NCBI GenBank assembly: GCA_036403155.1
Contig: DASWRM010000010.1
Coordinates: forward strand, 33,618-97,617
DNA: 64,000 nt
Direction of reading: 5' to 3'
DNA from: Gaiellales bacterium
GTDB taxonomy: Bacteria > Actinomycetota > Thermoleophilia > Gaiellales > JAICJC01
The notes beneath the pieces are model-generated. The model made no database searches and had not been told where the DNA came from. It worked only from the letters and a program-made list of their open reading frames with translations. Positions 1 through 64,000 of the stretch are shown here, piece after piece; position 1 is the stretch's first letter, and each line of letters begins with the position of its first letter. Both the position numbers and the translations under genes were made by a program.

Positions 1-280
1 AGTCGATCTCCCGGTCTCGCGTGGGCAGCCGGACGGTCTTGACCCAGCCGGGACGGTGCTTGGGCGCCTGCTTCTGGTAGAAGACCTCGCCGTCGACGCC
101 GTTGGGGTAGCGCTTGAGCGTCAGCGGCCGGCCGCGAAGGTGCGGCATGAGGACGGGCGCGACGCGGCGGTAGTACTCGATCACCTCGCGCTTGGTGAAC
201 CCCGCGGCGGGATACAGCACCTTGTCCAGGTTCGTCAGCTTCAGCCGACGCCCGCCGACGGTCGCGAGCTCCTCGGTCAC
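1..280 (-). CDS. LigD-type polymerase/primase domain protein (NHEJ PolDom), N-terminal part only; the gene runs off the window
   Basis: Absent from the ORF track because no stop lies in the window. Reverse translation from GTG at 280 gives VTEELATVGGRRLKLTNLDKVLYPAAGFTKREVIEYYRRVAPVLMPHLRGRPLTLKRYPNGVDGEVFYQKQAPKH. This is the typical N-terminus of LigD polymerase domains. The GTG overlaps the ligase stop as GTGA. Confidence 0.75.
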   Translation of the reverse strand, partial: MTEELATVGGRRLKLTNLDKVLYPAAGFTKREVIEYYRRVAPVLMPHLRGRPLTLKRYPNGVDGEVFYQKQAPKHRPGWVKTVRLPTRDREID

Positions 281-1218
281 CGGTCGATCTGGTCGGTCGT
301 GCACTCCTCGGGCGGCTTGTCGTCGCGGAAGCGAAGCAGGCGCGCGCCGTGGCGGATACGGCCGCCGCTCGTGTGCTCGATCTGCACCTCGCAGACGAGC
401 TCGCGGCGCATGCTGTGCCAGGCGGACTCACGCTCACGCGACCACCGGCTCGGCCCCGGCTCGGCGTACTCGCCGGTGTCGTACTGCCGCACCACGTCCA
501 TCAGCTCGCGCGCCCGCTTGGCCGTGAACCCCGAGGTGTGGCCGACATGCCGGATGCTGCCGTCCGGCTCGTAGAGGCCGAGGATCAGCGACGCGACCGC
601 GCCCTTGGCCTCGCGCTCCCGCCAGCCGATGGCGACCGTGTCGATGGTGCGCTGACGCCGCACCTTGACCATGCCGACGCGCTCGCCCGGGCGGTAGGGG
701 GCGTCCAGCTGCTTGGCGACGACGCCCTCGCGGGTCTGCAGCCATGTCGCGGCGACCGAAGCGTCGGTGGTGTGCTCGATCAGGATCACGGGATCCCTGG
801 CAACCCGCTCCAGCTGCTCCCGCCGGGCGGTGAACGGCTCGTCCATCAGCGACCGGCCGTCCAGGGCGAGCAGGTCGAACGCGACGTAGCGTGCGGGCGT
901 CTCCTCCGAGAGCATCTTCACGCGCGAGGCGGCCGGGTGGATGCGCTGCTGCAGCGCCTCGAAGTCCTCATGCTCCCCGTCGGGAATGATCAGCTCGCCG
1001 TCCAGCACGTAGTCGCCGGGCGGGAAGCGCAGCTCGGGGAAGTACCGGTCGAGCGGCCGTCCGTTGCGCGACTGCACGGTGTGCGAGGCGCCGTCGACGA
1101 CGATGATCGCCCGGAAGCCGTCGAGCTTGGGCTCGTAGCCCCAGCCCTCGCCGTCCGGCAGCGCCGGAGCGGGGTTGGCGAGCTGTGGCTTGATCGGGCC
1201 CGGCGCTGTTCCGCTCAC
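277..1218 (-). CDS. ATP-dependent DNA ligase (stand-alone LigD/LigC-type ligase domain)
   Basis: Taken from ORF 277..1566, with the start re-set to GTG 1218 (VSGTAPGPIKPQLA). The adenylation motif KLDGFR is present, as is the OB-fold tail ending RLLRFRDDKPPEECT. The Arg/Ser-rich 116-aa 5' extension in the track looks like a high-GC artefact. Confidence 0.85.
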   Translation of the reverse strand: MSGTAPGPIKPQLANPAPALPDGEGWGYEPKLDGFRAIIVVDGASHTVQSRNGRPLDRYFPELRFPPGDYVLDGELIIPDGEHEDFEALQQRIHPAASRVKMLSEETPARYVAFDLLALDGRSLMDEPFTARREQLERVARDPVILIEHTTDASVAATWLQTREGVVAKQLDAPYRPGERVGMVKVRRQRTIDTVAIGWREREAKGAVASLILGLYEPDGSIRHVGHTSGFTAKRARELMDVVRQYDTGEYAEPGPSRWSRERESAWHSMRRELVCEVQIEHTSGGRIRHGARLLRFRDDKPPEECTTDQIDR

Positions 1219-1247
1219 GGTTTCACTCGTACACTGGTTGACACGAT

Positions 1248-2327
1248 ATGGCTCCCGGCCCTCTCTCTCAGACGATGGCCGCCGCCACGGCTGCGCGCGA
1301 GCCGGGTGGCGTGCCGAAACCGACGCGACTGGTCGCGATGGTACTCGACCGCTTCGAGCGCCTCGACGGCTCGCAGGCCGCGCGCGGCCGCGTGGGCGGG
1401 GGGATGCGGGTCGGCCTCGCCCTGCTGTTTGTCGCGAGCGCGCTCGCCGGTACGGTGCGCGCGCTGTCGGGCGGCGGCCTTCCCGGGCCGTCCATCGTGC
1501 TCCTCCTGATGTTCGCGGCCGTGCTGATGATGAACCGCATTGGCCGGTTCCTTCGCGACTGGTCACCCGTGCTGGTCATCCTGTTCCTGTACCTGGTCGG
1601 CTTCACCCTTGTGCAGCGTTTTCATATGCCGGTGTTCTACCGGCCGCAGTTCGACGCCGATCGCCTGATCGGCCTTGGGCAGCTTCCGACACTGCGCCTT
1701 CAGCACGCGATCGGGACGCCGCCCACGTGGCTCGGCGCCTATGCGGTCGGCACGTACCTGACACACTTCTTCTTCCCGCTGCTGGTCGGCTTCTATCTCT
1801 GGTGGCGCCGGAGCGAGGGTTTCACCCGGCTGATGTATGCGGATATCGTCGTCAGCGCGCTCGCATGTGTGACCACCGTACTGGCACCGACCGCGCCTCC
1901 GTGGCTGGCGGCGGAGCACGGGCTCGCTCCGGGAGTGCACGACGTCCTGCGGCACGCTCTGACGCAGATCGGCCTGAACGACCTGGCGCACTACAAGGGC
2001 GACGCGAAGGCCTACAACACGGTTGCCGCATTCCCCTCGATCCACGCCGCGTTCCCGGTGCTCGGATTGATCGCCCTCGTTCGCTACCGCGCCCCTCGAT
2101 GGGCGCAGGCGGCCCAGCTCGTGCAGCTGCTCTCCGTCTGGTTCGTGATCGTGTGGACGGGCGAGCACTACGTCGTCGACATCGTGGGCGGCGTGGCCTA
2201 CGCAGCCATCTCGTGGGTGGTCGTGAGCCGCCTCGCGATGGCGATCGACCGCTCGAGAGTCGCGAGCGCCGCAACGCTGGGGGCGGTCGGTCCGCCGCTG
2301 CGCCCGGCCGCCACCGCCGGCGACTGA
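1248..2327 (+). CDS. PAP2-superfamily membrane phosphatase / phosphotransferase-like protein
   Basis: The protein is polytopic. PAP2 C2/C3-like motifs are present (AFPSIHAAF and GEHYVVDIVGG). The exact start is uncertain. Confidence 0.6.
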   Translation: MAPGPLSQTMAAATAAREPGGVPKPTRLVAMVLDRFERLDGSQAARGRVGGGMRVGLALLFVASALAGTVRALSGGGLPGPSIVLLLMFAAVLMMNRIGRFLRDWSPVLVILFLYLVGFTLVQRFHMPVFYRPQFDADRLIGLGQLPTLRLQHAIGTPPTWLGAYAVGTYLTHFFFPLLVGFYLWWRRSEGFTRLMYADIVVSALACVTTVLAPTAPPWLAAEHGLAPGVHDVLRHALTQIGLNDLAHYKGDAKAYNTVAAFPSIHAAFPVLGLIALVRYRAPRWAQAAQLVQLLSVWFVIVWTGEHYVVDIVGGVAYAAISWVVVSRLAMAIDRSRVASAATLGAVGPPLRPAATAGD

Positions 2328-2346
2328 GTCCGAACTAGACTCAGCC

Positions 2347-3441
2347 ATGGCTGCGACCGACCGGACGGCCCGGCACCTCGAGCTGCTGATCGACACGATT
2401 GCGGCCGTCAACTCCTCGCTGGACATCGACGAGGTGTTCGAGCAGATCGCTTCGCGCGTCGCCGAGGCGCTCGATACGGACGCGTGCTTCGTCTACATCT
2501 ACGATCAGGCCGACGATCTGCTCGAGTTGCGGGCGACGCACGGCACCCGCTTCGACGACCCGGCGCACCGGCCGCGCATGCATCTCGGCGAAGGCATCAC
2601 CGGGACTGCCGCCGCACTCGGGCGGCCGATCATGATCGCCGAGGCCGCTCATCTCGATGCGCGCTTTGTTCGGTTCCCGAACCTGCCGGAGGAGGAGTAC
2701 GAGTCGATCCTCGCCGTGCCGGTGATGGCCCGCGACCGGCTCGAGGGCGCGCTCAACGTGCGCACCCGGCTGCCGCGGGCGTTCGGCGACGACGAGGTGG
2801 CTCTCCTGACTGCGATCGCGGGCCAGGTCGGCCAGGCGATCGAGAACGCAAAGCTCTACGAGCAGACGCGCGCGCGGGTCTCCGAGCTCGAGTCGCTGGC
2901 CGTCCAGGAGATCCACCACAGGGTCAAGAACAACCTCCAGACCGTCGCCTCGCTGCTTCGCTTACAGGCGCGCTCGCTCGCAAACGACGCCGCCGGCCGC
3001 GCGCTCGACGAGAGCGTGAACCGCATCCTCTCGATCGCGGCCGTCCACGACCTGCTGACGACGGCGCACCGCGACGACGTCGACATCGCCGGCCTGATCG
3101 GCAGGCTCGAGGCGATGCTCGCCCAGGATCTGGACGGCCGTGAGGTGGTCAGCTCGCTGGAGGCGGTGGTGCTCCCCGGCGAGCGCGCCACGGCGGTCGC
3201 GCTGGTCTTCTGTGAGCTGTTCCAGAACGCGATCGAGCACGGCAGGGGACGCATCGACGTCCGGCTTCACCGCGACGGGACGAGCGCCGTGCTCTCGGTT
3301 GCCGACGAGGGGATCGGGCCGCAGCCGGGCCGGCGGGAGGGACTCGGGCTGACCATCGCCGGCGCGCTCGTGCGCGAGGAGCTGCGCGGGCGGCTGGAGC
3401 TGCTGGGAAGGGCGGTGGCACGGTTTCCGGTCGCGTCCTGA
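2347..3441 (+). CDS. pdtaS: Soluble GAF-domain sensor histidine kinase, HisKA_2 type (PdtaS-like)
   Basis: An N-terminal GAF-like region is followed by the H-box HHRVKNNLQTVASLLRLQ, diagnostic of HisKA_2. A HATPase tail follows (VADEGIGP). The gene sits directly upstream of an ANTAR regulator. Confidence 0.85.
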   Translation: MAATDRTARHLELLIDTIAAVNSSLDIDEVFEQIASRVAEALDTDACFVYIYDQADDLLELRATHGTRFDDPAHRPRMHLGEGITGTAAALGRPIMIAEAAHLDARFVRFPNLPEEEYESILAVPVMARDRLEGALNVRTRLPRAFGDDEVALLTAIAGQVGQAIENAKLYEQTRARVSELESLAVQEIHHRVKNNLQTVASLLRLQARSLANDAAGRALDESVNRILSIAAVHDLLTTAHRDDVDIAGLIGRLEAMLAQDLDGREVVSSLEAVVLPGERATAVALVFCELFQNAIEHGRGRIDVRLHRDGTSAVLSVADEGIGPQPGRREGLGLTIAGALVREELRGRLELLGRAVARFPVAS

Positions 3442-4010
3442 TCGCCGAGGACGAGACGATCATCCGGCTGGACGTCCGGGCCATGCTCGAGCGGGCAGGC
3501 TTCGACGTCGTCGCCGAGGCACGCGACGGGCTCGAGGCCGTTCGCCTCGCGACCGCGCACGAGCCGGATCTCGCCGTGATGGACGTCAAGATGCCGAATC
3601 TGGACGGCATCGACGCGGCGCGTCAGATCATCGAGCGCCGGCCGATCCCGATCGTGATGCTCACGGCCTTCTCGGAAGCTGCGCTGGTCGGGCGCGCCGT
3701 CGACGCCGGCGTCTTCGGATATCTCGTCAAGCCGTTTCGCGAGAGTGACCTGCTTCCGGCGATCGAGGCAGCCCGCGCGAGGCACGCCGAGCTCGAGGAG
3801 GTTCGCGGCGAGGCAGGGTCCCTGCGAGCCGCGCTCGAGGCGCGGAAGGCGATCGAGCGCGCAAAGGGGCTGCTCATGGAGAAGGACGGGCTCAGCGAAG
3901 CGGACGCCTTCGCACGGCTGCGGGCCGCCAGCCAGCGGACGGGAAAGCCGCTGCGCGAGGTGGCCGACGCGGTGGTCGCGGCGTTCACTGCGAACGACCG
4001 TCCGGCATAA
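3438..4010 (+). CDS. pdtaR: ANTAR-domain response regulator (PdtaR-like); probable non-canonical CTG start
   Basis: Receiver plus ANTAR domains (KAIERAKGLLMEKDGLSEADAFARLRAASQRTGKPLREVA). The track ORF starts at ATG 3483, which removes the conserved beta1 strand and acidic pair (RVLIAEDETIIRLD) that is encoded in frame upstream. No ATG/GTG/TTG exists in this frame between the stop at 3143 and 3483. Confidence 0.8.
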   Translation: MIAEDETIIRLDVRAMLERAGFDVVAEARDGLEAVRLATAHEPDLAVMDVKMPNLDGIDAARQIIERRPIPIVMLTAFSEAALVGRAVDAGVFGYLVKPFRESDLLPAIEAARARHAELEEVRGEAGSLRAALEARKAIERAKGLLMEKDGLSEADAFARLRAASQRTGKPLREVADAVVAAFTANDRPA

Positions 4011-4085
4011 CGTGTAGTGTCAGCTCAAGGCGGGGTATCGCCCGACCGATAGTCCGAAGCAACGTCTCTGGAAGGGAAGCCCGGC

Positions 4086-4385
4086 ATGTTGCTTGCACTC
4101 GCGATCGTCGTGGCGGCTGCGCTGCTGTCGATGTGGATCTTTGCCCGGTTCGAGGACCGTGCCCCGAGCGACTTTCGGCGCAGCCTGCTGCACATGGGGC
4201 TGTCGCTGGTCGTCTTCTACATCGCGCGGCCGCTGCTGACGCCGGCCGTCGAGACGCTGGCATTTCCGCTCGACCGGTACGTCCTCGTGTTCCTCGTCGT
4301 GGTCCCCGCGCTGACGTACCGGTTCGTCAGCACGCTCTGGCTCCTGAACCTGGCGCAGCGCTCCGCGCGCTCTCGTTTCGGCTGA
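4086..4385 (+). CDS. Small hydrophobic membrane protein, function unknown
   Basis: This 99-aa ORF has about 3 predicted TM stretches. GGAAGGGAAG lies 6 nt upstream of the ATG. I recognise no family. Confidence 0.45.
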   Translation: MLLALAIVVAAALLSMWIFARFEDRAPSDFRRSLLHMGLSLVVFYIARPLLTPAVETLAFPLDRYVLVFLVVVPALTYRFVSTLWLLNLAQRSARSRFG

Positions 4386-4392
4386 CCGCGCC

Positions 4393-5313
4393 TCAGTGGT
4401 GGACGTGGTGGAAGGTCTGAGCGAACGTGTAGAACGAGGGGAACATCAGCACCACGAACATGGCGGGGAAGATCAGGAAGATGAGCGGGAAGAGCATCTT
4501 GATCGGCGCCTTCTGCGCCCGCTCCTCTGCCGTCGCCTTGCGCAGCAGCCGGCTCTCACGCGCCAGGTTACGCATGATCTGCCCGATTGAGACACCCAGC
4601 TGCTCGCCTTGGAGCACAGCGCGAACGAATGCCCGCACGCCCGGCGTGTCGCAGCGCAATAGGAGGTTGCGGAGCGCCTCCTCCGACGACAGGCCGAGGC
4701 TCTGCTCGCGGAGCGTCAGCCGCAGCTCTGCACCGAGCGGCCCGTCCACGTGCTGCGAGGCCATCTTCAGCGATGCGTTGAAGCTGAGGCCGCCCTCAAC
4801 GGTGACGACCAGCAGGTCGACGAGGTCGGGGAGCGACCGGTCGATCGCCGCGAACCGGTTGCGCGCCCGGCTCCGCACGACCGTCAGCGGGCCGAACCAG
4901 CCGATGTAGAAGGCAAGCGCGATGAATGCCAGCGTGAGCACGAACGGCGGCTGTGCCACCACGCCCAACCACACGGCCAGCCCCATCAGCGCGACGGTGC
5001 CAAGCACTCGGTAGCCGAGCAGCTTGGCTGGGGAGGTGTCGTACATGCCGGCGCCCATGAGCTGCGCGCGCATGTCCATCCGCATCTTCTCGTTCACCCG
5101 CCCGAACATGCGCTCGCCGAAGGAGTTCGCGAGCCGGTCGACTGCCGTCCGCACCGGGCTTGCACCCGCGGCCGCCTCGGGGGCGACGACGTAGCCGTAC
5201 GCCGGGATCTGCTCCAGCGTCTGCGCGGTTCGCGCACGAGGGAGGGCCAGCGCTCGCAGGAGCAGAACGATCGCGAGCCCGACGCATCCGAGTCCCAGTA
5301 GCAGCAGTGTCAT
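4393..5313 (-). CDS. tadC: Tad pilus platform protein TadC (T2SS F-domain family)
   Basis: T2SSF-type domain (LPDLVDLLVVTVEGGLSFNASL ... GVSIGQIMRNLARESR) with C-terminal TM helices. TAGGAGGG lies upstream of the ATG. Confidence 0.85.
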   Translation of the reverse strand: MTLLLLGLGCVGLAIVLLLRALALPRARTAQTLEQIPAYGYVVAPEAAAGASPVRTAVDRLANSFGERMFGRVNEKMRMDMRAQLMGAGMYDTSPAKLLGYRVLGTVALMGLAVWLGVVAQPPFVLTLAFIALAFYIGWFGPLTVVRSRARNRFAAIDRSLPDLVDLLVVTVEGGLSFNASLKMASQHVDGPLGAELRLTLREQSLGLSSEEALRNLLLRCDTPGVRAFVRAVLQGEQLGVSIGQIMRNLARESRLLRKATAEERAQKAPIKMLFPLIFLIFPAMFVVLMFPSFYTFAQTFHHVHH

Positions 5314-5325
5314 GTCGGCGCCCTC

Positions 5326-7218
5326 CTAGAGCTCGATCTTGACGATCTTCTTGATCAACAGCGACCCCGCCACGACCATCACGGAGGCCATGCAGAAGAA
5401 CACGACGCCGACCGTGGTGTGGAACAGCGGGTGCAGGTATCCCGGGTTCAGCACCGAGATTGCGAGGAGCAGGAAGACTGGCAGTGCGGTCACGATCCAG
5501 CGCGACAACCGGCCCTGCGCGGTCAGCGTCTTCACCATTCGCCGGAGTTCAGCCCGTGCGCGGATGTTCTCAGTCACCCGGTCGAGCACCTCGGCGGTGT
5601 TCCCACCTGCTTGTCGCTGGATCTGCGCCACGATTGCGATCTGACGAAGGTCGGCGTTCTGCATGCGGCGTACGGTGTCCTCAAATGCCTGATCGATGTG
5701 CATGCCCGCCTGCTCGTCGTTGACGACGCGGCTGAACTCGCTCCGCGACGGCTCGGACGCGTCCTCGATGACGACCTTCAGCGCGCCCGTCAGGCTGTGT
5801 CCCGACCGAAGCGCCGAGGCGAGCACCTCGAGGTTGATCGGCAGTTGCTCGGCGAACCGGGTCCGTGCCGATTCGGCACGCTGGTCGATCCAGGCCCTGG
5901 CAACGATGGGACCAGCCAGGCCGACCACCGCCAGTGCGGTCGCCCCGGTGAGCACGGCGAGCGCCAGACCGGCCGCGATGCCGCCGATGGTGCTCACCAC
6001 CATCAGTTGGGCGGCGCCGACGCTCACCCCGGCAACGTCGACCTCCTCCTTGAACCGCTCCCACCGCGGCTTGCCGGCAAGGGTGCGCTCCGTACGGTCG
6101 TAGATCGTCTCCGCGATGGCGGTGACGGCAGGCGTGCCGTCCTCGGGCTGCGTGAGGGCGTCCGGGTCGACGTAGCGGGTGACGCGGCGCCGCATCGCCC
6201 GACGGCCCGGCTGGACGACGACGATCACCGCGTAGGCGATCAGCATCGCGCACAGCGCCGCTACCGCGACCAGCGCAATCCATGAGGTCAGCAGCCGCTG
6301 CCACACGGTCGGGTTGTAGGAGGCGGTCGTGTCCTTGATCTCGGGCGCCCGGTAGCGGAACACCGGCGCCGTGCCATAGCCGTCGACCGACACCTGCACG
6401 TCGACGTCGGCGCCGGCGCGCGAGGGGGAGACGTACCGAAGCACGTACTGGTTGGCCAGCTGCACCCCGAGCTGGTTGAAGATCCCTCCCAGCTGCCTCG
6501 AGGTCGGCGCGTCAGTGTACGTGCCCCCGGCCCCTTGGGCCAGATCGGTCAGCGTGGTGGCATCGAAGCCCTTCCCCTCAAGCCCGACCGTGAAGATCCG
6601 CACGCCACCGTTCACGGCGTTGCCGGTGACCTCGTTCAGCGACCCCGTGCTCCCCGTATCAGCGCCGTCCGAGAGCAGGACGACCGATCCGGACTTGATG
6701 TGCGCGGAGGTGAGCATCGAGATCGCCTGGTCGGCGGCGTCGAAGATGTGCGTCCCGCTGTGTAGGGCCGGTTCGTGCGCCAGCGCGGCTGCGATCTCGC
6801 TCGCGTCGGTCGTGAACGGCAGCAGCGTCTGCGGCGTACGGCTGAACGCGACGACTGCGATCGGCTGGTTCGGCGTCCGCTGTGCGACGAAGGCACGGGC
6901 GGCCTTCATGGCGTCGGCGATCGGCGCTCCGTGCATGCTCTCGCTGGCATCGATCACGAGCACGACGCCGAAGCGATTGGAGCTCGCGTCGCCACCTGCG
7001 ACCGTGATGCCCGAGACCGGGGAGTCGTTCTCGGTGACATGGACCTCGGTCGAATCGAGCTTGGCGCCGGGCGGCAGCGTGAGCACGTAGCTGCGGCTCG
7101 GCCAGCCGAGCGAGCTGGCGCCCGAAACCGACAGGCCCGTGTCGCCGGCGAATGCCGGAGTCGCCGCGAGCCCGGCGCAGATGGTGACGATCAGGGCAGT
7201 GAGGATGCGACGTTTCAT
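5326..7218 (-). CDS. tadB: Fusion protein: signal peptide, extracytoplasmic von Willebrand A domain, then TadB platform (T2SS F) domain
   Basis: Signal peptide MKRRILTALIVTICAGLAATPAFAG. VWA domain with MIDAS-like VVLVIDASESMHG. A TM helix follows, then the T2SSF domain (LPINLEVLASALRSGHSLTGAL ... IAIVAQIQRQAGGNTAEVL). The ATG overlaps the tadA stop (ATGA). Confidence 0.85.
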   Translation of the reverse strand: MKRRILTALIVTICAGLAATPAFAGDTGLSVSGASSLGWPSRSYVLTLPPGAKLDSTEVHVTENDSPVSGITVAGGDASSNRFGVVLVIDASESMHGAPIADAMKAARAFVAQRTPNQPIAVVAFSRTPQTLLPFTTDASEIAAALAHEPALHSGTHIFDAADQAISMLTSAHIKSGSVVLLSDGADTGSTGSLNEVTGNAVNGGVRIFTVGLEGKGFDATTLTDLAQGAGGTYTDAPTSRQLGGIFNQLGVQLANQYVLRYVSPSRAGADVDVQVSVDGYGTAPVFRYRAPEIKDTTASYNPTVWQRLLTSWIALVAVAALCAMLIAYAVIVVVQPGRRAMRRRVTRYVDPDALTQPEDGTPAVTAIAETIYDRTERTLAGKPRWERFKEEVDVAGVSVGAAQLMVVSTIGGIAAGLALAVLTGATALAVVGLAGPIVARAWIDQRAESARTRFAEQLPINLEVLASALRSGHSLTGALKVVIEDASEPSRSEFSRVVNDEQAGMHIDQAFEDTVRRMQNADLRQIAIVAQIQRQAGGNTAEVLDRVTENIRARAELRRMVKTLTAQGRLSRWIVTALPVFLLLAISVLNPGYLHPLFHTTVGVVFFCMASVMVVAGSLLIKKIVKIEL

Positions 7219-8576
7219 GCCCGCACGCCCGCGAGCTTTCCGGCCGGGACGCCGCCCGGCTCGTGGAACGTGCCGTCCGGCAGCTCGACACCGTGCTTCC
7301 GGAACTTGTCGACGAAGCTCGGCCGAAGCCCGGTGGCCTCGAGCCGGCCTGTGACCACCCGGTCGGTGGTGACGCGGTCGAACCGGAACGCAAAGATGTC
7401 CTGGAGCGTGACGACATCGGACTCCATCCGCTGAACCTCCGTGATGGCGGTGACGCGGCGTGAGCCGTCCTCCAGCCGCTCGAGGTGGACGAGCAGGTCG
7501 AGCGCTCCTGCCACCTGCTGGCGGATCGCTCGCACCGGCAGGTCGAAGCCGGCCATCAGCACCATCGTCTCGATGCGCGCGAGTGCGTCGCGCGTGCCGT
7601 TGGCGTGCACGGTCGACAGCGACCCGTCATGGCCGGTGTTCATTGCCTGCAGCATGTCCAGGGCCTCGGCCCCGCGGACCTCGCCGACGATGATTCGGTC
7701 CGGCCGCATCCGCAGCGCGTTGCGGACCAGCTCGCGGATCGGGACCTCGCCCTCGCCCTCGATGTTCTTGGGGCGGGCCTCAAGGCGGAGCACGTGCCGC
7801 TGGCCGAGCTTCAGCTCGGCGGCGTCCTCGATGGTGACGATGCGCTGGTCGTTGGGCACGGCCTGGCTGAGCGCATTGAGCAGCGTCGTCTTCCCAGAGC
7901 CGGTACCGCCGGAGATGAGGATGTTCAGCTCCGCGCGGACGCAGCGGTGGAGGAAATCGACGGTCTCCTCGGACAGCGAGCCGAGGCCGACCATGTCCTC
8001 CAGTGACAGCCGCCGCTCGCCGAACTTGCGGATCGTGACGAGCGGGCCCGACAAGGAGAGCGGCGGGATCACCGCGTTGACGCGCGAGCCGTCGGGCAGG
8101 CGGGCGTCCACCATGGGTGAGGACTCATCGATGCGACGCCCGACCTGGGCGACGATCTTGTTGATGATGCGCCGCAGGTGCGACTCGTCCTGGAAGCGGA
8201 TCGGCACCTCGTAGAGACGGCCGGCGCGCTCAACCCAGACGTCGAGCGGCCCGTTGATCATGATCTCCGTCACAGAGTCGTCGGCCAGCAGTCGCTCGAT
8301 CGGGCCATGCCCGAGGATGTCGTCGGCAACCGCCTCGGCCACGAGTGCGCGGTCTTCTCGCGACAGGCCCGGCTCGGCGCGCAGGTGTCCGTCGATCGAG
8401 GACGCGACGTGGTCGCGCAGCGCGTCGCGATCTATCGCGGTGTTCGACAGCTTCGGCCCGACCTCCGAGATCACCGCCATGTGCACGCGGTTCTTGATGT
8501 CGGCGAAGGGGTCGGCCTCGAAGCTGCGCTCGTGCTGCTCGCGGCCGGCCGTGAGTCGTTCGTGGAGTTCCATCAA
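7215..8576 (-). CDS. tadA: Tad pilus secretion ATPase TadA/CpaF
   Basis: T2SSE-family ATPase with Walker A ISGGTGSGKTTLLNAL and conserved RPDRIIVGEVRGAEALDMLQAMNTGHDGS. Confidence 0.95.
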   Translation of the reverse strand: MMELHERLTAGREQHERSFEADPFADIKNRVHMAVISEVGPKLSNTAIDRDALRDHVASSIDGHLRAEPGLSREDRALVAEAVADDILGHGPIERLLADDSVTEIMINGPLDVWVERAGRLYEVPIRFQDESHLRRIINKIVAQVGRRIDESSPMVDARLPDGSRVNAVIPPLSLSGPLVTIRKFGERRLSLEDMVGLGSLSEETVDFLHRCVRAELNILISGGTGSGKTTLLNALSQAVPNDQRIVTIEDAAELKLGQRHVLRLEARPKNIEGEGEVPIRELVRNALRMRPDRIIVGEVRGAEALDMLQAMNTGHDGSLSTVHANGTRDALARIETMVLMAGFDLPVRAIRQQVAGALDLLVHLERLEDGSRRVTAITEVQRMESDVVTLQDIFAFRFDRVTTDRVVTGRLEATGLRPSFVDKFRKHGVELPDGTFHEPGGVPAGKLAGVRA

Positions 8577-9775
8577 CCCTTCCTTCGGAGCAGCCGGCGG
8601 CCGTCGGAGCCGCCGTCGGTGGTGGTCTGGGTGGAGACGACGTCCGGCTGGTAGATCGCGGCCAGCTTTGCAAACACGGCCGCCGCCTCGGACTTCGGCT
8701 TGGCGAGCACGATCGGCTCGCCCTCGTTGACTGCTTTGGGGATCTCGCGGTCGCTGGGAATGAAGATCCCGGGCTCTCGGCCCACGATGGTCGCCACGTC
8801 GGCGTGCGTGATGCCGACCCGGCTGTCGGCGCGGTTCAGCACCAGCGACACCTGATCCTGGGGGTAGCCCATGAGATCGAGCGTCTCAAGCCCCAGCCGG
8901 GTGTTCTTGAGCGAGAGGGTGTCCAGCATGCCGACGAGGGCCACGTCGCTGGAGACGTCGATCGAGGCGATCACCTCCGGCGTAAACCCGGGGGGCGTGT
9001 CGACGATCACGTATTGGTGCCGCTCGCGGAGCGCCCGGTACATCTCGGACAGGAACTCCACCGTGACAGCCGATGCCTGATCCGGCCGGCCGGGAGCGAG
9101 CAGCACGCGCAGCCCGGATCGATGGGTGCTCAGGTATCCCTCGACCTTGTCTCCGTCGATCGTTCCGGCGGCGGTGGCGAGGTCGAAGATGGTTCGGTCG
9201 GGCTTCATCCCCAGCGAGAGCCCCACGTCGCCGAACTGCAGGTCGAGGTCGACCAGCACCGCGGACGCGCCGGTCTGAGCGAGCTTCACCCCGAGGTTGC
9301 ATGCGGTGAGCGTCTTGCCCGTGCCTCCTTTCGGGCCGAGCACGACGATCATGCGCTTGGCCGCCGGCGGGACGCCATCGGTTCCCTCGCCGGGGACGTC
9401 GCGCCGCGTGATCGCCTTGTCGATCATGAACCGCAGCTGATCCGGAGTGAGCGGAAGGGTCGCGATGTCGTCCGCCCCGGCCGCGAAGGCGCGGCGGACG
9501 AAGCCGTTCGGCGATCCCGTGCAGAGAACGAGGACGGGACGATCCGGGTACTGGCGCCGCGACTCCTCGACGAGCAGCACCGCGCCGTCCGAGTCGGGCC
9601 CGCACGCCACGATCAGCAGATCGGTGCGGTTCCGCAAGGACGCCTCGCGCACGCCGCCGTAGCCGTCGACCATGGCCACGACCTCGACCTCGTCGTCCAT
9701 CGGCATTGCCGCCTTGACGGCACCGCGGTCGATCGCCGGATCGACGGCGACGAGCGCCCGGATCGTCCCCTCCAT
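8573..9775 (-). CDS. tadZ: TadZ/CpaE: atypical receiver domain fused to a MinD/ParA-like ATPase
   Basis: An N-terminal receiver-like domain is followed by the deviant Walker A VLGPKGGTGKT. It is coupled to both neighbours by 1-4 nt overlaps. Confidence 0.85.
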   Translation of the reverse strand: MEGTIRALVAVDPAIDRGAVKAAMPMDDEVEVVAMVDGYGGVREASLRNRTDLLIVACGPDSDGAVLLVEESRRQYPDRPVLVLCTGSPNGFVRRAFAAGADDIATLPLTPDQLRFMIDKAITRRDVPGEGTDGVPPAAKRMIVVLGPKGGTGKTLTACNLGVKLAQTGASAVLVDLDLQFGDVGLSLGMKPDRTIFDLATAAGTIDGDKVEGYLSTHRSGLRVLLAPGRPDQASAVTVEFLSEMYRALRERHQYVIVDTPPGFTPEVIASIDVSSDVALVGMLDTLSLKNTRLGLETLDLMGYPQDQVSLVLNRADSRVGITHADVATIVGREPGIFIPSDREIPKAVNEGEPIVLAKPKSEAAAVFAKLAAIYQPDVVSTQTTTDGGSDGRRLLRRKG

Positions 9776-10587
9776 TACTTCCCTCCGAACGAGCGCTCGA
9801 CGGCGACCGGCTTGACGCCGAAGAGCACGGTCTCGAGGGTGACGAAGTTGTCGCGGCTGTTCAGATCGAACGAGTTCTTCGCGTCCGCGCCGCGGACGGT
9901 CACCCAGAGTTTGCCGTTCTGGGAGGCGAAGGCCACGTTGGATGCCTGCGCATCGGTCAGCGCCACGACGATGTTGTCATCGCTCGTCCCGACCGTGCCC
10001 GCGTCGCCCGGCTTGACTCCCGGGGGCACGAACAGCACCGGCACGTCCTGAGCGATGATCTTCAGCACGGGACGCTGCTGGGCGCCCTGCTTCGGCACGC
10101 CGTTGCTGTCGAGCGGGATCACGTTGAAGCCGCCCAGGATGTCGACGTGGTCGCCGGCGTGCACGTAACCGATCGCGCCTGTGGCCGCATCCAGCGGGAT
10201 CGCGATCGCGCGCATGTCGTCCTTGACCTTGACCGCCGCCGCGTCGCTGGGCGCCGTCGTGAACTCCGTTGTCGTCAGCTGCGTGCCGGGGTAGACGGTC
10301 GCCGAGGCGACGCGGCCGGCGATCTGCGACGGATCTGTGATGGCGCCATCCTGGAGATCTCCGCGACGCACCTCCATCTGCTTGAACATGTGCTGGGAGG
10401 CGACGGTGTCGCCGGACGTGCCCTGTGAGATCTGCTGGTTGGCGACCAGCACCGGCACGCTCTCGTTGTCGTTGTTCAGGCTGTCGCGGTACTGCGCCAG
10501 GTAGACGAGCAGCAGGGCTACCGCGACTGCCGCGACCACCCCGCCGACCAGGACGGTTCCTCCGCGGCTCTGCATGATTCGTTGCAC
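9775..10587 (-). CDS. cpaB: Flp pilus assembly protein CpaB/RcpC (SAF-domain)
   Basis: N-terminal TM anchor, SAF-like segment (VLVANQQISQGTSGDTV) and position in the tad operon. GAAGGAGAG lies upstream of the ATG. Confidence 0.8.
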   Translation of the reverse strand: MQRIMQSRGGTVLVGGVVAAVAVALLLVYLAQYRDSLNNDNESVPVLVANQQISQGTSGDTVASQHMFKQMEVRRGDLQDGAITDPSQIAGRVASATVYPGTQLTTTEFTTAPSDAAAVKVKDDMRAIAIPLDAATGAIGYVHAGDHVDILGGFNVIPLDSNGVPKQGAQQRPVLKIIAQDVPVLFVPPGVKPGDAGTVGTSDDNIVVALTDAQASNVAFASQNGKLWVTVRGADAKNSFDLNSRDNFVTLETVLFGVKPVAVERSFGGK

Positions 10588-10609
10588 GACGTCTCTCCTT
10601 CGTTCTCGA

Positions 10610-12460
10610 TTACTGGGTGAGCACGAGCTCGCACGGGCTCAGATCGGTGAAGTCGCACTGCTGGGTCGCAGGTGCGTTGTCAACTTTGTCAACATACTTG
10701 ATGAAGTAGCCGGCCACCTGGCCCTTGCCGGGATGCTCGTCGCCCGCGCAGGGGTCCTGGTTGCCGCCATTCGATCCACCCCAGCCGGTCACGTAGAACG
10801 AGGCGAAACCGAGCACGGGGAACGTCTGGTTGCCCGGCGACTGGAACGAGTCGAACGGCACGCGGAAGATGGTGATCACCCGGCGCGGATCGGTGATGGC
10901 CGGGTACGTGCTGGGACTCGCGCAGCCGCTGGTGTTGCCCGTGCGGCCGGCCATGCCGTCCTCGACCTGGCTGGGTGAGACGCTGGCCGTCTGTACCGGA
11001 ACGCACTGCCACGGCTGGGCGGGGAAGCTCTGCACCTTGCTCGGGCACGGGTACCACGGGGAGACGAAGCCGTTGACGGCGTAGCCGGGCGCGCAGCCGC
11101 TGATGATCTCGTCCTTGAGATTCGGGATGCCCGGGTCGCAGTCGAGTGCATGGGTCTGCGACGAGCTGGAGCTGAGGTCGATGATCTTGTGCGTCCCCGG
11201 CGTGATGTCGGCTTGGACGCCGATCTGAGCGACCGCCGAGTAGGTGGCCGGCGCGATCAGGTACGGGCCGTTGTAGGACATGCCGTTGAGGCTGAACTGC
11301 GCCAGCTCGACCGGCTCGATCGTGCCTCCCAGCACGCGTGCGGCCGTGCCGAGGTCTGTCATGCACTTCACCTTGCTGCAGCCGTTCGGGACGCTGTAGA
11401 CGTCGAACCAGTCGAGCCCCGACGGGCCGGGGATGGTGACCGCCCAGTCGCTGGTCGAGCCGACGCGCGTCATCGTGCAGCCGGTTCCCGTGCACGTGTT
11501 CGACCCGATCAGCCGCAGGGCGGTCGGGGCGGTGCCCGCGACCGTCACGGTGACGACGGGCGAGCAGGCGCCGTCCGTGTACTGGCCGTCGTACGCGCAG
11601 TTGTTGGCCGACATCACCGAGCTCGACAGCGTCGTCGCGCCGCCGCCCCCGGGCCGGCCCCGGACGCCGGAGTACCCTCCGGTCGCGCTGGAGCTCGCCG
11701 TGCAGCTGACCGGGGCGGTGCAGATCTGAGCGAGCGTCCCGTTGATCGAGAACGACGTTGGCGCCGTCGCGATGATCATCCCCACCGACACGCCGGCTCC
11801 GACCGGCAACGACACGGACGACGAACTGTTGTCCCATCGGGTCAGTCCGTTGGTCGTCCCGTCGCGGGTGAGCTGCGTCTTGGCGAGCACCGCGCCGGTC
11901 GACTCGTTCACCCAGATCGCCGCGGCGTTGGTGAACGTCGGATCCGGGAAGCCGATGGGCAGGAGCCCCTCGCCGACGTCCGGCTTGAGGATCTCGGCCC
12001 GGGCATGGGCGGTGATGTCCGGATTCGCGAGCCCGGCCAGGTTGGCGACCTTGATGAACCACGGAGCCCCGGTTTCGCTGACCGTGGCGTCGACCCACTT
12101 CGTGCCGCACGGAGCCCCCGCGCTGCCGGGCGCCGCGCCGCCGTTCAGGACGACGTGGACGCTTCCGGCGGCCACACCCCCGACCTGCGGGTTGTACGGA
12201 GCGCCCGGGTTCGTCGCGCTCGGGCCGGCGTACTTCAGCGCCTCCGAGTAGACCGCGCTGTCGACGCTGGCGGTGCACGGAAAGGCGTAGACGCCGCCAC
12301 CCGCAAGCACGGCGGCATCCGCCTCGATCTGGAGGTGGCGCTTGTGCTCCCACCAGTTGCCGATGTCGATCGCGAACGACGCCATCATCAGGATGACAGG
12401 GAGGAACACGGCCACCATCACGAGCACGCCGCCGTGGTCATGCTGCCGGGCGTAGGTCAC
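10610..12460 (-). CDS. tadG: TadG-like pseudopilin/tip protein with a large Cys-rich extracellular region
   Basis: Start re-set to GTG 12460, in a GTGA overlap with the tadE-like stop. The N-terminal Tad (PF13400-type) motif is HDHGGVLVMVAVFLPVILMMASFAIDIGNWW. About 570 aa follow, containing 18 Cys by my count. Confidence 0.75.
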   Translation of the reverse strand: MTYARQHDHGGVLVMVAVFLPVILMMASFAIDIGNWWEHKRHLQIEADAAVLAGGGVYAFPCTASVDSAVYSEALKYAGPSATNPGAPYNPQVGGVAAGSVHVVLNGGAAPGSAGAPCGTKWVDATVSETGAPWFIKVANLAGLANPDITAHARAEILKPDVGEGLLPIGFPDPTFTNAAAIWVNESTGAVLAKTQLTRDGTTNGLTRWDNSSSSVSLPVGAGVSVGMIIATAPTSFSINGTLAQICTAPVSCTASSSATGGYSGVRGRPGGGGATTLSSSVMSANNCAYDGQYTDGACSPVVTVTVAGTAPTALRLIGSNTCTGTGCTMTRVGSTSDWAVTIPGPSGLDWFDVYSVPNGCSKVKCMTDLGTAARVLGGTIEPVELAQFSLNGMSYNGPYLIAPATYSAVAQIGVQADITPGTHKIIDLSSSSSQTHALDCDPGIPNLKDEIISGCAPGYAVNGFVSPWYPCPSKVQSFPAQPWQCVPVQTASVSPSQVEDGMAGRTGNTSGCASPSTYPAITDPRRVITIFRVPFDSFQSPGNQTFPVLGFASFYVTGWGGSNGGNQDPCAGDEHPGKGQVAGYFIKYVDKVDNAPATQQCDFTDLSPCELVLTQ

Positions 12461-12936
12461 GCGCACCCCGCGCCGTACACGCCGGCCGGCAGCCGCTCGA
12501 GGCGCATCGTCGCGCTGCTGGTGAACGTCGTCTGGGTCGCGCCGAGCGCGAGGAACGGGATCCACTGGTACGTTCCGCTCACGGTGACCGTCACCGGATC
12601 ACCGACGTTCGAGGTGCCGTTGGGAAAGCTGATGCAGACCTTGGCCTTGCCGGTCACGGACGACGAGCCGTTGAGGAACTCGGCGGTGTCGGCCTGCTGC
12701 CTGATCTGGTTCTGCAGAGTGCCGCCCCCGCTGCTGGGCAGCCGTGCGACGACCGCCCAGCGGGCGCCCTCGTTCGCCATCTGCTGGGCGTCCTGCCAGT
12801 AGTTGATCGCGCGGCCGAAGTCGAAGATGCCGAGGATGATGAGCAGCAGCAGCGGCAGCACGAGCGCGAACTCGACCAGTGCGACGCCGGACTCGCCGGC
12901 GTGTCGCCGTGTGCGTGGGCGGTGCCGGGCGCTCAT
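12457..12936 (-). CDS. tadE: TadE-like minor pilin
   Basis: Start re-set to ATG 12936 (MSARHRPRTRRHAGESGVALVEFALVLPLLLLIILGIFDFGRA), which is the TadE N-terminal motif. The ATG shares one nt with the stop of the upstream flp gene. Confidence 0.8.
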   Translation of the reverse strand: MSARHRPRTRRHAGESGVALVEFALVLPLLLLIILGIFDFGRAINYWQDAQQMANEGARWAVVARLPSSGGGTLQNQIRQQADTAEFLNGSSSVTGKAKVCISFPNGTSNVGDPVTVTVSGTYQWIPFLALGATQTTFTSSATMRLERLPAGVYGAGCA

Positions 12937-13094
12937 CAAAGCTTGGATGCGACGGACGCGAAGATCGCGTTCAGGTCGGGGCCGAGGGCGACGAGCGTGA
13001 TCACGCCGACGAGCGCAACGAACAGCAGCACGAAGCCGTACTCGACCATCGTCTGGCCGCTGTCGGGATGATCGGAATGCTGGATGGTGTCCAT
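12936..13094 (-). CDS. flp: Flp-family type IVb pilin (second copy, 52 aa)
   Basis: Absent from the ORF track because it is under 60 aa. Manual translation: MDTIQHSDHPDSGQTMVEYGFVLLFVALVGVITLVALGPDLNAIFASVASKL. It carries the Flp G/xxxxEY processing motif. GAAGGA lies upstream. Confidence 0.85.
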   Translation of the reverse strand: MDTIQHSDHPDSGQTMVEYGFVLLFVALVGVITLVALGPDLNAIFASVASKL

Positions 13095-13112
13095 GACGAT
13101 CCTTCGGTGAAT

Positions 13113-13131
13113 GGGCCGCCTCGCGCGGCCC
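13113..13131 (-). terminator. Second GC hairpin between the two flp genes (GGGCCGC-N5-GCGGCCC)
   Basis: A 7-bp perfect stem read directly from the sequence. No U-tract follows. Confidence 0.25.
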
Positions 13132-13138
13132 GGGGTGC

Positions 13139-13165
13139 GGCACGCCCCGTGGTTCGGGGCGTGCC
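13139..13165 (-). terminator. Strong GC hairpin immediately downstream of flp-1; possible attenuator or mRNA-stabilising stem
   Basis: Perfect 11-bp stem GGCACGCCCCG with a 5-nt loop and CGGGGCGTGCC. It starts 13 nt after the flp-1 stop. There is no U-tract. Confidence 0.45.
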
Positions 13166-13177
13166 GCCGTGCCGGTG

Positions 13178-13348
13178 CTACAGGTGGGTGGCGACGCTCG
13201 TGAAGATCGCCTTGAGGTCGGTGCCGACCGTGATGAGCGTGGCAATCGCCACGATCGAGACGATCGCGAGGATGAGGCCGTACTCGACCATCGTCTGGCC
13301 GTCCTCGCTGTCGCGGCGAGCCGCGAGCTCGAGCATGAAGTCACGCAT
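13178..13348 (-). CDS. flp: Flp-family type IVb pilin (first copy, 56 aa)
   Basis: This is the C-terminal part of track ORF 13178..13579. The sequence is MRDFMLELAARRDSEDGQTMVEYGLILAIVSIVAIATLITVGTDLKAIFTSVATHL. A strong AAGGAGGGAAG lies upstream of ATG 13348. Confidence 0.9.
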   Translation of the reverse strand: MRDFMLELAARRDSEDGQTMVEYGLILAIVSIVAIATLITVGTDLKAIFTSVATHL

Positions 13349-13425
13349 GACTTCCCTCCTTGGGGCAGTGCCCCGTCGATGTGCGCCCGCACCGTGCGGG
13401 CCTCTCCGTCCGTGCGCCATGACCG

Positions 13426-13833
13426 TCACCGCTCCGCCACCACTCGTAGGCCGGAGCCGGACGCGAGCCGGGTGAGACCGGCGACGCTCGCGTCCTCGAG
13501 GGGTCCTGACTCGACCGACCCAAGGTCGTCGATCCAGGCCTGCCGCTGATCCGACAGGTAGACCACCATCGACGTACATGCAGCGAAGCGGTGGGTGATC
13601 AGCGGGCGGACGACTGTTTCGTCCAGGTAAGTGACGTCGACCACGACCAGGTCGGGGTCGAACTGCTCAGCCGCCGCGTCGAACGACGCCCCCGGGAAGG
13701 GCACGCTGATCACGTCGGCCACCTCGCGAAAGGCGGGCTCGAGCGCGCTCAGCATGAGCGGCGGGAACCCGACGAGCAGCACGCGCCGCGGTGAGCGGGC
13801 ACGTCGTGATCGTCGGATTCGGCGCACGTCCAT
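13426..13833 (-). CDS. Small receiver-like (CheY-fold-like) protein, paralog A; function unknown
   Basis: ORF 13426..13875. The start is probably ATG 13833, by alignment with paralog B and by the GACACT-N7-ATG arrangement. It shares the block PDLVVVDVTYLDE and VPFPG with the 15442..15837 protein. It lacks the N-terminal acidic pair of true receivers. Confidence 0.65.
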   Translation of the reverse strand: MDVRRIRRSRRARSPRRVLLVGFPPLMLSALEPAFREVADVISVPFPGASFDAAAEQFDPDLVVVDVTYLDETVVRPLITHRFAACTSMVVYLSDQRQAWIDDLGSVESGPLEDASVAGLTRLASGSGLRVVAER

Positions 13834-13840
13834 GTCGGTC

Positions 13841-13846
13841 AGTGTC
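13841..13846 (-). promoter_or_regulatory. -10-like box GACACT 7 nt upstream of ATG 13833 (leaderless-type)
   Basis: Read from the sequence. It parallels the GAGAAT-N6-ATG arrangement of paralog B. Confidence 0.3.
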
Positions 13847-13891
13847 CGGCCGCTCCCAACCGCCGGCCATCGCACGAAGCGATGATTCCGG

Positions 13892-13912
13892 CGGGTGATT
13901 TTTTCTCACCCG
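13892..13912 (-). terminator. Hairpin after luxR-A (CGGGTGA-GAAAAAA-TCACCCG on the minus strand)
   Basis: A 7-bp stem with an A6/T6 run, which is unusual in this GC-rich DNA. It starts 8 nt after the luxR-A stop. Confidence 0.35.
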
Positions 13913-13919
13913 GGGTGCG

Positions 13920-14594
13920 TCAGACGCCGGCGGCCGCGCGCAGCTGCTGGTAGCGAGCCGCGGCGGCCGAGCGGTTCGGTGCCTCGAGCTTCGCGAGAAT
14001 GTGCGACACGTGCGTGCGGACGGTCTCCACCGAGATGCTGAGTTCCGCCGCCACGCCGCGGTTGGTCATGCCCGACGCGATCCGCTCGAGCACGTCCCAC
14101 TCCCGCTCGGTCAGGCGCCGCTGCGACGGCAGCAGCTCAGCGAGCGGCGCCGACGCGGCCTGCGCCCGGAACTCCGCCAGCAGCTCGGCTGTCATCCTCC
14201 GCGTCAGCGTCGCCTCGCCGCGCGCCGCGGCACGGATCGCGTCCGTGAACGTCTGCACGGGCATGTCCTTGGTCAGGTAGCCCATCGCGCCCGCCCGGAT
14301 CGCGCTCAGCATCGGCTCGGCAGCACCGTCCACGCCGGTCGCGATCACCGTCCCGCCGGCTCCGGCGATGGCCTGGATCGCGAACAGCGCACCGCGAGGG
14401 GCCGGCTCGAGCGACAGGTCGACCAGCACGACCGCGCCCTTCGCGCGCGCGGCCAGCCCGATCGCCGATTCGGCGCGTGTCGCCGTGCCGACGATCTGAA
14501 ATCCGCTGTCGCGCAGCGACCACTCGAGCCCTCGCAGCGAAAGCTCTTGTGAGTCGCAGATGCTGACAGCGATCGTGTCGGGAGCCCCATGCAT
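13920..14594 (-). CDS. LuxR/NarL-family response-regulator-like transcription factor, paralog A (orphan)
   Basis: Start re-set to ATG 14594, because MHGAPDTIAVSICD aligns with MDTAPNTPSAGICD of paralog B. It has a receiver-like domain (VLVDLSL, GYLTKD) and a GerE HTH (LTEREWDVLERIASGMTNRGVAAELSISVETVRTHVSHILAKL). Confidence 0.85.
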   Translation of the reverse strand: MHGAPDTIAVSICDSQELSLRGLEWSLRDSGFQIVGTATRAESAIGLAARAKGAVVLVDLSLEPAPRGALFAIQAIAGAGGTVIATGVDGAAEPMLSAIRAGAMGYLTKDMPVQTFTDAIRAAARGEATLTRRMTAELLAEFRAQAASAPLAELLPSQRRLTEREWDVLERIASGMTNRGVAAELSISVETVRTHVSHILAKLEAPNRSAAAARYQQLRAAAGV

Positions 14595-14595
14595 C

Positions 14596-14631
14596 TGCAA
14601 TGCCCGCCCCATTCGTTTTGTGGGCATTGCA
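14596..14631 (-). promoter_or_regulatory. Perfect 10-bp inverted repeat TGCAATGCCC-N16-GGGCATTGCA between the predicted -10 box and the luxR-A start codon
   Basis: Read directly from the sequence. The repeat begins right after the TATCGT box, and its right arm ends 1 nt before the ATG. The spacer is AT-rich relative to its surroundings. Confidence 0.6.
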
Positions 14632-14660
14632 ACGATACGTGCATGCGGCACGGCCGTCAA
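14632..14660 (-). promoter_or_regulatory. Sigma-70-like promoter TTGACG-N17-TATCGT for luxR-A
   Basis: The hexamers and the 17-nt spacer were read from the minus strand, in the 94-bp gap after the luxR-B stop. Confidence 0.5.
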
Positions 14661-14688
14661 CGCGGCCAGACGACGTCGTGCCGCGCGC

Positions 14689-15351
14689 TCAGGGCGTGTG
14701 CAGCGCGTGCAGCCGGTGGTAGGCCGCGGCTGCGGCGGACCGGTTCGGCGCCTCGAGCTTGGCGAGGATGTTCGAGACGTGCGTCCGCACGGTTTGCACC
14801 GAGATGCTGAGGTCGCCTGCGACACCGCGGTTGGTGCGGCCCTGAGCGACCAGCTCGAGCACCTGCCATTCGCGTCGCGTCAGCCGCCGGTCTGACGGCA
14901 GCAGCTCCGCGGACGGCGTCCGGGCGGCCAGCGCGCGGAACTCGTGGACGAGCGCGCTGGTCATAGAGCGCGATATCGGCGCTTCGCCGCGCGCTGCGGC
15001 GCAGATCGCCTCCGTCCAGGCGTGGAGCGGCAGATCCTTCGTCAGGTAGCCGGTCGCCCCCCAGCGGAGCGCCCGGAACAGCGCCGCCGGTTCGCCGCTG
15101 GTGCCCGTGGCGATCGCCGTGCCGCCGACAGCGGAGACCGCGGCAACCACGTCGCCGGCGCCCTCGAGATCAACGTCGACCAGCACGACGCACCCGCGTG
15201 CGCGGCCCGCGAGCGCCAGCGCCCCCATGCGTGTCCGCGCCGTCGCGAAGACGGGGATCGATGCCGCCTGGAGGGCGGCGGTCAGCCCTGCGAGCGCGAT
15301 CTCGTTCGCGTCGCAGATGCCTGCCGAGGGCGTGTTGGGAGCCGTGTCCAT
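14689..15351 (-). CDS. LuxR/NarL-family response-regulator-like transcription factor, paralog B (orphan)
   Basis: ORF 14689..15372, with the start at ATG 15351 or TTG 15372. Its architecture and GerE HTH (LTRREWQVLELVAQGRTNRGVAGDLSISVQTVRTHVSNILAKL) match paralog A. Confidence 0.85.
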   Translation of the reverse strand: MDTAPNTPSAGICDANEIALAGLTAALQAASIPVFATARTRMGALALAGRARGCVVLVDVDLEGAGDVVAAVSAVGGTAIATGTSGEPAALFRALRWGATGYLTKDLPLHAWTEAICAAARGEAPISRSMTSALVHEFRALAARTPSAELLPSDRRLTRREWQVLELVAQGRTNRGVAGDLSISVQTVRTHVSNILAKLEAPNRSAAAAAYHRLHALHTP

Positions 15352-15392
15352 ACCACCTTGGTGAAGCCGCAACAGAAGTGGAACGTATTGCC

Positions 15393-15421
15393 ACCGTACG
15401 GGCGCGCCGGGCTGCTGTCAA
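15393..15421 (-). promoter_or_regulatory. Sigma-70-like promoter TTGACA-N17-TACGGT for luxR-B
   Basis: A consensus -35 hexamer and a TANNNT -10 with a 17-nt spacer, in the gap between 15442 and 15351. Confidence 0.55.
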
Positions 15422-15441
15422 CGCAGCGGAGGCGCCGTGCA

Positions 15442-15837
15442 TCAGCGGCCGACGAGCCGCAGCGCCCGCTGCGGGAGCAGCCCGAGCAGCGCATCCGGGC
15501 TGACGTCGTCGGCCGGGCCCGACCAGCCATGGCCGAGGTCGTCCACCCACCTTCCTCCGCCCTCCGACAGGAACACCAGGACGGATCCGAGGTGGCGGAA
15601 CCGCTCCATCAGCAGCGGCCGCACCCGCCGCTCGTCGAGGTACGTCACGTCGACCACCACGAGGTCGGGCCGCACGGCCGTCACCGCCCGGTCGAACGCC
15701 GTTCCGGGAAACGGCACCGCCGAGACATCGATGGAGTCGCCCAGCGGGCCCTCCAGCGCGCGCATCATCAGCGGGGTCAGCCCCACCAGCAGCGCGCGCC
15801 GCCGCCGTGACGTGCGAGGGCTGCGGCGGTCGTGCAT
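15442..15837 (-). CDS. Small receiver-like protein, paralog B; function unknown
   Basis: This 131-aa protein is MHDRRSPRTSRRRRALLVGLTPLMMRALEG...VPFPGTAFD...PDLVVVDVTYLDERRVRPLL. By eye, roughly half of the aligned positions are identical to paralog A. Confidence 0.7.
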   Translation of the reverse strand: MHDRRSPRTSRRRRALLVGLTPLMMRALEGPLGDSIDVSAVPFPGTAFDRAVTAVRPDLVVVDVTYLDERRVRPLLMERFRHLGSVLVFLSEGGGRWVDDLGHGWSGPADDVSPDALLGLLPQRALRLVGR

Positions 15838-15843
15838 GCAGCG

Positions 15844-15872
15844 ATTCTCCGGGCGTCGCCCGACCGCGTCAA
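15844..15872 (-). promoter_or_regulatory. Promoter-like TTGACG-N17-GAGAAT-N6-ATG (leaderless) for small receiver-like protein B
   Basis: Read from the minus strand. The -10 box ends 6 nt before ATG 15837. Confidence 0.45.
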
Positions 15873-15888
15873 TCCGCCGCTGCAGCCG

Positions 15889-17735
<1,847 letters not shown>

Positions 17736-17751
<16 letters not shown>

Positions 17752-18725
17752 TCGAGCACCACCTTGCCGAACCGCCCGGGCTGCTCCAGCCGTTCGTGCG
17801 CCGCCGCCGCCTGCTCCAGCGGGAACACGGTGTCGACCACGGGCCGCCACTCCGCGCCGGCCACATGCGCCAGCAGGGCGTCGAACTCGCGCGGGCTGCC
17901 CATCGTCGTGCCGAGCAGGTTCCACTGTCCGTAGAACAGCGACGGCAGGTCGATCTCCGCGGTGTTTCCGGCCGTGCGGCCGAAGCTGACCAGCGTGCCG
18001 CCGCGGCGCAGGCAGCGAAGCGCTCCCGCCCAGGCCGGGGTGCCGGCGCTGTCCACGATCAGGTCGACCTCGCCCACCTGCTCCGCCCAGTCCGCATCGG
18101 TGTAGCGCACTCCGCTGTCTGCACCCAGCTCGATCGCGTGGTCGATGGTCGCGTCGCTCGACGAGGTGACGACCACGTCGGCGCCGTGCGCGCGGGCGAT
18201 CTGGATCAGGAAGGTCGCCGCCCCGCCGCCGGCCCCCGTGATCAGCACCCGCATGCCTGGCTCCACTCGCCCGCGCGTCACCAGTGCCCGCCACGCTGTC
18301 AGGCCGGCCAGCGGCAGGGCTGCGGACTCGTGCCAGGTGAGGCGCTGCGGTCGTGGCCGCACGTCGTCGGCCGGGATGGCGATGCGCTCGGCGTACGTTC
18401 CCTGGCGCGGCACGCCGAGGATCGCCCATCCCGGCGCCGGCGCATCTTCGCGGGCGCCCCAGCCGACGCTGGGATTGATGACGACCTCCTCCCCGATGTC
18501 CACGCCGGTGACGCCGTCGCCCAGCTGCGAGACCACCCCCGCACCGTCCGAGCCGAGCACGGCGCCGTGGTTTCCGGGGGCCGTCCGCTGCCAGACGTCC
18601 CGGTGGTTGAGCGCCGCGGCCACGAGGTCGACGACGACCTCGCCCGGGAGCGGCTCCGGGTCAGGAACGTCGGCGGCGACCAGATGGTCGGGGCCGCCGT
18701 GGTCGTTGAGGATGACCGCGCGCAT
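17736..18725 (-). CDS. Zinc-type alcohol dehydrogenase / quinone oxidoreductase (MDR family)
   Basis: Start at ATG 18725 (MRAVILNDHGGPDHL). GroES-like and Rossmann regions are present (VLITGAGGGAATFLIQIARAHGA). Confidence 0.85.
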
Positions 18726-18744
18726 GGCCGTATGATGCCGCGTC

Positions 18745-19794
18745 GTGCCCGTGACCAGCACCGCCTTCCGCTACCTCTCGCAGGAGGACGTCGTGGCGGC
18801 GGGCGGGCTGGACATGGCGGCGATCGTGGACGTGATCGAGCGGGCGTTCCGCGTCAAGGCAGCCGGGCAGGTGTTCATGCCGCCGAAGGTGATGATCACG
18901 TGGTCGGACGAACCGGGCACCGAGGAGACGCACGGGCGGATCATGACCATGCCCGCCTACGTCGGCGGCGAGTTCGACGTGGCCGGGCTGAAATGGATCC
19001 CCAGCGTGCCCGACAACCCTGCCCGCCGGGGGCTTCCGCGAGCGAACGCGCTCGTTCTGCTGAGTGACCGCGAGACGGGGCTGCCGCTCGCCGTCATGGA
19101 CGGCACGGTCGTGTCCGCCATGCGAACGGGCGCCGTGACGGGCGTGGCCGTCCGGCACCTTGCCCGCGGCGACGAGCGCCGCGCCTGCCTGCTGGGCGCG
19201 GGCGTGCTCGCGCACACCCAGCTCTCGGCGCTGCGGGTGGTGATGCCCTCGCTCGAGACCGTGACGGTGTACGACCCCGACCTCACCCGCGCCGAGCGGT
19301 TCTGCCGCGGGCAGTCACACGAGACGGGGCTCGACGTTCGCCGCTGCGAGTCGGCCGAGCAGGCCGTCCGCGGCGCCCAGGTCATCGTCCCGGCGACGAT
19401 GGCGGTCGAGCCGACGTTCGACCCCGGTTGGCTGGACGAGGGCGTCACCATCGTGCTCGTCTCGAGCCTCGACGGGCCGACCGGCCTTCACGCCCTCACG
19501 GATCTGCTCGTGGTCGACGACTGGGAGCACGAGTCGACCCATTCCGGCCGCTACGCGGAGCGGCTCGTGGCGGAGGGCCTGACCCCGGCCGACGGATCGG
19601 GTGCGGTCGAGCTGGCCGCGGTGGTGGCGGGAAGCCACCCGGGACGCACCGCTGCCGCTCAGCGCGTCGTCGTCTCGCCCGTGGGGTTGGCGATGGACGA
19701 CATCACGACGGCCCACCACGTGCTGCAGAACGCCGATCGCCTCGGCATCGGCACCGAGCTGCGGCTGCGCTCGGGGCCCCCCGTGTGGGAGTAG
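18745..19794 (+). CDS. Ornithine cyclodeaminase / mu-crystallin family protein
   Basis: The length and pattern (FRYLSQEDVVAAGGLDM ... AMRTGAVTGVA ... LGAGVLAHTQL) are typical of the OCD/mu-crystallin family. Confidence 0.75.
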   Translation: MPVTSTAFRYLSQEDVVAAGGLDMAAIVDVIERAFRVKAAGQVFMPPKVMITWSDEPGTEETHGRIMTMPAYVGGEFDVAGLKWIPSVPDNPARRGLPRANALVLLSDRETGLPLAVMDGTVVSAMRTGAVTGVAVRHLARGDERRACLLGAGVLAHTQLSALRVVMPSLETVTVYDPDLTRAERFCRGQSHETGLDVRRCESAEQAVRGAQVIVPATMAVEPTFDPGWLDEGVTIVLVSSLDGPTGLHALTDLLVVDDWEHESTHSGRYAERLVAEGLTPADGSGAVELAAVVAGSHPGRTAAAQRVVVSPVGLAMDDITTAHHVLQNADRLGIGTELRLRSGPPVWE

Positions 19795-19795
19795 G

Positions 19796-20473
19796 TCAGG
19801 CCGGCGGTGTCGCTTCGCCGCCCGCGGTGACGGGCACGGGCTCGGCTCCGGATGCGGACGCCAGCTCGTCGATCCGGTGCTGCGTCTGGATCGGCAGCTG
19901 GACGAACTGGCAGCCGACCCGCCAGCGGCCGAAGGCCATACGGGACGCCTGCATCGCGACCAGCTCACCGAGCACGCGGATCCCGTGCACGGAGGTGTCG
20001 ATCTCGAGCCGGTCGCCGACCTCGAGCGGCGTCTCGAGGCTCACGCCGACTCCGCTGGACGAGATGTCGAGCAGCCGTCCGAGCAGCCGCGTGCCGGGCG
20101 GCATTGAGGACGCGCTCACCGTTCGCAGCGTCGCGGTGCAGTCGGTGGCCACGCGGTCCTTCAGGCGGTAGGGCTTGCGCCGGAGGACTTCGTCCACGTG
20201 CAGCATGGCGCCGCTCTCCAGCCCGCCCAGGAAGTACACCTCCCTGATCGTGCAGCCGACCGAGTACCCGCCGCGCTCCTCCTTCTCGATGGGGATCGTG
20301 AGCTTGACGCCCTTCTCGGCGTCGAGTGAGGAAAGTGAGCCGTACAGCTCGCCGTCGCGCACCTCGAGCAGCGACAGGCGGAGCTGACCACCGTCATCGC
20401 GCACGCAGCTGACGTCGTGGGGCAGCTCGGGAAGCACGCCGAGGGCGATCGTGAGCCAGTCGGTCTGGGACAT
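19796..20473 (-). CDS. PilZ-domain protein (c-di-GMP receptor-like), paralog 1
   Basis: Start re-set to ATG 20473 (MSQTDWLTIALGVLPELPHDV). The PilZ motifs are RRKPYR (RxxxR) and DISSSG (DxSxxG). An N-terminal domain of about 100 aa is shared with paralog 2. Confidence 0.8.
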   Translation of the reverse strand: MSQTDWLTIALGVLPELPHDVSCVRDDGGQLRLSLLEVRDGELYGSLSSLDAEKGVKLTIPIEKEERGGYSVGCTIREVYFLGGLESGAMLHVDEVLRRKPYRLKDRVATDCTATLRTVSASSMPPGTRLLGRLLDISSSGVGVSLETPLEVGDRLEIDTSVHGIRVLGELVAMQASRMAFGRWRVGCQFVQLPIQTQHRIDELASASGAEPVPVTAGGEATPPA

Positions 20474-20563
20474 CCTGTGCAGAGGTATCGGCACCGGGCC
20501 GTGTCGCTTGATGCCGTCGAAACCGCTCCAGTTTCGCCGCGCCGCCGCCGATTATCCCGACGT

Positions 20564-21229
20564 ATGACGGATCAGACCCCAGCTGAGCTCGCGGAGCTGA
20601 GCGTTTCCGTGCTGCCCGCGCTGCCGCACGGGGTGACATCCCCGCTTCCGGACGACCCGGCCCGCACCGAGCCGGTCGTCCTCGAGGCACTGGAAGGTGA
20701 GCTGTTCGTCGCGCGCTGGCAGTCCGTCCAGCCGGATATCGGCACCGAGCGCGAGCTCCGCCTGACCGGTCAGCACGCGGTCTACCTGCTCACCGTCGAG
20801 GTGGCCGCCCACGGGCCGGACTCCGGCTCTCGCCTGCTTCGTGTCACGAATCTTCGGCGCAGGCGTCAGCGGCGCGCGGCTCCGAGGGCGGAGGTGCGCG
20901 ACCTGGTCCTGGTTACGACCGACCGCGACGTCGATGCGGAGCTGGTCGACGTCTCCTCAGGCGGCGTCGCGTTCATCCTCGACCGGCCGCTCCAGGTGGA
21001 AGAGGTGATCCGCGCGGTCCTGAACGTCCACGGCCGCGTCATGCCGACCGAGGCGTGCGTCAAGCAGGTCACGAGCGTTGCCGACGGCTACCGGATCGGC
21101 TGCGTCTTTACCGAGATCTCGGATGCCCATCGTGCCGAGCTCGGCAGGCACGCCGCGCTCAACCCGGTCGACCGCCGCACGCAGACCGGTGACCGCAGCC
21201 TGCGCGACCGGCTGTTCCTCTCGGACTAG
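20564..21229 (+). CDS. PilZ-domain protein (c-di-GMP receptor-like), paralog 2
   Basis: Start at ATG 20564 (MTDQTPAELAELSVSVLPALPHGV). The PilZ motifs are RRRRQRR (RxxxR) and DVSSGG (DxSxxG). Confidence 0.8.
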   Translation: MTDQTPAELAELSVSVLPALPHGVTSPLPDDPARTEPVVLEALEGELFVARWQSVQPDIGTERELRLTGQHAVYLLTVEVAAHGPDSGSRLLRVTNLRRRRQRRAAPRAEVRDLVLVTTDRDVDAELVDVSSGGVAFILDRPLQVEEVIRAVLNVHGRVMPTEACVKQVTSVADGYRIGCVFTEISDAHRAELGRHAALNPVDRRTQTGDRSLRDRLFLSD

Positions 21230-21297
21230 CGCCCGCGCGGCCGGGTTGCCGGGCAGCCGGCTGTTCGCCGAGTGGGCCGCGCCTAGCATGCTCGCCG

Positions 21298-22497
21298 GTG
21301 CGCAACGTCATCCTCACCACCGCCGACGGCCGCCGGTTCCTGTTCGCGCAGCTGATGGACTCCCTGGGCGCCGGCCTCTCGTCCGTCGTCCTGCCGTGGC
21401 TGGTGCTGGACGCGGGAGGATCGGGAGCCGAGGCCGGGGCGGCGTTCCTCGTCAGCACCGTCCCCTACGTCCTGCTTGGACTGCCCGCCGGTGATGTCGG
21501 CGACAGGCGGCCGCGCCGGCGGGTGATGGAGGTCGGCGTCGCCTGCCAGCTGGCGGCCGCCCTCGTCATCCCCCTGACGGTGGTGGCCGGCGTGCAGGCG
21601 CATGAGCTGCCGCTGGTCCTCATCTACGCGGCGGGCTTCGGTGTCACCGCCGGCCGCGTATTCGTCGACGCTGCGGCGTTCGGGGCCATCGCCCGGCTGG
21701 TCGGCGAGGGTCACTTCGTGGAGGGTCAGGCCGCGCTGTCGTTCGTCTGGTCGCTCGGATTTCTGATCGGGCCGGCCATCGGGGGAGCGCTGATCGGCCT
21801 GGTCGGAGCCGACGACGCGCTGTGGGTGCAGGCGGCCGGATTCCTGCTCGCGCTCGTGCTGATCGCCTCCATGAGGGTCGACCTGGGCCCCGGCGATGAG
21901 CGGCCCACCGGCCGCACCGGCCTGGTCTCCGGCTTGATGCTGGTTGCCCGCCACCCGATGCTTCGGGTGCTGACGGCGGTCGGGATGGCGTGGAACCTGA
22001 CCGTCAACATGATCTATGCGCTGCTGGTCGTGTTCGCGCGGGCCGAGCTCGGCGCCGGCGGGCCGGAGACCGGGTGGATGCTTGCGGTGGGCGGCGGCGC
22101 GGGGCTGCTCGGCGGGCTGACCGCCCCCGCAATCCATCGGCGAATCGGCGCTGCCAACGCGCTGCGCGGTGGTCTGCTTGCCAGCGCGGCGGGCTCCGTG
22201 CTGCTCGCGCTCTCGACGAACGTCTGGGAGGGGACGGTCGCGTTCGCCGCGGTGGAGGCGGCCGGTCTGCTGTTCGTGACGCTGCTGATCGGCGAGCGCC
22301 AGACGGTGGCGCGGCCTCACGAACAGGCGCGCGTCGGCATCACCGGGCGCATGGCCGCCCTGCTCGCATCGAGCCTCGGCGCCCTGGCGGCAAGCGCGCT
22401 GGTTCTCCATATGCGGCCGTCGGCCGTGTTCGCCATCTCGGCGGGCGGGACGGTGCTGGTCGCGCTAGCGGGGCAGCGGCTGCTCGGCCGCATCTGA
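21298..22497 (+). CDS. MFS transporter
   Basis: A 12-TM-like profile with a typical MFS N-terminus (FLFAQLMDSLGAGLSSVVLPWLVL). Confidence 0.8.
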   Translation: MRNVILTTADGRRFLFAQLMDSLGAGLSSVVLPWLVLDAGGSGAEAGAAFLVSTVPYVLLGLPAGDVGDRRPRRRVMEVGVACQLAAALVIPLTVVAGVQAHELPLVLIYAAGFGVTAGRVFVDAAAFGAIARLVGEGHFVEGQAALSFVWSLGFLIGPAIGGALIGLVGADDALWVQAAGFLLALVLIASMRVDLGPGDERPTGRTGLVSGLMLVARHPMLRVLTAVGMAWNLTVNMIYALLVVFARAELGAGGPETGWMLAVGGGAGLLGGLTAPAIHRRIGAANALRGGLLASAAGSVLLALSTNVWEGTVAFAAVEAAGLLFVTLLIGERQTVARPHEQARVGITGRMAALLASSLGALAASALVLHMRPSAVFAISAGGTVLVALAGQRLLGRI

Positions 22498-22659
22498 GGG
22501 CGCACGATCCTTCGACCGCTGGGCGTGCCACTCGGCCAGTTCCTCGTCCGAGAGGTGCGCGGGCGGCAGGCGCCTGACATAGAGGGCGAAGCGGGTGAGG
22601 AACGCCAGGCCGATCAGCGGCGCGAGGATGTGCGGCAGGTGGGTGAGGATCAGGCGCAT
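22465..22659 (-). CDS. Small single-TM protein (64 aa), unknown function
   Basis: Third-position GC is very high throughout. One hydrophobic helix is followed by a charged tail. Its 3' end overlaps the convergent MFS gene by 33 nt. Confidence 0.4.
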   Translation of the reverse strand: MRLILTHLPHILAPLIGLAFLTRFALYVRRLPPAHLSDEELAEWHAQRSKDRAPSDAAEQPLPR

Positions 22660-22736
22660 GACCTGCTCGCATCATGCCACGCGGCCGGGACCCGCAACCA
22701 TCCTGCGAGCCGGGACACACGCGGCGCAGGTCGGCT

Positions 22737-22765
22737 TTGCCCTCGTCTCCCCACTTCCCTAGAAT
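22737..22765 (+). promoter_or_regulatory. Promoter-like TTGCCC-N17-TAGAAT upstream of oxidase operon 1
   Basis: Read from the sequence, about 50 nt upstream of the coxB1 TTG start. Confidence 0.4.
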
Positions 22766-22815
22766 GCGCCGGCGGCGCCTCAGCCCGGGGCGACGGCCGG
22801 TCGAGGGAGACAGCT

Positions 22816-23547
22816 TTGTCTGCATTCAAGGTTGGGATCGTCTCGGTGATCGTGGGCGCGATCGGAACGGTCGCCATCCTCGTCACTCCCTCATGGTTCC
22901 CCGTCGCGGCCGCCACCCAGGCCGACCGTCAGGACGCGCTCTACCTGGCCCTGATGATCATGTCCGCGTTCATCATGGCGATCGTCACGACGTTCCTGGT
23001 GTACTCGGTCTGGCGCTTCCGCGCGCGGCCGGGCGACGAGGACCGGGACGGCCCACCGCTGCACGGCAACACGACGCTCGAGATCGTCTGGACGGTGGTC
23101 CCGACGATCCTGGTGGTCGCCTTCGCCATCGCGGGCGGCGTCGTGCTCGTGCGCAACGAGAAGACCTACAGCAACGAGCTGGACGTGCACGTCATCGGCC
23201 AGCAGTTCGCGTGGACGTTCTCGTACCCGAACGGCGTCAAGAGCACCGAGCTCGTGCTGGAGAAGGACCGCGCGACCCGGTTCGACATCTACTCCAAGCT
23301 GCACGACGTCATCCACTCGTTCTACGTGCCGCAGTTCCGGGTCAAGGCGGACGCGGTTCCCGGCCAGGTCAACCACACGTACGCGACGCCGACCCGCGTC
23401 GGCACGTACTCGTTGATCTGCACCGAGCTGTGCGGCCCCGGGCACTCGCTGATGCGGGCGCCGGTACGGGTGCTGTCGCACAACGACTTCGAGCAGTGGC
23501 TCTCGCAGCAGCAGAGCCAGCAGTCATCGACCCAGGGAGGGGCGTAG
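22816..23547 (+). CDS. ctaC: Cytochrome c oxidase subunit II (CuA), operon 1
   Basis: Start re-set to TTG 22816, preceded by GAGGGAGA. It has two N-terminal TM helices and the CuA site CTELCGPGHSLM. There is no CxxCH haem-c motif. Confidence 0.85.
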   Translation: MSAFKVGIVSVIVGAIGTVAILVTPSWFPVAAATQADRQDALYLALMIMSAFIMAIVTTFLVYSVWRFRARPGDEDRDGPPLHGNTTLEIVWTVVPTILVVAFAIAGGVVLVRNEKTYSNELDVHVIGQQFAWTFSYPNGVKSTELVLEKDRATRFDIYSKLHDVIHSFYVPQFRVKADAVPGQVNHTYATPTRVGTYSLICTELCGPGHSLMRAPVRVLSHNDFEQWLSQQQSQQSSTQGGA

Positions 23548-23550
23548 CCA

Positions 23551-25989
23551 ATGGCCGTCGCGCACGGAGCTGAACTGCCGGGCCACGGTCACGGTCACGG
23601 GGCGGCCGAGCGGCCGCCGCACAGCGTCTGGCTGCGGGGCAGCTGGGTGCGCGCGGTGTGGGTGTCGATGCTGTTCGCGGGGATCGCGTGCGGCATGGTG
23701 GCGCTGATCCGCCACCTGCTCGGCTTCACCGCGGTGAGCGGGCTGTCGGCCCACGAGGTGCTGCTGACGTTCGGCCTGACGTTCTGGGCGATCGGCTTCA
23801 CGGTCGGCATCGGCTGCTTCGACTACTGGTGGGGCTACCTGATCGGCAGCCATACCTGGCAGCAGGAGGATCACTCCGCCCACGGTGCGTACTCGTGGCG
23901 CGACTACTTCAAGGTGAACACCGACCACAAGGTGATCGGCGTCCAGTACCTGGTGCTGACGTTCATCTTCTTCCTGATCGGCGGCGCGCTGGCCGAGGGC
24001 GTGCGCGCCGAACTGGCGACGCCCGGCACGCAGGTGGTGTCGCCCGGCACGTACAACGGCCTGTTCTCCGCGCACGCGACGCTGATGATCTTCCTGTTCA
24101 TCATCCCGTCCTTCGCGGGCCTTGCGAACTTCGTCGTCCCGCTGATGCTGGGAGCGCAGGACATGGCCTTCCCGCGGCTGAACGCCCTGTCGTTCTGGCT
24201 GCTGCTGCCGGCGGGCCTGATCTTCCTGGCGTCGTTCCTTGTCGGCCCGTTCGACGCCGGGTGGACGAACTACGCACCGCTCTCCGAGCGCACGACAATC
24301 GGCGACACCTTCTTCACCATCGGCGTGCAGTTCGCCGGCGCCTCATCGATCGCCACGGCCGTGAACTTCCTGGTCACGATCGTCACGATGCGCGCGCCGG
24401 GCATGAGCTTCTGGCGGATGCCCTTGCTCGTGTGGGCGAACCTGGCAACGTCCTCGCTGGTCGTGCTCGGCACGCCGTTCATCGCCGGGTCGCAATTCAT
24501 GGTGCTCTACGACCGGGTGATGCACACGCACTTCTTCGACCCGGGAGAGGGCGGCAACGTCGTCCTCTACCAGCACATCTTCTGGTTCTACTCGCACCCG
24601 GCCGTCTACATCATGATGCTGCCCGGGTTCGGGATCATCAGCGAGGTGATCTCGATCCATTCGCGCAAGCCGATCTTCGGCTACCGCCTGATCGCGTTCT
24701 CGACCGTCGCGATCGGCGTGCTCGGATTCACCGTGTGGGCGCACCACATGTTCGTGTCCGGCATGGCGCCGTGGCTGCGCATCCCGATGATGGCCACCAC
24801 GATGCTGATCGCCGTGCCGACCGGAATCAAGATCTTCTCGTGGGTTGCGACGCTGTGGGACGGCGTCATCCACCTGACGACCGCCATGCTGTTCGCGCTC
24901 GGGTTCATCTTCACGTTCGTCATCGGCGGCCTGTCCGGCGTGTTCCTGGCGGTGATTCCGGTGGACGTGAACGTGTCGGATACGTACTTCGTCGTGGCGC
25001 ACATCCACTACGTGCTGTTCGGCGGCTCGGTGTTCACGATCTACGCCGGCATCTACCACTGGTTCCCGAAGATGACGGGGCGGATGTACGACGAGCGCCT
25101 GGGCCGGCTGCACTTCTGGCTGACCTTCGTCGCCTTCAACGCCACGTTCATGCCGATGCACTGGCTGGGGCTGCAGGGCATGCCGCGCCGGGTTGCGGAC
25201 TACGACCCGCGCTTCGGCGACCTCAACTTCATCATCTCCATCTTCGCGTTCATCCTCGGCGCCTCGACGCTGGTCTTCCTCTACAACATCGTCCACAGCT
25301 GGGCGCGCGGCGCGATCGCGCCGGCGAACCCCTGGCGGGCGCTGTCGCTGGAATGGCAGGTCAGCTCGCCGCCGCCGATCTTCAACTTCGACGAGCCGCC
25401 GCAGGTCGTGGGCGGGCCGTACGAGTTCGGCGTGCCGGGGGCGCGTCACGCGATCGTCACGGTGCACGAGCCGGATCCTCAGTTCGTGGGGACTGCCGGC
25501 GCCACCGCCGTGGCGACGGCCCCGGCGCCCGAGTCGCGCGAGGCCCTGCGCGGTGCGATGAAGCACATCCTGGTGGTGGCGAACCAGACGGTGGCCGGCG
25601 ATGCGCTGATCGACGCCGTGCGTGACCGTGCCGGGGGCCAGCCGGTGCGCGTGACCGTGATCTGCCCGCAGAACGACCCGAGCGGCGAGTGGGTGGTGGA
25701 TGACCGGGAGGTGGCCGAGGCCACGCGGGCGCGGCTCGATGCGACGCTTCAGCGGCTGCGCTCGGCGGGCATCGAGGCCACGGGCGGCGTCGTCGACCGC
25801 GATCCGTACACCGCCGTGATGGACGAGGTCGAGAGCGATCCGCCCGCAGAGATCATCATCTCGACGCTTCCGCAGACCCGATCCGGCTGGCTGCGGCGTG
25901 ACCTGGTCGAGCGGGTTCGGCAGGATGCCAAGATCCCCGTCCAGCACGTGGTGGTCGACGTGCGGGCGAAGCCGACGGCGGGCGCATGA
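23551..25989 (+). CDS. ctaD: Haem-copper oxidase subunit I, A2-type, with an N-terminal 2-TM extension and a C-terminal soluble USP-like domain (812 aa)
   Basis: The COX1 core runs from TDHKVIG to PWRALSLEWQVSSPPPIFNF. The motif is FYSHPAVY (YSHPxV), not GHPEV. About 100 extra N-terminal residues include GHGHGHG and two hydrophobic helices. About 190 extra C-terminal residues include MKHILVVANQTVAGDALIDAV...VTVICPQ... Confidence 0.9.
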   Translation: MAVAHGAELPGHGHGHGAAERPPHSVWLRGSWVRAVWVSMLFAGIACGMVALIRHLLGFTAVSGLSAHEVLLTFGLTFWAIGFTVGIGCFDYWWGYLIGSHTWQQEDHSAHGAYSWRDYFKVNTDHKVIGVQYLVLTFIFFLIGGALAEGVRAELATPGTQVVSPGTYNGLFSAHATLMIFLFIIPSFAGLANFVVPLMLGAQDMAFPRLNALSFWLLLPAGLIFLASFLVGPFDAGWTNYAPLSERTTIGDTFFTIGVQFAGASSIATAVNFLVTIVTMRAPGMSFWRMPLLVWANLATSSLVVLGTPFIAGSQFMVLYDRVMHTHFFDPGEGGNVVLYQHIFWFYSHPAVYIMMLPGFGIISEVISIHSRKPIFGYRLIAFSTVAIGVLGFTVWAHHMFVSGMAPWLRIPMMATTMLIAVPTGIKIFSWVATLWDGVIHLTTAMLFALGFIFTFVIGGLSGVFLAVIPVDVNVSDTYFVVAHIHYVLFGGSVFTIYAGIYHWFPKMTGRMYDERLGRLHFWLTFVAFNATFMPMHWLGLQGMPRRVADYDPRFGDLNFIISIFAFILGASTLVFLYNIVHSWARGAIAPANPWRALSLEWQVSSPPPIFNFDEPPQVVGGPYEFGVPGARHAIVTVHEPDPQFVGTAGATAVATAPAPESREALRGAMKHILVVANQTVAGDALIDAVRDRAGGQPVRVTVICPQNDPSGEWVVDDREVAEATRARLDATLQRLRSAGIEATGGVVDRDPYTAVMDEVESDPPAEIIISTLPQTRSGWLRRDLVERVRQDAKIPVQHVVVDVRAKPTAGA

Positions 25990-26606
25990 CGTCGATCGCC
26001 GCAACCCACGGCACGCCCGCGCCCGCACACGGCGACGGGCACGCCGTCTCCGCGTACCACGAGAACCTGCTGCGATCTCCGGTGTTCCTCGGCATGGTGA
26101 TGTTCATCGGGTCGGAGATCATGCTGTTCGGCTCGTTCTTCACCGCCTTCTTCTACGTGCGGTTCAGCCATGGCCACTACCCGTTCGGCGACTTCGAGAT
26201 CCCGAAGGCGACGACCGGCGTCAACACCGCGATCCTGGTTGCCTCCTCGTTCACGATGCACTGGGCGCTGGTGTCGGCCAAGCGAGGCCGTCGCCTGGGG
26301 CTCGTCCTCGGGCTCGGGATGACGCTCGTGATGGGACTCACCTTCCTCGGGCTGCAGATGCGCGAGTACCACGACCTCGGGTTCGTGCCGTCGGACGGCG
26401 CGTTCCCGACCACCTTCTTCGCGCTGACTGGCCTGCACGGCATGCACGTGTTTGTCGGCGCGACGCTGCTGACGATCGCCTTCGTCCGGTCGATCCGCGG
26501 CCATTACTCGCCGGACGCCCATCTCGGGCTCGAGGTGACCGGCCTCTACTGGCACTTCGTCGACGTGGTGTGGATCTTCCTCTACACCGTCGTCTACCTG
26601 CTCTGA
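25986..26606 (+). CDS. ctaE: Cytochrome c oxidase subunit III (5-TM form)
   Basis: COX3 signature FIGSEIMLFGSFFTAFFYVRF ... GLHGMHVFVGATLL ... YWHFVDVVWIFLY. The start forms an ATGA overlap with subunit I. Confidence 0.9.
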   Translation: MTSIAATHGTPAPAHGDGHAVSAYHENLLRSPVFLGMVMFIGSEIMLFGSFFTAFFYVRFSHGHYPFGDFEIPKATTGVNTAILVASSFTMHWALVSAKRGRRLGLVLGLGMTLVMGLTFLGLQMREYHDLGFVPSDGAFPTTFFALTGLHGMHVFVGATLLTIAFVRSIRGHYSPDAHLGLEVTGLYWHFVDVVWIFLYTVVYLL

Positions 26607-26742
26607 GCCGGGCGGGCGTGAGGCCCGCAGCGCTCAGCCGGCTCCGAGCCGGTCGGCGCACCGATGTGCAACGGCCGGCGGTGCCACAGGATCGGCAACG
26701 TTCGTGACGGCACATGCACGGGCGGGGGTGTGACGCCGGCCG

Positions 26743-27021
26743 TCACGCTTCGAGGGTGCCGCCGGGCTCCAGGTACGCCGCATCGGCGAGCTCCACCACC
26801 AGCGCCGCCCACTGGCGGTTCCGCACGTCGACGCGAACGGTGCGTCGGCCGTCCTGCTCGGGGAATGCGCCCAGCAGTGACCGCGCTCGCTCAGAGAGCC
26901 CGGTCGGTTCGGCCGCCATCACCAGCGTGACGGCCAAGTACCCCTCCCGGCGGTCGACCGACGCGCCGGGCAGCCGCGCGCACGCGCGCTCGACCTCGGC
27001 GAGGAAGGCCGGGTCGCTCAG
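26743..27021 (-). CDS. Hypothetical protein (about 92 aa); start probably CTG in a CTGA overlap
   Basis: Track ORF 26743..27066. GC3 is high only downstream of about 27021. The 5' 45 nt have low GC3 and overlap the upstream gene. I recognise no family. Confidence 0.4.
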   Translation of the reverse strand: MSDPAFLAEVERACARLPGASVDRREGYLAVTLVMAAEPTGLSERARSLLGAFPEQDGRRTVRVDVRNRQWAALVVELADAAYLEPGGTLEA

Positions 27022-27239
27022 TCGTCGGGGAGGTTGCGGTACTCGTCCACGGCGTCCGACACCCACAGCCAGACGCCGATCACCAGGATCGTGGCGCCGG
27101 TCGAGATCAGGGCCATCCGCCAGAGCCGCGAATCCGGTACCAGGCCGGCCAGCATCAGCGCCGCGCCCAGCGACGTGATCACCGGGTGCGCGGAGGGTCC
27201 CGGCAGGTGGAAGGGGTTGCTGTGATCCGGCTCAGACAT
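27018..27239 (-). CDS. 2-TM micro-protein resembling the N-terminal two helices of 7-TM oxidase subunit III
   Basis: The sequence is MSEPDHSNPFHLPGPSAHPVITSLGAALMLAGLV...VIGVWLWV. Compare the COX3 N-terminal pattern H-x-V-x-PSPWP-x3-A-x-S-x6-GL. An alternative TTG start lies at 27245. Confidence 0.6.
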   Translation of the reverse strand: MSEPDHSNPFHLPGPSAHPVITSLGAALMLAGLVPDSRLWRMALISTGATILVIGVWLWVSDAVDEYRNLPDD

Positions 27240-27348
27240 TGACAACCAGCAGTCCGATCACGATGGTCGCGATGAACAGGGCGGCGACGAACACGGCGAG
27301 CAGCAGGCCCAGCTTGATGTTGGCGTTGGCGGTCTTCTTGTCGAGCAT
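27232..27348 (-). CDS. 38-aa single-TM micro-protein in the oxidase operon
   Basis: Absent from the ORF track. Manual translation: MLDKKTANANIKLGLLLAVFVAALFIATIVIGLLVVNV. A TAGGAG Shine-Dalgarno sequence lies 8 nt upstream of ATG 27348. The 3' end overlaps the next start by 8 nt. Confidence 0.55.
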   Translation of the reverse strand: MLDKKTANANIKLGLLLAVFVAALFIATIVIGLLVVNV

Positions 27349-27360
27349 CGTCGGTGGCTC

Positions 27361-28263
27361 CTAAAAGGTGATCCGGTCGGCGCCGATTGCGGCGAACATC
27401 AGCGCCAGGTAGGCGAGAGAGTAGAGGAACACGGCGCGCGCGTTCGCCCGGCTGGTATCGCGCACCAGCCGCGCCGCAAGCAGGAGAAACCATGCGCCCA
27501 GCACGACGCTCGACACGAGGTACACCGCGCCGAACGTCTGCGAGAGAAACGGGAGCAGGGACAACCCGACGAGCAGCACCGTGTAGAGCAGGATCTGCCG
27601 AGCCGTCTCGTCGTCCCCGCGCACGGCCGGCAGCATGGGCACGCCGGCCGCCGCGTAGTCGTCCTTCGTCAGGATCGCGAGCGCCCAGAAGTGCGGCGGC
27701 GTCCAGTAGAACACCAGGGCGAACATGAACACGGCCGGCAGGCCGAGATCGCCCGTCACGGCCGCCCACCCGACGAGGGGCGGTACGGCGCCGGCGGCGC
27801 CGCCGATGACGATGTTCTGCACGGTCCGGCGCTTCAGCCACCAGGTGTAGACGACCACGTAGAAGAGCGCGCCGGCCAGCGCCAGCGCGGCCGTCAGCGC
27901 GTTGACGTACAGCAGGAGCACCGCAACCGACGCCACGATCAGCCCGATCCCGAAGCCGGCGCCGGCCTCGGGCGACACCCGCCCGGACGCCACCGGTCGC
28001 GCCGCGGTGCGACGCATCCGCGCGTCGATGTCGCGGTCGAGCACGTGGTTGAGCGCGCTGGCGCCGCCGGACGACAGGCCCAGGCCGAACAGCGTGGCGA
28101 GCGCCAGGCCCATCCGCGGCAGTCCGTCCGTCGCAAAGGCCATCGCACCGTACGCCGTGATCAGGATCAGCAGCATGATCCGCGGCTTCGTCAGCGTCGC
28201 GTAGTCCGCGACGGCCGTCCGCAGGGACGGGCGCAGCTGCTCGGGTGCGGTCGCCATGCTCAT
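27361..28263 (-). CDS. ctaB: Protohaem IX farnesyltransferase (haem O synthase)
   Basis: Start re-set to ATG 28263 (MSMATAPEQLRP). UbiA-family motifs are present (ALNHVLDRDIDARMRRTAARP and YWTPPHFWALA). Confidence 0.9.
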   Translation of the reverse strand: MSMATAPEQLRPSLRTAVADYATLTKPRIMLLILITAYGAMAFATDGLPRMGLALATLFGLGLSSGGASALNHVLDRDIDARMRRTAARPVASGRVSPEAGAGFGIGLIVASVAVLLLYVNALTAALALAGALFYVVVYTWWLKRRTVQNIVIGGAAGAVPPLVGWAAVTGDLGLPAVFMFALVFYWTPPHFWALAILTKDDYAAAGVPMLPAVRGDDETARQILLYTVLLVGLSLLPFLSQTFGAVYLVSSVVLGAWFLLLAARLVRDTSRANARAVFLYSLAYLALMFAAIGADRITF

Positions 28264-28271
28264 CGGCGGCC

Positions 28272-29900
28272 CTAGTCTCCCGACACCGCGAGCACCTCCG
28301 CCTCGCTGCGCAGGTCTGCGAGCGGCCGCTCGCTGCGCACCGGGGGCAGGGCGTCGAAGTTGTGCGCCGGCGGGGGCGACGTCGTGTACCACTCGAGCGT
28401 GTTTGCCTCCCACGGGTCGTTGCCGGCGATCCGGCCGGTGCGCAGTGACGTCAGGCAGTTCCACGCGACCATCAGCACGCCGACGGAGAGGACGACCGAG
28501 CCGAGCGTGGCGATCTGGTTCATCAGCTCCCAGCCGGGATGCGCCTGGTAGCTCGCTATCCGCCGTGGCATGCCCGAGAGGCCGAGCGCGTGCATCGGGA
28601 AGAAGGTCAGGTTGAAGCCGATGAACAGCACCCAGAAGCTGCGGATCGCAAGGCCGCGGTCGAGCATGCGGCCCGTCATCTTCGGATACCAGTAGTGGAG
28701 GCCGCCCAGCACCGCGAAGACGGGGACGGAGCCCATCACGTAGTGGAAGTGGGCGATCACGAAGTAGCTGTCGGTGACCTGCAGGTCGATCGGGAACACG
28801 GCCAGGAAGATGCCCGAGAGCCCGCCGATCATGAACAGCAGGATGAAGCCGATCGCGAACAGCATGGGCGGCTCGTAGCGGATCCGCCCCATCCACATGG
28901 TGCCGATCCAGTTGAAGATCTTGACGCCCGTCGGCACCGCGATCGCCAGCGATCCCAGCATGAACCACGAGTCGACCGCCGTCGGGAAGCCGGTCGCGAA
29001 CATGTGGTGGCCCCAGACCAGGAAGCCGAGGAAGCTGATGGCGGCGACCGAGTAGACCAGCGCGCGGTACCCGAACACGGGCTTGCGCGAGAAGACGGGC
29101 ACGATCTCGGAGATCATGCCGAATCCCGGCAGTGCGACGATGTACACCTCCGGGTGCCCGAAGAACCAGAACAGGTGCTGGTAGAGGATCGGGCTGCCGG
29201 ACGCCGTGAAGAAGTTCGTGCCGTAGTTGCGGTCGAGCAGGAGCATCGTCAGCGCGCCCGAGAGCACCGGCAGGGCGCCCAGGATCATGATCGAGTAGAA
29301 GTCGATGCACCAGGTGAACAGCGGCATCCGCGTGAGCCGCATGCCGGGCGCGCGCATGTTGTGGATCGTGCAGATGAAGTTGATCGCGCCGAGGATGGAC
29401 GACAGCGACAGGATGTGCAGCCCGACGATCCAGAAGTCCATGCCGTGGCCGGCGGACTGGATCGAGAGCGGCGGGTACCCCGTCCAGCCCGTGTCCGGGG
29501 CGCTGCCGAACGCGAAGCTGGAATACATCGTCAGCCCGCCGAACAGCAGCAGCCAGAACGATGCCGCGTTCAGCTTCGGGAAGGCCATGTCCCGCGCGCC
29601 GATCTGCAGCGGCACGATGTAGTTGCCGAACGCGGCCATCACGGGCACGACGAAGAGGAACACCATGGTGGTGCCGTGCATGGTGAAGATCTGGTCGTAG
29701 CGCTCGGGCGAGACGACGGTGCCGTTCGCGCTCTCCAGCTGCAGGCGGATGACGAGAGCCATCAGCCCGCCGGTGAGGAAGAAGAACAGCGTGACCAGCA
29801 GGTACATGACGCCGATGCGCTTGTGGTCGACCGTGGTCAGCCAGGACCGCAGACCGGTGCGGCCGGGCAGCGAGGCGCCGGGGGCGGCGGCGGTCGCCAT
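28272..29900 (-). CDS. ctaD: Haem-copper oxidase subunit I, A1-type (542 aa)
   Basis: Start re-set to ATG 29900 (MATAAAPGASLPGRTGLRSWLTTVDHKRIG). The canonical FFGHPEVY motif is at 29142..29159. Confidence 0.95.
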   Translation of the reverse strand: MATAAAPGASLPGRTGLRSWLTTVDHKRIGVMYLLVTLFFFLTGGLMALVIRLQLESANGTVVSPERYDQIFTMHGTTMVFLFVVPVMAAFGNYIVPLQIGARDMAFPKLNAASFWLLLFGGLTMYSSFAFGSAPDTGWTGYPPLSIQSAGHGMDFWIVGLHILSLSSILGAINFICTIHNMRAPGMRLTRMPLFTWCIDFYSIMILGALPVLSGALTMLLLDRNYGTNFFTASGSPILYQHLFWFFGHPEVYIVALPGFGMISEIVPVFSRKPVFGYRALVYSVAAISFLGFLVWGHHMFATGFPTAVDSWFMLGSLAIAVPTGVKIFNWIGTMWMGRIRYEPPMLFAIGFILLFMIGGLSGIFLAVFPIDLQVTDSYFVIAHFHYVMGSVPVFAVLGGLHYWYPKMTGRMLDRGLAIRSFWVLFIGFNLTFFPMHALGLSGMPRRIASYQAHPGWELMNQIATLGSVVLSVGVLMVAWNCLTSLRTGRIAGNDPWEANTLEWYTTSPPPAHNFDALPPVRSERPLADLRSEAEVLAVSGD

Positions 29901-30631
29901 CAGGAGATCGCCTTCTGTGACATGTAGCTGCTGAACTCGTCCTTCGAGACCACCCGCACGGTGATCGTCATCGTGGCGTGGCCGGGGCCGCAGAACTCGG
30001 CGCACTGTCCCTGGTACTTGCCGGTCGTCCGCGCGTCGAACCACGTATGCGTGGTCTTGTTGGGGAACACATCCTGCTTCTGTCCCAGCGGCTCGACCCA
30101 GAAGTCGTGGATGACGTCCTTGGAGCGCATGTTCAGGTGGACGGGCGTGTCGACCGGGACAACGAGGGTGTTCGGGCCCGCCGGATGCTTGCCGTTCGGA
30201 TAGGTGAACGTCCAGCCGTACTGCTGCGCCAGCACCTTCACCTCCATCGCCCCCTTCGGCACGTCGTTCACGTCCGGAAGCTTGTAGAAGGTGAACGCCG
30301 ACAGGCCGACGAGGATCAGGATCGGGACGATCGTCCAGCCGATCTCGAGCTGCGTCGAGCCGCGCACCTGCGGGGGTGGCGGATACGTCCGCCCCGGCCG
30401 CTCGCGGAATCGGATCGCCGAGTAGACCAGCCAGCCGCCGACGAGCACGAAGATGGTGACCGTCACCCCGAGCACCGCCCGGTACGTGCCGTCGATGGCC
30501 TCGCTGTTCGGTGACACCGGCTCGTTGAACGTCGCGGTTCCGGCGAACGCCGGCGCGGCGGCCACGAGCATCGCCACTGTCCCGACCAGGGCGGCGGCGA
30601 AGAACCAGCGTCGTCGGTGGGGTCGGGTCAC
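29900..30631 (-). CDS. ctaC: Cytochrome c oxidase subunit II (CuA), operon 2
   Basis: Signal/TM N-terminus and the CuA site CAEFCGPGHATM. GTG start at 30631. Confidence 0.9.
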   Translation of the reverse strand: MTRPHRRRWFFAAALVGTVAMLVAAAPAFAGTATFNEPVSPNSEAIDGTYRAVLGVTVTIFVLVGGWLVYSAIRFRERPGRTYPPPPQVRGSTQLEIGWTIVPILILVGLSAFTFYKLPDVNDVPKGAMEVKVLAQQYGWTFTYPNGKHPAGPNTLVVPVDTPVHLNMRSKDVIHDFWVEPLGQKQDVFPNKTTHTWFDARTTGKYQGQCAEFCGPGHATMTITVRVVSKDEFSSYMSQKAIS

Positions 30632-30641
30632 GGGCGCCCGG

Positions 30642-30647
30642 ATTCTA
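30642..30647 (-). promoter_or_regulatory. -10-like TAGAAT 10 nt upstream of the coxB2 GTG start
   Basis: The same hexamer occurs upstream of oxidase operon 1. No clear -35 is present. Confidence 0.3.
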
Positions 30648-30682
30648 CAAGCGACAACCGAGGACCGCTGCCGTGACCGGCC

Positions 30683-31681
30683 TCACGTGCCGTCCGTCTG
30701 CGGCGGCGGCGGCGGGTTGCCGTCGCCCTCCCGCCGCGGCTTCGGCTTCGGGCGCGGCGTGGGCTCGGCCGCCCCCTCGGTGAAGGCGGCGCCGAGCCCG
30801 GCGATCGCGCTCATCGCGTTCGATGCGCCGCTCGGCAGGAGCAGCAGCTTGTTCGCGTCGCCGGCAGCGACCGCGGGCAGTGCGTCGAGGTACTTGTACC
30901 CGAGCATGTCGCTCGGGGACGTGCCGCTCTCCCGCACCATCGTGAACACCTTGGACAGCGCCTCCGCCTCGCCCTCCGCGCGCAGCGCGCGGGCCTTCTT
31001 CTCGCCCTCCGCGCGCAGCACGTTGGCCTGCTGCTCGGCCTCCGCGTTGAGGATCTGCGCCTGCCGGAGGCCCTCGGCGCGCAGGATCGCGGACTGCTTC
31101 TCGCCCTCCGCCATCAGGATGGCGGCGCGCTTTGCCCGGTCGGCGCGCATCTGCTGCTCCATCGCCTCCTGGATCGTGCGGGGCGGGTCGATGCTCTTCA
31201 GCTCGACGCGCGTGACACGCACGCCCCACTTCTCGGTCGCCTCGTCCAGGACGAACCGCAGCTGCGAGTTGATCTGGTCGCGGCTGGTCAGCGTCTCCTC
31301 GAGCGTCATCGCGCCGACCACGTTGCGCAGCGTGGTGATGGCCAGCTGCTCCATCGCGACGAGGACGTTCGCGACCTCGTACGTGGCCCGGAACGGATCC
31401 GTCACCTGGTAGTAGACGACCGTGTCGATGCCGATGGTCACGTTGTCCTGTGTGATGACCGGCTGAGGGGCGAACGCCTGCACGGTCTCGCGCATGTCGA
31501 CGATCGAGGAGATGCGGTCGAGCATCGGCACGATCAGGTGCAGGCCCGGTGCGAGCGTCGCACGGTACTTGCCCCAGCGCTCGACGATGCCGACGCGCGC
31601 CTGCCGCACGATTCGCACGGACGATGCAACGACGAGCACGGCGAACAGCGCCAGCACGATTGCCACGATGAGAGCTGCCAT
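30683..31681 (-). CDS. SPFH/band-7 (stomatin-like) protein
   Basis: Start re-set to ATG 31681 (MAALIVAIVLALFAVL). Band-7 core, with an AEGE-rich coiled coil and a Pro-rich tail. Confidence 0.9.
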   Translation of the reverse strand: MAALIVAIVLALFAVLVVASSVRIVRQARVGIVERWGKYRATLAPGLHLIVPMLDRISSIVDMRETVQAFAPQPVITQDNVTIGIDTVVYYQVTDPFRATYEVANVLVAMEQLAITTLRNVVGAMTLEETLTSRDQINSQLRFVLDEATEKWGVRVTRVELKSIDPPRTIQEAMEQQMRADRAKRAAILMAEGEKQSAILRAEGLRQAQILNAEAEQQANVLRAEGEKKARALRAEGEAEALSKVFTMVRESGTSPSDMLGYKYLDALPAVAAGDANKLLLLPSGASNAMSAIAGLGAAFTEGAAEPTPRPKPKPRREGDGNPPPPPQTDGT

Positions 31682-32154
31682 CAGGTCTCCTTGGGAAGTT
31701 CGGTTCGCTCGGTCGGCGCGGCGATCACCAGCGCCGTCACGCCCTTGATCTCGACCACCTCGACGCGCGAGCCCTCGGCGATCGGCTCGTGCTCGAAGTA
31801 GCTCCGTGCCGTCCATGTCTCGCCGCCCACCTTCACGAGCCCGGGTTCGAGCTCGCCGATCGGCTTGGTGACCGTTCCTATCCGCCCGCGCATCGCGTCG
31901 ACGCCGGTCGCGACGGCGGGCGTGTCCGTGCCGGCCATACGCAGAAGCGCCGGTCGTGTCAGCACGAGGCCCGCCACGGAGAGCACCGCGAACGCCAGCA
32001 CCTGGCCGGCGGCGGGGACTCCGACGAGCGCCAGCACGGCCGCGAGGGCGGCGGCGACGCCGAAGTAGATGGTGAAGAAGGACGTCGTGGTTGCCTCGAC
32101 CGCCAGCATGGCGACCGCGACGACCGCCCACACGGCCCAGGCTGGGAGATCCAT
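31681..32154 (-). CDS. NfeD-family membrane protein
   Basis: Three TM helices plus a C-terminal OB-like domain (GRIGTVTKPIG...GLVKVGGETWTARS). It overlaps the SPFH gene by 1 nt. Confidence 0.85.
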   Translation of the reverse strand: MDLPAWAVWAVVAVAMLAVEATTTSFFTIYFGVAAALAAVLALVGVPAAGQVLAFAVLSVAGLVLTRPALLRMAGTDTPAVATGVDAMRGRIGTVTKPIGELEPGLVKVGGETWTARSYFEHEPIAEGSRVEVVEIKGVTALVIAAPTERTELPKET

Positions 32155-32216
32155 GTCCGGGTATCGTAGGCGGTGTGGGCGGTCACGGTGGGGGAGCGCG
32201 CTACCGTGACCCGTCG

Positions 32217-33380
32217 ATGAGCACCGTCGAGGAGATCACGGACGCGGCCGGCGTCGAGTCGCTGCTCGCCGACGCCCGCAGCGAGGGCCGCTGCGCGCTG
32301 GACACCGAGTTCGTCTGGGAGCGCACGTACGCGCCGGTGCTCTGCCTCGTCCAGATCGCGACCGCCCACCGGCTCGCCGTGGTCGACCCCCTGCGCGGCG
32401 CGCCGCTGGCGCCCGTCGCGGAGCTCGTTTCCGATCCCACGGTCGTCAAGGCGATGCACGCCCCGGGCGCCGACCTGACCGGCTTTGCCCTCCACTTCGG
32501 GACCGGCTCGGCCGCGGTCTTCGACGCCCAGCTCGCGGCCGGCTTTGCGGGCCTGGGCGGCTCCCTGTCGCTCGAGCGGATGCTCGACCAGGCGGTCGGC
32601 GTCAAGCTCAAGCACCACGAGGGGTTCACCGACTGGTCGAAGCGGCCGCTCACGCCGGTGCAGGTCGCGTACGCCGCCGACGACGTCCGCCACCTGCTCG
32701 CGGCCATGGACGCCCTGCGCGCGTCGCTCGACCGCCTCGGCCGAGCTGGGTGGGCTGACGAGGAGATGGATCGCCGCTACGGGCCGGGTGCCCCGCACGT
32801 CCAGGATCCCGACCAGGCGTGGCGACGCGTGTCCGGGCGGGGCAAGCTCCGCGGCGAGCAGCTGACCGCGCTCGTCGCCGTGGCGGCATGGCGCGAGCGC
32901 GAGGCGCGGCGCCGCGACATCCCGACGAGCTGGCTGGTTCGCGACCCGACCCTGATCGAGCTCGCCCGCCGCCGCCCGCGGACGGCCGACGATGCGGCCG
33001 CGGTGCGCGGGCTGCAGGTGAAGCGGGGGCCGCAGATGGACGCGCTGCTGCAGACCCTGGCCGCCGCCGGCGGCCCGGCGCCCGAGCGGGCCGCCGAGCT
33101 GCCGGCCGAGCTGCGGAACCGTGTGCGTGTCGTGCTGCCGCTGGCGAGCTCGGTGCTGCAGGCCGCGTGCGCGAGCGCGGGCATCGCGTCGGAGCTGGTG
33201 GCAACCCGCGACGATCTCGAGTCCCTGATCCGCGTCGTCGCCGAGGGCGGCGAGGACCATCCCCTGCTCGCCGGCTGGCGGCGCGAGCTTGCCGGCGAAG
33301 CGCTGCTTCGGCTCCTGCGTGGCCAGGTCGCGATCAGCGTCGTGCCGGGGCCGCCGCACGTCGCCGAACGTGCTGTCTGA
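32217..33380 (+). CDS. rnd: Ribonuclease D
   Basis: Start at ATG 32217. DEDD 3'-5' exonuclease motifs (ALDTEFV, HAPGADL, YAADDVRHL) and an HRDC-like region. Confidence 0.85.
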   Translation: MSTVEEITDAAGVESLLADARSEGRCALDTEFVWERTYAPVLCLVQIATAHRLAVVDPLRGAPLAPVAELVSDPTVVKAMHAPGADLTGFALHFGTGSAAVFDAQLAAGFAGLGGSLSLERMLDQAVGVKLKHHEGFTDWSKRPLTPVQVAYAADDVRHLLAAMDALRASLDRLGRAGWADEEMDRRYGPGAPHVQDPDQAWRRVSGRGKLRGEQLTALVAVAAWREREARRRDIPTSWLVRDPTLIELARRRPRTADDAAAVRGLQVKRGPQMDALLQTLAAAGGPAPERAAELPAELRNRVRVVLPLASSVLQAACASAGIASELVATRDDLESLIRVVAEGGEDHPLLAGWRRELAGEALLRLLRGQVAISVVPGPPHVAERAV

Positions 33381-34521
33381 CGACGCGCGGATCCGTCCCG
33401 CCGTGGCGCTCTTCCTGGGCGCGTCCGCGATGTTCGCGAACATGTATGCGACGCAGGCCATCCTGCCGGAGATCGAACGGGCGCTGCACGTGTCGCCCGC
33501 CGCCGCCGGCCTCTCGATCACGGTCGTGGTGGTGGGCGTGGCGGTCGGAGGCTGGCTGCACGGTCCGCTCTCCGACCGCGTCGGACGAGCCCGCGTGATG
33601 ACGGCCTCCGCGTCGCTGCTGGTGATCCCCACGGCGCTGCTCGCGGCATCGCCCAATCTGGCCACGCTGCTCGCACTGCGCACGCTGCAGGGGCTGCTCA
33701 TGCCCGGGCTGCTCGTCGTGGCCGTTCCGTACGTGTCCGACCGGTTTCGCGGGCGCACGGCCGGGGCGGCGATGGGCGCCTACACCTCGTCGCTCGTCTT
33801 CGGAGGCTTCGTCGGCCGCGTCGGCACCGCGCTGCTGACCGACGTCTGGGGCTGGCGGCTCTCGCTGGCGCTGCTCGCCGTCCCCACGGCCCTGGGTGCG
33901 ATCGCCATGTGGCGGTGGCTTCCGCGCGATCCGCCCGCCCATGCCGGCAGCCGGCTCGGCGGCGTGATCGTCCAGCACCTCCACAACCGGCGTCTGCTGG
34001 TCAACGCCATGTGCGCGTCCAGCGTGTTCTTCGGCTTCGTCGGCATCTTCACGTACGCGACGTACCGGCTGACCTCGCCGGCGATCGGCCTGGGGCTCGC
34101 GGGTGCAGGCCTGGTCTACGGCGTGTGGCTGGTCGGTATCGCCGTCCCGGCGGTTGGTGCGGTCGCGCAGCGCATGGGGCCGCAGCGGCTGCTGCCCGTG
34201 CTGGTCGGTTGCTCGCTGGCGGGTGCTCTGCTCACGCTGGTCGACTCGCTGCCCGTCGTGGTCGCCGGCCTGGCGCTGATGGCGTTCGCGATGTTCTCGA
34301 CCGTGACGGTGTGCCAGCTCCTGATCCCTCGCCTGGTCGACCACCACCGCGGGACGGCGACGAGCATCCATCTCACCCTCTACTACCTGGGCGGCGGCCT
34401 CGGCGCGTACCTGCCCGGCCTGTGGCTCGATTCCGGCTGGCGCACGCTCGTCGCGGTGTGCGCGGCGAGCATCGCGTGCGGCCTGGCCGCTGCGCTGATG
34501 GTGCGGCTGCGGGTCGCCTGA
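33370..34521 (+). CDS. MFS transporter
   Basis: Polytopic. The start is tentatively GTG 33370, overlapping the rnd stop. Confidence 0.7.
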   Translation: MLSDDARIRPAVALFLGASAMFANMYATQAILPEIERALHVSPAAAGLSITVVVVGVAVGGWLHGPLSDRVGRARVMTASASLLVIPTALLAASPNLATLLALRTLQGLLMPGLLVVAVPYVSDRFRGRTAGAAMGAYTSSLVFGGFVGRVGTALLTDVWGWRLSLALLAVPTALGAIAMWRWLPRDPPAHAGSRLGGVIVQHLHNRRLLVNAMCASSVFFGFVGIFTYATYRLTSPAIGLGLAGAGLVYGVWLVGIAVPAVGAVAQRMGPQRLLPVLVGCSLAGALLTLVDSLPVVVAGLALMAFAMFSTVTVCQLLIPRLVDHHRGTATSIHLTLYYLGGGLGAYLPGLWLDSGWRTLVAVCAASIACGLAAALMVRLRVA

Positions 34522-34528
34522 CCCCCGA

Positions 34529-35851
34529 TCAGCGGGTGAGTGCGCCCATCTTCCGGCAGGCGTACAGCGTGAAGTCGAGGCCGTATGCGAGGTCGTCGAC
34601 GTGGATGCGCTCGTCGCGGTTGTGGATGCCGGACGAGAGCACCTCGGTGGGCGTCGTCCGCACCGGCCACAGGCCGTACGCCACCGTGCCGAACGCCTGG
34701 CGGATGAAGTGCGAGTCCGTGAAGCCGGTCGAGATCATCGGCATCAGCACTGCCCCCGGGTCGCGCTCGTCGAAGAACTCCTGGCACACGCGGTAGAGCT
34801 CCGTGTCGACCGGCGCGACGGTGCCTCCCACGGGATCCTCGACGAACTCGATCTCGTACGGGATGTCGTTTCCGAGCGCCGTCCGCAGCTCGCGCTCCAG
34901 CCGTTCCGGCGTGTCGCCCGGCAGCACACGACAGTCGACTTCGACGCTGGCTCTGCCCGGCATGACGTTTCGTGCGCTGGAGCCGTACAGTCGGGTGGGC
35001 GCGAGCGTGGCCCCAAACAGTGCCGGTATCACGTCCGGGAAGCTGGGGTGAAGCGGCAGCGCACGCTCGATGGCCGCGTCCAGGTCGTTGCCGATCGGGC
35101 CGACGAGGCTCTCGAGCATCGCGGCCGACTCGGGAAGCGCCCGGCGCTCGGGGCGGTAGGCAGCGAGCCGCTGGATCAGCGTCGCCAGCCGCGGCACCGC
35201 GTTCGCTCCCGCCGTCGGGGTCGAGGCGTGGCCGGCCTCGCCAAGCGCGGTCACCATCGTCGGCAGACAGGCCTTCTCTCCGACGCAGATCGGGATGACG
35301 ACGCGGCCGTCGGCGAGCACGGTGCGGTCGCCGCCGCCCTCGTTCAGCGCGTAGTCGGTGGCGAGATCCGGTCGCTCCTGCACCAGCCAGACCATGCCGA
35401 CCGGGTGCGTACCGTCCTCCTCGTCGGCCTCGGCGATGTAGAGCAGATCGCCGTTGGGTTGGAAGCCCTCCCGCGCCAGCGCCGCCATGGCGACGGCCCT
35501 GGTGGCCGTCTCGTTCTTCATGTCGACGGCGCCGCGGCCCCACAGGTAGCCGTCGTCGTCGACCTCGCCCGAGAACGGGGGGCGCTTCCAGTCCTGCGCG
35601 TCGGCCGGAACGACGTCGGTGTGCCCGACCAGGGCCATCGACGGGCCGGTGCCCTTCCCGGGAATCCGCGCGACCAGGTTTGCGCGGTCCGGGTCTCGGG
35701 CGATCAGCTCGCATTCGAGCCCGTTCGCCTCCAGGTAGGTCTTCAGCACCAGCGCCGCCGGCGTCTCGTTGCCGGGCGGGTTGGAGCTGTCGACGCGGAT
35801 CAGGTCCTGGGTGAGGCCGATGGCCTCCTGGTGCAGGCTGGTGTCGATCAT
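34529..35851 (-). CDS. M20-family metallopeptidase (ArgE/DapE/dipeptidase-like)
   Basis: Start at ATG 35851 (MIDTSLHQEAIGLTQDLIRVDSSNPPGNE). Metal-site motifs GHTDVVP and RGAVDMK are present. Confidence 0.85.
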   Translation of the reverse strand: MIDTSLHQEAIGLTQDLIRVDSSNPPGNETPAALVLKTYLEANGLECELIARDPDRANLVARIPGKGTGPSMALVGHTDVVPADAQDWKRPPFSGEVDDDGYLWGRGAVDMKNETATRAVAMAALAREGFQPNGDLLYIAEADEEDGTHPVGMVWLVQERPDLATDYALNEGGGDRTVLADGRVVIPICVGEKACLPTMVTALGEAGHASTPTAGANAVPRLATLIQRLAAYRPERRALPESAAMLESLVGPIGNDLDAAIERALPLHPSFPDVIPALFGATLAPTRLYGSSARNVMPGRASVEVDCRVLPGDTPERLERELRTALGNDIPYEIEFVEDPVGGTVAPVDTELYRVCQEFFDERDPGAVLMPMISTGFTDSHFIRQAFGTVAYGLWPVRTTPTEVLSSGIHNRDERIHVDDLAYGLDFTLYACRKMGALTR

Positions 35852-35906
35852 GGCCGCGGAGCGTACACGCTGCCCGGGTTGCGCCGAAGCCGTTGGGTGA
35901 GGCACC

Positions 35907-36323
35907 ATGCACGGCATGGCATGGCAGCGCGGCAACCGGCTTCAGCGCCTGGTCTTCACGTGGGCGATCAGCGCCGTCGCACTCGGCGTTGCCGCCTGGC
36001 TGGTCGGCCGCGTGACCTACACGAGCTACGGCGCGCTGGCGGTCGCGGGGCTCGTCTTCGCACTGGTCAACGCGTACCTGAAGCCGCTGCTGATCATGCT
36101 CGGGATCCCGTTCATCATCATCACGCTCGGAATCGGCCTGTTCCTGATCAACATGGCGCTGGTCTGGCTCACCGCGGCGGTCGTTCCCGGCTTCGATGCC
36201 TCGGGGTTCTGGCCGATCGCGAAAGCGGCGATCGTGGTCTGGCTGGTCAACATGCTGCTGCAGGGGTTCTGGCCCGACGACCGCCGCCGTGGCGGCGCGG
36301 TGTACTTGGGGCCTGTCGGCTGA
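35907..36323 (+). CDS. YvlD / Phage_holin_4_2-family small membrane protein
   Basis: Four TM helices, with the pattern WAISAVALGVAAWLV...LVFALVNAYLKPLL. Confidence 0.6.
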   Translation: MHGMAWQRGNRLQRLVFTWAISAVALGVAAWLVGRVTYTSYGALAVAGLVFALVNAYLKPLLIMLGIPFIIITLGIGLFLINMALVWLTAAVVPGFDASGFWPIAKAAIVVWLVNMLLQGFWPDDRRRGGAVYLGPVG

Positions 36324-36329
36324 CGCTCG

Positions 36330-37466
36330 CTAGGCGTGGGCCATCACCAGGTCGCGCTCGGGCTGGATGCCCCAGCGCGCTGCGGTAGAGCGCAGGTCAT
36401 CGTCGAGCGGCCACGCGTCGGCCCGTGCGTCGCCCTCGTGTGCGGGAGACCCGCCCTTGAGTGCCATGCAGCCGGTGTTGTCGCCGACCGCGTCGATCGA
36501 CCGCAGCTCGTCCGCGGTGAGCGGCGGGGGCTCCGGCACCGACGCCAGCTCGCGCCGCTTCTCCTCGACCGGCCGTGCGTCGTGGCCGGCCTCCTGGATC
36601 AGCGTGGGCGCGACGCAGGCGACCGGCGGCTGGGCCAGTGTCCAGGCTGCGGCGAGCTGGAGCGGCGTCAGGCCGTGGCGCTCGCCGATCGGCCGGATGC
36701 GCTCGAGCTTCGCCCTCGCTTCCGCGACCCAGCCGGCCGGCCGGAACCGGCGATGATCGTGCTCCGGGAACCCTTCCTCATCGACGACGTCGTCCCAGAA
36801 GATCCCGCCGTAGTCCACGACCCGCGCGATCACCCGCACGCCGGCCCGCTCGCAGGCCGGGAGCGCGAGCCGGCCAGGCCACGGTTCGAAGGGGTTCAGG
36901 ATCAGCATCGCCCAGTCGATGCGGTCGCCGAACCGCTCCAGGCAGGAGATGACGTCCAGGGTGAAGCCGTTGGCCGGGCCCGGCGCAACCCCGATCGCGC
37001 CGGCCAGCCCGGCGTCGCGCAGCGCTGCCATGGCGTCCCAGACCGCCGGCGAGGTGTAGCCCGTGTGGTCGGGGTTGTGGAGCAGCAGGACGTCGAAGCG
37101 GTCGACGCCGCACCGCTCGAGACTGGCCTCGGTGGCCGCACGCAGGTACGCGGCGTAGTCCTGCGGGGCGCGGAGCGAGGGATCCGTGAAGCGGGGGAAG
37201 CCCTTGGCTCCGGCGCGCTCGCCGGTCGTGAAGTCGTGCCCGACCATGCCCACCAGGCGGTAGCTCGACCGGTCGAGACCACGCAGCGCCGCGCCCACGT
37301 CGCGGTCGGCATCGCCGGTTCCGTAGACGTCCGCGGTTATGACGGTCGAGACGTCGTCGCCGGGGCGCAGGAGCCGGGCCATCCGCTGATCGCCGATCGG
37401 CACGCCGAACCGCATGTGCTGACCGCCGCTCCACGAGCCGAGCGCCGTGTGGCCGAGACTGGTCAT
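36330..37466 (-). CDS. Aldo/keto reductase family oxidoreductase
   Basis: AKR-like pattern (ITADVYGTGDADRDVG ... LLLHNPD). Confidence 0.75.
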   Translation of the reverse strand: MTSLGHTALGSWSGGQHMRFGVPIGDQRMARLLRPGDDVSTVITADVYGTGDADRDVGAALRGLDRSSYRLVGMVGHDFTTGERAGAKGFPRFTDPSLRAPQDYAAYLRAATEASLERCGVDRFDVLLLHNPDHTGYTSPAVWDAMAALRDAGLAGAIGVAPGPANGFTLDVISCLERFGDRIDWAMLILNPFEPWPGRLALPACERAGVRVIARVVDYGGIFWDDVVDEEGFPEHDHRRFRPAGWVAEARAKLERIRPIGERHGLTPLQLAAAWTLAQPPVACVAPTLIQEAGHDARPVEEKRRELASVPEPPPLTADELRSIDAVGDNTGCMALKGGSPAHEGDARADAWPLDDDLRSTAARWGIQPERDLVMAHA

Positions 37467-37498
37467 GAGCCTAGAGTAGCTAGGCTAGGGCCTCCCCG

Positions 37499-37571
37499 GC
37501 CCTCGTAGCTCAGGGGATAGAGCGCGGCTCTCCTAAGGCCGGCGTCGCAGGTTCGAATCCTGCCGAGGGCA
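37499..37571 (+). tRNA. tRNA-Arg (anticodon CCT)
   Basis: The cloverleaf was folded by hand. Acceptor stem GCCCTCG/CGAGGGC, D arm GCTC-AGGGGATA-GAGC, anticodon loop CTCCTAA (CCT at 37532..37534), T arm GCAGG-TTCGAAT-CCTGC, discriminator A. CCA is not encoded. Confidence 0.9.
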
Positions 37572-37601
37572 TCCCGTCACCCGCCGCCGGGACGTGGAGG
37601 G

Positions 37602-37646
37602 TCGGCCGGCCGCGGGGTGCAAGAGGTCCCAGTCACGGCCGGCCGA
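37602..37646 (+). terminator. 11-bp GC inverted repeat downstream of the tRNA (TCGGCCGGCCG-N23-CGGCCGGCCGA)
   Basis: Read from the sequence. It may be a tRNA transcript terminator or processing stem. There is no U-tract. Confidence 0.3.
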
Positions 37647-37767
37647 TCGGCGTGCACTCTAGCCCCGCCCGCCGCGCCGCCGCCGGCCGTGATTCGGATC
37701 TGGTGTTTGTCCGGTTCACAACGCGTTAAGAAGAGGATTCCGCTAAAGAATCCGTGAAAACGGACGA

Positions 37768-37773
37768 TATACT
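37768..37773 (+). promoter_or_regulatory. -10 box TATACT 6 nt upstream of ATG 37780 (leaderless-type promoter)
   Basis: The box lies in the only markedly AT-rich patch of the window. The 9-mer ATATACTCC recurs at 40834..40842 upstream of the amidotransferase gene. Confidence 0.45.
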
Positions 37774-37779
37774 CCAACC

Positions 37780-37941
37780 ATGATCAATATTCTTCCGATA
37801 TATACGGCTACCAAGCCGTCGCATACCCGCCGCGAGAGCGAGCGGGACTATCTGATCCGGATGGCGCGCATGCGCGATCTGGAGGAGCGCCGGGCCAACC
37901 GGCGCGGCGTTCTGCGCCGCATCCGCGACCGCGCCGCCTGA
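37780..37941 (+). CDS. 53-aa Arg-rich small protein, unknown function (candidate leaderless gene)
   Basis: Absent from the ORF track. Manual translation: MINILPIYTATKPSHTRRESERDYLIRMARMRDLEERRANRRGVLRRIRDRAA. The first 9 codons are AT-rich and the rest show normal high GC3. Confidence 0.4.
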   Translation: MINILPIYTATKPSHTRRESERDYLIRMARMRDLEERRANRRGVLRRIRDRAA

Positions 37942-37998
37942 GACAGCAGTCTCGGCGGCCGGTCGCGAACCGGCGGCCCGCCCGCGAAGCGTTCCGGT

Positions 37999-39444
37999 CT
38001 ACTCGGTGGAGATGAAGACGCTCTTCAGCTCGGTGTTGTGCTCCAGCGCCTGCATGCCGAGCTCCTTCCCGACGCCGGACTGCTTGTAGCCGCCGAACGG
38101 CGTCTGCACGAAGACGCTCGAGTTGGTGTTGACGCCCAGGACGCCGGTCCTGAGCGCGCGGGCCACCCGGAGCTGCCGCGCGCCGTCGCGCGTCCACAGC
38201 GATCCGGATAGCCCGTAGGGCGTGTCGTTTGCGATTTCGACGGCTTCCCGCTCCGTGTCGAACGGGATCACCGTCACGACCGGTCCGAAGATCTCCTCGC
38301 GCGCGACGGTCATCTGGTTGGTGGCGTCGTCGAGCACGACCGGGCGGAGGAAGAAGCCCCGACCGAGCTCGCCGTTCGGCCGGTCGCCGCCGGTGACGAT
38401 CCGGGCCCCCTCGTCGACGCCCGTGCGGATGTAGCGCTCGACGGTCTCACGCTGCCCGGCCGAGATCATCGGCCCGACCTGTGTGTCGGGATCCTCCGGC
38501 ATGCCGACCCGCATCGCCCGGGTCGTGGCGGCGTAGCGCTCCACGAGCTCGTCCTTGACCGAGCGCTCGACGATCAGGCGCGACCGGGCGCAGCAGTCCT
38601 GCCCGCAGTTCTCGAACACCGCGAACGGCGCCAGCCGCCCCACCTTGTCGAGGTCGGCATCCGCGAACACCACGCACGCCGACTTGCCGCCCAGCTCCAG
38701 CGTCACGCGCTTGATGGTGGCCGCGGCCTTGCGGGCGATCGACCCGCCCACCTCCGTGGAGCCCGTGAAGCCGATCTTACCGACGGCTGGACGCCCGACC
38801 AGGGCGTCGCCGACGGTGCTGCCCGGCCCGGGGACGACGTTCAGCGCGCCGGCCGGCAGGCCCGCCTCGCCCGCCAGCTCGGCGTAGCGCAGCACGGAAA
38901 GGGGCGTCAGGCTGGCCGGCTTCAGCACGACCGTGTTGCCCGCGGCCAGCGCGGGCGCGATCTTCCAGTTCGCGATGTTGAGGGGGAAGTTCCAGGGCGT
39001 GATCAGGCCGACGACCCCGATCGGCTCGCGGAAGGTCATGGCCACCCCGTCGCGCTCGACCGGGATCGTGTGCCCGAAGAACTTGTCGACGGCGCCGGCG
39101 TAGTAGCGGATCACGTCGACGATCATGGCGAGCTGCCCGCGCGCGTCCGAGATCGGCATGCCGACGTTCCGGCACTCGAGCAGCGCCAACTCCTCGGCGT
39201 GCTCTTCCACGAGCGCCGCGAACCGGTGCATCACCCGCCCCCGCGTGACGGGGGACAGCGCGCCCCACCGCTCGTACGCTGCAACCGCCGCGGCGACCGC
39301 CCGGTCGATGTCCTCGACGCCGCCCTCCGCCACGGTCGCGAGCTGCTCGGCCGTCGCGGGGTTGACCACGGCGAACGTCCTGCCCTCCGCGGCGGCGACG
39401 CGATCGCCGGCGATCAGCAGCCCCTCGGCGGCGGTCGCGGTCAT
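37999..39444 (-). CDS. NAD(P)-dependent aldehyde dehydrogenase
   Basis: Start at ATG 39444 (MTATAAEGLL). ALDH motifs are present: ELGGKSACVV, the catalytic Cys region FENCGQDCCARSR, and PFGGYKQSGVG. Confidence 0.9.
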   Translation of the reverse strand: MTATAAEGLLIAGDRVAAAEGRTFAVVNPATAEQLATVAEGGVEDIDRAVAAAVAAYERWGALSPVTRGRVMHRFAALVEEHAEELALLECRNVGMPISDARGQLAMIVDVIRYYAGAVDKFFGHTIPVERDGVAMTFREPIGVVGLITPWNFPLNIANWKIAPALAAGNTVVLKPASLTPLSVLRYAELAGEAGLPAGALNVVPGPGSTVGDALVGRPAVGKIGFTGSTEVGGSIARKAAATIKRVTLELGGKSACVVFADADLDKVGRLAPFAVFENCGQDCCARSRLIVERSVKDELVERYAATTRAMRVGMPEDPDTQVGPMISAGQRETVERYIRTGVDEGARIVTGGDRPNGELGRGFFLRPVVLDDATNQMTVAREEIFGPVVTVIPFDTEREAVEIANDTPYGLSGSLWTRDGARQLRVARALRTGVLGVNTNSSVFVQTPFGGYKQSGVGKELGMQALEHNTELKSVFISTE

Positions 39445-39454
39445 GGCGTGGATC

Positions 39455-40831
39455 CTACAGCCGCTCGAAGCCGCGGAACTTCTCCCAGTCGGTGACCGCG
39501 GCGTCGAACGCCCGCTGCTCGGTGCGCGCGTAGTGGAGGTAGTGGTCGACCACCTCACCGCCGAACGCCTCGCGCGCCAGCTCGGAGCCCTCGAGTCCCG
39601 CGATCGCGTCCCGCAGCGAGGTCGGGATGCGCGGCTTCTCGGGCGGCGCGGTGTAGGCGTTGCCACGGTATGGCTCCTCGAGCGCCAGCTGCTCGTCGAT
39701 GCCCTTGAGCCCGGCGGCGATCATCGCGGCGAATGCGAGATACGGGTTGCAGTCGGCGCCGGGCATGCGGTTCTCGAGCCGCAGGCCGTTGCCATGTCCG
39801 ACGACGCGCAGCGCGCACGTCCGGTTGTCGGTGTCCCACACCAGCGTCGTGGGCGCGAACGACCCGGACGCGAAGCGCTTGTAGGAGTTGACGTTCGGGG
39901 CGAAGAAGTACGTCAGCTCCCGGGTGTACGCCAGCTGACCGGCGATGAAGTGCCTGAACGTGTCGCTCATGCCCTGCCCCTCCTCCCCGGGGAAGAGGCT
40001 CCCGTCGGCGTCCCAGAAGCTGCAGTGGATGTGGCAGGAGTTGCCCTCGCGCTCGTCCCACTTCGCCATGAAGCTGATGGAGCTGCCGTGCTGCCAGGCG
40101 ATCTCGCGCGCGCCGTTCTTGTAGATGCTGTGGTTGTCGGCCATGGTGAGGGCGTCCGCGTAGCGGAAGTTGACCTCGTGCTGGCCGAAGTTGCACTCGC
40201 CCTTCGAATCCTCCACGGGGACGCCGGCGGCCGCCATCCCGAGCCGGATCGGCCGGATCACGTCTTCGACGACGGTCGTGCCGAAGATCGAGTAGTCGAC
40301 GTTGTAGGGGTTGGCACCCGTGAGGCCGTGGTACCGCTTGGCGCGGGCCTCGTCGTAGGTCTCGCGGAACAGCATGAACTCGAGCTCGGAGCCGACGTTC
40401 GCCGTCCACCCGCGCTGGGCCAGGCGGTCGAGCTGGCGGCGCAGGATCTGGCGTGGCGAGGCCACCACCGGCCGGCCGTCCTGCCACTCGAGGTCCGCGA
40501 CCACCAGTGCGGTCGCCTCGAGCCATGGAACTCGGCGCAGCGTCGCCATGTCCGGCTTGAAGACGAAGTCGCCGTACCCGGTGTCCCAGGAGCCCATCTG
40601 GAACCCCTGCACGGTCGCCATGTCGACGTCGACGGTCAGCAGGTAGTAGCACCCCTCCGCTCCGTGCTCGGCGATCTCCGACAGGAAGAACGGCGCGTGC
40701 AGCCGCTTGCCCATCAGACGTCCCTGCATGTCGGTCATCACCAGCAGGACGGTGTCGATGTGCCCGCCCTCGACCTCGCCGCGTAGCTCATCGATCGTCA
40801 CGTGCGCCCCTCCGTCGTGGATTGCGGCCAT
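39455..40831 (-). CDS. Glutamine synthetase family protein, gamma-glutamyl-polyamine synthetase-like (PuuA/GlnA3-like)
   Basis: GS catalytic-domain motifs are present (GSELEFMLF, KGECNFGQHEVNF, NSCHIHCSFW, NSYKR). AGGAG lies 7 nt upstream of the ATG. Confidence 0.8.
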   Translation of the reverse strand: MAAIHDGGAHVTIDELRGEVEGGHIDTVLLVMTDMQGRLMGKRLHAPFFLSEIAEHGAEGCYYLLTVDVDMATVQGFQMGSWDTGYGDFVFKPDMATLRRVPWLEATALVVADLEWQDGRPVVASPRQILRRQLDRLAQRGWTANVGSELEFMLFRETYDEARAKRYHGLTGANPYNVDYSIFGTTVVEDVIRPIRLGMAAAGVPVEDSKGECNFGQHEVNFRYADALTMADNHSIYKNGAREIAWQHGSSISFMAKWDEREGNSCHIHCSFWDADGSLFPGEEGQGMSDTFRHFIAGQLAYTRELTYFFAPNVNSYKRFASGSFAPTTLVWDTDNRTCALRVVGHGNGLRLENRMPGADCNPYLAFAAMIAAGLKGIDEQLALEEPYRGNAYTAPPEKPRIPTSLRDAIAGLEGSELAREAFGGEVVDHYLHYARTEQRAFDAAVTDWEKFRGFERL

Positions 40832-40849
40832 TCATATACTCCTGCCGGT

Positions 40850-41566
40850 ATGCACCGCAACCGCCCGCTGATCGGCATCACGGCGTACGAGGTGCCGGCC
40901 AGCTTCTCGCACTGGCGTGACGTGGCGAGCACCATGGTGCCGGCCGGGTACGCGCACGCCGTCGCGGCGGCCGGTGGCATGCCGGTGGTGATCCCTCCGT
41001 TCGATGGCACGTCGGAGCTGCTCGACCGTCTGGACGGCCTGGTGCTCAGCGGTGGCTCTGACATCGACCCCGAGCTGTACGGGCAGGAGCGCCGGCCGGA
41101 GACCGTGGGCATCGTCCGCCGCCGCGACGACTCGGAGCTCGAGCTGCTGCATGCCGCGCTCGGACGCGGCACGCCGGTGCTGGCGATCTGCCGGGGGATG
41201 CAGCTGCTGAACGTGGCATGTGGCGGCACGCTGGTGCAGCACCTGGCCGAGTCGCCCGGCGTGGTGCACAAGGGCCCGCCCGGGACGTTCGCGACCCACG
41301 ACGTCTCGGTGGGCGGCGGCACGCGGTTGCATGGGCTGGTTGGCGACGCCGTGGAGGTGCACTCCTGCCATCACCAGGGCATCGACCGCCCGGGCGATGG
41401 CGTCGTCGTGACCGCCCACGCGTCGGACGGGGTCGTCGAGGGCATCGAGCTCGACGGTGAGCGCTTTGCGGTCGGCGTGCTGTGGCACCCGGAAGAGCAC
41501 GCGGAGCTGGGCGGTCCGCTGTTTCGCGGCCTGGTCGAGGCAACCCAGCCCGCTGCGGCTGTCTGA
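40850..41566 (+). CDS. Class-I glutamine amidotransferase, peptidase C26 / gamma-glutamyl-GABA hydrolase-like (PuuD-like)
   Basis: Start at ATG 40850 (MHRNRPLIGITAY). The nucleophile elbow is AICRGMQLLN and the His region is GVLWHPE. Confidence 0.8.
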   Translation: MHRNRPLIGITAYEVPASFSHWRDVASTMVPAGYAHAVAAAGGMPVVIPPFDGTSELLDRLDGLVLSGGSDIDPELYGQERRPETVGIVRRRDDSELELLHAALGRGTPVLAICRGMQLLNVACGGTLVQHLAESPGVVHKGPPGTFATHDVSVGGGTRLHGLVGDAVEVHSCHHQGIDRPGDGVVVTAHASDGVVEGIELDGERFAVGVLWHPEEHAELGGPLFRGLVEATQPAAAV

Positions 41567-41577
41567 GGGAGCCGGCG

Positions 41578-41958
41578 TCAGCCGGCCGGCCGCCGCTGTG
41601 CCGCGCGGATCGCCTCGATCAGCTCGTCCAGCCCCACGCCCTTCTTGAGGCAGCTCGTCGCTCCGGCGGCCAGCGCCGCCTCGATCATCTGCGGCTCGTC
41701 GTAGGCCGACAGCACGACCACCGGCATCGCCCAGGCGGCGCGCGCGATCTGCTCGGTCGCCTCGATCCCGTCGACGTTGGGCATGCGCATGTCCATGACC
41801 ACCACGTCGGGCGTGGACTGCTCGGCCAGCGTCACAGCCTCGGCGCCGTCGCTGGCCTCCGCCACCACGGTCATGCCGGCCTCTGCCAGCGCGTCCCGGA
41901 GAACGCCCCGGAGCAGGGCGTTGTCCTCCGCGATCAGGATCCGAATCGACTCCGTCAC
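41578..41958 (-). CDS. Single-domain CheY-like response regulator
   Basis: Start at GTG 41958 (VTESIRILIAEDN). Canonical receiver residues are present (ED pair, VVMDMRMP, VLSAY, CLKKG). Confidence 0.85.
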   Translation of the reverse strand: MTESIRILIAEDNALLRGVLRDALAEAGMTVVAEASDGAEAVTLAEQSTPDVVVMDMRMPNVDGIEATEQIARAAWAMPVVVLSAYDEPQMIEAALAAGATSCLKKGVGLDELIEAIRAAQRRPAG

Positions 41959-42004
41959 GTTGGTCGGCAAGCCTACGTGGTCGTGCGGCGAGCGTGCAAC
42001 CGGT

Positions 42005-42724
42005 TCAGCCCTGCTCGGCCGGATACAGCTGCTCGACCCCGTCCTGGGCGAACCGGCCCGCGGCCGCCGGCCCCAGTCCGCGGGTGCGGGCCAGGCAGTA
42101 GAGCGCACCGAACGTGTCGCCGGCGCCCGTCGGGTCGGCCAGCCGCCTCCCGCTCCCGGCGATGACGTGCCGCCGACCATCCGCGGTCACGACGGCGCCG
42201 CGCTCGGCGCGCGTGACCAGCAGCTCGGCGGCGTCGAGGCCCGGCGAGGCCTCCGCCTCGGCCTCGTTCACCTTGAGGGCGGCGACCCCGGCCAGGCTCG
42301 CGGCCGGGATCGCGCGCAGGGACACCGGCCCGGCGTCCGCGCCTCTGGCCAGTCCCTGTCCGTCGAGGCACAGAAGGTGCCCCGCGTCCACGAGCAGCTG
42401 CACCGTCTCGGCCGGGAAATCGCCGGCCGTCTGTCCGCCGAGCAGCACCCACCGGCACCCGGCGAGCCGGGGAAGCAGCGCTCGCGCGTCCTCCGGGAGG
42501 AGCGGCTCGGGCACCGTGACGATCTCCTGTTCGGTGCCCGACGCCGTGTGCCGGAGGCGTGAGACCAGCCGGCCCGTCTCGATCGCGACCGGCATTGCGC
42601 CCACCGCGCGCAGCGCCCGCCCGGCGTAGTGCGGCGTGCCACCCGGACGGCGCTTCGCCGGGCCGTCTCCGAGCGTGATCTCGTCGACCGTGGCCGGGCC
42701 GAGCACTCCCACCAGCTCGCTCAC
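42005..42724 (-). CDS. PfkB-family (ribokinase-like) kinase, short form (239 aa)
   Basis: The start is GTG 42724, in a GTGA overlap with the upstream kinase stop. It has the GG dipeptide (RRPGGTPHYAG) and the ATP/anion-hole motif DPTGAGDTF. Confidence 0.75.
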   Translation of the reverse strand: MSELVGVLGPATVDEITLGDGPAKRRPGGTPHYAGRALRAVGAMPVAIETGRLVSRLRHTASGTEQEIVTVPEPLLPEDARALLPRLAGCRWVLLGGQTAGDFPAETVQLLVDAGHLLCLDGQGLARGADAGPVSLRAIPAASLAGVAALKVNEAEAEASPGLDAAELLVTRAERGAVVTADGRRHVIAGSGRRLADPTGAGDTFGALYCLARTRGLGPAAAGRFAQDGVEQLYPAEQG

Positions 42725-43368
42725 CGCGCGGGCGCCGTCAGCCGCACCCCGACCGGCTCGCCTTCCCGCACCTCGAGCCTCCCGCCGATGCGGGCGGCTC
42801 GCTCCTGGAGCAGGAGCTCGGTGCCGCGCTCGTGACCCGCGCACCCATGCGCCCGCACCTCGAGCGCGACCGTCCCCGGGGACGCGCTGAGCGCGATCTC
42901 GATCGACCGCGCGCCTGCGCGCGCCGCTTCCAGGCACGATTCCCTCGCCACCTGGTAGATCGCCGTGTCGCGGTCGGGGTCGCCCGCGGGCCACGTTCCG
43001 TCGACCCCGAGGGAGGCGCGGACATGGTGCTCCGCCTCGAGCGTCTCGACGAGCGAGCTGAGCGCCTGCAGCAGCCCGCGCTGCTCCATGACCACCGGAT
43101 GCAGGCCGCCGGACATCCGGCGCAGGTCGTCCGCCGCCTCGGCCGCGAGCTGCTCGAGCCGTGCCAGGCCGGCACGCGCCCCCTCGACGTCTCCCTGCTC
43201 GAGCGCGTGGCGGGCGCCGTCGGCCACGAGCCGGATCGCCGTCATCACCTGTTGTGGCCCGTCGTGCAGGCGGTGCGCAAGGTCCTGTCGCTCGGCGTCG
43301 GCCGTGCGCAGGACGTGGTCGAGCAGCACGCCGCGATCGTTCGCCTCACCCGTCCGTCGGCGGAACAT
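42721..43368 (-). CDS. Sensor-less HisKA_3-type histidine kinase-like protein (215 aa)
   Basis: Start at ATG 43368. The H-box DLAHRLHDGPQQ comes almost immediately after the N-terminus, with no TM or sensor domain. By eye, the C-terminal HATPase-like region has non-consensus N, G1 and G2 boxes. Confidence 0.75.
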   Translation of the reverse strand: MFRRRTGEANDRGVLLDHVLRTADAERQDLAHRLHDGPQQVMTAIRLVADGARHALEQGDVEGARAGLARLEQLAAEAADDLRRMSGGLHPVVMEQRGLLQALSSLVETLEAEHHVRASLGVDGTWPAGDPDRDTAIYQVARESCLEAARAGARSIEIALSASPGTVALEVRAHGCAGHERGTELLLQERAARIGGRLEVREGEPVGVRLTAPAR

Positions 43369-44036
43369 CAATCGATCAGCGCGTACCGGAGCGCCAGTGC
43401 CACCGCCTGCGTCCGGGTGTCCGCCTCGAGCTTCGTCATCGCGTTGCGGACGTGCGTGCGGACGGTCTCCGGGCTGATGAAGAGCCTGGACGCGATCTCC
43501 GGGTTGGAGTAGCCGTTGGCGAGCAGTCCCAGGATCTCCCGCTCGCGCGTGGAGAGTGCCGGGAGCCGTTCCGTCGCCTTGGGAGACACCAGCTCGGACG
43601 CGAGCGTCGGATCCACGTATGCACCGCCTTCGGCCACGCGCTTCACCGCGCGCACGATGTCGTCGGGAGGCGCGTCCTTGAGCACGTAGCCGCGCGCCCC
43701 GCAATCGAGGCCCTCAGCCAGCAGTCCGCGCTCGCCGTGTGCGGTGTAGAGGATCACCGCCATCCCCGGATGCGCCGCCGTGATCCGGCGCGTCGCCTCG
43801 AACCCGTCCATGCCGCGCATGCGCACGTCCATGAGGATCACATCCGGTCGCCTGCGCTCGGCCATCTCGATCGCGGCATCGCCGTTCGAGCTCTCGCCGA
43901 TCACCGCGATCTCCCGGTCGCGGGCGAGGATCATCTTCACGCCCTCCCGGACAGCCGCGTGGTCGTCGACGATGAGAACCCGGACCTGCTCGGTCTTCCG
44001 ATCCTCGGCCGTCTCAGAATCCCGGCTGGAGCTCAT
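43368..44036 (-). CDS. NarL/FixJ-family response regulator
   Basis: Canonical receiver (VLIVDDHAAV, VILMDVRMRGMDG, VLKDAP) plus a GerE HTH (LSTREREILGLLANGYSNPEIASRLFISPETVRTHVRNAMTKL). Confidence 0.9.
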   Translation of the reverse strand: MSSSRDSETAEDRKTEQVRVLIVDDHAAVREGVKMILARDREIAVIGESSNGDAAIEMAERRRPDVILMDVRMRGMDGFEATRRITAAHPGMAVILYTAHGERGLLAEGLDCGARGYVLKDAPPDDIVRAVKRVAEGGAYVDPTLASELVSPKATERLPALSTREREILGLLANGYSNPEIASRLFISPETVRTHVRNAMTKLEADTRTQAVALALRYALID

Positions 44037-44086
44037 GGCCCTCCAAATCGTGCTGGCGCGGGGGAACGATTGGAAACACCCTCCCG

Positions 44087-44092
44087 TACAAT
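44087..44092 (+). promoter_or_regulatory. -10 box TACAAT 7 nt upstream of ATG 44100 (leaderless-type)
   Basis: Read from the sequence. The same TACAAT-N7-ATG arrangement occurs upstream of hemB. Confidence 0.45.
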
Positions 44093-44099
44093 CGCCCGC

Positions 44100-45449
44100 A
44101 TGTCAACCGCGCGACGCACGGCGCTGGTCTCGGTTCTGGCGGCGCTGGCCCTGACCCTCACGAAGCTGGTCGTCGGGCTCGCCACGTCAAGCCTCGGCAT
44201 CCTCGCGGAGGCAGCCCACTCCGGCCTCGATGCGGCCGCCGCGCTGCTCTCGCTGTACGCGGTGGGCGTGGCCGAGCGCCCACCCGACGCCCAGCACCAG
44301 TACGGGCACGGCAAGGCGCAGAACCTGGCCGCGCTGACCGAGTCGGTCGTGCTCGCAGGCGTCGCGATCTGGATCGGCGTCGAGGCGGTGCTGCGGCTCC
44401 GCTCCGGCGGGGGCGACGTCCAGGCGCACTGGTACGCGTTCGTCCTGCTCGGTGGCGTGCTGGCCGTGGACGCGGGTCGCTCGATCCTGTCCTACCGCGT
44501 CGGCCGGAGGGAGCGGAACGCGGCGCTGGTGGCGAGCGCGCTGCACTTCGCGTCGGACTTCGCCGGCACGACGGCCGTGATCGTCGGCCTGGTGGCGGTC
44601 GCCGCCGGCTATCCGCGCGGCGACGCCGTCGCGGCGCTGACCGTCGCCGTGCTCGTGCTGGTTGCGGCCCTGCGCCTCGCGGCACGCAACGTCGACACGC
44701 TCATGGACCGCGCGCCGAGCGGCCTGACGAGGATGATCGAGCAGGCCGCACGGGCGGTGCCGGGCGTGACCGATGTGCGGTCGGTGCGCGTCCGCGAGGC
44801 CGCCGGCGAGAGCTTCGCGGACGTGGTCATCGGCGTGTCCCGGCTGGCGGGGCTCGAGCGCAGCCACCAGACGATGGACGACGTGGAGGAGGCCGTCCGC
44901 TCGCGGATCGGCCCCGCACAGGTCACGGTGCACGTCGAGCCCAGCGCGGGCGGCGAGGCGCCGAACGAGCGCGTCGCCGCGGCCGCCCTCCGCGTCCCGG
45001 GTGTTGTCGAAACGCACAACATCACCGTCCTCGAGGGCTCGGACGGCCGGGCGATCACGCTGCACGTCCGGCTCGACCAGGACATGCCGATGCGCGAGGC
45101 CGCGGACATCGTCGAGCGGCTCAAGGACGAGATCCGCACGGAGTTCGGCGTTGCGCGCGTGTACGCACACGTGGAGCCGTCCGCGCTCGGTGCGCACCCG
45201 GCGCGCGACGTGGCGGTGGAGGAGCCGGACGTCGTCGCGGCGGCGACGCGCGCCGTGCGGTCGCTTGCGGGGGACGCCGCCGAGGTGGTCGTCTACAGGC
45301 AGGGGGAGCGGCTGCTCGTCGTCACGTCGCTGCCGGCGCGGGCCGGCCAGACCGTGCGCGAGGCGCACAATCTCGCCAGCCGGGTCGAGGACGCCGTGCG
45401 CGACGCCCTCGACCCGGTCGACGATGTGATCGTCGAAGTCCTGAGGTAG
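44100..45449 (+). CDS. Cation diffusion facilitator (CDF) transporter with three tandem C-terminal cytoplasmic domains
   Basis: Start at ATG 44100 (MSTARRTALVSVL). HxxxD pairs lie in TM2 (HSGLD) and TM5 (HFASD). Three successive alpha-beta-beta-alpha-beta repeats follow; the first two end in ..VHVEP and ..AHVEP and the third in ..VIVEV. Confidence 0.85.
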   Translation: MSTARRTALVSVLAALALTLTKLVVGLATSSLGILAEAAHSGLDAAAALLSLYAVGVAERPPDAQHQYGHGKAQNLAALTESVVLAGVAIWIGVEAVLRLRSGGGDVQAHWYAFVLLGGVLAVDAGRSILSYRVGRRERNAALVASALHFASDFAGTTAVIVGLVAVAAGYPRGDAVAALTVAVLVLVAALRLAARNVDTLMDRAPSGLTRMIEQAARAVPGVTDVRSVRVREAAGESFADVVIGVSRLAGLERSHQTMDDVEEAVRSRIGPAQVTVHVEPSAGGEAPNERVAAAALRVPGVVETHNITVLEGSDGRAITLHVRLDQDMPMREAADIVERLKDEIRTEFGVARVYAHVEPSALGAHPARDVAVEEPDVVAAATRAVRSLAGDAAEVVVYRQGERLLVVTSLPARAGQTVREAHNLASRVEDAVRDALDPVDDVIVEVLR

Positions 45450-46628
45450 CTACCGCGCGGCCAGGGTGACCGTCACGCTCAGCTGCTTGCCGTCGCGAAG
45501 GATGCCGAGCTGCACCGTGTCGCCGGGCTTCTTCGCGCTGATGGCGCCCGACAGGTCGTCGAACGTGCGGATCTGCTTCCCGTCGACGGTGGTGATGATG
45601 TCACCGCCGAGCGTCAGCGTCTCGCCGTTGATGGTTGCCTGCGTCGAGCCTCCGTGCAGCCCCGCCTTGGCGGCCGGCGAGCCGGACTCCACCTTGCCGA
45701 CCAGGACGCCGTGGTCGACGTTGAGGTTCAGCGCCTTCGCGAGGCTGGGAGTGACCGGGGAGCCGAGGATGCCCAGGTAGGTGTGCTCGGCCTTGCCGTT
45801 GGCGATGATCTGGTCAGCCACGTTCTTCACCGTGTTCACCGGAACCGCGAACCCGATGCCGATGCTGCCGCTCTGAGGGTTGTTCGGATCGTCGGACAGA
45901 ATCTGGCTGGTGATGCCGATCACCTGACCGCGGCCGTTCAGGAGCGGGCCGCCGGAGTTGCCGTGGTTGATCGCCGCGTCGGTCTGGATCGCGCCGCGGA
46001 TCTGCACGTTGCCCTGGAGCGACCCGATGTCGCGGTTGACGGCCGAGACGATGCCGGTGGTCGCGGTGCGGGTCTCGCCGAGCGGATTGCCGATGGCGAC
46101 GACAGGATCGCCCACCCGCACCTCCGAGGAGTTGCCGAGCGGCAGCGGGGTGAGCGCCTGCGCCGGTGCATCGACCTGCAGGACGGCGACGTCCGTGCTG
46201 CGGTCGGCGCCGAGCACCTTCGCCGTGTAGGTCTTGGCCGTGGTCTCGCTGCCGAAGGCGACCTGCACCTTGCTCGCGTTCAGCACGACGTGCGCGTTGG
46301 TGAGGATGTGGCCGCTCCGGTCGATCACGAACCCGGATCCGAGCGCCTGAGCCTGCTGCTTCTGAGGGGCGCCGAACGGGTTGAGCGGGTCGGAGGTGGT
46401 CGTCGTGGTGGTGGCCGTCACGACCACGACGCCGGGCGCGTCCTTGCGGTAGATCTGGTTGACCGAGAGTCCCTGGCGCGGCGATGCCGAGACGGCGCTG
46501 GCCGCCGGGGAGGTGGTGCGGATGATGGTGCGTGACGCGGGATGGGTCGAGTCAACCGCGAATGCCGAGGCGCCGCCGGCGACGACCGCCGTCACGACGA
46601 TGGCTATGGCTTTGGGGTACGTGTTCAT
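45450..46628 (-). CDS. htrA: HtrA/DegP-family serine protease (trypsin-like plus PDZ)
   Basis: Catalytic motifs are present (TNAHVV, GNSGGPLL) with a C-terminal PDZ domain and an N-terminal TM anchor. Confidence 0.9.
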   Translation of the reverse strand: MNTYPKAIAIVVTAVVAGGASAFAVDSTHPASRTIIRTTSPAASAVSASPRQGLSVNQIYRKDAPGVVVVTATTTTTTSDPLNPFGAPQKQQAQALGSGFVIDRSGHILTNAHVVLNASKVQVAFGSETTAKTYTAKVLGADRSTDVAVLQVDAPAQALTPLPLGNSSEVRVGDPVVAIGNPLGETRTATTGIVSAVNRDIGSLQGNVQIRGAIQTDAAINHGNSGGPLLNGRGQVIGITSQILSDDPNNPQSGSIGIGFAVPVNTVKNVADQIIANGKAEHTYLGILGSPVTPSLAKALNLNVDHGVLVGKVESGSPAAKAGLHGGSTQATINGETLTLGGDIITTVDGKQIRTFDDLSGAISAKKPGDTVQLGILRDGKQLSVTVTLAAR

Positions 46629-46662
46629 GCCCTACTTCTACGCGCGGCGAATTGGCGCGCGA

Positions 46663-47085
46663 TTACAGGCTTGGAGGCGGATTGGACCGCGCCCGCCTGG
46701 CCTCCGCGCGCGCGACGGCGATCGACGCGACCGCGACGACGACCAGCGCCCCGACGTGCGACGCCGTGAGGCCGAAGCGGTAGAGCGGGTTCGACCCGTC
46801 GCGCCACAGGCGCGCCATGTCTGCCAGCACTGCGACGGTGCCGATGACGGCGACGGTGTCGGCCAGCGGGGCACCGGCGCCCGACTCCAGATGCATCGCG
46901 ACACGGCTGGCGATGAGGAGCGCGCACAGCAGCACCGCAAGCGCGACGCCGTGGCTGAAGGCCAGATCGCGGCGCGCGGCGAAGCCGTCTTCGCGGTTCC
47001 ACTCGACGGCCAGATGGCCGAGCACGACGGCTGCCGCGGGGACTGCCGCGGCGGCGGTGGAGGTTCGCAGGCTGGCTGCCGTCAC
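46663..47085 (-). CDS. Small membrane protein (about 140 aa), unknown function
   Basis: This is the C-terminal part of track ORF 46663..47691. The start is GTG 47085, with TACGAT 7 nt upstream. It has about 4 hydrophobic helices. Confidence 0.5.
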   Translation of the reverse strand: MTAASLRTSTAAAAVPAAAVVLGHLAVEWNREDGFAARRDLAFSHGVALAVLLCALLIASRVAMHLESGAGAPLADTVAVIGTVAVLADMARLWRDGSNPLYRFGLTASHVGALVVVAVASIAVARAEARRARSNPPPSL

Positions 47086-47091
47086 GCGGAT

Positions 47092-47098
47092 TATCGTA
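47092..47098. promoter_or_regulatory. Overlapping back-to-back -10 boxes (TATCGT on plus, TACGAT on minus) in a 19-bp divergent intergenic region
   Basis: Each box lies exactly 7 nt from a GTG start (47105 on plus, 47085 on minus). Confidence 0.4.
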
Positions 47099-47104
47099 GC
47101 CAGC

Positions 47105-48064
47105 GTGCGCGTCCGCCTGATCGCAAACCCCCACGCCTCCGGCGTGACCGCCGAGCTCGTGCAGGGGGTCGCCGGTAGGCTGGCGACCGTCGCGGAGGTC
47201 GACCTCCGCCGGACGGAGCGCGCCGGACATGCGACGGAGCTCGCCGCCGAGCCGGGCGCCGATGCCGTCATCGGGATGGGCGGCGACGGGACCGCCAACG
47301 AGGTCGTGAACGGCGTCCCGCACGGGGCGCTGGTGGGCGTCGTGCCCGCGGGCGCGACGTCGGTGCTGGGCAGGCAGCTGGGCCTGCCGCACCGGCCGCT
47401 GGCCGCCGCCGCCGCGCTCGCCGCAGCCATCGCCGAGGGGCGGGCGCTGCCGATGGGCCTCGGCGAGGTCGACGGCCGGCTGTTCACCTTCTCCGCCGGT
47501 CTCGGCCTCGAGGCGGAGGCGATGCGCCTGGTCGAGGAGCGCCGCCGGCGGAGGCCCGACGGGCGCCGCCCGGGCGATCTGGCGGTGGTCGCGACAGCGA
47601 TCTCCGTGCTCCGTGCCGATGGCTTCTCGCTGCCCGAGCGGATGACCGTCCGCGTGGACGGCGCCGAGGCGCGTGCGGGATACGTCGCCATCGCGAATGG
47701 GCACCCCTACACGTATCTCGGCCGCATCCCCGTGCGCACGGCTCCCCGGGCGGGCTTCGACACGGCGCTCGACGCCGTCGCGGTCGGGCAGCTGCGGCCG
47801 CGCGACCTCTGGCGATTCGCGGTCTACGGGCTGGTCTGGCCGCGCCACGCGAGCGGGCGCGACGCGCGCGTCCGCTACCTGCACGACGTCGCCGCCCTCG
47901 AGGTCGTGTGTGACGAGCCGGTCGCGCTGCAGGTGGACGGCGAGTACCTCGGCCGCGTGGAGCGCGTTACGGTCGGCTACCGGCCGGCCGCGGTACGCAT
48001 GCTCATGCCTCCGTTCGCGGCGGCATCCTTCCCGGCCCGGGAACCGGCAGCGGAAGGTAGGTGA
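47105..48064 (+). CDS. Diacylglycerol/lipid kinase catalytic-domain protein (DAGK_cat, YegS-like)
   Basis: Start at GTG 47105 (VRVRLIANPHASG). The GGDGT motif is present (GMGGDGTANEVVNG). Confidence 0.8.
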   Translation: MRVRLIANPHASGVTAELVQGVAGRLATVAEVDLRRTERAGHATELAAEPGADAVIGMGGDGTANEVVNGVPHGALVGVVPAGATSVLGRQLGLPHRPLAAAAALAAAIAEGRALPMGLGEVDGRLFTFSAGLGLEAEAMRLVEERRRRRPDGRRPGDLAVVATAISVLRADGFSLPERMTVRVDGAEARAGYVAIANGHPYTYLGRIPVRTAPRAGFDTALDAVAVGQLRPRDLWRFAVYGLVWPRHASGRDARVRYLHDVAALEVVCDEPVALQVDGEYLGRVERVTVGYRPAAVRMLMPPFAAASFPAREPAAEGR

Positions 48065-48848
48065 CGCTCGGCCGCCCGCGGGTCGGCTGTGGGAAGAGCG
48101 CCATCAGCTCGTAGACGATCTCGGGAAGCGCGGTCGAGACGGGCAGGCCGAGCTCGTTCGCCCGCTCGACGGTGATCGGGAAGTCGTGGGTGAAGTAGCC
48201 GCCGGCGAGAAGGTCGGCGAGCCGCTGCGCCGCCTCCGGCTCCATCCGGTCGTCGAGCAGGTCGGTCACCAGCGAGAGCACCTGCCGCCGCGCCTTGGCG
48301 GCGATGTCGGCCATCACCAGGAACCGGTCGTCCACCTGTGCCGGCTCCTTCGTCTGCACGACGCGAAGGATCGATGCCGCCGGCATGTCCCCCAGCTGCG
48401 GGTCGACGGGCCCGAGCACCGCATGCGGATCCATCACGATCTCGTCCGCCGCGAGGGCAACCAGCGTCCCGCCGCTCATCGCATAGTGCGGGACGAGGAC
48501 GGTCACCTTCGCGGGATGGGCGCGCACGGCGTGCGCGATCTGCTCGGCCGCGAGCACCAGGCCGCCCGGCGTGTGCAGGACGAGATCGATCGGCGTGTCG
48601 TCGGGCGTCAGCCGGATCGCCCGCAGCACCTGCTCCGAATCGTCGATGTCGATGAAGCGCACGAGCGGCACGCCGAGCAGGCCGATCTGCTCCTGGCGGT
48701 GGATCATCGTGATCACCTGCGTTCCTCGTTCGCGCTGCAGGCCGGCCAGCCGTCGCGCGCGTGCGCCGAGCAGCGCGCGCTGCCGCAGGAGCGGCGCGAT
48801 CACCGTCAGGAACACCAGGATCACGAGCACGAGGAGCGCCAGGCCCAT
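48003..48848 (-). CDS. SDH-family (ClpP-fold) membrane-anchored serine protease
   Basis: N-terminal TM helix, with LHTPGGLVLAAEQIA and HYAMSGGTLVALAADE, typical of the SppA/SDH ClpP-fold family. Confidence 0.7.
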   Translation of the reverse strand: MGLALLVLVILVFLTVIAPLLRQRALLGARARRLAGLQRERGTQVITMIHRQEQIGLLGVPLVRFIDIDDSEQVLRAIRLTPDDTPIDLVLHTPGGLVLAAEQIAHAVRAHPAKVTVLVPHYAMSGGTLVALAADEIVMDPHAVLGPVDPQLGDMPAASILRVVQTKEPAQVDDRFLVMADIAAKARRQVLSLVTDLLDDRMEPEAAQRLADLLAGGYFTHDFPITVERANELGLPVSTALPEIVYELMALFPQPTRGRPSVTYLPLPVPGPGRMPPRTEA

Positions 48849-48907
48849 GCCTCAACCGTAGTCGATCGGCGGCGGCGCGGATCACGCGCTGCGTATGATC
48901 CCCGCCG

Positions 48908-49453
48908 ATGGATCTCGTCTACGCGGTCAGCCAGGGGCTCGGGCTCGCGGTCGCGGCCGGCTTCTTCGCCTCCGTACCGCTCGCCGTCGGCGCGTCGGTG
49001 GCCGCGCTCGGGTTCGCCGACGGCTCGATCGGCCTCGCGGACGACGGCCAGACCGTCGTCGCGCTCTGGGTGCTGGCGGCGGTCGAGTTCGTCGCCGATG
49101 CCGTGTGGCCGGGGGCCGAGGCCGGCGCGCGGCTGCTGCGGCGCATCGTCGGCGGCGGTCTGGCGTTCGAGCTGGTCGCCGGGGACGAGGTGCCCTACGT
49201 GGGGCTGGCGATCGGAGCGGCGGTCGCCGCGGGTGTCGCGCTGTCGCTGCGGCAGATGCGGACGCGCGCGATCCGAGGCGGCGGGGACGTCCGCGGCACG
49301 GCGATCATCGAGGATGGCGCGGGGGTGGTCATGGCCGCGGTCGGCGCCGTGCCGCTGGTCGGCTTCGTGCTCGCGGCGGCCGCTGCGGCGCTCTTCGGCC
49401 GCACCCGCCGGCGCGAGCAGGAGAAGTACAAGGGGCTGCGCGTCCTGCGCTGA
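48908..49453 (+). CDS. DUF4126-like membrane protein
   Basis: Gly/Ala-rich polytopic pattern. The family assignment is from memory only. Confidence 0.5.
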   Translation: MDLVYAVSQGLGLAVAAGFFASVPLAVGASVAALGFADGSIGLADDGQTVVALWVLAAVEFVADAVWPGAEAGARLLRRIVGGGLAFELVAGDEVPYVGLAIGAAVAAGVALSLRQMRTRAIRGGGDVRGTAIIEDGAGVVMAAVGAVPLVGFVLAAAAAALFGRTRRREQEKYKGLRVLR

Positions 49454-49491
49454 CCCGGCCGGCCGCGAGCCGACCTCCTAGAATCCCGCGG

Positions 49492-50925
49492 ATGCCCAAG
49501 AAGCTGATCCTGGCCGTGATCGACGGGCTCGGCCCGGCGGTGCTCGACCGGGCCATCGCGGCGGGACGGGCGCCGACCCTGGCGCGCCTGCAGGAGCTGG
49601 GCGGCCGCACCGACGCGTGCGTCTCGACGTTTCCCTCGCTGACACCGGTCTGCCTGTCCGCGCTCATCACCGGTCAGCACCCGGTTGGCACGCGGATCCC
49701 GAGCATGACCTGGTACCACCGCGGCGAGGGCCGCTTCGTCGAGTACGGATCGTCGTTCCCGGCGACGCTGGCCGAGGGCACGAAGCAGATGGTCGACGAC
49801 GTCATGGTGAACCTGAACCTCCTGCACCTGTCGCCGCGCGTGACGACGGTGTTCGAGGCGCTCGAGGACAGGGGGCTCGTCACCGCGGCCGTCAACACGT
49901 ACATCTGCCGTGGCCGCGTGCGCCATCCCATCGCTCGCGAGGCGGCCAGGCGGGTCGCCCGCCGGGTCGGGATCGTGGACGCGGTGTACGGCCCGCGCCG
50001 GTACTTCTTCGGCGAGCTGTTCTGGTCGGACGAGACCGGCGCGCCGCGCAACTTCGGCGGGTCGGTCGACCGCCACGGCGGCCACGTCGCCCGCTGGCTG
50101 GTAACGCGCGACGGATTCGATTTCCTCTTCCTCTACCTCTACGAGACCGACGCGGCCGGCCACCGCGGCGGCGACGTCCTGGCTGCCGTCGAGCAGGCCG
50201 ACCACAGCCTCGCGCTGATGGTCGAGGCGGCGGGCGGCTGGAGCGACTTCCTCGAGCGCTACGCGATCGCGGTCGTGGCCGACCACGGGCAGAGCGCGGT
50301 CACGCGCGGGGTCGACGCCAGCGAGCCGTTCGACGACCTGCGCCTGTTCCGGTCGAGCCGGCACTCGAACCCCGAGGAGTGCGACCTGGCCCTCGCAGCG
50401 AGCAATCGGGTAGCCATGGCGTACCTTCTGCCCGGCGGCCGGCTGACCGCGAGCGAGGTCGCTCACCGGTTCGCCCGGCACCCCTCCGCCGACGTGGTGA
50501 TCTGGCGCGAGGGCGCGTGGTACGCCGTTCGCCGCGACGGCGGCGAGCTCCGCTTCCGTCCGGGGGCCGAGCACCGGGACGAGCGCGGCAACGGATGGGA
50601 CCTGGCGGGCGAACGCGACCTGCTCGACCCGGCGCTGTACCCGAACGCGCTCGAGCGGATCGCCGGCGCGGCAGCCTGCGAGACGGCCGGCGACGTGATC
50701 GTCTCGGCGTGCCTGGGCGACGAGTTCGCAGATGCCGGCGGCCAGCACCACGCCGGCGGCGGCAGCCATGGGTCGCTGCACGCTGACGACTCGCTCGTAC
50801 CGCTGATCACCGCCGGCTTCGAGCCGGCGCCGGAGCTCGGGGAGGTGCCGTCGATCACCGATCTCACCCCGCTGGCGCTCCGGCGGCTCACGGCGGTTGG
50901 CGAGCCCGCGCGCGCGGGTACGTGA
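49492..50925 (+). CDS. Alkaline-phosphatase-superfamily enzyme (type I phosphodiesterase / nucleotide pyrophosphatase-like)
   Basis: Start at ATG 49492 (MPKKLILAVIDGLG). Nucleophile region TFPSLTPVCLSALITGQHP and late metal site VVADHGQS. The Arg/Gly-rich 199-aa extension in the track is an artefact. Confidence 0.75.
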   Translation: MPKKLILAVIDGLGPAVLDRAIAAGRAPTLARLQELGGRTDACVSTFPSLTPVCLSALITGQHPVGTRIPSMTWYHRGEGRFVEYGSSFPATLAEGTKQMVDDVMVNLNLLHLSPRVTTVFEALEDRGLVTAAVNTYICRGRVRHPIAREAARRVARRVGIVDAVYGPRRYFFGELFWSDETGAPRNFGGSVDRHGGHVARWLVTRDGFDFLFLYLYETDAAGHRGGDVLAAVEQADHSLALMVEAAGGWSDFLERYAIAVVADHGQSAVTRGVDASEPFDDLRLFRSSRHSNPEECDLALAASNRVAMAYLLPGGRLTASEVAHRFARHPSADVVIWREGAWYAVRRDGGELRFRPGAEHRDERGNGWDLAGERDLLDPALYPNALERIAGAAACETAGDVIVSACLGDEFADAGGQHHAGGGSHGSLHADDSLVPLITAGFEPAPELGEVPSITDLTPLALRRLTAVGEPARAGT

Positions 50926-50962
50926 TACGCGCTGGGCGGGCACCCGGAGGGATTGATCTAGT

Positions 50963-51421
50963 GTGTCGCCGATGAAGGATGCAGGGACGGACGCGGCCGG
51001 CGTAGGCTTCCGGGGGCACGCCGAGCGCGTGAACCTCGGACTTCGCAGCCACCACAACTGGCTCGAGCTGATGCGGTTCTGCGTCGTCGGAGGATCCGGC
51101 TACGTCATCAACGTCGGCCTGTTCACCCTGGCCTACCGCGACCTGCCGTATCCGATTGCCTTCGTGATCGCCTTCGGCGTGGCTGCCACGAGCAACTTCG
51201 TCTGGAACCGGGTGTGGACGTTCCGGATCGAGCACGGGGTGCCACACATGCAGTACGCGCGCTTCCTCGCGGTCAGCCTGCTGGCGCTCGCCATCGACCT
51301 GGTGGCGCTGGCGCTGCTGGTGGAAGAGGCGGGCGTCCACAAGCCGGTCGCCGCAGCCATCGCCATCGTGGTCGCCACCCCCATCAGCTTCCTTGGCAAC
51401 AAGCTCTGGAGCTTTCGCTAG
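50963..51421 (+). CDS. GtrA-family membrane protein
   Basis: Four TM helices, with RFCVVGGSGYVINVG ... NFVWNRVWTF ... SFLGNKLWSF. Confidence 0.8.
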   Translation: MSPMKDAGTDAAGVGFRGHAERVNLGLRSHHNWLELMRFCVVGGSGYVINVGLFTLAYRDLPYPIAFVIAFGVAATSNFVWNRVWTFRIEHGVPHMQYARFLAVSLLALAIDLVALALLVEEAGVHKPVAAAIAIVVATPISFLGNKLWSFR

Positions 51422-53288
51422 AGCGCTCATCGCCGCCCTGCTGGCGCTGATGGTGGCGCCGGCGGGCGCGCACGCCGCCGGCCGGCAACTCGACCGCCGC
51501 GAGGTGGTCGCCATCGCCAGGGCCCAGCCGGACGTCGCGGCCCTCCTGCGCCGTAACGCCGGCGCTCACTGGGAGGTCGTCTACGACAGGCGGACGGCCA
51601 CCTGGACGGCGGCCCTGGAACGGGCAGGCCGTCACACGGTGCTTGCGACGGTCAAGGTGAGCGACAGGACGTCGAACGTGCTCTCGACGATCCGCGCGCC
51701 GACCACGTCCGGGCCGCGGCTGACCGCCGACGAGGCGATCCGGATCGCGAACCGCTCGCGGGCACTGCGAGCCTGGGTGCACCAGTACCGGGGCGTCACG
51801 ACGGAGGCCACGCTCGGGAGCGACCGGGTGTGGACCGTCCGCTACGACGACGCACACGGCGACGACGTCGCCGAGGGGCGGGTGGACGACGGCGCCATGG
51901 CGCTCGCCGGCACGCGCACCGGCCCGCAGGTGGGCTGGCAGCTGGCCCGCGGAGAGCCCAACTCCTACGGGCGGCTGGTCAACCGCTGGTGGCTGTTCCT
52001 GCCGCTCTGCGTGCTCTTCGTCGCCGGGCTGACCGACTGGCGCCGGCCATCCGCCATGCGGACGCTCGACCTGCTCGCGCTCCTGTCGTTCGGCATCTCG
52101 CTGCACTGGTTCAACCAGGGCGACCTGTTCGTGTCCACGCCGCTGATCTATCCGCCGATGGTGTACCTGCTCGTGCGGATGATCTGGATCGGCTGGACGC
52201 GGCCGCCGCGCCGCTTCGACATCGGGTCGACGCACGCCCTGATCCTGGTCGCGCTCACCTTTGCGCTGATCGGGTTCCGGTTGGGGCTGAACAACCAGGA
52301 CTCGAACATCCTCGACGTCGGCTACGCCGGCGTGGTCGGTGCCGACCGGCTGATGAACGGTACAGTTCCCTACGGGCACATGCCGGTGAAGACCGCTCGC
52401 CCCTGCCACGGCCGCTACAGCAACGGCGATCCGGTCGCCTACGTCCAGGTGACGAACGGCAGGTGCGAATCGGCCATCGAGAGCGGCGACACGTACGGCC
52501 CCGCCGTCTACGCGGCGTACGTGCCGTTCGTCGAGACGCTCGGCTGGTCGGGCCTGTGGGACGACCTGCCTGCGGTGCACGTGGCGGCCTCGGCGTTCGA
52601 CCTGCTCGCCATTGCCGGCCTGTTCGTCGCCGGTTGGCGCTACGGGTCCGCGCGGTTCGGCATCCTGCTCGCGTTCGGGTGGGCGGCCAATCCGTTCACG
52701 CTGTACTCGCTCAACATGAACACGAACGACGCGCTGGTCGGCGCGCTGCTTGCGTGGTTCATGGCCGCGCTCTCGTGGCCGGCGGCGCGCGGGCTCCTGC
52801 TCGCGGCGGCGGGGCTGACCAAGCTGGGCCCCTTCGCACTCGTGCCGATGCTCGCCTCGCTGCGCGGACGGCGCTGGACCTTCGTCGGGTTCGCGGCCGG
52901 CCTTGCCCTCCTGCTCTCGCTGGTGCTCCTCGACGGGACGGGCGGGCTGCGGCTGTTCTACGACCGCACCTTCCACTTCCAGCTGAACCGCGTGACGCCG
53001 CTCTCGGTCTGGACGATCGGCAGCTTCCACCCCGGGTGGCCGCACCTGCACTGGCTGCAGCAGGCTCTGCAGGTGGCCGTGATCCTCGGCTGCACGCTGC
53101 TGGCCGTGCTCCCCCGGCGACGCAAGGATGCGGCCGGCGTGGCGGCTCTCGGCGGAGCGGCGCTGATCGCCACGCAGATCGCATCGAGCTACTGGTTCTA
53201 CCCCTACATCTGCTGGTGGCTGCCGATGGCGCTGCTCGCCATCCTCCTGCCGCGCGAGCCGGAGCAGCGCACCCTCATGGCGCGCTGA
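51393..53288 (+). CDS. Polytopic GT-C-type glycosyltransferase (DUF2029/GT87-like) with an N-terminal extracytoplasmic tandem PepSY-like region
   Basis: Signal-like N-terminus (TTG start). Two modules of about 70 aa end in ...V.V.D.T..VL-type strands. Ten or more TM helices follow. Confidence 0.55.
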   Translation: MATSSGAFARALIAALLALMVAPAGAHAAGRQLDRREVVAIARAQPDVAALLRRNAGAHWEVVYDRRTATWTAALERAGRHTVLATVKVSDRTSNVLSTIRAPTTSGPRLTADEAIRIANRSRALRAWVHQYRGVTTEATLGSDRVWTVRYDDAHGDDVAEGRVDDGAMALAGTRTGPQVGWQLARGEPNSYGRLVNRWWLFLPLCVLFVAGLTDWRRPSAMRTLDLLALLSFGISLHWFNQGDLFVSTPLIYPPMVYLLVRMIWIGWTRPPRRFDIGSTHALILVALTFALIGFRLGLNNQDSNILDVGYAGVVGADRLMNGTVPYGHMPVKTARPCHGRYSNGDPVAYVQVTNGRCESAIESGDTYGPAVYAAYVPFVETLGWSGLWDDLPAVHVAASAFDLLAIAGLFVAGWRYGSARFGILLAFGWAANPFTLYSLNMNTNDALVGALLAWFMAALSWPAARGLLLAAAGLTKLGPFALVPMLASLRGRRWTFVGFAAGLALLLSLVLLDGTGGLRLFYDRTFHFQLNRVTPLSVWTIGSFHPGWPHLHWLQQALQVAVILGCTLLAVLPRRRKDAAGVAALGGAALIATQIASSYWFYPYICWWLPMALLAILLPREPEQRTLMAR

Positions 53289-54057
53289 AGCGGAACGGCG
53301 CCACGGCCGTGGCGCGGCCCGTGGCGCTGTCGCAGTCGATCAGCGCGCCCTCGATGCGGACATCGCCCTCCGCCGGCTCGAACCGGACCGGCAGGCCTGT
53401 CTGGAAGCGGCGCAGGACGAGCTCGGCCCTGACGCCGATCACCGAATCGTGCGGCCCCGTCATGCCGGCGTCGGTCAGGTAGGCGGTGCCGCCGGGGAGC
53501 ACCGCCGGGTCGTTCGTCTGGATGTGCGTGTGGGTGCCGATCACCGCCGTGACGCTTCCGTCCAGCAGTCGGCCCATCGCGACCTTCTCGCTGGTCGCCT
53601 CGGCATGGAAGTCGACGATCACCACCGGCGTTTGCTCACGCGCCTCCGAGACCAGCCGTGGCCCCATCTCGAACGGGCTCTGGGCGGCGTCCAGGAACAG
53701 CTGACCGATCAGGTTGACGACCGCGATGCGCGTTCCGTCCGCCGCCTCCACCACCGTCAGCCCGCGGCCCGGCGCGGTCGCCGCATGGTTCGCCGGTCGG
53801 ACGATGCGCTCGTTCGTCTCGAGGAACGGATAGACCTCCTTCTGCCGGTACGCGTGGTTGCCGAGGGTGATCGCGTCGACGCCGGAGGCATAGAGCCGCG
53901 TGGCGATGCGGCTGGTCACGCCGACCCCGTCCGCAGCGTTCTCGGCGTTCGCGATCACCGCGTCGACGCCGTGCTCCTCGCGGATGGCGGGCAGGTGCTG
54001 CTCGACGGCACGCCTGCCGGGAGCGGCGAAGATGTCGGCGAGGAACAGGATGCGCAC
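53275..54057 (-). CDS. ymdB: YmdB-family metallophosphoesterase (2',3'-cyclic-nucleotide phosphodiesterase-like)
   Basis: Start at GTG 54057 (VRILFLADIFAAPGRRAV). Conserved NAENAADG, GNHAY, DFHAEATSEK and GTHTHIQTND. Confidence 0.9.
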   Translation of the reverse strand: MRILFLADIFAAPGRRAVEQHLPAIREEHGVDAVIANAENAADGVGVTSRIATRLYASGVDAITLGNHAYRQKEVYPFLETNERIVRPANHAATAPGRGLTVVEAADGTRIAVVNLIGQLFLDAAQSPFEMGPRLVSEAREQTPVVIVDFHAEATSEKVAMGRLLDGSVTAVIGTHTHIQTNDPAVLPGGTAYLTDAGMTGPHDSVIGVRAELVLRRFQTGLPVRFEPAEGDVRIEGALIDCDSATGRATAVAPFRFSAP

Positions 54058-54077
54058 GCCGCGGATGGTACGCGGCT

Positions 54078-54866
54078 CTAGAGCAGCGGGCTCGCCCCGG
54101 GCGCGGGGCCGACCTGCATGGAGACGTGGTTGCCGGCGCCCGAGGTGTAGTGCGAGACCGTCTGGTCGAGCAGCTTCGAGAGGTCGACGACGGTGCCGAG
54201 CTTCGTGACCGACGCCTGAACGGGCGTCCCGACGTCCACGTCGAGGTGCTTGCCGAGGTTGCCGACCGTGACGATCACGGCGGCAAGGCTGCTCGGCCTG
54301 ATCTGCACGATGCTCCCTCGAACCTGGCCATTCAGGACGTACGGCTGGACGCTGACGACGACGCCGTCCACCGGCGAGTAGACGTTCGTCCCGCTGGGAG
54401 CGCCCACGTCGACCGCGCTGGTATCCGGGCCGGACCCGTGGCTGTCGACGTAGTAGCGCGGCCCTGGGCTGCTGCCTCCGCCGAACAGCCTGTCGCCCAA
54501 CCGTGCGAGGAACCCGGCGTTCCGCTGCTTGCCCGCCGGGGTGAGCGGGATGCCGTCGGCCACGCCGGTCGCGTGGTAGACGATCGCCGTCACGCGGCGC
54601 TGCGAGACCGGCAGCTCGAGCGTGAGCGAGCTGACCGTCGCCAGCGTCTCGGGCGGCGATGGCGGGCCGTTCGGGGCGATCTCGGCCGAGTTGCCGAGCG
54701 GGATGCCGCTGGAGCTGGTGCCCGACGAGCCGCCGCGCAGCAGCGTCACGGCCACCGCGCCGAGCGCGAGCAGCACGCCGAGCGCGACCAGCCGCCGAAG
54801 CCGGTGCGGTGAGCGCCGGCGAACGGTGCGGCGTCGCCGGCGCTGTCGCTGCCGGGTGGCGATCAT
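54078..54866 (-). CDS. Membrane-anchored M23/LytM-like domain protein (probably degenerate active site)
   Basis: Arg-rich N-terminus plus a TM helix. The C-terminal beta-rich region has VYSPVDGVVVSV, but GNHVSMQV stands where HxH is expected. Confidence 0.45.
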   Translation of the reverse strand: MIATRQRQRRRRRTVRRRSPHRLRRLVALGVLLALGAVAVTLLRGGSSGTSSSGIPLGNSAEIAPNGPPSPPETLATVSSLTLELPVSQRRVTAIVYHATGVADGIPLTPAGKQRNAGFLARLGDRLFGGGSSPGPRYYVDSHGSGPDTSAVDVGAPSGTNVYSPVDGVVVSVQPYVLNGQVRGSIVQIRPSSLAAVIVTVGNLGKHLDVDVGTPVQASVTKLGTVVDLSKLLDQTVSHYTSGAGNHVSMQVGPAPGASPLL

Positions 54867-54922
54867 CGGGGCAGGGTAGCCCCCGGCGCCGCGGCCCTGT
54901 GCCGGCTGGACCGGTCGGTAGC

Positions 54923-56149
54923 ATGGTCCGGATGGCCCCCGACACGCCGCGCAAGCTGGTGATCCCCCGCTGGGTGCAGCTGATCGGGCTCCCGCTGATT
55001 CTGGTCGGCGCCTGGCAGTTCGTCGCGGCGGTGAACCACGCGGTCTTCATCTTCATCGTGGCCGCGCTGATCGCGATCCTGCTGAACCCGATCGTCCGCG
55101 CGTTCGCCGCCCTGCGGATTCCGCGCCCCGTTGCCGTGCTCCTCGTCTACCTGCTGTTCGCGCTCACGTTCGTCGCAGCGGGCGTGCTCGCAGGCACGGT
55201 GATCGCGACCCAGGTGCAGGCGGCCAGCGGCGTCGTCGAGCGGGAGTTCAGCACGGCGCCCGGGCAGACCGAGACTCCGGCCCAGAAGCGCCTCGACCGC
55301 CTCCAGCGCTGGCTGGACGGCCACGGACTGTCCCAGGTCGACGTGCGGAACCTCGGCGACAAGGTGCAGGAGAAGATCGACTCGCTGGACATCCAGAGCG
55401 TGTCGGGCAAGGCGGTGACCGTCGCCCAGGGCGTCCTGATCGGGGTGGTGGAGAGCCTCTTCAACGTGGTGCTGGTGATCGTGGTCTCGGTCTACATGTT
55501 GCTCGACGCGCCGCGGTTGTCGCGCTTCCTGCGCCGGCTGTTCCCGCCCGGTGAAGGGGAACAGGACCTGATGACGCGGTGTGAGCGGGCGCTGATCTCC
55601 TATGTGCGGGGCCAGACCATGGTGTCGCTCGTGATCGGCGCCAGCGCGGGCGCGTTCATGTGGGTGCTCGGGGTGACCGGCATCTTCCAGAGCGGCGACG
55701 ACTACGCCATCGCGTTCGCCGCGTTCGCCGCGCTGGTCGAGGTGATCCCGTACGTGGGGCCGTGGATCGGGGCGATCCCGCCGCTCGCGGTGGCGCTCGC
55801 CGAGTCGCCGGGCGCGGCCCTCGCCGTCGCGATCGCGTTCCTGATCATCCACCAGATCGAGGGCCACATCGTCATCCCGAAGCTGATGGGGGGCGCGGTC
55901 GGCGTGCACCCGCTGCTCGTCATCTTCGCGCTGCTCGCGGGCGAGCAGCTGTACGGGGTGCCCGGCGTGCTGGTCACGCTGCCGCTGGTCGCGGTCGGCC
56001 GGGAGGTGGTGGCCTTCCTCCGCGACCGGATCGGCCTCGAGACGTGGCACGGTGCGGCGATCCCGGTCGAGGTTCCGGTCGAGGTGCGTGCCGATGCGCC
56101 GCCGCCGGTGCCTCCGGCGGGCGGAGCCGGCCCCGCTACGGCTGGCTGA
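54923..56149 (+). CDS. AI-2E family transporter (PerM/UPF0118)
   Basis: Start at ATG 54923. Eight-TM pattern with the conserved EVIPYVGPWIGAIPP and HPLLVIFALLAG. Confidence 0.85.
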   Translation: MVRMAPDTPRKLVIPRWVQLIGLPLILVGAWQFVAAVNHAVFIFIVAALIAILLNPIVRAFAALRIPRPVAVLLVYLLFALTFVAAGVLAGTVIATQVQAASGVVEREFSTAPGQTETPAQKRLDRLQRWLDGHGLSQVDVRNLGDKVQEKIDSLDIQSVSGKAVTVAQGVLIGVVESLFNVVLVIVVSVYMLLDAPRLSRFLRRLFPPGEGEQDLMTRCERALISYVRGQTMVSLVIGASAGAFMWVLGVTGIFQSGDDYAIAFAAFAALVEVIPYVGPWIGAIPPLAVALAESPGAALAVAIAFLIIHQIEGHIVIPKLMGGAVGVHPLLVIFALLAGEQLYGVPGVLVTLPLVAVGREVVAFLRDRIGLETWHGAAIPVEVPVEVRADAPPPVPPAGGAGPATAG

Positions 56150-57518
56150 CCGTCGTTCCCACGCCCGACTGCGGCGTGGGGGCGAGTGCGTCCTGGTTGG
56201 AGGGAGCGAGGTCGGCGGCCAGCTCGAACGCCTCGAGCGCCGCCTCGGCCCGGCCCATCCGCTTCAGGAACTTGCCGTACCACCGGTATGCCTTGGCCAG
56301 CTCTCGCGCCCAGCCATTCTGCTGGCGGATGGCGTCGATCGCCGCGGTGTAGGCCCACTCGGCCCGCTCGCCGTGGCCGAGCTCGTCGTAGACGCGCGCC
56401 AGCACCAGGTAGGCGTCGCCGAGCTGGCCGGGAAGCGCGCCGTTTGCCAGCAGCTCCACGCCCTCCTTGGCCTTCGCCGAGGCAAGCTCGTGGTCGCCGC
56501 GCTGGAGCGCGCAGCGCGCCTCCTCGACGACGACGAACCCGAGGTCGAGCGGGCTCGGCCGTGCGCCCAGCAGTCCCCGCGCGGCCGTGAGGTGCTCGCT
56601 GGCGCGCTCCGTCTCGGAGTTGTCGAGCAGGTTCTGCGCGTACAGCAGGTGGGCGTCCGAGAGGGCGACGTTGTCGTCCATCAGCTCGAAGATGGCAAGC
56701 GCGCGATCGGCGTATGCGATCGCCTGGCCGATCTGGCCTGTGGTCGCGTACAGGCGGGAGAGCGAGTAGTACGCGCCGGCGCGGCTGCGCAGGTCGACCT
56801 CCTCGGCACCGTCGCGCAGCGCCTCGGCCAGGACGCCGGCAGCGCTGCCGTAGTCCCCGGCATCCGTGTAGGCGCGGCTCAGCATCAGCGTGTAGCGGAC
56901 AAGCTTTGCCAGATCGCGGCCCGGCTGGTCGCGAAGGCGCTCGGCGCAGTCGTTCAGCAGCGCGATGGCACGCGCCGGATCGCCGGCGTTGACGTGGAGG
57001 CGCGCCAGCTCGATGTAGAGGTCGGGGCGCTGGGCGGGGTGCGGCGGGTCGCCGATCTCGAGCGCCCGCTGGAACAGCTCGAGCGCCTGCGGCTCGCGGC
57101 CGCGGCGCGACGCGATCAGCGCGAGCCCCTCGAAGCACTCGCTCATGCGCTCGGCGTCGGCGTCCACCTCGGACTCGCGAAGCACGCCGCGCAGCAGCTC
57201 CTCGGCCTCGTCGTACTGCTCGAGCCGAATCATCATCATCGCGTCGAGCACCTCGAGCGACCGGGCGCGCTGCTCGCTGCTGACCTCGCCGGTCAGCTCC
57301 TCGGGCGTGACGTCGAGCCGGCGCGCGATCTCGATCAGGACGCGCGGGCTGGGCCGGCGGTCGCCCGCTTCGATCCGCGCCAGGTAGCTGTAGGAGCATC
57401 CGTCGAACGACAGGTCGCGCTGCGTCATCGCGCGCTTGCGGCGCATATGGCGGATCCGGGCGCCGAGCTTGCGGAGCGCCTCGTTGGAATAGTCAAGTTC
57501 CTGCTGCTCGTCGAGCAT
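56136..57518 (-). CDS. XRE-family HTH regulator fused to a long TPR array (460 aa)
   Basis: Start at ATG 57518, preceded by GGGAGGGG. The HTH is LGARIRHMRRKRAMTQRDLSFDGCSYSYLARIEAGDRRPS. About 380 aa of TPR-like helical repeats follow. Confidence 0.8.
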   Translation of the reverse strand: MLDEQQELDYSNEALRKLGARIRHMRRKRAMTQRDLSFDGCSYSYLARIEAGDRRPSPRVLIEIARRLDVTPEELTGEVSSEQRARSLEVLDAMMMIRLEQYDEAEELLRGVLRESEVDADAERMSECFEGLALIASRRGREPQALELFQRALEIGDPPHPAQRPDLYIELARLHVNAGDPARAIALLNDCAERLRDQPGRDLAKLVRYTLMLSRAYTDAGDYGSAAGVLAEALRDGAEEVDLRSRAGAYYSLSRLYATTGQIGQAIAYADRALAIFELMDDNVALSDAHLLYAQNLLDNSETERASEHLTAARGLLGARPSPLDLGFVVVEEARCALQRGDHELASAKAKEGVELLANGALPGQLGDAYLVLARVYDELGHGERAEWAYTAAIDAIRQQNGWARELAKAYRWYGKFLKRMGRAEAALEAFELAADLAPSNQDALAPTPQSGVGTTVSQP

Positions 57519-57589
57519 GTTCGCCCCTCCCGCGATGTCCATTCGTGGCAAGCCTACTGAGCGCGTGGGGGCATGTAAAGGCCCGGCGA

Positions 57590-57595
57590 TACAAT
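57590..57595 (+). promoter_or_regulatory. -10 box TACAAT 7 nt upstream of the hemB ATG (leaderless-type)
   Basis: Read from the sequence. Confidence 0.45.
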
Positions 57596-57602
57596 CCGCC
57601 GC

Positions 57603-58574
57603 ATGGCATTTCCGGTTACGAGGCTCCGCCGGCTGCGGCGCACAGACGCCCTGCGCGGCATGGTTCGCGAGACGCGCCTGGCCGCGGCAGACCTGATCCA
57701 GCCGCTGTTCGTGCGGGCGGGCAGCGGGCCGGCCACGCCGATCCCGTCGCTCGCCGGACAGTTCCACCACTCGATCGAGACGCTGGTGGCCGAGGCTGAG
57801 CTGGTGCATGCGGCGGGCGTGCCCGCCGTGATCCTCTTCGGCCTGCCCGACCACAAGGACGACGCCGCCAGCTCGGCGTACGACGATGAGGGGATCGTCC
57901 AGATGGCAGTGCGCGCGCTGCGGGCTCAGGTGCCCGAGCTGGTCCTGGTCACCGACGTCTGTCTATGCCAGTACACATCGCATGGACATTGCGGGGTGCT
58001 GCGCGACGGTGCCGTGGACAACGATCTGACGCTCGACCTGCTCGCCCAGACCGCAGTGTCGCATGCCGCCGCCGGCGCGGACATCGTCGCGCCGAGCGAC
58101 ATGATGGACGGCCGGGTGGCGGCGATCCGCTCGGCGCTCGACGCCGAATCGCTGACATCCACGGCGATCCTCGCCTACAGCGCCAAGTTCGCCTCCGCCT
58201 TCTACGGCCCGTTCAGGGAGGCCGCGCACTCCACGCCTGCCGAGGGCGACCGGCGCGGCTACCAGATGGATCCCGCCAACGGAACCGAGGCGCTGCGCGA
58301 GGTGCTGCTCGACATCGAGGAGGGGGCGGACATGGTGATGGTGAAGCCCGCCATGCCGTACCTCGACGTGATCCGGCGCGTGCGCGAGCGGACGCTCGCG
58401 CCGATTGCCGCCTACCAGGTGAGCGGCGAGTACGCGATGCTCACGGGCGCCGCGCGAGCGGGCCTGCTGGACGAGCGCGCCGCCGCACTCGAGGCGTTGA
58501 CCGCGATCAAGCGCGCCGGAGCAGACATGATCATCACCTACCACGCGACCCGGGCGGCTGGGTGGCTGTCGTAG
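57603..58574 (+). CDS. hemB: Porphobilinogen synthase (delta-aminolevulinate dehydratase)
   Basis: Full-length HemB pattern (RLRRLR...PLFV ... VMVKPAMPYLDVI ... YQVSGEYAM). Confidence 0.95.
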   Translation: MAFPVTRLRRLRRTDALRGMVRETRLAAADLIQPLFVRAGSGPATPIPSLAGQFHHSIETLVAEAELVHAAGVPAVILFGLPDHKDDAASSAYDDEGIVQMAVRALRAQVPELVLVTDVCLCQYTSHGHCGVLRDGAVDNDLTLDLLAQTAVSHAAAGADIVAPSDMMDGRVAAIRSALDAESLTSTAILAYSAKFASAFYGPFREAAHSTPAEGDRRGYQMDPANGTEALREVLLDIEEGADMVMVKPAMPYLDVIRRVRERTLAPIAAYQVSGEYAMLTGAARAGLLDERAAALEALTAIKRAGADMIITYHATRAAGWLS

Positions 58575-59845
58575 GCGGCCCGCGGACCGAGGCCGCCTCC
58601 GAGCGCCTGTACCGCGAGGCCTCCGCCATCATCCCCGGCGGCGTCAGCAGCCCGGTGCGCGCGATGCGCTCGGTCGGCCGCGACCACCCCCTCTTCGCCG
58701 CGCGGGGAGAGGGCGGCTGCCTGATCGACGCGGACGGGAACCGGTACGTCGACTGGGTGCTCTCCTGGGGTCCGCTGATCGCCGGGCATGCACACCCGCG
58801 CGTGGTCGAGGCGGTGAGCCGGGCGGCGGCGGACGGGACCTCGTTCGGAGCGCCGACGGAGCTCGAGCTGCGGCTGGCCCGCGAGGTTGTCGCCGCGGTG
58901 CCGTCGGTCGACATGGTGCGATTCGTCTCCTCGGGCACCGAGGCCACCATGAGCGCCGTGCGCCTCGCCCGGGCGTTCACCGGGCGCACGAAGCTGCTCA
59001 AGTTCGCGGGCGGCTACCACGGACACGTGGACGCCCTGCTCGCGCAGGCCGGATCCGGGTTGGCGACGCTGGCGATCCCCAGCACTCCCGGGGTGCCGGC
59101 GGCCGTCACGGCGGACACGCTGATCTGCCCGTACAACGACCTCGATGCGGTGCGTACGCTGGCCGAGCGGCACGGCGACGACCTCGCCTGCGTGATCGTC
59201 GAGCCGGTGGCCGGCAACATGGGCGTCGTGCCTCCGCGGCCCGGGTTCCTCGAGGGGCTGCGCGCGGTGTGCAACGGAACGGGCGCTCTGCTCGTGGCGG
59301 ACGAGGTGATCACGGGGTTTCGCGTCGCCTACGGCGGCGCGCAGGAGCGCCTGGCCTTCCGGCCGGACCTGACATGCCTCGGGAAGATCCTCGGCGGCGG
59401 GGTGCCGGCCGCCGCCTTCGGCGGGCGCGGCGATGTGATGGAACGGCTGGCGCCGATCGGCGACGTCTACCAGGCGGGGACGCTGTCCGGGAACCCGCTT
59501 GCGATGGCGGCCGGCCTGGCGACGCTCGAGCTGCTCCGAGGGGACGGTGCGTACGACCGTCTGGAGGCGGTCTCCGCAGCGCTCGCCGAGGGGCTTGCCG
59601 CGCCCGGCGTCACGGTCAACCGGGTGGGCGCGATGTTGACCGGGTTTTTCACCGACGCCCCGGTGACCGACTTTGCGGGCGCGGCGGCCTCGGACACCGA
59701 ACGCTATGCCCGGTTCCACGCGCACATACTCGACCGCGGCGTCTACATCGCGCCGTCGCAGTTCGAGGCGATGATGCCGTCCCTCGCACACACCGACGAG
59801 CAGGTGGAGCTGACGGTCGCGGCCGCCCGCGAGTTCGCGGGCTGA
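58562..59845 (+). CDS. hemL: Glutamate-1-semialdehyde 2,1-aminomutase
   Basis: The start is tentatively GTG 58562, overlapping the hemB end. HemL pattern IPGGVSSPVRA ... DEVITGFR ... the PLP-Lys region CLGKILGGG. Confidence 0.9.
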   Translation: MAVVGGPRTEAASERLYREASAIIPGGVSSPVRAMRSVGRDHPLFAARGEGGCLIDADGNRYVDWVLSWGPLIAGHAHPRVVEAVSRAAADGTSFGAPTELELRLAREVVAAVPSVDMVRFVSSGTEATMSAVRLARAFTGRTKLLKFAGGYHGHVDALLAQAGSGLATLAIPSTPGVPAAVTADTLICPYNDLDAVRTLAERHGDDLACVIVEPVAGNMGVVPPRPGFLEGLRAVCNGTGALLVADEVITGFRVAYGGAQERLAFRPDLTCLGKILGGGVPAAAFGGRGDVMERLAPIGDVYQAGTLSGNPLAMAAGLATLELLRGDGAYDRLEAVSAALAEGLAAPGVTVNRVGAMLTGFFTDAPVTDFAGAAASDTERYARFHAHILDRGVYIAPSQFEAMMPSLAHTDEQVELTVAAAREFAG

Positions 59846-60234
59846 TGGCCGAGGTGATGGAGCAGATCCGTGCGCGGGCACTGGCCGAGAGCCCGCTGCT
59901 CGCGGGGGCCCTGCGTCCGGATGGCGACGCGCGCGCGGAGTACGCCGGCCGCTGCGGCGACCGGTACCTGCTGGGCGTCGAGATGATCCGCGAGGGCTAC
60001 CTCCTGCATCACGGCAGCTCCCGGCTGTTCACTCAGGAGGATCGCGACCTGGCGCTCCTGACCGGCGACTACCTCTACGCCGCCGGGCTCGTCGAGATCT
60101 GTGCGACGGGCGACCTCGACGCGGTGCGAACGCTCGCGCTGCTGATCGCAGAGTGCTCCGCGCGGCGCGGCGAGCTCGCGGCCGAGAGCGACGAGCCGCT
60201 CTGGGATGCGGCGGTCACTGCCCTGGCACGCTGA
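59845..60234 (+). CDS. Hypothetical 129-aa protein translationally coupled to hemL
   Basis: The ATG overlaps the hemL TGA (TGATG). GC3 is high. I recognise no family. Confidence 0.5.
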   Translation: MAEVMEQIRARALAESPLLAGALRPDGDARAEYAGRCGDRYLLGVEMIREGYLLHHGSSRLFTQEDRDLALLTGDYLYAAGLVEICATGDLDAVRTLALLIAECSARRGELAAESDEPLWDAAVTALAR

Positions 60235-60237
60235 GAG

Positions 60238-60900
60238 CTAGGGCGTCCACCGGTCGGCGACCGGCGTCACGACGAGCTCGTGCGTCCAGGCCGAGCGTCC
60301 CTGCTCGTGCAGGTACCGCGCTGCTTTCGCCAGCTCGACCGTGTCGATCCGTTCGCCGCCGCCGTCGTCGCCCGGGCCGCCGAACGTCCCGTCGCAGACC
60401 AGCAGGCAGACGTGCACGCCTTTCGGCTTCAGCTCGTTCGCCGCCGCCTGCGAGAGCGCTCGGGTGCCCGCGGCACCGGCTGCCCACGGGGCGCGTCCGG
60501 GGAGGGCCCGCCGCGCCGAACCCCCGGTCACCTGGATCACCGTTCCCGACCCGCGGGCGGCCATCGACGCCCCGGCGGTCCGCAGGAACGCGAACACCTC
60601 AGGCAGCAGCTGCTCGAGGTACGGCTCCATCGCCGCGTCGTCGGTCGTGATCAGGTCGCCGCCGCCGAACCGGCCCTTGGGTGACATCGCGTTCACCGCC
60701 AGGTCGATCGCGCCCGCCTCCGAGACCACGCGCTGCATCTCGTCGGCCCGCGTCAGGTCGGCGGCCACGCCGGTGCCCGGGAACGCCGACGCCGTCTCCT
60801 CGCTTCGCGCCACGCCCGTGGCCTCCCATCCGAGCGCGAGGAAGTGCTCCGCGATCACCCTGCCGAGGTTCCGCGCGCCGAGGACGAGCAGGTGCGGCAT
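60238..60900 (-). CDS. Short-chain dehydrogenase/reductase-like NAD(P)-binding protein
   Basis: Start at ATG 60900 (MPHLLVLGARNLGRVIA), with a Rossmann N-terminus. It overlaps the lemA stop by 1 nt. Confidence 0.65.
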   Translation of the reverse strand: MPHLLVLGARNLGRVIAEHFLALGWEATGVARSEETASAFPGTGVAADLTRADEMQRVVSEAGAIDLAVNAMSPKGRFGGGDLITTDDAAMEPYLEQLLPEVFAFLRTAGASMAARGSGTVIQVTGGSARRALPGRAPWAAGAAGTRALSQAAANELKPKGVHVCLLVCDGTFGGPGDDGGGERIDTVELAKAARYLHEQGRSAWTHELVVTPVADRWTP

Positions 60901-61565
60901 CAGGAGCCCGCGGGCGGCGGCTCGTCCGCCGGTGGCGGAACGGCCGGGGGCGCTGCGGCCGGCGGCTCGGGGGCCGCGGCCGGGCCGGTGGCGGCAACCG
61001 ACGGTGGCGTGGAGAAGTCGACCCGCACCGGCTCGCGGTCGCCCGGGTCCTCGATCTCGAAGTACTCGCGCGGCGTGAACCCACCCATGCCCGCGATGAT
61101 CGAGTTCGGGAACACCTGGATCCGCGTGTTGTACGACTGGACGTTGCCGTTGTAGATGCGACGTGCCGCCGCGATCTGGTCCTCGGTGTTCGTGAGCTCG
61201 CCCTGCAGCTGCTGGAAGTTCTCGGTCGCCCGCAGCTGCGGATACGCCTCGGCAACCGCGAACAGGCGCCCGAGCGCCTGCGACAGCATGCCTTCGGCCA
61301 CGCCCGCCTGGGCCGGCCCGCTGGCGCCCATCGCCCTGCTGCGAGCGTCGGTGACGGCCTGGAAGGTCTCTCGCTCGTGAGCGGCGTAGCCCTTGACCGT
61401 CTCCACCAGGTTGGGGATCAGGTCGTGCCGCCGCTTCAGCTGCACGTCGATGCCGCTCCAGGCCTCGTCGACCTTGTTCCGCGCACGGACCATGCTGTTG
61501 TACGCGCCGATCAGGAACAGCGCGAGCACGATGACGACGACGATGACGATGATGGCAACGACCAT
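60900..61565 (-). CDS. lemA: LemA-family protein
   Basis: N-terminal TM helix, with YNSMVRARNKVDEAWSGIDVQLKRRHDLIPNLVETVKGYAAHE and a Pro/Ala-rich tail. Confidence 0.9.
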   Translation of the reverse strand: MVVAIIVIVVVIVLALFLIGAYNSMVRARNKVDEAWSGIDVQLKRRHDLIPNLVETVKGYAAHERETFQAVTDARSRAMGASGPAQAGVAEGMLSQALGRLFAVAEAYPQLRATENFQQLQGELTNTEDQIAAARRIYNGNVQSYNTRIQVFPNSIIAGMGGFTPREYFEIEDPGDREPVRVDFSTPPSVAATGPAAAPEPPAAAPPAVPPPADEPPPAGS

Positions 61566-61646
61566 GTTCCGTGCGCTCCTTGGGTGGAAGGCGTACCGCG
61601 GATCGGATTCTACGCATCCGCCGGCGTGTCCTCCTCCCCGCTGGGG

Positions 61647-62363
61647 TCAGACGGGGTCGGGGCGGTGCAGCAGGCCCTCGGCCAGCACCGCCTTCGCCAT
61701 GCGCTGAGCGGTGTCCAGCAGCGCCTCGTACTCGGCATCGGTCGTGCAGGGGTGCCGCGAGCTGACGACCAGCGTGCCCATCCCGTACTCGATCGCCGGG
61801 GCGGTATCGCCGAGCTGGAGGAACCAGACGATCGTCTCGGGCGCGAACAGCCGCAGGAGCGCCTCCCGGTCGCCGTCGCGTCCGGCCAGCAGCCGGAACC
61901 GCCGGCCGAACTCCACCGACTCGAGGTCGATCTGCTCCTCGTCCCAGCCGGCCGCCGGTGCGACGAATCCATGCCGGGGCACGACGCGGAAGTGCGGAAA
62001 GCCCGCGGCGAGCAGCGCCTGGATCACCGTCGTGCGCCCGAGCCGGAGGCCCACGGACACGCCCAGCTCGCGCTGCGTCAGGCTGCGGTCATCCTCCAGC
62101 ACCCAGGTCCAGGCATACAGCGTGCCGGTGCCGTCCCCGACCGGCACCTCCCAGCAGTCGCCGGCCTCCCCGCCGGGCAGCTCCAGCGTCGGCGTCGAGG
62201 CGGGCGGCGGCGGTTCCGCGGGCAGCAGGCCCTTGCGGACGGCCCAGTCCGCCGCGTCGTCCGCCGCCGCCGGCGACCGGCCGATCAGGCGGTAGCCCGC
62301 GACCGCGACGAACAGGAGCGGCATCAGGTAGGGCAGGAGGACCGCATGCGCCATGACGCCCAT
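61647..62363 (-). CDS. Membrane-anchored hypothetical protein upstream of lemA (possibly DUF3137-like)
   Basis: N-terminal TM helix. The position upstream of lemA matches the common LemA/DUF3137 pairing. The family is unverified. Confidence 0.45.
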   Translation of the reverse strand: MGVMAHAVLLPYLMPLLFVAVAGYRLIGRSPAAADDAADWAVRKGLLPAEPPPPASTPTLELPGGEAGDCWEVPVGDGTGTLYAWTWVLEDDRSLTQRELGVSVGLRLGRTTVIQALLAAGFPHFRVVPRHGFVAPAAGWDEEQIDLESVEFGRRFRLLAGRDGDREALLRLFAPETIVWFLQLGDTAPAIEYGMGTLVVSSRHPCTTDAEYEALLDTAQRMAKAVLAEGLLHRPDPV

Positions 62364-62416
62364 GTATCGGCGGGCGCGAAGCCCGCCTCAAGCCGCTTGC
62401 ATACACTGCCCGGCTG

Positions 62417-63880
62417 ATGCCCTTCAGTGACCTGCGCGACTGGCTCGACCATCTCCGCCGCGAGGGCGAGCTGCACGAGGTCACCGCCGAGGTGGATCCG
62501 CACCTGGAGATCACCGAGATCACCGACAGGGTGACGCAGGCGGGCGGCCCGGCCCTGCTCTTCCGCAACGTCCGGGGAAGCTCGCTGCCGCTGCTCATCA
62601 ACCAGTTCGGCACGGAGCGGCGGATGTGCATGGCGTTCGGGGTGGATCGCCTGGACGACCTCGCCGCGCGCGTCCAGAGCGTGCTCGAGATGACGCCTCC
62701 GGAGGGAATCGGAGACAAGATTCGCGCGCTCGGCCGGCTCAAGTCCCTGGCCGACTCGCGCCCGAAGACCGTCCGCAGCGGCCCGTGCCAGGAGGTCGTC
62801 CTGGAACCGCCCAGCCTCGATGCGCTGCCGGTGATGACGTGCTGGCCGAAGGACGGCGGGCCGTTCATCACGCTGCCGGCGGTCATCACCCGCGACCCGC
62901 GCACCGGCATGCGGAACGTCGGCATGTACCGGATCCAGAAGTTCGACGCGACGACCAGCGCGATGCACTGGCAGATCCACAAGGACGCGGCGGCCGACTG
63001 GCGCGGCATGGGCGACCGCATGGACGTCGCCGTCGCGCTCGGCCTCGACCCCATCAGCGCCTATACGGCCTCGGCGCCACTGCCGAAGCACATCGACGAG
63101 TTCATGCTGGCCGGGTTCCTGCGCGGCGAGCCGGTCGAGATGGTGCGCGCCCGCACGGTCGACCTGGAGGTGCCCGCGCGCGCCGAGATCGTCATCGAGG
63201 GATACATCGAGAAGGGCGAGCTGGCCGACGAGGGGCCGTTCGGCGACCACACCGGCTACTACACGCCGGTGGAGCCGTTTCCCGTGCTGCACGTCACGGC
63301 CGTGACGATGCGGCGCGACGCGATCTACCCGTCGATCATCGTCGGCGTGCCGCCGCAGGAGGACGTCTGGCTGGGCAAGGCGACGGAGCGGCTGTTCCTC
63401 CCCGCGATCCGCATGACGATGCCCGAGGTCGTGGACTACGACCTGCCGTTCCAGGGGGCGTTCCACAATCTCGCGATCGTCTCGATCCGCAAGGCCTTCC
63501 CCGGCCACGCCCGCAAGGTCATGCACGCGATCTGGGGGACCGGCCTGCTCTCGCTGACCAAGGGCGTCGTGGTGGTCGACGACTGGGTCGACGTCCACGA
63601 CTACGGGCAGGTGATGTGGCAGGCCGGGGCGAACGTCGATCCCGCCCGCGACGTCGTCCTCACCGAGGGGCCGCTCGACCACCTCGACCATGCACCGTCC
63701 CGCCAGTTCCTGGGCGGAAAGATCGGAATCGACGCCACCGCCAAGTGGGAGTCCGAGGGCTATCATCGCGGCTGGCCCGAGGTGATCGAGATGAGCCCCG
63801 AGGTGCGCGATCAGGTCACCGCCCGGTGGGCCGAATATGGCATTCCTGTTACGAAGACACCTGACCGAGAGGCGCGATAG
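62417..63880 (+). CDS. UbiD-family decarboxylase (menaquinone-biosynthesis decarboxylase type)
   Basis: Full-length UbiD pattern (GGPALLFRNV ... NVGMYRIQ ... EGPFGDHTGYY). Confidence 0.9.
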   Translation: MPFSDLRDWLDHLRREGELHEVTAEVDPHLEITEITDRVTQAGGPALLFRNVRGSSLPLLINQFGTERRMCMAFGVDRLDDLAARVQSVLEMTPPEGIGDKIRALGRLKSLADSRPKTVRSGPCQEVVLEPPSLDALPVMTCWPKDGGPFITLPAVITRDPRTGMRNVGMYRIQKFDATTSAMHWQIHKDAAADWRGMGDRMDVAVALGLDPISAYTASAPLPKHIDEFMLAGFLRGEPVEMVRARTVDLEVPARAEIVIEGYIEKGELADEGPFGDHTGYYTPVEPFPVLHVTAVTMRRDAIYPSIIVGVPPQEDVWLGKATERLFLPAIRMTMPEVVDYDLPFQGAFHNLAIVSIRKAFPGHARKVMHAIWGTGLLSLTKGVVVVDDWVDVHDYGQVMWQAGANVDPARDVVLTEGPLDHLDHAPSRQFLGGKIGIDATAKWESEGYHRGWPEVIEMSPEVRDQVTARWAEYGIPVTKTPDREAR

Positions 63881-63910
63881 TATGGCGCCGCTGGATTGAC
63901 TGGAGGACCT

Positions 63911-64000
63911 GTGGCGGACACTCCCGCCGGCTCGCACGCCCACGCATACACGGCGCCACAGGCGCCCGACTCCGCCGTCACGCGCGGCCAGTTCCTGACC
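63911..64000 (+). CDS. 5' end of an unidentified gene (runs off the window)
   Basis: GTG at 63911 is preceded by GGAGGA 4 nt upstream. The 30 codons visible have high GC3. Confidence 0.4.
   Translation, partial: MADTPAGSHAHAYTAPQAPDSAVTRGQFLT

Follow-up and report, generated by a model that had tools for sequence, protein, structure and literature searches.

Gene organisation of the operon

The window is a stretch of 64,000 nucleotides from an uncultured Gaiellales bacterium, an actinobacterium from soil, and all coordinates given here refer to positions within it. An operon of four genes on its minus strand encodes, in this order, a NarL-type response regulator, a HisKA_3 protein, a PfkB protein and a single receiver. 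The NarL/FixJ-type regulator P0001 (43368..44036, 222 aa) matches Pfam Response_reg (7e-29) and GerE (2e-20), and the phospho-Asp pocket (D24/D25, D70, T97, K119) and the GerE helix-turn-helix are both present in its translation. The soluble HisKA_3 protein P0002 (42721..43368, 215 aa) consists of a DHp (HisKA_3) helical hairpin (residues 20-92, 43093..43311), delineated by Pfam, homologue alignment and an AlphaFold2 model, and a degenerate CA-like domain recognised by alignment and fold match (residues 93-215, 42721..43092 with the stop codon). P0003 (42005..42724, 239 aa, GTG start) is a short ribokinase-family protein according to Pfam PfkB, AlphaFold2 and Foldseek, and P0004 (41578..41958, 126 aa, GTG start at 41958) is a single-domain receiver (Pfam Response_reg, 9e-31) with the acidic residues E11/D12, D55, S83 and the Lys of an LKKG motif in its translation.

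The TGA of the regulator gene and the ATG of the HisKA_3 gene have one base in common (43368), the stop codon of P0002 and the GTG of P0003 overlap as GTGA (42721-42724), and a gap of 46 nt (41959-42004) separates P0003 from P0004; the gene order, overlaps and gap described in a first-pass annotation of this DNA agree with these exact coordinates. A divergent intergenic region of 63 nt (44037..44099) separates the regulator gene from a gene for a cation-diffusion facilitator, and the latter is the divergent neighbour wherever the flanking sequence is long enough. Two blocks in this region, ATTGTA and TTTCCAATCGTT, are conserved in an alignment of 11 family loci. A scan of 41400-44250 for promoters and terminators, using a consensus unsuited to this organism, found none.

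The operon was matched in 60 of the 65 genomes of the host family, and the recurrence of the same set of genes throughout this family shows that their arrangement is not due to chance. The operon encodes both receivers at 61 of 63 loci; across the family, identities are 86-97% for P0001 and 82-96% for P0004, with median dN/dS values of 0.05 and 0.07, respectively.

The HisKA_3 protein

Pfam recognises in P0002 only the HisKA_3 domain (5.4e-11, residues 26-92), with no match to HATPase_c even at E<=1, no other domain, sensory domains included, and no sign of membership in the ChpT, Spo0B or HWE/HisKA_2 families. Hydrophobic segments are missing from the protein (the highest Kyte-Doolittle mean over 19 residues is 0.86, as against 2.3-2.9 in longer orthologues), and its earlier description as sensor-less is thus borne out. 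The H-box His is residue 35 (codon at 43264-43266) and forms, with Asp36 and Gln40, an HDxxxQ motif. These three residues are invariant in 82 aligned homologues, and the helix positions 34-47 are nearly so.

The ATP-binding sites were assigned by alignment with orthologues that still score as HATPase_c. In this alignment, Glu147 occupies the N-box Asn site and Ala151 that of the next His, Ala173 replaces the G1 Asp (VRAHGCAG as against VEDRGGGL), RGTE (residues 181-184) stands in place of the G2 box GxG(L/I), and the ATP lid is shortened relative to that of the intact orthologues. The N-box Asn site is unconstrained, being occupied by E, S, H, Q, D or G in close relatives. The degeneracy of the N, G1 and G2 boxes, which the first-pass annotation had noted by eye, is therefore upheld by alignment. 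We infer from these sequence features that P0002 would neither bind ATP nor autophosphorylate.

Much of the fold is nevertheless kept in the AlphaFold2 model, in which two helices (5-57 and 61-88) form the hairpin, the end of helix 2 is level with His35 and the CA-like domain retains its alpha/beta fold. Foldseek searches with the model gave DesK as the best match (1e-9), along with ChpT (4fpp, 6.7e-7) and the pseudokinase DivL (4q20). Against solved structures, phmmer found weak DHp matches to DesK only (E 0.4-0.6) and none to the C-terminal half of P0002, and the best NCBIfam matches were to the HisKA_3 kinases MctS, UhpB and NarQ, all far under their cut-offs. The CA-like domain has a dN/dS of 0.20-0.26 in close species pairs.

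The PfkB protein

P0003 scores 27.8 bits against the Pfam PfkB cut-off of 25.8 and carries G28-G29, the GAGD motif G200-A201-G202-D203 (42116-42127) and NxxE (N153/E156), so that the GG and GAGD motifs are retained as first read from the sequence. Its AlphaFold2 model has a mean pLDDT of 96.8. By Foldseek and profile search, P0003 is most similar to TM0415 (1vk4/5ysp), a myo-inositol kinase from Thermotoga maritima that depends on PPi, and to the myo-inositol 3-kinase MI3K_TK of Thermococcus kodakarensis (3w4s/4xf7), with values of 1.7e-43 and 1.5e-30 for the two inositol kinases as against 1e-25 for the next PfkB protein. In MI3K_TK, myo-inositol is contacted by D12, G26, Q136, R140 and D219 (PMC5931981), and profile alignment to 3w4s places D14, G29, Q123, R127 and D203 of P0003 at the equivalent positions. 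All five inositol-contact residues, the catalytic residues and the ATP-type GAGD, NxxE and Lys151 are unchanged at every one of 54 loci, and the P0003 gene has a dN/dS of about 0.2 in close pairs; the enzyme is therefore not decaying. Judged from its residues and fold, P0003 falls in the myo-inositol kinase branch of the ribokinase/PfkB family and looks like an inositol-kinase-like enzyme, its substrate being a prediction.

PPi was considered as the phosphoryl donor of P0003 and rejected. The K171-equivalent Lys151 is the only feature that P0003 shares in this respect with TM0415; the RxGRGD of the PPi enzyme is absent, and the motif reads P-T-G-A-G-D, in which the small Ala is typical of ATP users. 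The inositol-contact residues are common also to free-standing PfkB paralogues. The neighbourhoods of six such paralogues are mixed (PAP2, LPG_synthase_TM twice, a purine/cytosine permease and a class II aldolase) and give no clear hint of a substrate. A search of genome contigs with P0003 returned one irrelevant match, at 35%, in an Alcanivorax MAG.

Distribution, fusions and evolution within the family

At the 60 family loci with an H-box gene, the CA domain is intact in 32, degenerate in 20 and absent in eight. The 32 intact domains match HATPase_c at E<=0.01, and 30 of them lie above the cut-off; HATPase_c scores in three orthologues (L016, L018 and L019) are 29.6-40.2 bits. Orthologues with an intact CA domain occur in other genera of the host family. 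The CA-less group includes hairpins of 76-80 aa, in which the His, the HDxxxQ motif and helix 34-47 are still invariant, as well as in-frame fusions of DHp to PfkB.

A survey of co-occurrence, addressing the earlier suggestion of a linkage between the H-box and PfkB genes, placed the PfkB gene directly downstream of the H-box gene at 59 of the 60 loci, and the gene order is retained in all seven genera (7/7). In-frame DHp-PfkB genes were found in two genomes and three metagenome clusters, the fusion point lying about 8-10 residues past the end of helix 2, where the CA domain formerly began. PfkB is also fused to the receiver at four loci and in one metagenome cluster, and two read-through HK-PfkB ORFs (L044 and L077) have the CA region still present. 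Three further candidate fusions (P0202, P0108 and P0193) were discarded on inspection, as their gene calls contained a frameshift or were in the wrong frame. The adjacency at 59 of 60 loci, together with in-frame fusions of two kinds, strongly suggests a functional tie between P0002 and the PfkB gene.

In the PfkB tree, the degenerate forms fall in one clade (support 100/99), the hairpin-only forms lie inside the other clade beside intact ones, and the DHp-PfkB fusions are sister to the gene of the window (94/90). On this evidence the catalytic domain became dispensable more than once in this family. The two receiver genes evolve slowly (dN/dS 0.05-0.07), those for HisKA_3 and PfkB 5-10 times faster (0.35-0.63), and frameshifts are present in some assemblies, in the HK gene of G006, in the PfkB gene of G007 and G012, and also in G272 and G238. 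Such fast evolution and frameshifts could reflect a relaxed function and not a refined new one.

Proposed role and alternative explanations

The favoured but tentative reading, possible rather than probable and drawn by analogy with PhyT and ChpT, is that P0002 serves as a phosphotransfer hub for the pair of receivers, and that the inositol-kinase-like enzyme is bound to it as a co-sensor. The form in the window is a derived version of a family-specific four-protein signalling module, and in this lineage P0002 has lost its membrane anchor and, on sequence grounds, its ATP binding while keeping the dimeric His-bearing hairpin, the HDxxxQ motif and a remnant of the CA domain. Presumably unable to autophosphorylate, P0002 would connect the receivers of P0001 and P0004 by histidine phosphotransfer and would also be capable of phosphatase action. 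A kinase encoded outside the operon would supply the phosphoryl groups, which would enter by way of the single-domain receiver. The genome has several further HisKA_3 kinase loci with no NarL-type regulator within about 3.5 kb, and for this reason their products are candidates for the outside kinase. P0003, translationally coupled to the hub, may be its bound partner, a 'trigger enzyme' or co-sensor that would signal to the hub whether ATP and myo-inositol, or a polyol like it, are available. The enzyme could equally be an output controlled by the receiver and not an input, a direction that the PfkB-receiver fusions fit just as well. A complex prediction for two copies of P0002 with P0003, each with its own alignment, gave a score of 0.00, which speaks neither for nor against binding. 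The histidine kinase-like phosphotransferases known to us belong to other DHp families (HWE/HisKA_2, ChpT and Spo0B), never to HisKA_3.

A role purely as a phosphatase would suit the HDxxxQ motif just as well, and P0002 may instead be a phosphatase or sequestering partner of both receivers, modulated by PfkB, with the receivers phosphorylated by other kinases or acetyl phosphate. In HisKA_3 kinases this motif reportedly serves phosphatase activity, as in the work on NarX, and its invariance in 82 homologues and the dispensability of the catalytic domain are in keeping with such a role. Phosphatase activity does not need strict retention of the His in several kinases, which counts against this explanation, and it leaves unexplained why a single-domain receiver with 82-96% identity is retained in the operon. 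PhyT itself was initially taken as a phosphatase but lacked phosphatase activity in tests (PMC5898713). On balance a role confined to dephosphorylation or sequestration is somewhat unlikely. A decaying kinase, whose receivers are run by other kinases and whose PfkB neighbour is a co-transcribed enzyme of inositol salvage, would account for the contrast in dN/dS between the receivers (0.05-0.07) and the HK and PfkB genes (0.35-0.63) and for the five assemblies with frameshifts. The fusions would then be by-products of the overlapping stop and start codons, since a 1-nt indel at the GTGA junction suffices to join the frames, and the read-through ORFs with the CA region present (L044 and L077) are consistent with this. 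However, a relic would hardly be expected to keep the His, the HDxxxQ motif and helix 34-47 invariant down to remnants of 76-80 aa, and the purifying selection on the pseudo-CA domain and PfkB (0.2 in close pairs), the gene order common to seven of seven genera and the separate fusions of PfkB with the hairpin and with the receiver, each in several genomes, also argue against decay, which is considered unlikely.

The boldest alternative, foreshadowed by the first-pass annotation in its suggestion that PfkB might supply the phosphoryl chemistry, is that the ribokinase-fold enzyme uses ATP to phosphorylate His35 in place of the lost Bergerat-fold domain, in trans in the window and in cis in the DHp-PfkB fusions, possibly gated by inositol. 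The fusions do join PfkB about 8-10 residues past helix 2, exactly at the former start of the CA domain, the modelled end of helix 2 is level with His35, the ATP-type GAGD, NxxE and Lys151 occur in all loci, and the CA domain has been lost repeatedly within this family alone. Nevertheless, PfkB is equally present beside the 32 orthologues with an intact CA domain and thus was not recruited as a substitute for it. The acceptor pocket, moreover, keeps all five inositol-binding residues of the solved inositol kinases, which therefore points to a small-molecule substrate, and these residues are identical in the free-standing paralogues. We know of no ribokinase-family enzyme that phosphorylates a protein histidine. 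The suggestion thus finds no direct support, and catalytic replacement is very improbable; if true, it would define histidine kinases of a new class, driven by an entirely different catalytic engine.

Comparison with known systems

The tentative reading of P0002 as a phosphotransfer hub, and with it the earlier view of a phosphotransfer protein with two receivers as outputs, fits the precedents of PhyT and ChpT. To our knowledge, phosphotransfer proteins of the PhyT, ChpT and Spo0B type have been known as finished products only. The architecture of P0002, a His-bearing hairpin and a CA-like lobe without ATP-binding motifs, is of the same kind. PhyT (formerly PhyP) of Sphingomonas melonis resembles a histidine kinase, its phospho-His being conserved and its ATPase domain degenerate, and passes phosphate from the single-domain receiver SdrG to PhyR (PMC5898713). 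PhyK/LovK with MrrA in Caulobacter (PMC5964349) is a comparable system. P0002 resembles PhyT in its conserved His, its degenerate ATPase domain and the position of its gene next to that of its regulator. It differs in being a soluble HisKA_3 protein, whereas PhyT is a membrane-bound HWE/HisKA_2 protein with a periplasmic domain that feeds a sigma-factor partner switch, and in the genes at its locus, with the receiver encoded in the operon itself and an inositol-kinase-like enzyme as a coupled or fused neighbour.

Spo0B of Bacillus subtilis is a dimeric His-bearing helical bundle with a CA-like lobe that does not bind ATP. ChpT of Caulobacter crescentus, whose structure is the subject of PMC3433190, has the same organisation. 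It stands between CckA and CtrA/CpdR, serving one DNA-binding regulator and one single-domain receiver. ChpT and Spo0B belong to other sequence families and neither has an enzyme partner, whereas P0002 arose recently from a HisKA_3 kinase whose intact orthologues survive in sister genera. One family thus appears to hold the stages side by side, from an intact membrane kinase through degenerate and soluble forms to a bare hairpin and an enzyme-fused hairpin, and the route from kinase to phosphotransferase is therefore directly testable with natural proteins. The best fold match, the HDxxxQ H-box and the NarL-type partner relate P0002 to DesK and the other NarL-family HisKA_3 sensor kinases, from which it differs by the loss of the N, G1 and G2 boxes, of a HATPase_c match and of transmembrane segments.

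In the literature surveyed, at the level of listings, histidine kinases are not described with a PfkB or inositol-kinase partner. An obligatory inositol-kinase-like partner with two kinds of fusion would give two-component signalling a new type of accessory, or 'trigger', enzyme, and there is a hint here that inositol metabolism may be linked to gene regulation in deep-branching Actinobacteria. P0003 shares the fold, the profile and the inositol contacts of MI3K_TK but is shorter than both this enzyme and TM0415, with a trimmed lid of about 26 residues, and differs from both in being encoded within a two-component operon.

Organisation of the operon

The four genes constitute a tight operon on the minus strand, in a region with a G+C content of 70-77%; the names carried by close homologues point to an organism of the Gaiellales. 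They encode the NarL-type regulator P0001 (43368-44036, 222 aa), with receiver and GerE domains, P0002 (42721-43368, 215 aa), for which HisKA_3 is the sole Pfam match, the PfkB protein P0003 (42005-42724, 239 aa) and the lone receiver P0004 (41578-41958, 126 aa), the domains of all four being assigned with Pfam. The P0001 stop and the P0002 start overlap by one base (TGATG), the P0002 stop overlaps the GTG of P0003 as GTGA, and 46 nt lie between P0003 and P0004; on rereading of the sequence, the coordinates and junctions in the first-pass annotation all proved right.

Catalytic domain and phospho-histidine helices of P0002

The first-pass annotation had described P0002 as lacking a transmembrane segment and as possibly degenerate in the N, G1 and G2 boxes of its catalytic ATP-binding (CA) domain, and both descriptions are upheld. 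By hydropathy alone, no hydrophobic segment was found in P0002, and two such segments, N-terminal-proximal and a few residues apart, were found in its longer orthologues. No HATPase_c match was obtained for P0002 with Pfam even at E<=1, and the sister-genus orthologues match this domain at 29.6-40.2 bits. In the alignment with the HATPase_c-positive orthologues, the Mg/ATP-binding Asn of the N-box is replaced by Glu147, the G1 Asp by Ala173 (VRAHGCAG vs VEDRGGGL of the orthologues) and the G2 motif GxG(L/I) by RGTE, and the lid from G1 to G2 is shorter in P0002. The N-box site is no longer constrained, since S, H, Q, D or G occurs there in close relatives. P0002 is therefore not classifiable as a working histidine kinase, as the defining catalytic domain was searched for and is absent in recognisable form.

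The residues His35, Asp36 and Gln40 (HDxxxQ) are invariant across 82 homologues, with helix positions 34-47 nearly invariant, and the AlphaFold2 model (mean pLDDT 86.7) retains a long hairpin of helices together with a small alpha/beta lobe. DesK structures are the best Foldseek matches of this model (1e-9), in a list that also contains the phosphotransferase ChpT (4fpp) and the pseudokinase DivL (4q20). The features retained by P0002 are those that a phosphotransfer or phosphatase protein requires.

Distribution and domain organisation of the module

Across 201 genomes sampled class-wide, P0002 has matches above 45% identity solely in the bacterial family of the window, the best matches outside it being generic HisKA_3 kinases (28-37% identity); in the three genomes with both a HisKA_3 gene and a PfkB paralogue (G025, G030, G038), the two are not adjacent. 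Within the family, matches occur in 60 of 65 genomes and in all seven genera (g1-g7), the five genomes without a match being 54-84% complete. The 60 matching genomes yielded 63 loci, which were classified. Three are incomplete at the upstream end: L079 and L080 terminate at contig ends, and in L054 (G240, 65% complete) PfkB and receiver are present with neither a regulator nor an H-box gene found ahead of them, the flanking transporter gene directly preceding PfkB, so that the first two genes of the module may have been deleted.

The linkage to PfkB, on which the first-pass annotation had based its coupling proposal, recurs in these relatives: in 59 of 60 loci PfkB comes immediately 3' of the H-box gene, in the same orientation, and L078 is cut by a contig end. 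A receiver gene follows PfkB in 61 of the 63 loci, and the two share a single open frame with both Pfam domains in four g2 loci (L019, L065, L068, L069) and in the metagenome cluster P0109. The PfkB-to-receiver gap is about 850 nt in L012, L014, L015 and L021, instead of 20-110 nt elsewhere, and an extra gene may therefore be inserted there.

The 60 loci holding an H-box gene differ in the state of the CA domain. The class with a HATPase_c match at E<=0.01 covers 32 loci (genera g2 and g7), 30 over the cut-off and two (L066, L069) below; L043 is frameshifted after the H-box and L077 reads through into PfkB. A CA-like region without a HATPase_c match characterises 20 loci (g1, g3, g4, g5), comprising 18 tested with Pfam, the frameshifted L004 and the 519-aa read-through L044. 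The remaining eight, from g6 except for L002 and L003 in g1, have no CA region: five are hairpin-only genes of 76-80 aa (L017, L046, L047, L049, L074), L002 and L003 are clean in-frame fusions of the His-bearing hairpin (DHp) to PfkB, and L075 is a fusion-like frameshifted gene. Genome G236 carries two copies of the hairpin-only module (L046, L047) on separate contigs. HisKA_3-PfkB fusions were also found in three metagenome clusters (P0090, P0091, P0093). The PfkB domain of the DHp-PfkB fusions begins 8-10 residues past the LxP ending helix 2, the site where the catalytic domain of P0002 begins. P0002 represents a soluble, degenerate intermediate in this series.

P0003 as an inositol-kinase-like enzyme

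Confidence in the AlphaFold2 model of P0003 is very high (pLDDT 96.8). In structure it is matched best by two enzymes that phosphorylate myo-inositol: TM0415, a PPi-dependent kinase from Thermotoga, and the myo-inositol 3-kinase from Thermococcus kodakarensis. A profile of 108 P0003 homologues matched the same two enzymes at 1.7e-43 and 1.5e-30, respectively, the next PfkB enzyme being at 1e-25. The inositol contacts given for the Thermococcus enzyme in the TM0415 paper, PMC5931981 (D12, G26, Q136, R140, D219), correspond in the profile alignment to D14, G29, Q123, R127 and D203 of P0003, and all five are conserved in every one of the 54 family loci with a near-full single-frame PfkB gene, a count that excludes eight loci with split or cut PfkB genes. 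The donor motif is GAGD, with the small Ala typical of ATP users; a motif check found the PPi signature RxGRGD absent, and Lys151 is the counterpart of TM0415 K171. P0003 differs from the free-standing paralogues in missing about 26 lid-region residues.

The family to which P0003 belongs is small, with 308 cluster representatives at E<=0.001 (11 at E<=1e-30) among 1.84 billion. Two metagenome cluster representatives, more distantly related to P0003, carry an additional domain, a CDP-alcohol phosphatidyltransferase in P0205 (619 aa) and a HAD phosphatase in P0178 (520 aa); these fusions would fit an inositol-phosphate product and hint that this PfkB branch may feed inositol phosphate into lipid head-group synthesis.

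Phylogeny and selection

In a maximum-likelihood tree of PfkB proteins (24 rows, six free-standing paralogues as outgroup), the operon-linked genes form one clade (99/98). The degenerate and fused forms all fall within one sub-clade (100/99), with the DHp-PfkB fusions sister to the PfkB gene of the window (94/90), and the hairpin-only form is placed in the other, beside intact kinases. There were therefore at least two losses of catalytic function, followed by deletion of the remnant in the nearest relatives of the window.

Across ten species of the genus of the window (45 pairs, the closest at dS 0.2-0.5), median dN/dS is 0.05 for the regulator (closest pairs 0.01-0.03), 0.07 for the lone receiver, 0.35 for the hairpin, 0.48 for PfkB (closest pairs about 0.21) and 0.63 for the degenerate lobe (closest pairs 0.20-0.26), the values for distant pairs being inflated since dS is probably underestimated in so G+C-rich a sequence. 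Kinase remnant and enzyme are thus still under purifying selection, far looser than that on the receivers.

Proposed mode of action

Kinase-derived phosphotransfer proteins are a known kind, ChpT and Spo0B being proteins of the same kind as PhyT; the enzyme partner of the present module is unusual and conserved. The portions of the literature consulted contained no account of a histidine kinase partnered by a PfkB protein or an inositol kinase. The closest functional precedent for P0002 is PhyT, whose ATPase domain is degenerate. This kinase-like protein passes phosphate from SdrG, a single-domain receiver, on to PhyR and had no phosphatase activity in vitro (PMC5898713). Because of this precedent, and because P0002 keeps what phosphotransfer or phosphatase action needs, a relay is favoured, every step of which we infer: an outside kinase would phosphorylate P0004, which would pass the phosphoryl group to His35 of P0002 and thence to P0001, the inositol-kinase-like P0003 serving as a bound modulator. 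P0003 may be either an input to the module or one of its outputs. Candidate outside kinases exist, as ten further HisKA_3 matches occur in the genome and tblastn detected no NarL-type regulator less than about 3.5 kb away from at least four of them. The loci without such a regulator nearby (C42:50935, C7:133694, C48:25613, C49:39830, C65:22193) are possible orphan kinases.

P0002 might instead be a brake acting solely as a phosphatase, or a decaying relic with PfkB as a co-transcribed salvage enzyme. The bolder proposal of the first-pass annotation, that PfkB itself provides the phosphoryl chemistry, draws on the position of PfkB in the DHp-PfkB fusions and on the catalytic domain having been lost repeatedly in this very family; however, PfkB also accompanies the intact kinases (32 loci) and its small-molecule pocket is complete. 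The observation made there stands and its interpretation is supported in part, the relay being the favoured reading.

Flanking genes

A cation-diffusion-facilitator gene (44100-45449, plus strand, 449 aa) diverges from the regulator in the window and in all family loci whose flank is long enough; it is a possible target of that regulator. The 63-nt spacer (44037-44099) contains an invariant ATTGTA and a conserved TTTCCAATCGTT block. On the transporter strand the former reads TACAAT and ends 7 nt before the ATG, a spacing that suggests a leaderless transcript. Downstream of the operon, the stretch 37999-41566 encodes an aldehyde dehydrogenase, a glutamine-synthetase-like enzyme and a PuuD-like gamma-glutamyl hydrolase; these genes are syntenic across the family and together resemble a pathway for polyamines or gamma-glutamylation. 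At 45450-46628 (minus strand) lies a gene for an HtrA-like serine protease, assigned from its translation only, whose position beside the transporter is conserved in several loci.
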